Below, one piece after another: positions 1-11,672 of a stretch of 11,672 nt of DNA (position 1 is the first letter of the stretch; every line of letters starts with the position of its first letter). Made by a program: the position numbers and the translations under genes. The stretch is from positions 1 to 11,672 of the forward strand of contig CAYNQI010000030.1 in assembly GCA_964399335.1 (NCBI GenBank), read 5' to 3'. Origin of the DNA: an uncultured Thermoplasmata archaeon (GTDB taxonomy: Archaea; Thermoplasmatota; Thermoplasmata; Halarchaeoplasmatales; Halarchaeoplasmataceae). Below the pieces are notes generated by a model. That model did no database searches and was not told where the DNA came from. It saw only the letters and a program-made list of their open reading frames with translations.

Positions 1-4
1 GCTC

Positions 5-206
5 TTGACCTGTTTTACCAGCGAAGCAGGACTTGACTTTCGGGCAGGATATACCAGCCGTCAAGTACCATTTTACATACCTGTTTCAAGGTATTTAAAG
101 GTTGAAGGAGGGGGTAAGTGAAAGTGGAGATGTAGAAGGTGTGTTTTCACACATCACGACATTCATCCCTCTCCCTGAACGGAGAAGGGCTTCTGTCTAT
201 CTTCTT
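5..206 (-). mobile_element. Putative non-autonomous (MITE/PATE-like) IS200/IS605-family element inserted in lrgB
   Basis: Minus strand 192-162 reads AAGC-CCTTCTCC-GTTCAG-GGAGAGG-GATGAA. This is a subterminal hairpin with a bulged T, of the GAAGCCC..TTCAG..GGGATGAAT type I recognise as an IS200/IS605 left end. A TTAG tetranucleotide (210-207) lies 15 nt upstream of the AAGC guide, exactly where lrgB homology stops. The right end is placed tentatively at TCAA (8-5): removing 5-206 gives GCT CCT AAA AGC GTG ACG ACT CCG = APKSVTTP in the lrgB frame. The left end is better supported than the right end. Confidence 0.6.
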
Positions 207-523
207 CTAAAAGCGTGACGACTCCGATAGCCATAGGTGTAAGTGAACAGATAGGAGGGATACCTCCCCTTACTGCGATATTAGTGATAATCACCGGTAT
301 CCTGGGCAACTCTGTGGGAGTAAATCTTTTGAATCTGTTTGGTGTGAAAGACAAAGTCGCACGAGGATTAGCTATGGGAGTAACTTCCCACGGACTCGGT
401 ACTGCGAAGATAATCCAGGAAGATAAACTGAGTGGTGCCGTAAGTGGTTTAGGTATGGCTCTTAATGGAATATTTACTTCTTTCATATTGTATTATCTTA
501 TACGCTTGCTTATGTGGTTGTGA
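207..523 (+). pseudogene. lrgB: LrgB/CidB-family membrane protein, C-terminal half (gene interrupted at codon P of PKSVTTP)
   Basis: Translation KSVTTPIAIGVSEQIGGIPPLTAILVIITGILG...ARGLAMGVTSHGLGTAKI...GAVSGLGMALNGIFTS matches the LrgB C-terminal signature (KSVTTPIA; A.G.A.G..SH..GTA). Only about 105 codons are present, versus roughly 230 aa for a typical LrgB. There is an in-frame stop at 176-178 and no RBS before GTG 215. Confidence 0.8.
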
Positions 524-674
524 ACGATCGGTTTTAGAAATTGTGTGGAGGTTATATGCCTATGTTATGCAACTGACAGGCAAAGATTTAGCTTGTTAAA
601 TCTGCAAAGTACACACCATTTTACTCCTTTCGAGTAAGGCAAAAACCTATAATTTACATAAGTCGCACATAAAA

Positions 675-707
675 TTTATATATTAAATATAACAATTATA
701 GGGTGGT
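675..707 (+). promoter_or_regulatory. Archaeal promoter (TATA box TTTATATA 675-682) and RBS (GGGTGGT 701-707) of the toxin-antitoxin operon; palindrome TATATT-A-AATATA 679-691 is a possible operator
   Basis: The TATA box is preceded by an A-rich BRE-like stretch and lies about 30 nt before ATG 711. The operator role is inferred from typical type II TA autoregulation; AT-rich palindromes arise easily by chance. Confidence 0.5.
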
Positions 708-710
708 AAA

Positions 711-908
711 ATGGCAACAACGATCCAGGTAGATGTGAAAACAAGAGAGAAGCTAAAAAGATTTGGCCATAAAGGGGAGTCCTACGATGATATCATCGAA
801 CGATTGATGAATTATTGCGAAGAAATGAATATAGAAGAGTTGATCGAGGCAAGATGGGAAAGACTTCAAAAAGAAAAAAATGAATACATCCCTTTGGAAG
901 AGATTTAG
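711..908 (+). CDS. Antitoxin, RHH-like DNA-binding protein (archaeal TTIQV...E[ST]YDD[IV]I.RL type), 65 aa
   Basis: N-terminus MATTIQVDVKTREKLKRFGHKGESYDDIIERLM has the strand-helix-helix pattern of small archaeal antitoxins, and the C-terminus is acidic (EYIPLEEI). It has an RBS and sits directly upstream of a RelE-like gene. Confidence 0.8.
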   Translation: MATTIQVDVKTREKLKRFGHKGESYDDIIERLMNYCEEMNIEELIEARWERLQKEKNEYIPLEEI

Positions 909-1163
909 ATGGAAATCTTATTACATCCCCGTGTTCAAAAATATCTTAATGATAATGGGGAAAAAGAAAGACTCGTAAAGCATATTAGAAAATTAGCTAT
1001 CGATCCATATAATCCTAGGAGTGGAGTGGATATAAAAAAATTAAAAGGAAAACGTCATGACATGTATAGATTGAGAGTCGGGAATCATAGGTTCGAATAT
1101 TTTATAGACGAAGAAAAGATCTGGATTGATGATGCTTTTCACAGGGGAAGAGGATACAAATAA
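909..1163 (+). CDS. relE: RelE/ParE-superfamily toxin (putative mRNA interferase), 84 aa
   Basis: Contains IKKLKG...YRLRVGNHRFEY...I..AFHRG, the RelE-type motif set. Its size and position right after a small antitoxin gene fit. Confidence 0.85.
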   Translation: MEILLHPRVQKYLNDNGEKERLVKHIRKLAIDPYNPRSGVDIKKLKGKRHDMYRLRVGNHRFEYFIDEEKIWIDDAFHRGRGYK

Positions 1164-1192
1164 ATAGACTTACTCGAAAAGGCAAATGACGT

Positions 1193-1512
1193 TAAAAATG
1201 TACCATTTTGTAAACGGACTCATCAGAATCCGCAGTGATAACGAGGATCAAGATAAATAAATGAACGGAGTGAATTTATTAGTCGAAAAGCAGACGCTTT
1301 CTAACACCACGTTTAAAATCAGAGATTTCTAAACGGACTCATCAGAAGGTTGGCGCCTTCTAACTATCCGTCAATTATGAAAAAATAATGTGACGGACAC
1401 CGCAGAATGCTATCGCATTCTCCTTGTCCGTAAAAATGTACCATTTTGTAGACGAACTCATCAGAAGGTTGGCGCCTTCTAACTATCCGTCAATTATGAA
1501 CCGGAAAGTAGA
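1193..1512 (-). repeat. tRNA-linked tandem array of ~59-60-bp degenerate, hairpin-forming units (alternating A/B types, 119-bp super-period)
   Basis: Unit starts (+ strand) at 1211 TAAACGGACTCATCAGAA, 1271 (degenerate), 1330 TAAACGGACTCATCAGAA, 1390 GTGACGGACACCGCAGAA and 1449 TAGACGAACTCATCAGAA, then the tRNA end at 1509 TAGACGGAC. 1330-1381 vs 1449-1500 match 50/52; 1193-1228 vs 1431-1466 match 34/36 (offset 238 = 2x119). Confidence 0.9.
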
Positions 1513-1587
1513 CGGACGCGACGGGATTCGAACCCGTGCTGTCTGCCTTAGAAGGGCAGCGCCATGTCCAGGCTAGGCCACGCGCCC
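1513..1587 (-). tRNA. tRNA-Arg (anticodon UCU), intron-less, CCA not encoded
   Basis: Minus strand GGGCGCG-TG-GCCTAGCCTGGACATGGC-G-CTGCC-CT-TCT-AA-GGCAG-ACAGC-ACGGG-TTCGAAT-CCCGT-CGCGTCC-G forms a complete cloverleaf: acceptor GGGCGCG/CGCGTCC, anticodon stem CTGCC/GGCAG, T-loop TTCGAAT. Confidence 0.97.
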
Positions 1588-1652
1588 ATTGTTAAGAGTG
1601 TTTTTCCCTTACCGTACCTAAGCTGAAACTATTTTCAGATAAGTAATTTTTC

Positions 1653-4130
1653 CTACTCTTCCTCGGTATCCTCGACGATCTCTTTCTCCTCTTCCTCACC
1701 GATGACCTTAGTCATGGCGATCAGTTCGTCATCCTCTTTAACTCTCATAGTTTTCACACCCATGGTGTTCCTTCCCTGTATGCTGATATCATCCACAGCA
1801 GTTCTTATGATCATCCCGGTCCTACTCATCAGGAGGATCTCTTCGCCCTCTTCAACAACTCTAGCACATCTGACTTCGCCGGTCCGATCATTTGTCTTCA
1901 TGGTGATCACACCTTTAGCTCCTCGGTGTGTCTTCCTGTACTTTTCGACGGGACACCTCTTACCGTATCCGTTCTCAGTCAATGTCAACAGCATATCATC
2001 GTCATCAACAAGCGTCATACTGACAACTTCGTCCCCATCTCGGAGTTCTGCACCTTTGACACCCATTGTGTACCTTCCAGTAGCTCTTACCTCGCTTTCA
2101 TCGAAACGTACCGCTTGTCCGTGTTTGGTAGCCAGCATGATCTCTTTTTCACCGTTAGATAATTTAGTATCCACGAGTTCATCGTCTTCCATCAACCTGA
2201 TGGCCCATATCCCGGTAACCCTTGGATTACTGTAAGCCGCCAGGGACGTTTTCTTGATCTTACCTTTCTTAGTTGAGAACAACAAGTACTCGTCTTCTGG
2301 GAAATCACTGACGTGTAAAAGATCCTCGACTTTCTCGTCCCTTTCCAACCTTGGCAGCATGTTCACTATAGGTCTACCTTGGGTCCTACGACCCCCCTTC
2401 GGAACCTTATAGGCTTTCAACCAGTAAACCCTACCTTTATTGGTGAAGAACAATAAATAATCGTGGGAATCCACCACGAACATGTCAACAACATGATCTT
2501 CATCCTTGGTATCCATACCTATAAGTCCGACTCCGCCTCTACGCTGTTTACGGTAGGTATCTACAGGTAACCTTTTGATGTAACCACGTCGAGTCAAAGT
2601 GATCACTAATTTCTCTTTTGGAATAAGATCTTCAGTTTCGACCTGCACTGCATCTTTATCGATCTCAGTCCTTCTCTCGTCACCGTACTCCTCGGCAAGT
2701 TCATCCAACTCATCTTTGATGATATCCAAGATCTTCTGTTCATCACTCAATATACTCTTGTATTCCTTGATCTTCTCTTCGATCTCTTCGTACTCCGTCT
2801 GAAGTTTATCACGTTCCAAACCCGTCAATCTCCTCAACCTCATATCCAGGATGGCCTGGGCCTGTCTCTCACTCAACAGGAACTTAGAGACCAGTTTTCT
2901 TTTAGCTTCGGCTTGGTCCTCGGCTCCACGGATTATCTTTATGACTTCATCTAAGTTACTAAGAGCGGTCAACAAACCTTCCAAGATGTGAGCTCTCTCT
3001 TCTGCCTTATCTAGATCGTACTTCGTTCTACGTGTGACTACATCGATTCGATGATCGATATAATGCTGTATAGTCTCTTTTAAAGATAATATCTCAGGTT
3101 CGTCATCAACTAAAGCTAGATTGATGACCCCGAATGTAACCTCCATCTGAGTATGCTTGAACAATTTATTCAAAGCCACTTCTGGGAGGGTTCCTCTTTT
3201 AAGTTCTACAACAACTCTCACACCATCTCTATCTGATTCGTCCCTAAGATCGGAGACTTCATCCAAAGTTTCTCTTTTGACTAGATCAGCTATATTTTCA
3301 ACCAGAGTAGCTTTGTTGACCTGATACGGAATCTCATTGATTATGATACGACTCCTGTTCCCGCCCATATCTTCGATCCTAGCTTTAGCACGGACGGTTA
3401 TCTTACCCCTCCCGGTCTTGTAAGCTTGATAAACTCCTTCGTGACCGTAGATTATACCTCCGGTCGGGAAATCAGGACCAGGTAGTACATCCATAAGATC
3501 CACAACATCGGATCCAGGTTCATCTATCAACATCTTAGTTGCATCAACGAGTTCGTTCAGATTGTGCGGTGGTACGTTCGTGGACATCCCTACTGCGATC
3601 CCGCTTGAACCGTTCAACAACAGATTGGGTAACTTGGAAGGCAGTACAACCGGTTCCTCTAACGAACCGTCGTAATTGTCTCGAAACTCAACAGTTTCTT
3701 TACCGATATCCTCTAGCATCTCCTCTGCTATGGCTTCCATCCGAGCTTCCGTGTAACGCATAGCGGCTGGTTCATCACCATCTAGTGATCCAAAATTACC
3801 CTGCCCATCCACAAGTGGGTAGCGCAAAGAGAAATCCTGAGCCATCCGCACCAACGTGTCGTAAACGGCTTGGTCACCATGTGGATGGTACTTACCGAGC
3901 ACGTCACCGACTACACGGGCGGACTTCTTGTGAGATTTTTTAGAGGACAACCCTTCCTGGTGCATAGAATACAATATCCTTCTATGTACGGGTTTCAAAC
4001 CATCTCTAACGTCAGGAAGTGCCCTACCCACGATCACGCTCATCGCGTAATTTATGTAAGAATTCTTCATCTCCTCTTCGATATTTTTTTCGTAAACTTC
4101 ATCAGCGATACCGTTATCAACATCGACCAT
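1653..4130 (-). CDS. gyrA: DNA gyrase subunit A, 825 aa
   Basis: Motifs [25 protein letters not shown] and AAMRYTE (catalytic Tyr). The GyrA-box QRRGGVG precedes the beta-pinwheel C-terminal repeats, which distinguishes it from ParC. Acidic C-terminal tail. RBS GAGGT overlaps the gyrB stop. Confidence 0.98.
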
Positions 4131-4140
4131 CGTAAAAACC

Positions 4141-6144
<2,004 letters not shown>

Positions 6145-6164
6145 TTATCACTACATTTTCAAAG

Positions 6165-6179
6165 TATATAATTCTTTTC
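6165..6179 (-). promoter_or_regulatory. Candidate BRE/TATA promoter for gyrB-gyrA (GAAAAGAA-TTATATA)
   Basis: The minus strand reads a purine-rich BRE-like octamer directly followed by TTATATA. It lies downstream of the upstream gene's T-tract and about 105 nt before the gyrB ATG. An alternative TTTAAA is at 6136-6131. Confidence 0.45.
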
Positions 6180-6193
6180 ACCCCTCTGGGTAT

Positions 6194-6203
6194 AAAAAAA
6201 GAA
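6194..6203 (-). terminator. Oligo-T tract, candidate archaeal intrinsic terminator for the 6222-6515 gene
   Basis: TTCTTTTTTT on the minus strand, about 20 nt after the stop codon at 6222. Confidence 0.4.
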
Positions 6204-6221
6204 TAAGCTAATATCAACGTA

Positions 6222-6515
6222 TTATTCACTGTTCTTTATTTTATCTTTAGCTGTCTTATCTAGCTCTTTTTGATAGAGGTGATCTAATACTAATCCCACT
6301 GCAACTAGTATTAGAGTAATCCAGATGAACAATACCATATCAAATACATGGGAAAGTATGAGTAGAACTGCACCTATTCCAGCTATGATGTAAGGCAAGG
6401 CTGTTCTCCAAGTCCACTCAAATTTGACCTCCCTTACTTCACTACCACATAAACTACATTTTTCTTTTTTCTTCTTAACATTGGAACATTTTTTACATAC
6501 ATAACGGGAAGGCAT
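6222..6515 (-). CDS. Hypothetical membrane protein with N-terminal Zn-ribbon (CxxC-x9-CxxC) and two predicted TM helices, 97 aa
   Basis: CKKC...CSLC, then hydrophobic segments LPYIIAGIGAVLLILSHVF and VLFIWITLILVAVGLVL, then a charged helical tail. The AT-rich upstream region has TATATTTA about 25 nt before the ATG (possibly leaderless). Confidence 0.75.
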   Translation of the reverse strand: MPSRYVCKKCSNVKKKKEKCSLCGSEVREVKFEWTWRTALPYIIAGIGAVLLILSHVFDMVLFIWITLILVAVGLVLDHLYQKELDKTAKDKIKNSE

Positions 6516-6600
6516 ATAATTTCTTAAACTTGTTAAATATATTTCTTTTACCCCTTTATTTCAAACATCGGAATAAGAAAACAAGTATTTAAGCGAATAT

Positions 6601-6635
6601 TTTATAATATACGTTATTATGTGATTTGAGGTGGA
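6601..6635 (+). promoter_or_regulatory. TATA box (TTTATAAT 6601-6608) and RBS (GAGGTGG 6629-6635) of the dehydrogenase operon
   Basis: Canonical archaeal spacing before ATG 6639, in an AT-rich region shared with the divergent 6222-6515 gene. Confidence 0.55.
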
Positions 6636-6638
6636 CAT

Positions 6639-8069
6639 ATGCCGGAAAGAAGGATCAAGGAGCACCCTGTTTTAGAATTTGAACGGGGCAACGAGTTTTA
6701 TTTCGATTATGAAGGTAGAAAAGTCAAAGCCTACGAAGGCGAAACAATCGCCTCCGCCCTGTATGCTGACGGACTGAGAAAATTCACGGAAAGTAAACTG
6801 TTAGAAAGACCGAGAGGTTTTTTCTGTGCCATAGGTAAATGTTCATCGTGTATCATGTCCGTAGATGATATACCACATACAAGAACTTGCGTAGTTCTAG
6901 CCAAGGAAGGTATGAAGGTCGAAAATCAAGGAGCTAGACCAGATTTTCCTTCTGTTGAAGTTGAGAAAGGTAAGAGGTTAGAAGAAGATATAGGGATAGC
7001 TATAGTGGGAGGCGGTCCAGCCGGTCTTACTGCAGCTATAATCGCAGCGGAACACGGTGCTGATGTGCATCTCTTCGACGAAGGGGACAAGTTAGGAGGT
7101 CAATTAGTCAAACAGACCCACCAGTTCTTTGGAAGTCATACTGAAGATGCGGGTATCAGAGGCATACACATCGCAGACGAGTTGATCGAGAGAGCACAGG
7201 AACTAGGTGTGGAATTCCACAACAGATCCACCGTTTTGGGATTCTATCCGGAAAGGACAATAGCAGTTGAACATGATAACCGATTTGAGATTTACAATAC
7301 TGAAGGTATTATTTACGCAACTGGTGCCATCGAGAACTTCTTAGCTTTCGAGAACAACGACCTACCAGGTGTTTACGGTGCAGGAGGGGTTCAGACTTTG
7401 ATGAACGAGCAGGGAATAGTTCCCGGTGAAAAAGTTTTGATGATCGGGTCTGGAAACGTCGGAGTTATCGTAAGTTACCAGTTGATACAAGCAGGCGTGG
7501 ACGTTGTCGAAGTCGTAGAGGCACTACCTGAGATCGGTGGGTATCAAGTTCACGCTTCAAAATTAAGAAGGGCGGGAGTTCCGCTCAACACCCGACACAC
7601 CATAAAGAAGGCCTTGGGAGAAGAAAAAGTAGAAGGTGCCATCGTTCAGGAGATCGATGAGAACTGGCAGCCTATCGAAGGTACGGAACGAGAAGTGGAA
7701 TGTGATGTGATCTGTATAGCTGTTGGACTGCATCCGGATAATGAGTTCCTGAGGCAGGCAGGTTGCGAGATGGAATATATTCGAGAACTCGGTGGATACG
7801 TTCCGAAAAGAACGGAAAACATGAGAACAACCACGGAAAGAGTTTACGTAGCAGGGGATTCAGCAGGCATCGAAGAAGCTACCGTAGCAGCTCTAGAGGG
7901 CAAGATAGCCGGAGCGGCTCTTACCGAAGAGATTTATGGTTCCTCAAAAGAGTTAGAAAAGAAGAAAGAAGAGGCCAAGAAGAGTTTAGAACAGATGAGG
8001 ATGGGTCCTTATGGTGAGGCACCCAGACAAGGGGTAAAGATGTGTACAGTAGATGAGGAGGTGTGCTGA
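6639..8069 (+). CDS. pdhA: Dye-linked L-proline dehydrogenase complex alpha-like subunit (2Fe-2S + FAD/NAD(P) oxidoreductase; sarcosine-oxidase-alpha related), 476 aa
   Basis: N-terminal 2Fe-2S motif GFFCAIGKCSSC...RTC, Rossmann motifs IVGGGPAGL and MIGSGNVG, plus ATGA and VYVAGD. First gene of an alpha-ferredoxin-delta-beta cluster as in the Thermococcus pdhAFXB operon (symbol follows that nomenclature, not pyruvate dehydrogenase). Confidence 0.8.
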   Translation: MPERRIKEHPVLEFERGNEFYFDYEGRKVKAYEGETIASALYADGLRKFTESKLLERPRGFFCAIGKCSSCIMSVDDIPHTRTCVVLAKEGMKVENQGARPDFPSVEVEKGKRLEEDIGIAIVGGGPAGLTAAIIAAEHGADVHLFDEGDKLGGQLVKQTHQFFGSHTEDAGIRGIHIADELIERAQELGVEFHNRSTVLGFYPERTIAVEHDNRFEIYNTEGIIYATGAIENFLAFENNDLPGVYGAGGVQTLMNEQGIVPGEKVLMIGSGNVGVIVSYQLIQAGVDVVEVVEALPEIGGYQVHASKLRRAGVPLNTRHTIKKALGEEKVEGAIVQEIDENWQPIEGTEREVECDVICIAVGLHPDNEFLRQAGCEMEYIRELGGYVPKRTENMRTTTERVYVAGDSAGIEEATVAALEGKIAGAALTEEIYGSSKELEKKKEEAKKSLEQMRMGPYGEAPRQGVKMCTVDEEVC

Positions 8070-8546
8070 ATGTCGGATTATAAGAGTACAGGTGTGATAT
8101 CGTTAGATGATATAGAAGTCCCCAGCGATGAGAGATTGAAAGCAGGTCCTGTAGTGATAATAGAATGTGTTGAGAACATACCCTGTGACCCTTGTGTTGC
8201 AGCCTGCCCCAAAGAAGCCATATCCATGGATATCATAACCGACGTACCGGATATAGATTTTGAAGAATGTATCGGCTGTGCTTTATGTGTTACAGAATGT
8301 CCCGGTCTAGCGATCTTCGTGGTTGACTGCAGTTACAGTGATGAGAAATGTAAAATCACAGTTCCTTATGAGTACTTACCCGTTCCCGAGAAGGGAGATA
8401 TCGTTAATGCCTTGGATAAGCGAGGAGATAAGGTACAGGAAGCTGAGGTCGTGAACGTGAGACACTCGGGTAAAACTTACGGTATAACCATGGAGGTCGA
8501 TAAAGAGAACGTTTGGTCCGTTCGGGGATTGGAGGTGATCGAATGA
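8070..8546 (+). CDS. pdhF: 4Fe-4S dicluster ferredoxin subunit (gamma/PdhF-like), 158 aa
   Basis: CVENIPCDPCVAACP and CIGCALCVTECP cluster motifs. RBS GAGGAGGT lies inside the end of the upstream gene. Confidence 0.8.
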   Translation: MSDYKSTGVISLDDIEVPSDERLKAGPVVIIECVENIPCDPCVAACPKEAISMDIITDVPDIDFEECIGCALCVTECPGLAIFVVDCSYSDEKCKITVPYEYLPVPEKGDIVNALDKRGDKVQEAEVVNVRHSGKTYGITMEVDKENVWSVRGLEVIE

Positions 8547-8818
8547 CTGTAGTTATCTGTAGGTGTGAGGACCTCACCGAAGAGGATATAGTCGAAGCCA
8601 TCGAGAAAGGATACGATGAATTAGAAACTTTGAAAAGACACCTGAGAATGGGCATGGGTCCGTGCCAGGGTAAGAGTTGTATCCCATTAGCTGAAAGGAT
8701 ATTGTGTCGAGAAACTGGGAAGAGTCCCGATGATATCAGAGAACCTACTTCTAGACCACCTAACAAACCAGTTCCTTTTGCATTACTAGCTTCCGAGGAG
8801 GTCGATGACCATGAGTGA
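8543..8818 (+). CDS. pdhX: BFD-like 2Fe-2S small subunit (delta/PdhX-like), 91 aa (start re-assigned to ATG 8543)
   Basis: VICRCEDLT...GMGPCQGKSC motif. ATGA overlap with the ferredoxin stop, and RBS GGAGGTGA at 8531-8538. Confidence 0.8.
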   Translation: MTVVICRCEDLTEEDIVEAIEKGYDELETLKRHLRMGMGPCQGKSCIPLAERILCRETGKSPDDIREPTSRPPNKPVPFALLASEEVDDHE

Positions 8819-9956
8819 AGAGGCTGGGGTTGTGATCATAGGAGCTGGAGTTAACGGTCTTGGAACCGCTTACCATCTTGGAAAGATGGGGTACGACGAC
8901 GTTGTGGTTCTTGACAAATCTTACATATGTTCCGGAGCAAGCGGTAGGAACGGAGGAGGTATCCGTCAGCAGTGGACCTCCGAGGAAAACATCAAATTAG
9001 CTTTAGAAAGTCGAAAGATGTTCGAAAAGTTGAATGAAGAGTTGGAAGAGGATCTAGAGTTTTATCAGGGCGGTTACCTGGTTTTAGCTTTCGATGAAGA
9101 CGAGTCTAAAGAATTTAAAAAGAACGTGAAACTTCAGAACAGCTTGGGTGTTGAGAGCCAACATTTAACTCCCGAAGAGGCTAAAGAGATAGTCCCTGAA
9201 CTAAACATCTCGGACGTTGTTGCCGCTACTTTCAACCAAACCGATGGTACGATCTATCCTTTCAAGGTTGTCAATGGTTATGCCAACCGTGTTAGAGAGA
9301 TGGGTATCGATATAAGGGATCACACCGAAGTATTGGATATCGTCACCGACGGCGATGAGATAAAGAAGGTCAAAACCGAGGACGGAGATATCAAAACCGA
9401 TACTGTGGTTAACGCCGCCGGTGGTTGGTCATCCAAAGTCGCGGAGATGGCTGGTGCCGAAATTCCCAACAAGCCAGTAAGGCACGAGATAATGGTGACT
9501 GAACCTTACAAGCGTTTTTTGGAACCTATGGTTATTTCATTCAAACACGGTATCTATTTCAGTCAGAGTGAACACGGGAACGTAGTAGGTGGTATGGGCA
9601 ATCCCGGCGAGGAAGTCGGTATAAATCAGACTGGAAGTCTATGGTTCATGAAGAACTTCTCGAAAACACTCATAGATTTCATCCCAAGATTCAGCGGTGT
9701 TAACATGATAAGACAGTGGGCCGGGCTTTATGATACCACACCAGATGCACAACCGATCTTGGGGACTGTTCCTGAAGTTGAGAGATTCTACCAGATCAAC
9801 GGATTCAGCGGTCACGGCTTCATGGTTTCACCGGTAGTTGACAAAGTTACAGCAGAATTGATACTTGGTAAAGAGCCTTCTATGGACATCGATAGGTTGA
9901 GTGTCACTAGATTCGAGGCCGAGGACTTCGAGGCTGAAGGAGCGGTAGTAGGGTGA
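8811..9956 (+). CDS. pdhB: FAD-dependent amino-acid dehydrogenase catalytic subunit (DAO family; proline dehydrogenase/sarcosine oxidase beta-like), 381 aa
   Basis: IIGAGVNG Rossmann motif, SGASGRNGGG, WAGLYDTTPD and GFSGHGF. RBS GAGGAGGT (8795-8802) spacing favours ATG 8811 over 8805. Substrate is not provable from sequence alone. Confidence 0.82.
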   Translation: MSEEAGVVIIGAGVNGLGTAYHLGKMGYDDVVVLDKSYICSGASGRNGGGIRQQWTSEENIKLALESRKMFEKLNEELEEDLEFYQGGYLVLAFDEDESKEFKKNVKLQNSLGVESQHLTPEEAKEIVPELNISDVVAATFNQTDGTIYPFKVVNGYANRVREMGIDIRDHTEVLDIVTDGDEIKKVKTEDGDIKTDTVVNAAGGWSSKVAEMAGAEIPNKPVRHEIMVTEPYKRFLEPMVISFKHGIYFSQSEHGNVVGGMGNPGEEVGINQTGSLWFMKNFSKTLIDFIPRFSGVNMIRQWAGLYDTTPDAQPILGTVPEVERFYQINGFSGHGFMVSPVVDKVTAELILGKEPSMDIDRLSVTRFEAEDFEAEGAVVG

Positions 9957-10111
9957 CCTACTCCCACACGGAAGAACCGTATAGAGGATGCCTGAGAGAT
10001 CTGCTCTGAATCAATCGGAGGTATGGAACTTCTCGATATATACCGCAAGAAAATTGTTTCCGGTTGTAACCGTAAAGTTAATTAATATAGTTTACTATTG
10101 TGATAGATGAG

Positions 10112-11509
10112 ATGTCGATAATGCTCACCGACGAAGAGTTACTGCAGGTCTTGGTCAAGATGAATCCCTGGTGGCAGACCAACCAGGTCCCGAACCATCT
10201 TAAGAAGGATAAAAATAGAAAGATTCTTAGTGAACTCCAATCATTTATTGACGAAGATAGGATCACTTCACTTATAGGGCTCAGACGGGTGGGAAAGACA
10301 ACACTGTTGTATCAGTTGATAGATCACCTTCTCGATGATGAGAGCAAAGAAAACGTTCTCTATGCGAGTCTAGACGATGTAACTCTCATCGATTTAAAAA
10401 AACCCGTCAAAAGGATCTTCGAAGTCTACAAAAATAAAGTCAAAAAAGACGAAGGCATGACCTATCTTTTTTTGGATGAGATAGAATTCGACGAGACGTG
10501 GGAATTGGAATTGAAAAATATTTGGGATAGAGAGAACGTAAAGATCTTTATCAGCGGTTCATCTTCACTCAAGATCAAGAGATCTAAAGAAAGTCTAGTA
10601 GGCAGGATTCATACTATTCGACTCCCCCCACTTTCCTTCTACGATTTCATGAGTTTCGACGGTGTAGAGTTGGATATGGGTGATCATAGAAAAGAGTTTC
10701 AAAAAAGATTGCTAAGGGGTAGCGAGGAAGCATATGATGCCGTTGAAAACTGCACATACGAACTGAATCTTTTGAAGGAAGATGCCCGATCTGATCTCAA
10801 TAGGTATCTGATAAGAGGCGGTTTCCCCGAAACTTTCAGCGTTGATAAGATAGATATTTGGCAGAGATTTCTTAAAGAAGACGTGGTTGATAGAGTACTT
10901 TTTAGAGATATACCCGAAATTTACGATGTCCGAAATAGAAAGCTATTGGTCTCTTTGATTCAATTTGTAGCGGCTGAAAGTTCGAGTTTATTCAGTTATA
11001 ATTCCCTTTCACAGGACCTAGGTGCTAGAAATGAGACCATATCCAATTATATGACCTACCTTGAAAATTCTTTTCTGATACATATACATCAAAATTATAC
11101 CTCATCATATCAGAAAAGGATAAGATCTAGAAAAAAGATATACATGGCCGATACAGGGTTAAGGAATGCCCTGCTGAACAAAGATGACGAAATCATGAGT
11201 GATGCTAGAGAGATGGGTGTAGGGATGGAGAACTTGATCGCGATAGCTTTAGAGTCCATGGCTGATAGATACGATGCTGATCTTTTCTACTGGCGAGACA
11301 AATATGAAGTAGATTTCGTTCTTGAGAAAGAAAAACCAGTCCCCATCGAGGTGAAATATAAAGAAAAGCTCCGCACTTCCGATCTTAAAGGTCTCAAAAA
11401 ATTCCAAGAAGAACATGGTGAAGGCGGGATAGTGATCACCAAAGATAGGATGGATTATAATGATGATACAGCATTTATACCAGTATGGGCTTTTCTGACA
11501 CTTGTTTGA
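10112..11509 (+). CDS. AAA+ ATPase (AAA_14-like) with C-terminal DUF4143 domain, ~465 aa
   Basis: N-terminal NPWW, Walker A GLRRVGKT, Walker B YLFLDEIE, SGSS, GGFP, KIYMADTGL, and C-terminal YWRD..EVDFV....PVPIEVK (PD-(D/E)xK-like). Start uncertain (GTG 10100, ATG 10112 or ATG 10121); TTAATATA at 10082-10089 fits a leaderless start near 10112. Confidence 0.88.
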   Translation: MSIMLTDEELLQVLVKMNPWWQTNQVPNHLKKDKNRKILSELQSFIDEDRITSLIGLRRVGKTTLLYQLIDHLLDDESKENVLYASLDDVTLIDLKKPVKRIFEVYKNKVKKDEGMTYLFLDEIEFDETWELELKNIWDRENVKIFISGSSSLKIKRSKESLVGRIHTIRLPPLSFYDFMSFDGVELDMGDHRKEFQKRLLRGSEEAYDAVENCTYELNLLKEDARSDLNRYLIRGGFPETFSVDKIDIWQRFLKEDVVDRVLFRDIPEIYDVRNRKLLVSLIQFVAAESSSLFSYNSLSQDLGARNETISNYMTYLENSFLIHIHQNYTSSYQKRIRSRKKIYMADTGLRNALLNKDDEIMSDAREMGVGMENLIAIALESMADRYDADLFYWRDKYEVDFVLEKEKPVPIEVKYKEKLRTSDLKGLKKFQEEHGEGGIVITKDRMDYNDDTAFIPVWAFLTLV

Positions 11510-11672
11510 TCTTCGATTGTATATCTTCTCGATTATTTTCCTCTTCGTCACGGATTTGGCTCATCCTCTCTAGCGATTCAAAAAGGTATAGAGATTCCTA
11601 CCCAGTCTACCAAAGTGACGATGAAGGCAAGGTAGATTTAACCTCTTGATAAGAAACCTATTAAATAGGATG

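Follow-up and report, generated by a model that had tools for sequence, protein, structure and literature searches.

A tRNA-Arg gene followed by a repeat array

The window analysed in this study, 11,672 nt in length, is a whole contig (C30) of a MAG that is 80% complete and consists of 212 contigs. It carries a tRNA-Arg(TCT) gene, located 65 nt downstream of the gyrA stop codon, whose acceptor 3' strand reads CGCGTCC and whose discriminator is the G at position 1513; CCA is not encoded, and on its own strand the gene ends with ...GCGTCCG, followed by TCTA. Downstream of the tRNA lies an array of three intact units of 44-60 nt, one split unit and a distal fragment, and a toxin-antitoxin islet sits at the far end of the array (Table 1). 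The islet is absent in the congener G017, where an LrgB gene directly follows the array.

Table 1. Annotated features of the tRNA-Arg locus, the array and the adjoining islet in the window
Feature	Position	Strand	Basis
11-nt perfect inverted repeat I1 flanking the toxin-antitoxin pair (islet 628..1179)	628-638 / 1169-1179	+	
DUF7557/VapB-like antitoxin	711-908	+	Pfam
ParE-like toxin	909-1163	+	Pfam
Distal fragment: second copy of spacer TTTACAAAATGGTACATTTTTA and decayed hairpin, reaching into the end of the ParE-like gene	1165..1214	-	D2, 94% identity to 1431-1466
Unit 4: spacer TTTAGAAATCTCTGATTTTAAA and hairpin AGAAAGC..GCTTT/../TCT, interrupted by a 59-nt insert; end GAGTCCG	1215..1333	-	sequence
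Secondary insert F, TCGACTAATAAATTCACTCCGTTCATTTATTTATCTTGATCCTCGTTATCACTGCGGAT, 59 nt, in the 3' arm of the unit 4 hairpin	1228..1286	-	
Unit 3 (type A): spacer TCACATTATTTTTTCATAATTG with T6 run; hairpin as in unit 1; end GAGTCCG	1334..1393	-	R1 at 1332-1377, 54.5 bits; D1
Unit 2 (type B): spacer palindrome TCTACAAAATGGTACATTTTT with T5 run, then hairpin	1394..1452	-	R1 at 1392-1437, 55.4 bits
Unit 1 (type A): TAATTG-ACGGAT-AGTT-[AGAAGG CGCCAA CCTTCT]-GATGAG-TTCG	1453..1496	-	R1 at 1451-1496, 47.6 bits
Remnant of the ancestral 3' flank, TCTACTTTCCGGTTCA, meeting the right half of a spacer palindrome at TTCA	1497..1512	-	
tRNA-Arg(TCT) gene	1513..1587	-	ARAGORN; Rfam RF00005, 60.9 bits

Motifs resembling GAGTCCGT with at most one mismatch occur on the tRNA strand at 1512-1519, which is the tRNA end itself, and at 1452-1459, 1393-1400, 1333-1340 and 1214-1221. 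Counted from the tRNA end outward, their spacings are 60, 59, 60 and 119 nt, and only about 0.1 such matches would be expected by chance on one strand of a stretch of the window's length. The rhythm of the array is 119 nt and comprises two unit types, as seen in a direct repeat of 96 nt (D1; 1326-1421 and 1445-1540, 77% identity), the second copy of which extends into the tRNA, and in a 36-nt repeat family (D2) with three copies spaced 119/119. A covariance model of the unit, R1, built from relatives and comprising 46 positions and 17 pairs, recognised the three proximal units with E-values of 1e-11 to 1e-14. The motif positions and the R1 scores bear out the initial annotation, which had placed repeat units in register with the tRNA end; the alternation of two types in a 119-nt dimer, which it had also described, is confirmed by the 96-nt and 36-nt repeats, and the decay it reported away from the tRNA holds because the fourth unit is split and the distal copy is fragmentary. 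Its statement that each unit closes with a copy of the 3' end of the tRNA stood for the GTCCG copies, but the identity between the window units and the tRNA amounts to 5-6 nt (GTCCG and a T), with no long att-like core. The two unit types differ so strongly that a scan of the window with Tandem Repeats Finder missed the array. A search of the whole window against Rfam with E up to 1 returned the tRNA as the sole match, the units matching no family.

The hairpin of unit 2 is ACGGAC-AAGG-[AGAATGC GATA GCATTCT]-GCGGT-GTCCG. The hairpin of unit 4 re-forms once 1228-1286 are taken out, and the spacer type of this unit is also present in a tRNA-Ala array of the same genome (C23). The insert in unit 4 (insert F) is found at the equivalent hairpin position in tRNA-Ala arrays (C13, and C5 of genome G008) and in a tRNA-Lys array (C18). 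The distal segment that the array has in common with others was also considered as the 3' end of the ParE gene; this was rejected, since the segment is insert F, which recurs within the hairpins of other arrays.

Structure of the units

The units belong to a family of modules of 51-60 nt, each composed of a palindromic, T-rich spacer (for example those of units 2, 3 and 4 in Table 1) and a bulged, strand-specific hairpin. On the tRNA strand a unit starts directly after the G equivalent to the discriminator. The hairpin follows the plan ACGGAC, 1-5 unpaired bases, a stem of 6-10 bp (e.g. AGAATGC-GATA-GCATTCT), 3-6 unpaired bases and GTCCG. Its closing helix copies the preceding tRNA in its discriminator and in base pairs one to four of its acceptor stem (GGGC/GYCC): the outer pairs are the equivalents of C4-G69, G3(A)-U70, G2-C71 and G1-C72, and the helix extends through the discriminator and 1-2 trailer bases. 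The G3.U70 equivalent is present in 21 of the 46 seed units. The end of one unit is able to pair with the start of the next, and the array can therefore be described as two alternating palindromes with common arms.

In the 46-unit alignment, 85.4% of cells are paired in the two-helix structure, compared with 35-47% in slid controls. Double changes were found in 13 of the 17 pairs, and none of 500 shuffles reached the observed values. G.U pairs outnumber A.C pairs (102 vs 30), an excess that is inflated because the seed units were selected by the quality of their sense-strand folding. The window array folds with -66.1 kcal/mol (z -5.7) in the tRNA sense and with -55.6 kcal/mol (z -4.6) in the antisense. 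The G.U excess and the fold energies thus indicate that the hairpin is read on the tRNA-sense strand, either as RNA or as single-stranded DNA.

Runs of five or more T occur on the tRNA strand in 54 of 116 spacers (47%), and runs of five or more A in 13; the window has such T-runs behind unit 1 (T5) and behind unit 2 (T6). Oligo-T runs are termination signals of archaeal transcription, so that the pre-tRNA is unlikely to include most of the array. The T-runs speak against one long transcript that is then processed. Of the two explanations offered initially, that of a small-RNA array cut from the pre-tRNA trailer thus finds no support in view of these runs and of the lack of an Rfam match, although the first unit could be included in such a transcript. 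The CUGAUGAG motif was also considered as part of a hammerhead ribozyme, a C/D box or a K-turn, and all three were rejected: the motif is unconserved (other arrays have CUGAUGGG, CUGACGAG and CUGCAGAG), the GAAA element and the D box are lacking, and there is no Rfam match.

Arrays behind other tRNA genes and in related genomes

BLAST and a structural scan revealed hairpin and spacer modules of the window type in the same genome behind tRNA-Ala(TGC) (C23/C13), behind tRNA-Val(GAC) (C10) and at the end of contig C18. The tRNA of the latter array is off the contig; in relatives, an array of this type follows an intron-bearing tRNA-Lys(UUU). Matches of R1 in the source genome are confined to four arrays, with none elsewhere at E < 0.01. 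The unit ends follow those of the tRNAs: GGGTCCA for tRNA-Ala (tRNA end TGGGTCCA), GAGCCCA for tRNA-Val (tRNA end TGAGCCCA) and GAGTCCG for tRNA-Lys (tRNA end CGAGTCCG). Longer modules, designated E, are interspersed with the units in relatives; they measure about 105-165 nt, and their last 16-18 nt repeat the end of the tRNA. The source genome has E modules behind tRNA-His, Glu, Ser, Ala and Val, while the window contains none.

Across 60 loci R1 gave 142 matches, of which 118 are distinct. The arrays at these loci lie directly 3' of a tRNA gene and in the same orientation, with a single exception in genome G026, in which an array is split from the tRNA-Arg array by a 2.2-kb islet encoding a GLUG-repeat protein. 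Units occur behind at least ten tRNA species, including Arg (TCT, CCT and TCG), Lys (UUU and CTT), Ala (UGC, CGC and GGC), Val and Met, and all target tRNA ends that were inspected have the form G-Y-C-C-R. The ends of the units track those of the tRNAs. GTCCG closes 43 of 53 units behind Arg and 14 of 16 behind Lys; behind Ala, where the unit end is GTCCA, the last base is A in all 22 units, and behind Val and Met the units end in GCCCA. The base paired with it in the closing helix changes accordingly, the pair being C-G in Arg arrays and T-A in Ala arrays.

The modules are restricted to one lineage. R1 matches were found in 40 of the 43 genomes of the order, which consists of a single family, and in all 23 high-quality genomes. 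In a class-wide sample the model matched 15 of 15 genomes of the own family, one of three of the sister family, where the match is a genuine unit behind tRNA-Arg, and none of 122 from 27 other families. A 22-nt hairpin pattern hit 12 loci among 185,579 species genomes, all of them in Thermoplasmata MAGs, several of which come from salt or soda lakes or from sediment, as judged by isolate names. The same pattern had no match in 2.9 million viral contigs, and a scan of metagenome contigs yielded four, of which two belong to the same lineage and two are unrelated. A free or donor copy was thus found neither in the viral contigs nor, apart from the two of the same lineage, in the metagenome contigs. 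A viral donor was also sought with a 16-mer of the E modules, and its matches in 25 viral contigs were rejected, all being chance matches in coding sequences.

The gyrA-tRNA-Arg(TCT) synteny is kept at 26 of 30 loci of the family, and units recognised by R1 follow the tRNA at 23 of these 26, across 10 genera. The number, type and order of the units vary even among the four genomes of one genus, whose downstream arrays are non-colinear; in the same four genomes the GyrA C-terminal regions are 95-97% identical and the upstream spacers about 93% identical (by eye). The arrays therefore turn over rapidly. The initial annotation had raised a search for the units in the genome and its relatives, and it is these data that answer it: similar arrays exist at other tRNA loci, and copy number varies between congeners.

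Insertion polymorphism is evident from three relatives. Genome G013 has no unit, and its tRNA-Arg is followed directly by TCTACTTTACGTTTCAACTTA. In G017 the 21-nt flank of G013 recurs after the last GTCCG of an inserted block, and in G004 it is found after a single unit. Since the flank stands directly at the tRNA in G013 and after the last unit in G017, the entry point of the blocks is precisely the junction of the discriminator with the old flank. Positions 1497-1512 of the window correspond to the first 16 nt of the flank, matching the G013 flank and the G017 post-array flank at 14 of 16 positions each.

Units also appear to be exchanged between arrays. The type-B unit of the window (unit 2) has its nearest relative in the tRNA-Lys array of the congener G008 (score 0.84), while its scores with tRNA-Arg units elsewhere are 0.49 or less. 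The window unit ends GAGTCCG and GTGTCCG fit the tRNA-Lys end given above better than that of tRNA-Arg (CGCGTCCG). The Lys-like ends and the nearest relative in a Lys array therefore suggest that units keep their own end and move between arrays sharing GTCCG. Judging from these sequences, a unit end is probably not newly duplicated from the local target. Tandem duplication clearly contributes to the arrays as well, as in the 119-nt dimer of the window and the 255-nt higher-order repeats of G036.

Comparison with known systems and interpretation

The distal repeats of the E. coli tyrT-tyrV locus (rtT RNA, RF00391) are 178 bp long and each carries a 19-nt copy of the tRNA 3' end. They resemble the present array in that a tRNA gene is directly followed by repeats in tandem, every one of which includes the 3' end of the tRNA, but the likeness is one of layout without sequence kinship, and the RtT covariance model had no match in the window. 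The E. coli repeats are bacterial, confined to a single locus and built of longer units, and they have neither a hairpin module common to several tRNAs nor a lineage-wide spread. The rtT locus is mentioned in bioRxiv 10.1101/2024.07.17.603846.

The REP, BIME and REPIN elements mobilised by RAYT (Y1 HUH) transposases are likewise short palindromes 3' of genes that fold on one strand, form arrays of alternating types, turn over fast and are lineage-specific. Unlike them, the units described here have one orientation, lie at tRNA 3' boundaries only and copy their target at their ends, whereas REP palindromes alternate in inverted orientation and are dispersed over intergenic sites; every R1 match lies behind a tRNA gene and shares its orientation. 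A cognate Y1 transposase is not present wherever the repeats are: transposases of the IS200/RAYT type (PF01797) were found in no more than 23 of the 43 genomes and are lacking in six high-quality genomes that bear units, which speaks against a role as mobiliser. An IS200/IS605 or RAYT mobiliser was rejected for the source genome as well, since its one tnpA-tnpB element (C101) has unrelated GC-rich end hairpins.

A MITE was also considered, as the closing helix can be read as terminal inverted repeats of 5-7 bp and GTCCG as a target duplication. Unit ends such as GAGTCCG are closer to tRNA-Lys than to the resident tRNA-Arg, which argues against a fresh target duplication, and no autonomous relative was found. 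The t-elements of Haloferax, which are processed by RNase P and tRNase Z (PMC4326828), are non-tRNA sequences with an acceptor-like helix that lie beside genes in a halophilic archaeon. The units differ from them in having no T-arm or cloverleaf, in being unscored by the tRNA covariance model and in having a paired discriminator position; an acceptor and T-arm with unpaired discriminator and trailer, as in a tRNA-like processing element, were not found, the helix running through the discriminator.

The attC sites of integrons and CALIN elements, including those of archaeal integrons (PMC9668308), are imperfect, strand-specific hairpins of about 50-60 nt that are defined less by sequence than by structure, occur in arrays and adjoin toxin-antitoxin or other small cassettes. 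In the main text of PMC9668308, neither tRNA nor Thermoplasmata is mentioned. The arrays described here differ in being anchored to tRNA genes, in mostly lacking a cassette between units and in having no apparent integron integrase context. The single PF00589 match in the 80%-complete genome lies next to tRNA-Lys(CTT) on C96 and may or may not be of the IntI type. The attC arrangement, with R'' (RYYYAAC) 5' and R' (GTTRRRY) 3', is absent; in the unit alignment, motifs like GTTAGAA and TTCTGAC lie in the inner stem in reverse order, and the last position is R, not Y. It is quite unlikely that the units, by analogy, are attC-like recombination sites that act as folded single strands in imitation of a tRNA acceptor-stem end, with tRNA genes as fixed attI-like platforms, capturing and stacking small gene islets in an integron-like manner without an integron integrase. 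Islets that would be relevant to such capture are the ParE toxin-antitoxin pair in the window and, in relatives, the GLUG adhesin islets and integrase elements.

By analogy, the layout of the array may be compared to the tyrT distal repeats, its behaviour to REP/BIME elements and its logic to att duplications or attC sites, while none of these systems has all its defining features represented in the units. No published description of such elements was found in the literature searched, and the earlier remark that no named archaeal element matches the array agrees with the searches of the literature and of databases.

With somewhat better than even confidence, we explain the array as a stack of lineage-specific hairpin insertion modules that target tRNA 3' ends with the aid of a putative enzyme and have been amplified in tandem. 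They would target the 3' edge of those tRNA genes in which the acceptor stem starts with GGGC/GYCC. Modules would enter directly 3' of the discriminator, in the orientation of the tRNA, and since every one of them closes with the target sequence (here GTCCG), the insertion site would be regenerated. Repeated insertion, together with unequal crossing-over and exchange between arrays, would build and reshuffle the tandem arrays, the distal copies of which may decay or take secondary inserts. The T-run of the spacer would supply the tRNA with a new terminator and so render the insertion harmless. We infer that the modules spread by active recombination guided by sequence or structure. The acceptor-top mimicry, which in roughly every second unit includes G.T opposite position 70, and the strand bias suggest that the folded tRNA-sense single strand may be the substrate of a putative recombinase, comparable to integron attC, CTX-phi and IS200-type ends. 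On the other side, exchange between arrays could be plain gene conversion, for which transposition is unneeded, and the presence of units at 23 of 26 tRNA-Arg loci in 10 genera would also fit a selected function.

Such a function might, though this is unlikely, be that of an RNA trailer, the units being co-transcribed with the tRNA and acting as RNA. As tRNA-acceptor-like hairpins they might serve as guides or buffers for RNase Z, RNase P or the CCA-adding enzyme, shield the 3' end or yield small RNAs, with T-runs as terminators. The better folding of the tRNA-sense strand with its many G.U pairs, the copying of G1-C72 to C4-G69 in the closing helix, including G3.U70 in 21 of 46 seed units, and the constant agreement between unit and tRNA orientation are all consistent with such roles, as is the occurrence at 23 of 26 orthologous tRNA-Arg loci in ten genera. 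In several relatives 1-3 units precede the first T5+ run, and the enrichment of T-runs on the sense strand makes a terminator role of the spacer plausible. However, T5+ runs are present in nearly half of the spacers, and with T5 and T6 after units 1 and 2 most of the window array is probably not transcribed from the tRNA promoter. The base equivalent to the discriminator is paired within a helix, unlike in an RNase Z substrate, and neither the Rfam tRNA model nor any other family scores the units. Moreover, the number, order and type of the units are not conserved within a genus, one relative has none, and secondary inserts split units without apparent consequence.

The other initial explanation, iterative duplication or integration at a tRNA att core, held in part: insertion occurs exactly after the discriminator, copy number and order vary among congeners, and modules stand behind several tRNAs. 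The shared core is just 5-8 nt, though, and the units are a discrete family of hairpin modules, not scars of larger elements. It is accordingly quite unlikely that the array consists of passive att scars, that is, short arm fragments with a crossover core left by successive integrations and imprecise losses of tyrosine-integrase elements. Att duplications of the archaeal SSV/pNOB8 type do resemble the array in that direct copies of a tRNA 3' end are stacked downstream, and tRNA-Arg is used by a real integrative element in genome G007, where a gene for a 333-aa tyrosine recombinase adjoins the tRNA 3' end and the 17-nt repeat AAATCCCGTCGCGTCCG lies on another contig. An att core typically comprises at least 15 nt of the 3' part of the tRNA; the units, with 5-8 nt, fall short of this length and of the 17 nt of the G007 element, whereas the E modules found amid the units in relatives reach it with their 16-18-nt copies. 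Gene islets at the ends of arrays, the toxin-antitoxin pair here and the GLUG adhesin islet in G026, would also suit integration events. Random deletion remnants, on the other hand, would be unlike these uniform, conserved and cargo-free hairpins of 51-60 nt, which show compensatory changes, contain an inverted partner of the tRNA end and recur as the same hairpin and spacer modules behind different tRNAs. In addition, no unit-like sequence is present in the attR-proximal arm of the G007 element, the one integrase element that was examined, and the hairpin pattern is without a match in the 2.9 million viral contigs.

A neutral local tandem duplication or an assembly artefact of no wider meaning is hardly credible. 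The MAG is fragmented, arrays are often located at contig ends (C18, C23), and tandem duplication does contribute, but independent assemblies of 40 genomes show this architecture, behind at least ten tRNA species and with ends tracking each tRNA. The readings are not mutually exclusive, and a selfish module whose spacer acts as a tRNA terminator would fit all the data.

The 3' ends of tRNA genes are classic landing sites of viruses, plasmids and genomic islands, and the footprints left there are generally taken for passive scars. In the present case an entire archaeal family, salt- and soda-lake Thermoplasmata, carries an active-looking population of 50-60-nt hairpin modules that copy the top of the acceptor stem and the discriminator, regenerate their target, bring a terminator and outpace the neighbouring intergenic DNA in turnover. 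In practical terms, MAG assemblies break at their arrays, which might also be misidentified as small-RNA genes or as CRISPR-like arrays. Should the modules spread enzymatically, this would point to an undescribed chemistry of site-specific DNA insertion, guided by the nucleic acid itself or by structural mimicry, and the modules would explain why small gene islets accumulate at these tRNA flanks.

Modules upstream of tRNA-Arg and behind other tRNA genes

In many relatives, the interval between gyrA and tRNA-Arg contains one to three modules bearing copies of tRNA parts (Table). Each contains the first ~13 nt of the tRNA in copy (GGGCGCGTGGCCT), followed by two hairpins, after which the D-loop region is copied (ATAGCCYGGACAT). 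In the window, no upstream module lies between gyrA and tRNA-Arg. In the congener G017, a truncated copy adjoins the old promoter-proximal flank, as if the module had entered within the 5' part of the gene and supplied a new 5' end.

The window's own genome (G000) carries a second class of 3' modules, about 95-175 nt long, behind other tRNA genes. In each, an inverted copy of the tRNA T-arm and 3' end precedes the motif AAAAC and a hairpin, after which the terminal 13-18 nt of the tRNA are repeated in direct orientation. These modules are found behind tRNAs with ends other than G-Y-C-C-R. Behind tRNA-His and tRNA-Ser they form tandem duplications.

Locations of modules, inserts and neighbouring genes (C, contig; L, examined locus)
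Feature	Location	Strand	Remark
Modules upstream of tRNA-Arg	L010, L014, L019-L025, L028, L032-L034, L037, L038		
Second-class 3' modules	G000: C39, C42, C8, C13, C10		tRNA-His, tRNA-Ser CGA, tRNA-Glu, tRNA-Ala, tRNA-Val, respectively
Tyrosine recombinase gene, 333 aa	L028 (G007:C24) 2584-3585	-	ends exactly at tRNA-Arg 3' end
Islet, 2.2 kb	L076/L011 (G026:C14 ~2160-4340)		GLUG-repeat surface protein
Insert TCGACTAATAAATTCACTCCGTTCATTTATT..TCCTCGTTATCACTGCGGAT, 57-59 nt	window 1228-1286	-	array behind tRNA-Arg
Further copies of this insert	G000:C13 ~24215-24265; G000:C18 ~19850-19905; L063 (G008:C5)		
IS-like stretch, 60 nt	window 151-210		
Truncated LrgB reading frame	window 215-523		
Toxin-antitoxin genes with flanking inverted repeat	window 628-1179		

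Elements adjoining the tRNA-Arg array

In the relative G007, which carries the recombinase gene, a matching 17-nt repeat is located on a separate contig (L042, G007:C56) and is followed by a spacer-type module; the end of this recombinase element is also present after the array of the congener G008 (L012). The tRNA-Arg array of the relative G026 is cut in two by the GLUG islet, with units on either side.

At the far end of the window's array, genes for a DUF7557/VapB-like antitoxin and a ParE-like toxin lie between the arms of a perfect inverted repeat of 11 nt (TTTCGAGTAAG / CTTACTCGAAA); the chance of a random 11-nt inverted repeat in this stretch is roughly 7%. G017 does not have the pair, and there LrgB directly follows the tRNA-Arg array. 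The flanking repeat and the absence from G017 suggest that the pair is a small mobile cassette that arrived at the far end of the array. Further out, the IS-like stretch is identical at 52 of 60 positions to the left-end hairpin region of an IS200/IS605 element (tnpA and tnpB) on contig C101. It adjoins the truncated LrgB frame, whose match to the 214-position profile is confined to positions 117-212. Probably the IS both interrupted LrgB and gave rise to the break in the contig.

Hairpin units as possible insertion targets

A hairpin identical to the unit hairpin AGAAAGCGTTAGCTTTCT was observed on an unrelated, AT-rich metagenome contig (L124, Ga0233412_10129426), as one of two GTTA-loop hairpins in a ~134-nt repeat. 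Since a tRNA search of this 1-kb contig detected none, the likeness may reflect chance or a distant relative.

In the tRNA-Arg, tRNA-Ala and tRNA-Lys arrays, the TCGACTAATAAATTCACTCCGTTCATTTATT..TCCTCGTTATCACTGCGGAT insert occupies the identical point in the 3' arm of the hairpin (..TTT^TCT..). It looks like a second-order insertion, with the hairpin units themselves as the target.

Follow-up and report, generated by a model that had tools for sequence, protein, structure and literature searches.

Region 1190-1512 of the window (the whole 11,672-nucleotide stretch of DNA that was analysed, contig C30 of a 1.57 Mb assembly that is 80% complete) holds one array of a non-coding repeat that is linked to tRNA genes and specific to the host family. 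On the minus strand the order of features is gyrB, gyrA, tRNA-Arg(UCU) at 1513-1587 and the repeat region, the array starting 20 nt past the end of the tRNA on the same strand and ending at the relE stop codon. An antitoxin/ParE-RelE pair at 711-1163 is convergent to the array, a partial LrgB gene lies beyond it, and no integrase was found among the scanned reading frames of the window. The named relatives of the source genome, including Candidatus Saliniplasma and Natronoplasma, are halophilic Thermoplasmata. The tRNA gene that anchors the array (Rfam RF00005, 60.9 bits; also called by ARAGORN) has the acceptor stem GGGCGCG/CGCGUCC with G3·U70 and the discriminator G73, and its CCA is not encoded. 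It was the sole match in an Rfam scan of window positions 1-2000 at E up to 10, with none in 1190-1512. An earlier note on this DNA had described the hairpins of the region; it missed that each hairpin carries the 3' end of the neighbouring tRNA twice in its arms, once as a direct and once as an inverted copy, and that the array belongs to a repeat family linked to tRNA genes.

The anatomy of this family and its linkage to tRNA genes can be given with high confidence. The unit, of about 59 bp, consists in order of D', a 1-nt junction, the hairpin H2, a 2-nt junction, D and an A/U-rich palindromic linker, often with a U-tract, that leads to the next unit. D repeats, in direct orientation, the final 5-8 nt of the tRNA up to and including the discriminator; D' is an inverted copy of the tRNA 3' end, and H2 is a conserved 10-bp hairpin with the consensus xAGAAnnn-GNNA-nnnUUCUx. 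A second hairpin, H1, is composed of D, the palindromic linker and the D' of the following unit, so that the array is, as predicted from the sequences across the family, a chain of alternating H1 and H2 hairpins. The spacing of adjacent units has its mode at 59 bp and lies between 57 and 60 bp in 33 of 51 cases.

In the window, all parts of the array are read on the minus strand. The tRNA is followed by its native 3' trailer (1493-1512, UCUACUUUCCGGUUCA..., without a U-tract), recognised by comparison of the window with L019, and the tail of this trailer, at about 1493-1496, already matches the linker that precedes units 1 and 3. Unit 1 (1450-1492), of the A type, was matched by the covariance model R1 with 45.9 bits (E 3e-9) and reads D' GACGGAU, junction A, H2 GUU-AGAAGG-CGCCAA-CCUUCU-GAU, junction GA and D GUUCG, then UCU. 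Linker 1-2 (1434-1449), which sequence and fold give as the palindrome AAAAUG-GUA-CAUUUU, holds the first U5 tract after the tRNA and would form H1 with the D of unit 1 and the D' of unit 2. Unit 2 (1391-1433; R1, 49.6 bits) is of the B type, with D' ACGGAC, an H2 of AGAAUGC-GAUA-GCAUUCU whose loop is GNNA, and D GUCCG. It is separated from unit 3 by linker 2-3 (1374-1390), AUUAU-UUUUUC-AUAAU, with a U6 tract; here the centroid structure contains an H1 of 8 + 5 bp, made of GUCCGUCA/UGACGGAU plus the linker stem. Unit 3 (1331-1373; R1, 50.6 bits; direct repeat D1), again of the A type and with GUCCG as its D, is a near-copy of unit 1 at a spacing of 119 bp, and linker 3-4 (1315-1330), the palindrome AAAUC-UCU-GAUUU, is of a type common to several genera. 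Unit 4 (1286-1314) is degenerate, with D' AAACGUGG and an H2 of AGAAAGC-GUCU-GCUUUU whose 3' strand is shortened, a truncation whose like is also found in C13, C18 and L040. A non-coding terminal module (1231-1285, AAUAAAUUCACUCCGUUCAUUUAUUU...CUUGAUCCUCG...) comes next; its copies, in C13 and C18 of G000 and in L040, are the far end of the arrays at those three other loci, and related modules occur in L075, L086 and L050. The array closes with a partial unit 5 (1190-1230), recognised from its sequence and the direct repeat D2, in which the 3' half of H2 and D (GAUUCUGAUGAGUCCG) are followed by the linker copy AAAAUG-GUA-CAUUUUU. Two further candidate features were set aside: a small plus-strand reading frame with its ATG at 1261 (MNGVNLL...), seemingly conserved in C13 and C18, is non-coding because codon 3 of its L040 copy is a stop, and the palindrome AAATCNNNGATTT was uninformative as a genome-wide operator (19 sites versus 4.5 expected, 5 of them in arrays).

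The link to tRNA genes is seen first in the arms themselves. In the window the 3' arms GAGUCCG, GUGUCCG and GAGUUCG repeat the end of tRNA-Arg(UCU) (CGCGUCC + G73), the 5' arm being the complement, whereas behind tRNA-Ala (C13, C23) the arms are GGGUCCA and behind tRNA-Val (C10) they are GAGCCCA; C18 begins with GCGAGUCCG. D thus varies with the identity of the host tRNA, as GUCCG, GUCCA or GCCCA. Downstream of 23 tRNA genes in the genome, 14 copies of their own last 8 nt were counted, versus 1.3 expected from mismatched tRNA-flank pairs. For a census of the link, 61 distinct arrays were taken from the fetched loci, 13 of which lie at contig or locus edges and are not judgeable. ARAGORN placed a tRNA on the same strand within 700 nt upstream of 35 arrays, one more tRNA was given by Rfam and the array of the window has its own tRNA. 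Another 8 arrays follow a tRNA-Arg(CCG) with introns in its D and T loops, which was missed by ARAGORN and Rfam, was read by eye and lies just after the gene of ribosomal protein S27ae. In total 45 of the 47 informative arrays stand directly 3' of a co-oriented tRNA gene, the two exceptions being weak matches on the opposite strand. The host tRNAs are those for Arg (UCU, CCU, UCG, CCG), Ala (UGC, GGC, CGC) and Val, all with acceptor stems that begin GGGC; the 'tRNA-Ser' calls of ARAGORN are intron-containing tRNA-Ala(GGC).

The R1 unit was found in 38 of the 43 genomes of the host family, a family of salt-lake Thermoplasmata, and in all ten of its genera. In an even sample of the class it occurred in 16 of 17 genomes of the host family and in 0 of 133 genomes from 28 other families. 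The source genome holds 11 units, all of them behind tRNAs or at contig ends. No viral contig with a unit was returned by an exact-pattern search of the 2.9 million viral contigs of IMG/VR, and no description of these Thermoplasmata repeats was found in the literature searches; the family is apparently undescribed.

The hairpins first described in the window were found again in its sequence. The minus-strand unit at 1450-1492 folds GACGGAU/GUUCGUC around AGAAGG-CGCCAA-CCUUCU, and the unit at 1331-1373 has GACGGAU/GUCCGUU, the arms of these two units differing by two G-C/G·U swaps only. The unit at 1391-1433 keeps the same shape with another sequence (ACGGACA/UGUCCGU around the H2 given above), and the inner stem GAAAGC-GUCU-GCUUUU is retained in the unit at about 1286-1314. 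The minus strand of the 323-nt region folds at -96.5 kcal/mol versus -72.5 in dinucleotide-shuffled controls (z = -4.6), none of which folds as well; the plus strand also beats its shuffles (z = -3.9), because the DNA is palindromic.

A covariance model was then built from homologous loci and searched. Alignment A1, with 49 units, was the basis of R1, and the fetched loci were searched again with R1 to give alignment A2 (141 matches, 121 distinct). Among the 121 distinct units of A2, 85.1% of the paired cells can pair, versus 73.3% in shuffles, and 15 of the 18 pairs have changed on both sides. The covariation score is 0.393 for the true partners and 0.199 for shuffles, with none of 500 shuffles reaching the observed value; when the partners are displaced by 1-3 columns, the score does not exceed 0.122. 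The earlier note had named beforehand two outcomes that would speak against selection on the hairpins, namely a larger alignment lacking significant covariation and shuffled controls that fold equally well; the units covary and the region folds better than its shuffles, so that selection on the hairpins is upheld on both points. The covariation also extends H2 to 10 bp, since the positions of the supposed 'internal loop' covary (GUU/GAY, GCG/UGC, UGG/UCA, CAG/UUG), and the unpaired junction bases that remain beside H2 number 1 and 2.

To locate the partner of the outer arm, column pairs were compared in 51 distinct pairs of neighbouring units. When the 3' arm of unit n is paired with the 5' arm of unit n+1, 305 Watson-Crick, 43 G·U, 7 A·C and 46 other combinations are obtained; when it is paired with its own 5' arm, the numbers are 258, 48, 28 and 71, respectively. 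The difference between the two registers lies in the three positions past the discriminator, which are Watson-Crick in 47/50, 43/50 and 39/50 cases with the next unit and in 30/51, 34/51 and 25/51 within the unit. Because the 3' arm pairs better with the next unit than with its own 5' arm, the conserved design is that of two alternating hairpins. The bulged hairpin within the unit that had been proposed is therefore right for the window in so far as it can form there and is the minimum-energy fold, but it is not the register in which the outer arm pairs best across the family. Both registers are feasible in the window, its arms being alike, and in the centroid structure units 2 and 3 are joined by H1.

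The apical loops of H2 are less free than had been suggested: their first and last bases are fixed, 51 of 61 tetraloops being GNNA, mostly closed by C-G and with free middle bases, and 1 being UNNC. Another suggestion was that CUGAUGA and UAGA, the former present in the A units of the window, could make an L7Ae kink-turn; a C/D-box-like small RNA was considered with it. Both are hardly conceivable. The family-wide motif is GAYGR, with C commonest at Y. A kink-turn has a conserved bulge of three nucleotides and, after it, tandem sheared G·A and A·G pairs, and it fails here because the supposed sheared G·A positions covary as ordinary Watson-Crick pairs (17-41: A-U 93, G-C 17; 14-43: U-A 80, G-C 15, A-U 6, C-G 4). 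There is no GA in the B and C types. With the threshold relaxed to E = 10, the array still had no Rfam match, to C/D-box families or to any other. A C/D-box small RNA is defined by terminal C (RUGAUGA) and D (CUGA) boxes with internal C'/D' boxes and guide regions, whereas UGAUGA stands in only a minority of units, the consensus being UGACGA. The hammerhead ribozyme, in which the cores CUGANGA, GAAA and UH join three helices, was discarded too: CUGAYGA is present, but the next helix precedes AGUUAGAA and not GAAA, and no Rfam hammerhead match was obtained.

Concerning the strand on which the structure is maintained, two fixed positions are asymmetric. The foot pair of H2 is U·G in 80, G·U in 17, A·C in 1 and Watson-Crick in 8 of the 121 units; in the arms, the counterpart of G3·U70 is a G·U pair in 62 units and an A·C in none. 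The claim that pairing is kept on the minus strand only, made from the first swaps seen, holds for these two positions and does not hold for the other 16 pairs, where 125 G·U and 108 A·C are about equal. Likewise, the H2 set collected by regular expression, which is free of orientation, has 13 G·U versus 11 A·C, hence no asymmetry in the variable part of the H2 stem. The apical pair of H2 favours the opposite strand (C·A in 29 units versus G·U in 3), and both A units of the window are of this kind, their minus-strand C·A corresponding to U·G when the plus strand is read. When both strands are folded as RNA, the tRNA-sense one has the lower energy in 32 of 32 arrays (mean difference 14.9 kcal/mol), and its z is the more negative in 27 of 32 (-6.8 versus -5.1). 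Base composition accounts for about half of this energy gap: the sense strand is 56% G+T, and shuffles average -29.0 versus -21.3 kcal/mol. Pairing is under selection and the fixed features point to the tRNA strand, whereas the scattered mismatches look like neutral decay on both strands. Together, the compensatory stem changes, the GNNA loops, the fixed wobble and the stability of the sense strand argue for selection on a single-strand hairpin of tRNA polarity, as had been proposed at the outset.

The tracts that follow the units are also asymmetric, since a run of at least five T occurs after D in 49 of 120 units and a run of at least five A in 18 of 120. This observation, with runs of at least four T after 78 of 120 units on the tRNA strand and with a window tRNA that has no U-tract of its own before unit 1, is in agreement with a pure stack of terminators or insulators, which would stop transcription of the gyrase-tRNA operon and shield it from the convergent relE transcript. 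Archaeal termination requires a U-tract only, and the sufficiency of such a tract leaves the conserved H2, the GNNA loops and the tRNA-end copies without explanation. Most tRNA genes in the source genome already have a U-tract right at their end, and some of these still precede modules whose last bases repeat the tRNA 3' end. The insulation from relE envisaged in the earlier note is contradicted by arrays behind tRNAs where no relE, and in G001 no convergent gene at all, is present, and by relE cassettes that stand elsewhere without units. We therefore regard the terminator stack, taken as the whole explanation, as very unlikely.

The relE cassette was considered as a part of the array system and rejected. 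Its homology elsewhere covers 647-1162 only, stopping at 1156-1162, and no unit or tRNA was found near the ten copies of the cassette at other loci in the family and the one more distant relE homologue that were examined in other genomes.

The arrays turn over rapidly. Module content varies between species of one genus at the same tRNA: G000, G001 and G003 carry differing kinds and orders of modules behind the same tRNA-Arg(UCU), and in G001 the modules are other ones, with no toxin cassette. The native trailer UCUACUUUCC(U/G)GUUCA stands after the last module in the congeneric G001 and after the tRNA in G000. Blocks of two units have been duplicated, with a spacing of 119 bp in the window and of 117 bp in C23. 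The GAGUCCG carried by the A units of the window corresponds to the end of tRNA-Arg(CCG), not to that of tRNA-Arg(UCU), and its presence behind the latter suggests exchange between arrays. Longer modules of 113-121 nt in the source genome end in tRNA copies of 14-19 nt, and in G001 the tRNA-Arg is preceded by partial copies of the tRNA 5' part.

The last two observations would be expected if the arrays were integration scars, left where viruses, plasmids or islands with tyrosine integrases had entered the tRNA 3' end, duplicated their att core and decayed to leave tRNA-end copies between remnants of their arms; partial tRNA copies from integrated archaeal elements are well known (PMC9897764). 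Such decay would not yield copies of 5-8 nt at a tight period of about 59 bp, with an inverted partner for each direct copy and H2 stems that stay paired across many sequence variants. Furthermore, an integrase in the scanned frames of the window and a match among the viral contigs were both missing. The spacer of H2, with 3-4 nt, could not accommodate the overlap region of a tyrosine recombinase. Scars of this kind are thus an improbable origin of the arrays.

A different explanation is that the units are small selfish elements with a hairpin that travel as single-stranded DNA, in the manner of REP/BIME or of the hairpin ends of IS200/IS605, with H2 as the hairpin of the enzyme and D', at the foot of the hairpin, as a guide that pairs with the target D; every insertion would leave a new D at its end, so that arrays would lengthen by successive insertions. 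The layout of the units appears to resemble the ends of IS608, with their target, linker, guide, hairpin and cleavage site. The strand-specific features and compensatory stem changes, the mosaic modules with their fast turnover, and the tRNA-Arg(CCG) end GAGUCCG behind tRNA-Arg(UCU), which suggests movement between tRNA loci, are all in agreement with it, and the source genome has a Y1 transposase gene. Against this explanation, the Y1 family (PF01797) is present in only 24 of the 43 family genomes and is missing from the array-rich and nearly complete G007 (95% complete, 13 units) and G013 (94%, 6 units), and also from G006 (86%, 10 units). With the search filters off, no unit was found near any TnpA gene, the units are not dispersed, and the duplications of two units explain local growth without transposition. 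A link with an IS200/IS605 transposase was accordingly rejected, and mobile elements of this type are considered an unlikely source of the arrays.

Our preferred reading, which we hold tentatively and at slightly less than an even chance, is that the arrays are built by duplication and recombination at the DNA level and that the hairpins are selected in the predicted tRNA-sense transcript as stop-and-cut signals. An array would be built and reshuffled as DNA, through tandem duplications and through recombination that starts at the short copies of the tRNA end, and its hairpins would be kept by selection on the tRNA-sense single strand, most likely an RNA that reads out of the tRNA gene. In that RNA, D and its partner arm would rebuild a helix like that of the acceptor stem, with the discriminator, followed by a U-tract, and this combination could act as a stop-and-cut signal resembling the end of a tRNA gene; behind tRNA-Arg(UCU) no U-tract lies ahead of unit 1. 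The predicted transcript would be terminated and possibly cut into small hairpin RNAs capped by GNNA. Since the acceptor-like helix has only 4 bp before the junction, followed by H2 without a T-loop, it is a guess that tRNA-processing enzymes would recognise it. The strand-specific features could equally stem from an intermediate of single-stranded DNA. On a bolder reading, the predicted unit RNAs would be GNNA-capped mimics of the tRNA acceptor end (GGGC...GUCC + discriminator, including G3·U70), small genes or processing products that serve as decoys, sponges or regulators for RNase Z, the CCA-adding enzyme, alanyl-tRNA synthetase, tRNA-targeting toxins or viral integrases; we consider such a role quite unlikely.

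The closest known system is that of the tRNA-linked repeats (TLRs) of E. coli, which comprise the rtT units of tyrT-tyrV and rrA/rrB/rrF (Egan and Landy 1978, Rudd 1999, as summarised in PMC8144298). There, 22 units of about 150-178 bp are found at ten loci, with one to five per locus, and end in 18-19 bp identical to the 3' end of the upstream tRNA or rRNA; no general function has been assigned to them and their origin is unexplained, although three of them are read through and processed into small RNAs (PMC8144298). TLRs and archaeal units both lie immediately downstream of a tRNA gene (in E. coli also of an rRNA gene) in the same orientation, and the last bases of each unit repeat the 3' end of that gene. 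The end copy measures 5-8 nt in the archaeal units (GUCCG, GUGUCCG or GAGUCCG in the window), shorter than that of TLRs, and longer modules in the same genomes carry 14-19 nt; the archaeal units are also much shorter as a whole. Unlike TLRs, they contain the tRNA end in inverted form as well, together with a conserved hairpin capped by GNNA, and their host is an archaeon. No homology to Rfam RtT was detected in 1190-1512 at E up to 10.

Other repeat systems share single features with the units. REP and BIME sequences are dispersed intergenic palindromes that flank a Y1 transposase gene. Like them, the units are short, non-coding, imperfect palindromes that cluster in arrays, show strand-specific features and stay paired through their variants; they differ in standing only behind tRNAs, whereas REPs are dispersed over hundreds of intergenic sites, and in that no RAYT-like (Y1 HUH) gene is flanked by units and Y1 is missing from many genomes that bear arrays. 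The ends of IS200/IS605 and of their non-autonomous derivatives (PATEs) have a sub-terminal hairpin, a guide at its foot complementary to the target or cleavage site and strand-specific recognition, which the units appear to resemble, but the archaeal units stand in tandem at a target that is the tRNA end, they are not dispersed, and no matching transposase was found. With integron attC sites they share imperfect one-strand hairpins in arrays, and GUUAGAA resembles the GTTRRRY core; in contrast to attC, they lack the RYYYAAC partner, IntI and gene cassettes, their arm covaries with the next unit and the adjacent relE cassette is unrelated. Islands bounded by att sites resemble the units in that an intact tRNA gene is followed by direct copies of its 3' part, but their copies are of tens of bp and bracket kilobases with an integrase, whereas in the units a copy of 5-8 nt recurs every 59 bp, accompanied by an inverted partner and a conserved hairpin. 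As an archaeal example, 44-bp repeats flank the 21-kb island PYG1 in Pyrococcus yayanosii (PMC9897764).

The present arrays form an archaeal counterpart of the TLRs with a much clearer design, found in nearly every genome of one family and differing between sister species. In E. coli, tRNA-linked repeats have reportedly been known since 1978, and there is said to be no agreement on what makes them or on their general function. On the practical side, the arrays break assemblies and adjoin intron-rich tRNA genes that are missed by standard tools. They also make two questions testable: how the ends of tRNA genes seed repeats, and whether the products are functional RNAs that mimic the tRNA end.

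In their consensus, the repeat units have a 3' arm, CGAGUCCG, that is identical to the 3' end of a tRNA-Arg(CCG) gene which, in many genomes of the family, lies directly after the gene for ribosomal protein S27ae and carries inserts. These intron-like inserts are found in the D loop and in the T loop, at the fetched locus L074 (1480-1700, minus strand) as at seven further loci (L075, L081, L082, L086, L063, L056 and L064). The insert-bearing gene was detected neither by ARAGORN nor by the Rfam tRNA model.

Behind other tRNA genes of the genome that carries the window (G000), longer modules of 113-181 nt were observed, ending in copies of 14-19 nt of the tRNA 3' end. They follow tRNA-His (contig C39, 760-1000, where two copies of the module stand in tandem), tRNA-Glu (C8), tRNA-Val (C10) and tRNA-Ser (C42, 7310-7616), and look like copies of the segment from the T arm to the 3' end with hairpins inserted in the T loop. 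In the congeneric genome G001 (L019, 1270-1505, plus strand), and also at L017, L045 and L047, the region upstream of tRNA-Arg holds incomplete copies of the 5' part of the tRNA, with GGGCGCGUGGCCU and UAGCCUGGACAUG as examples in the relatives. Between these copies stand hairpins of another family, GGAAAAU...AUUUUCC, which repeat about every 62 nt. The 5'-side copies and hairpins are the mirror of the 3'-side arrays.

Several contig ends of G000 carry arrays (C18, C23), and therefore the arrays probably break the assembly. C23 opens with a 45-nt sequence (1-45) identical to the one behind tRNA-Ala on C13 (24150-24195), beyond which C23 continues into a five-unit array and C13 into one truncated unit. 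Either strains vary here, or there is a second locus for tRNA-Ala. Away from the arrays, another repeated palindrome, CCUUCCUAAAUCUCUGAUUUAGGUGGG, is located on C1 (31292-31348), C12 (28079-28135) and C25 (14833-14889), and shares the core AAAUC-NNN-GAUUU with the array linkers. An IS200/IS605-type element of G000 (C101, 1586-3300; L095), in which a Y1 transposase of 135 aa adjoins a 440-aa reading frame that, judging by its size and position, we take to be probably TnpB, is unrelated to the repeat units.

In the window, the cassette of an antitoxin (DUF7557) and ParE/RelE (647-1163, plus strand) is flanked by an 11-nt inverted repeat, TTTCGAGTAAG / CTTACTCGAAA (628-638 and 1169-1179), seen around this copy only. 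The cassette is a mobile unit: at least 10 genomes of the family carry it at unrelated loci, with 69-84% DNA identity across 647-1162 of the window.
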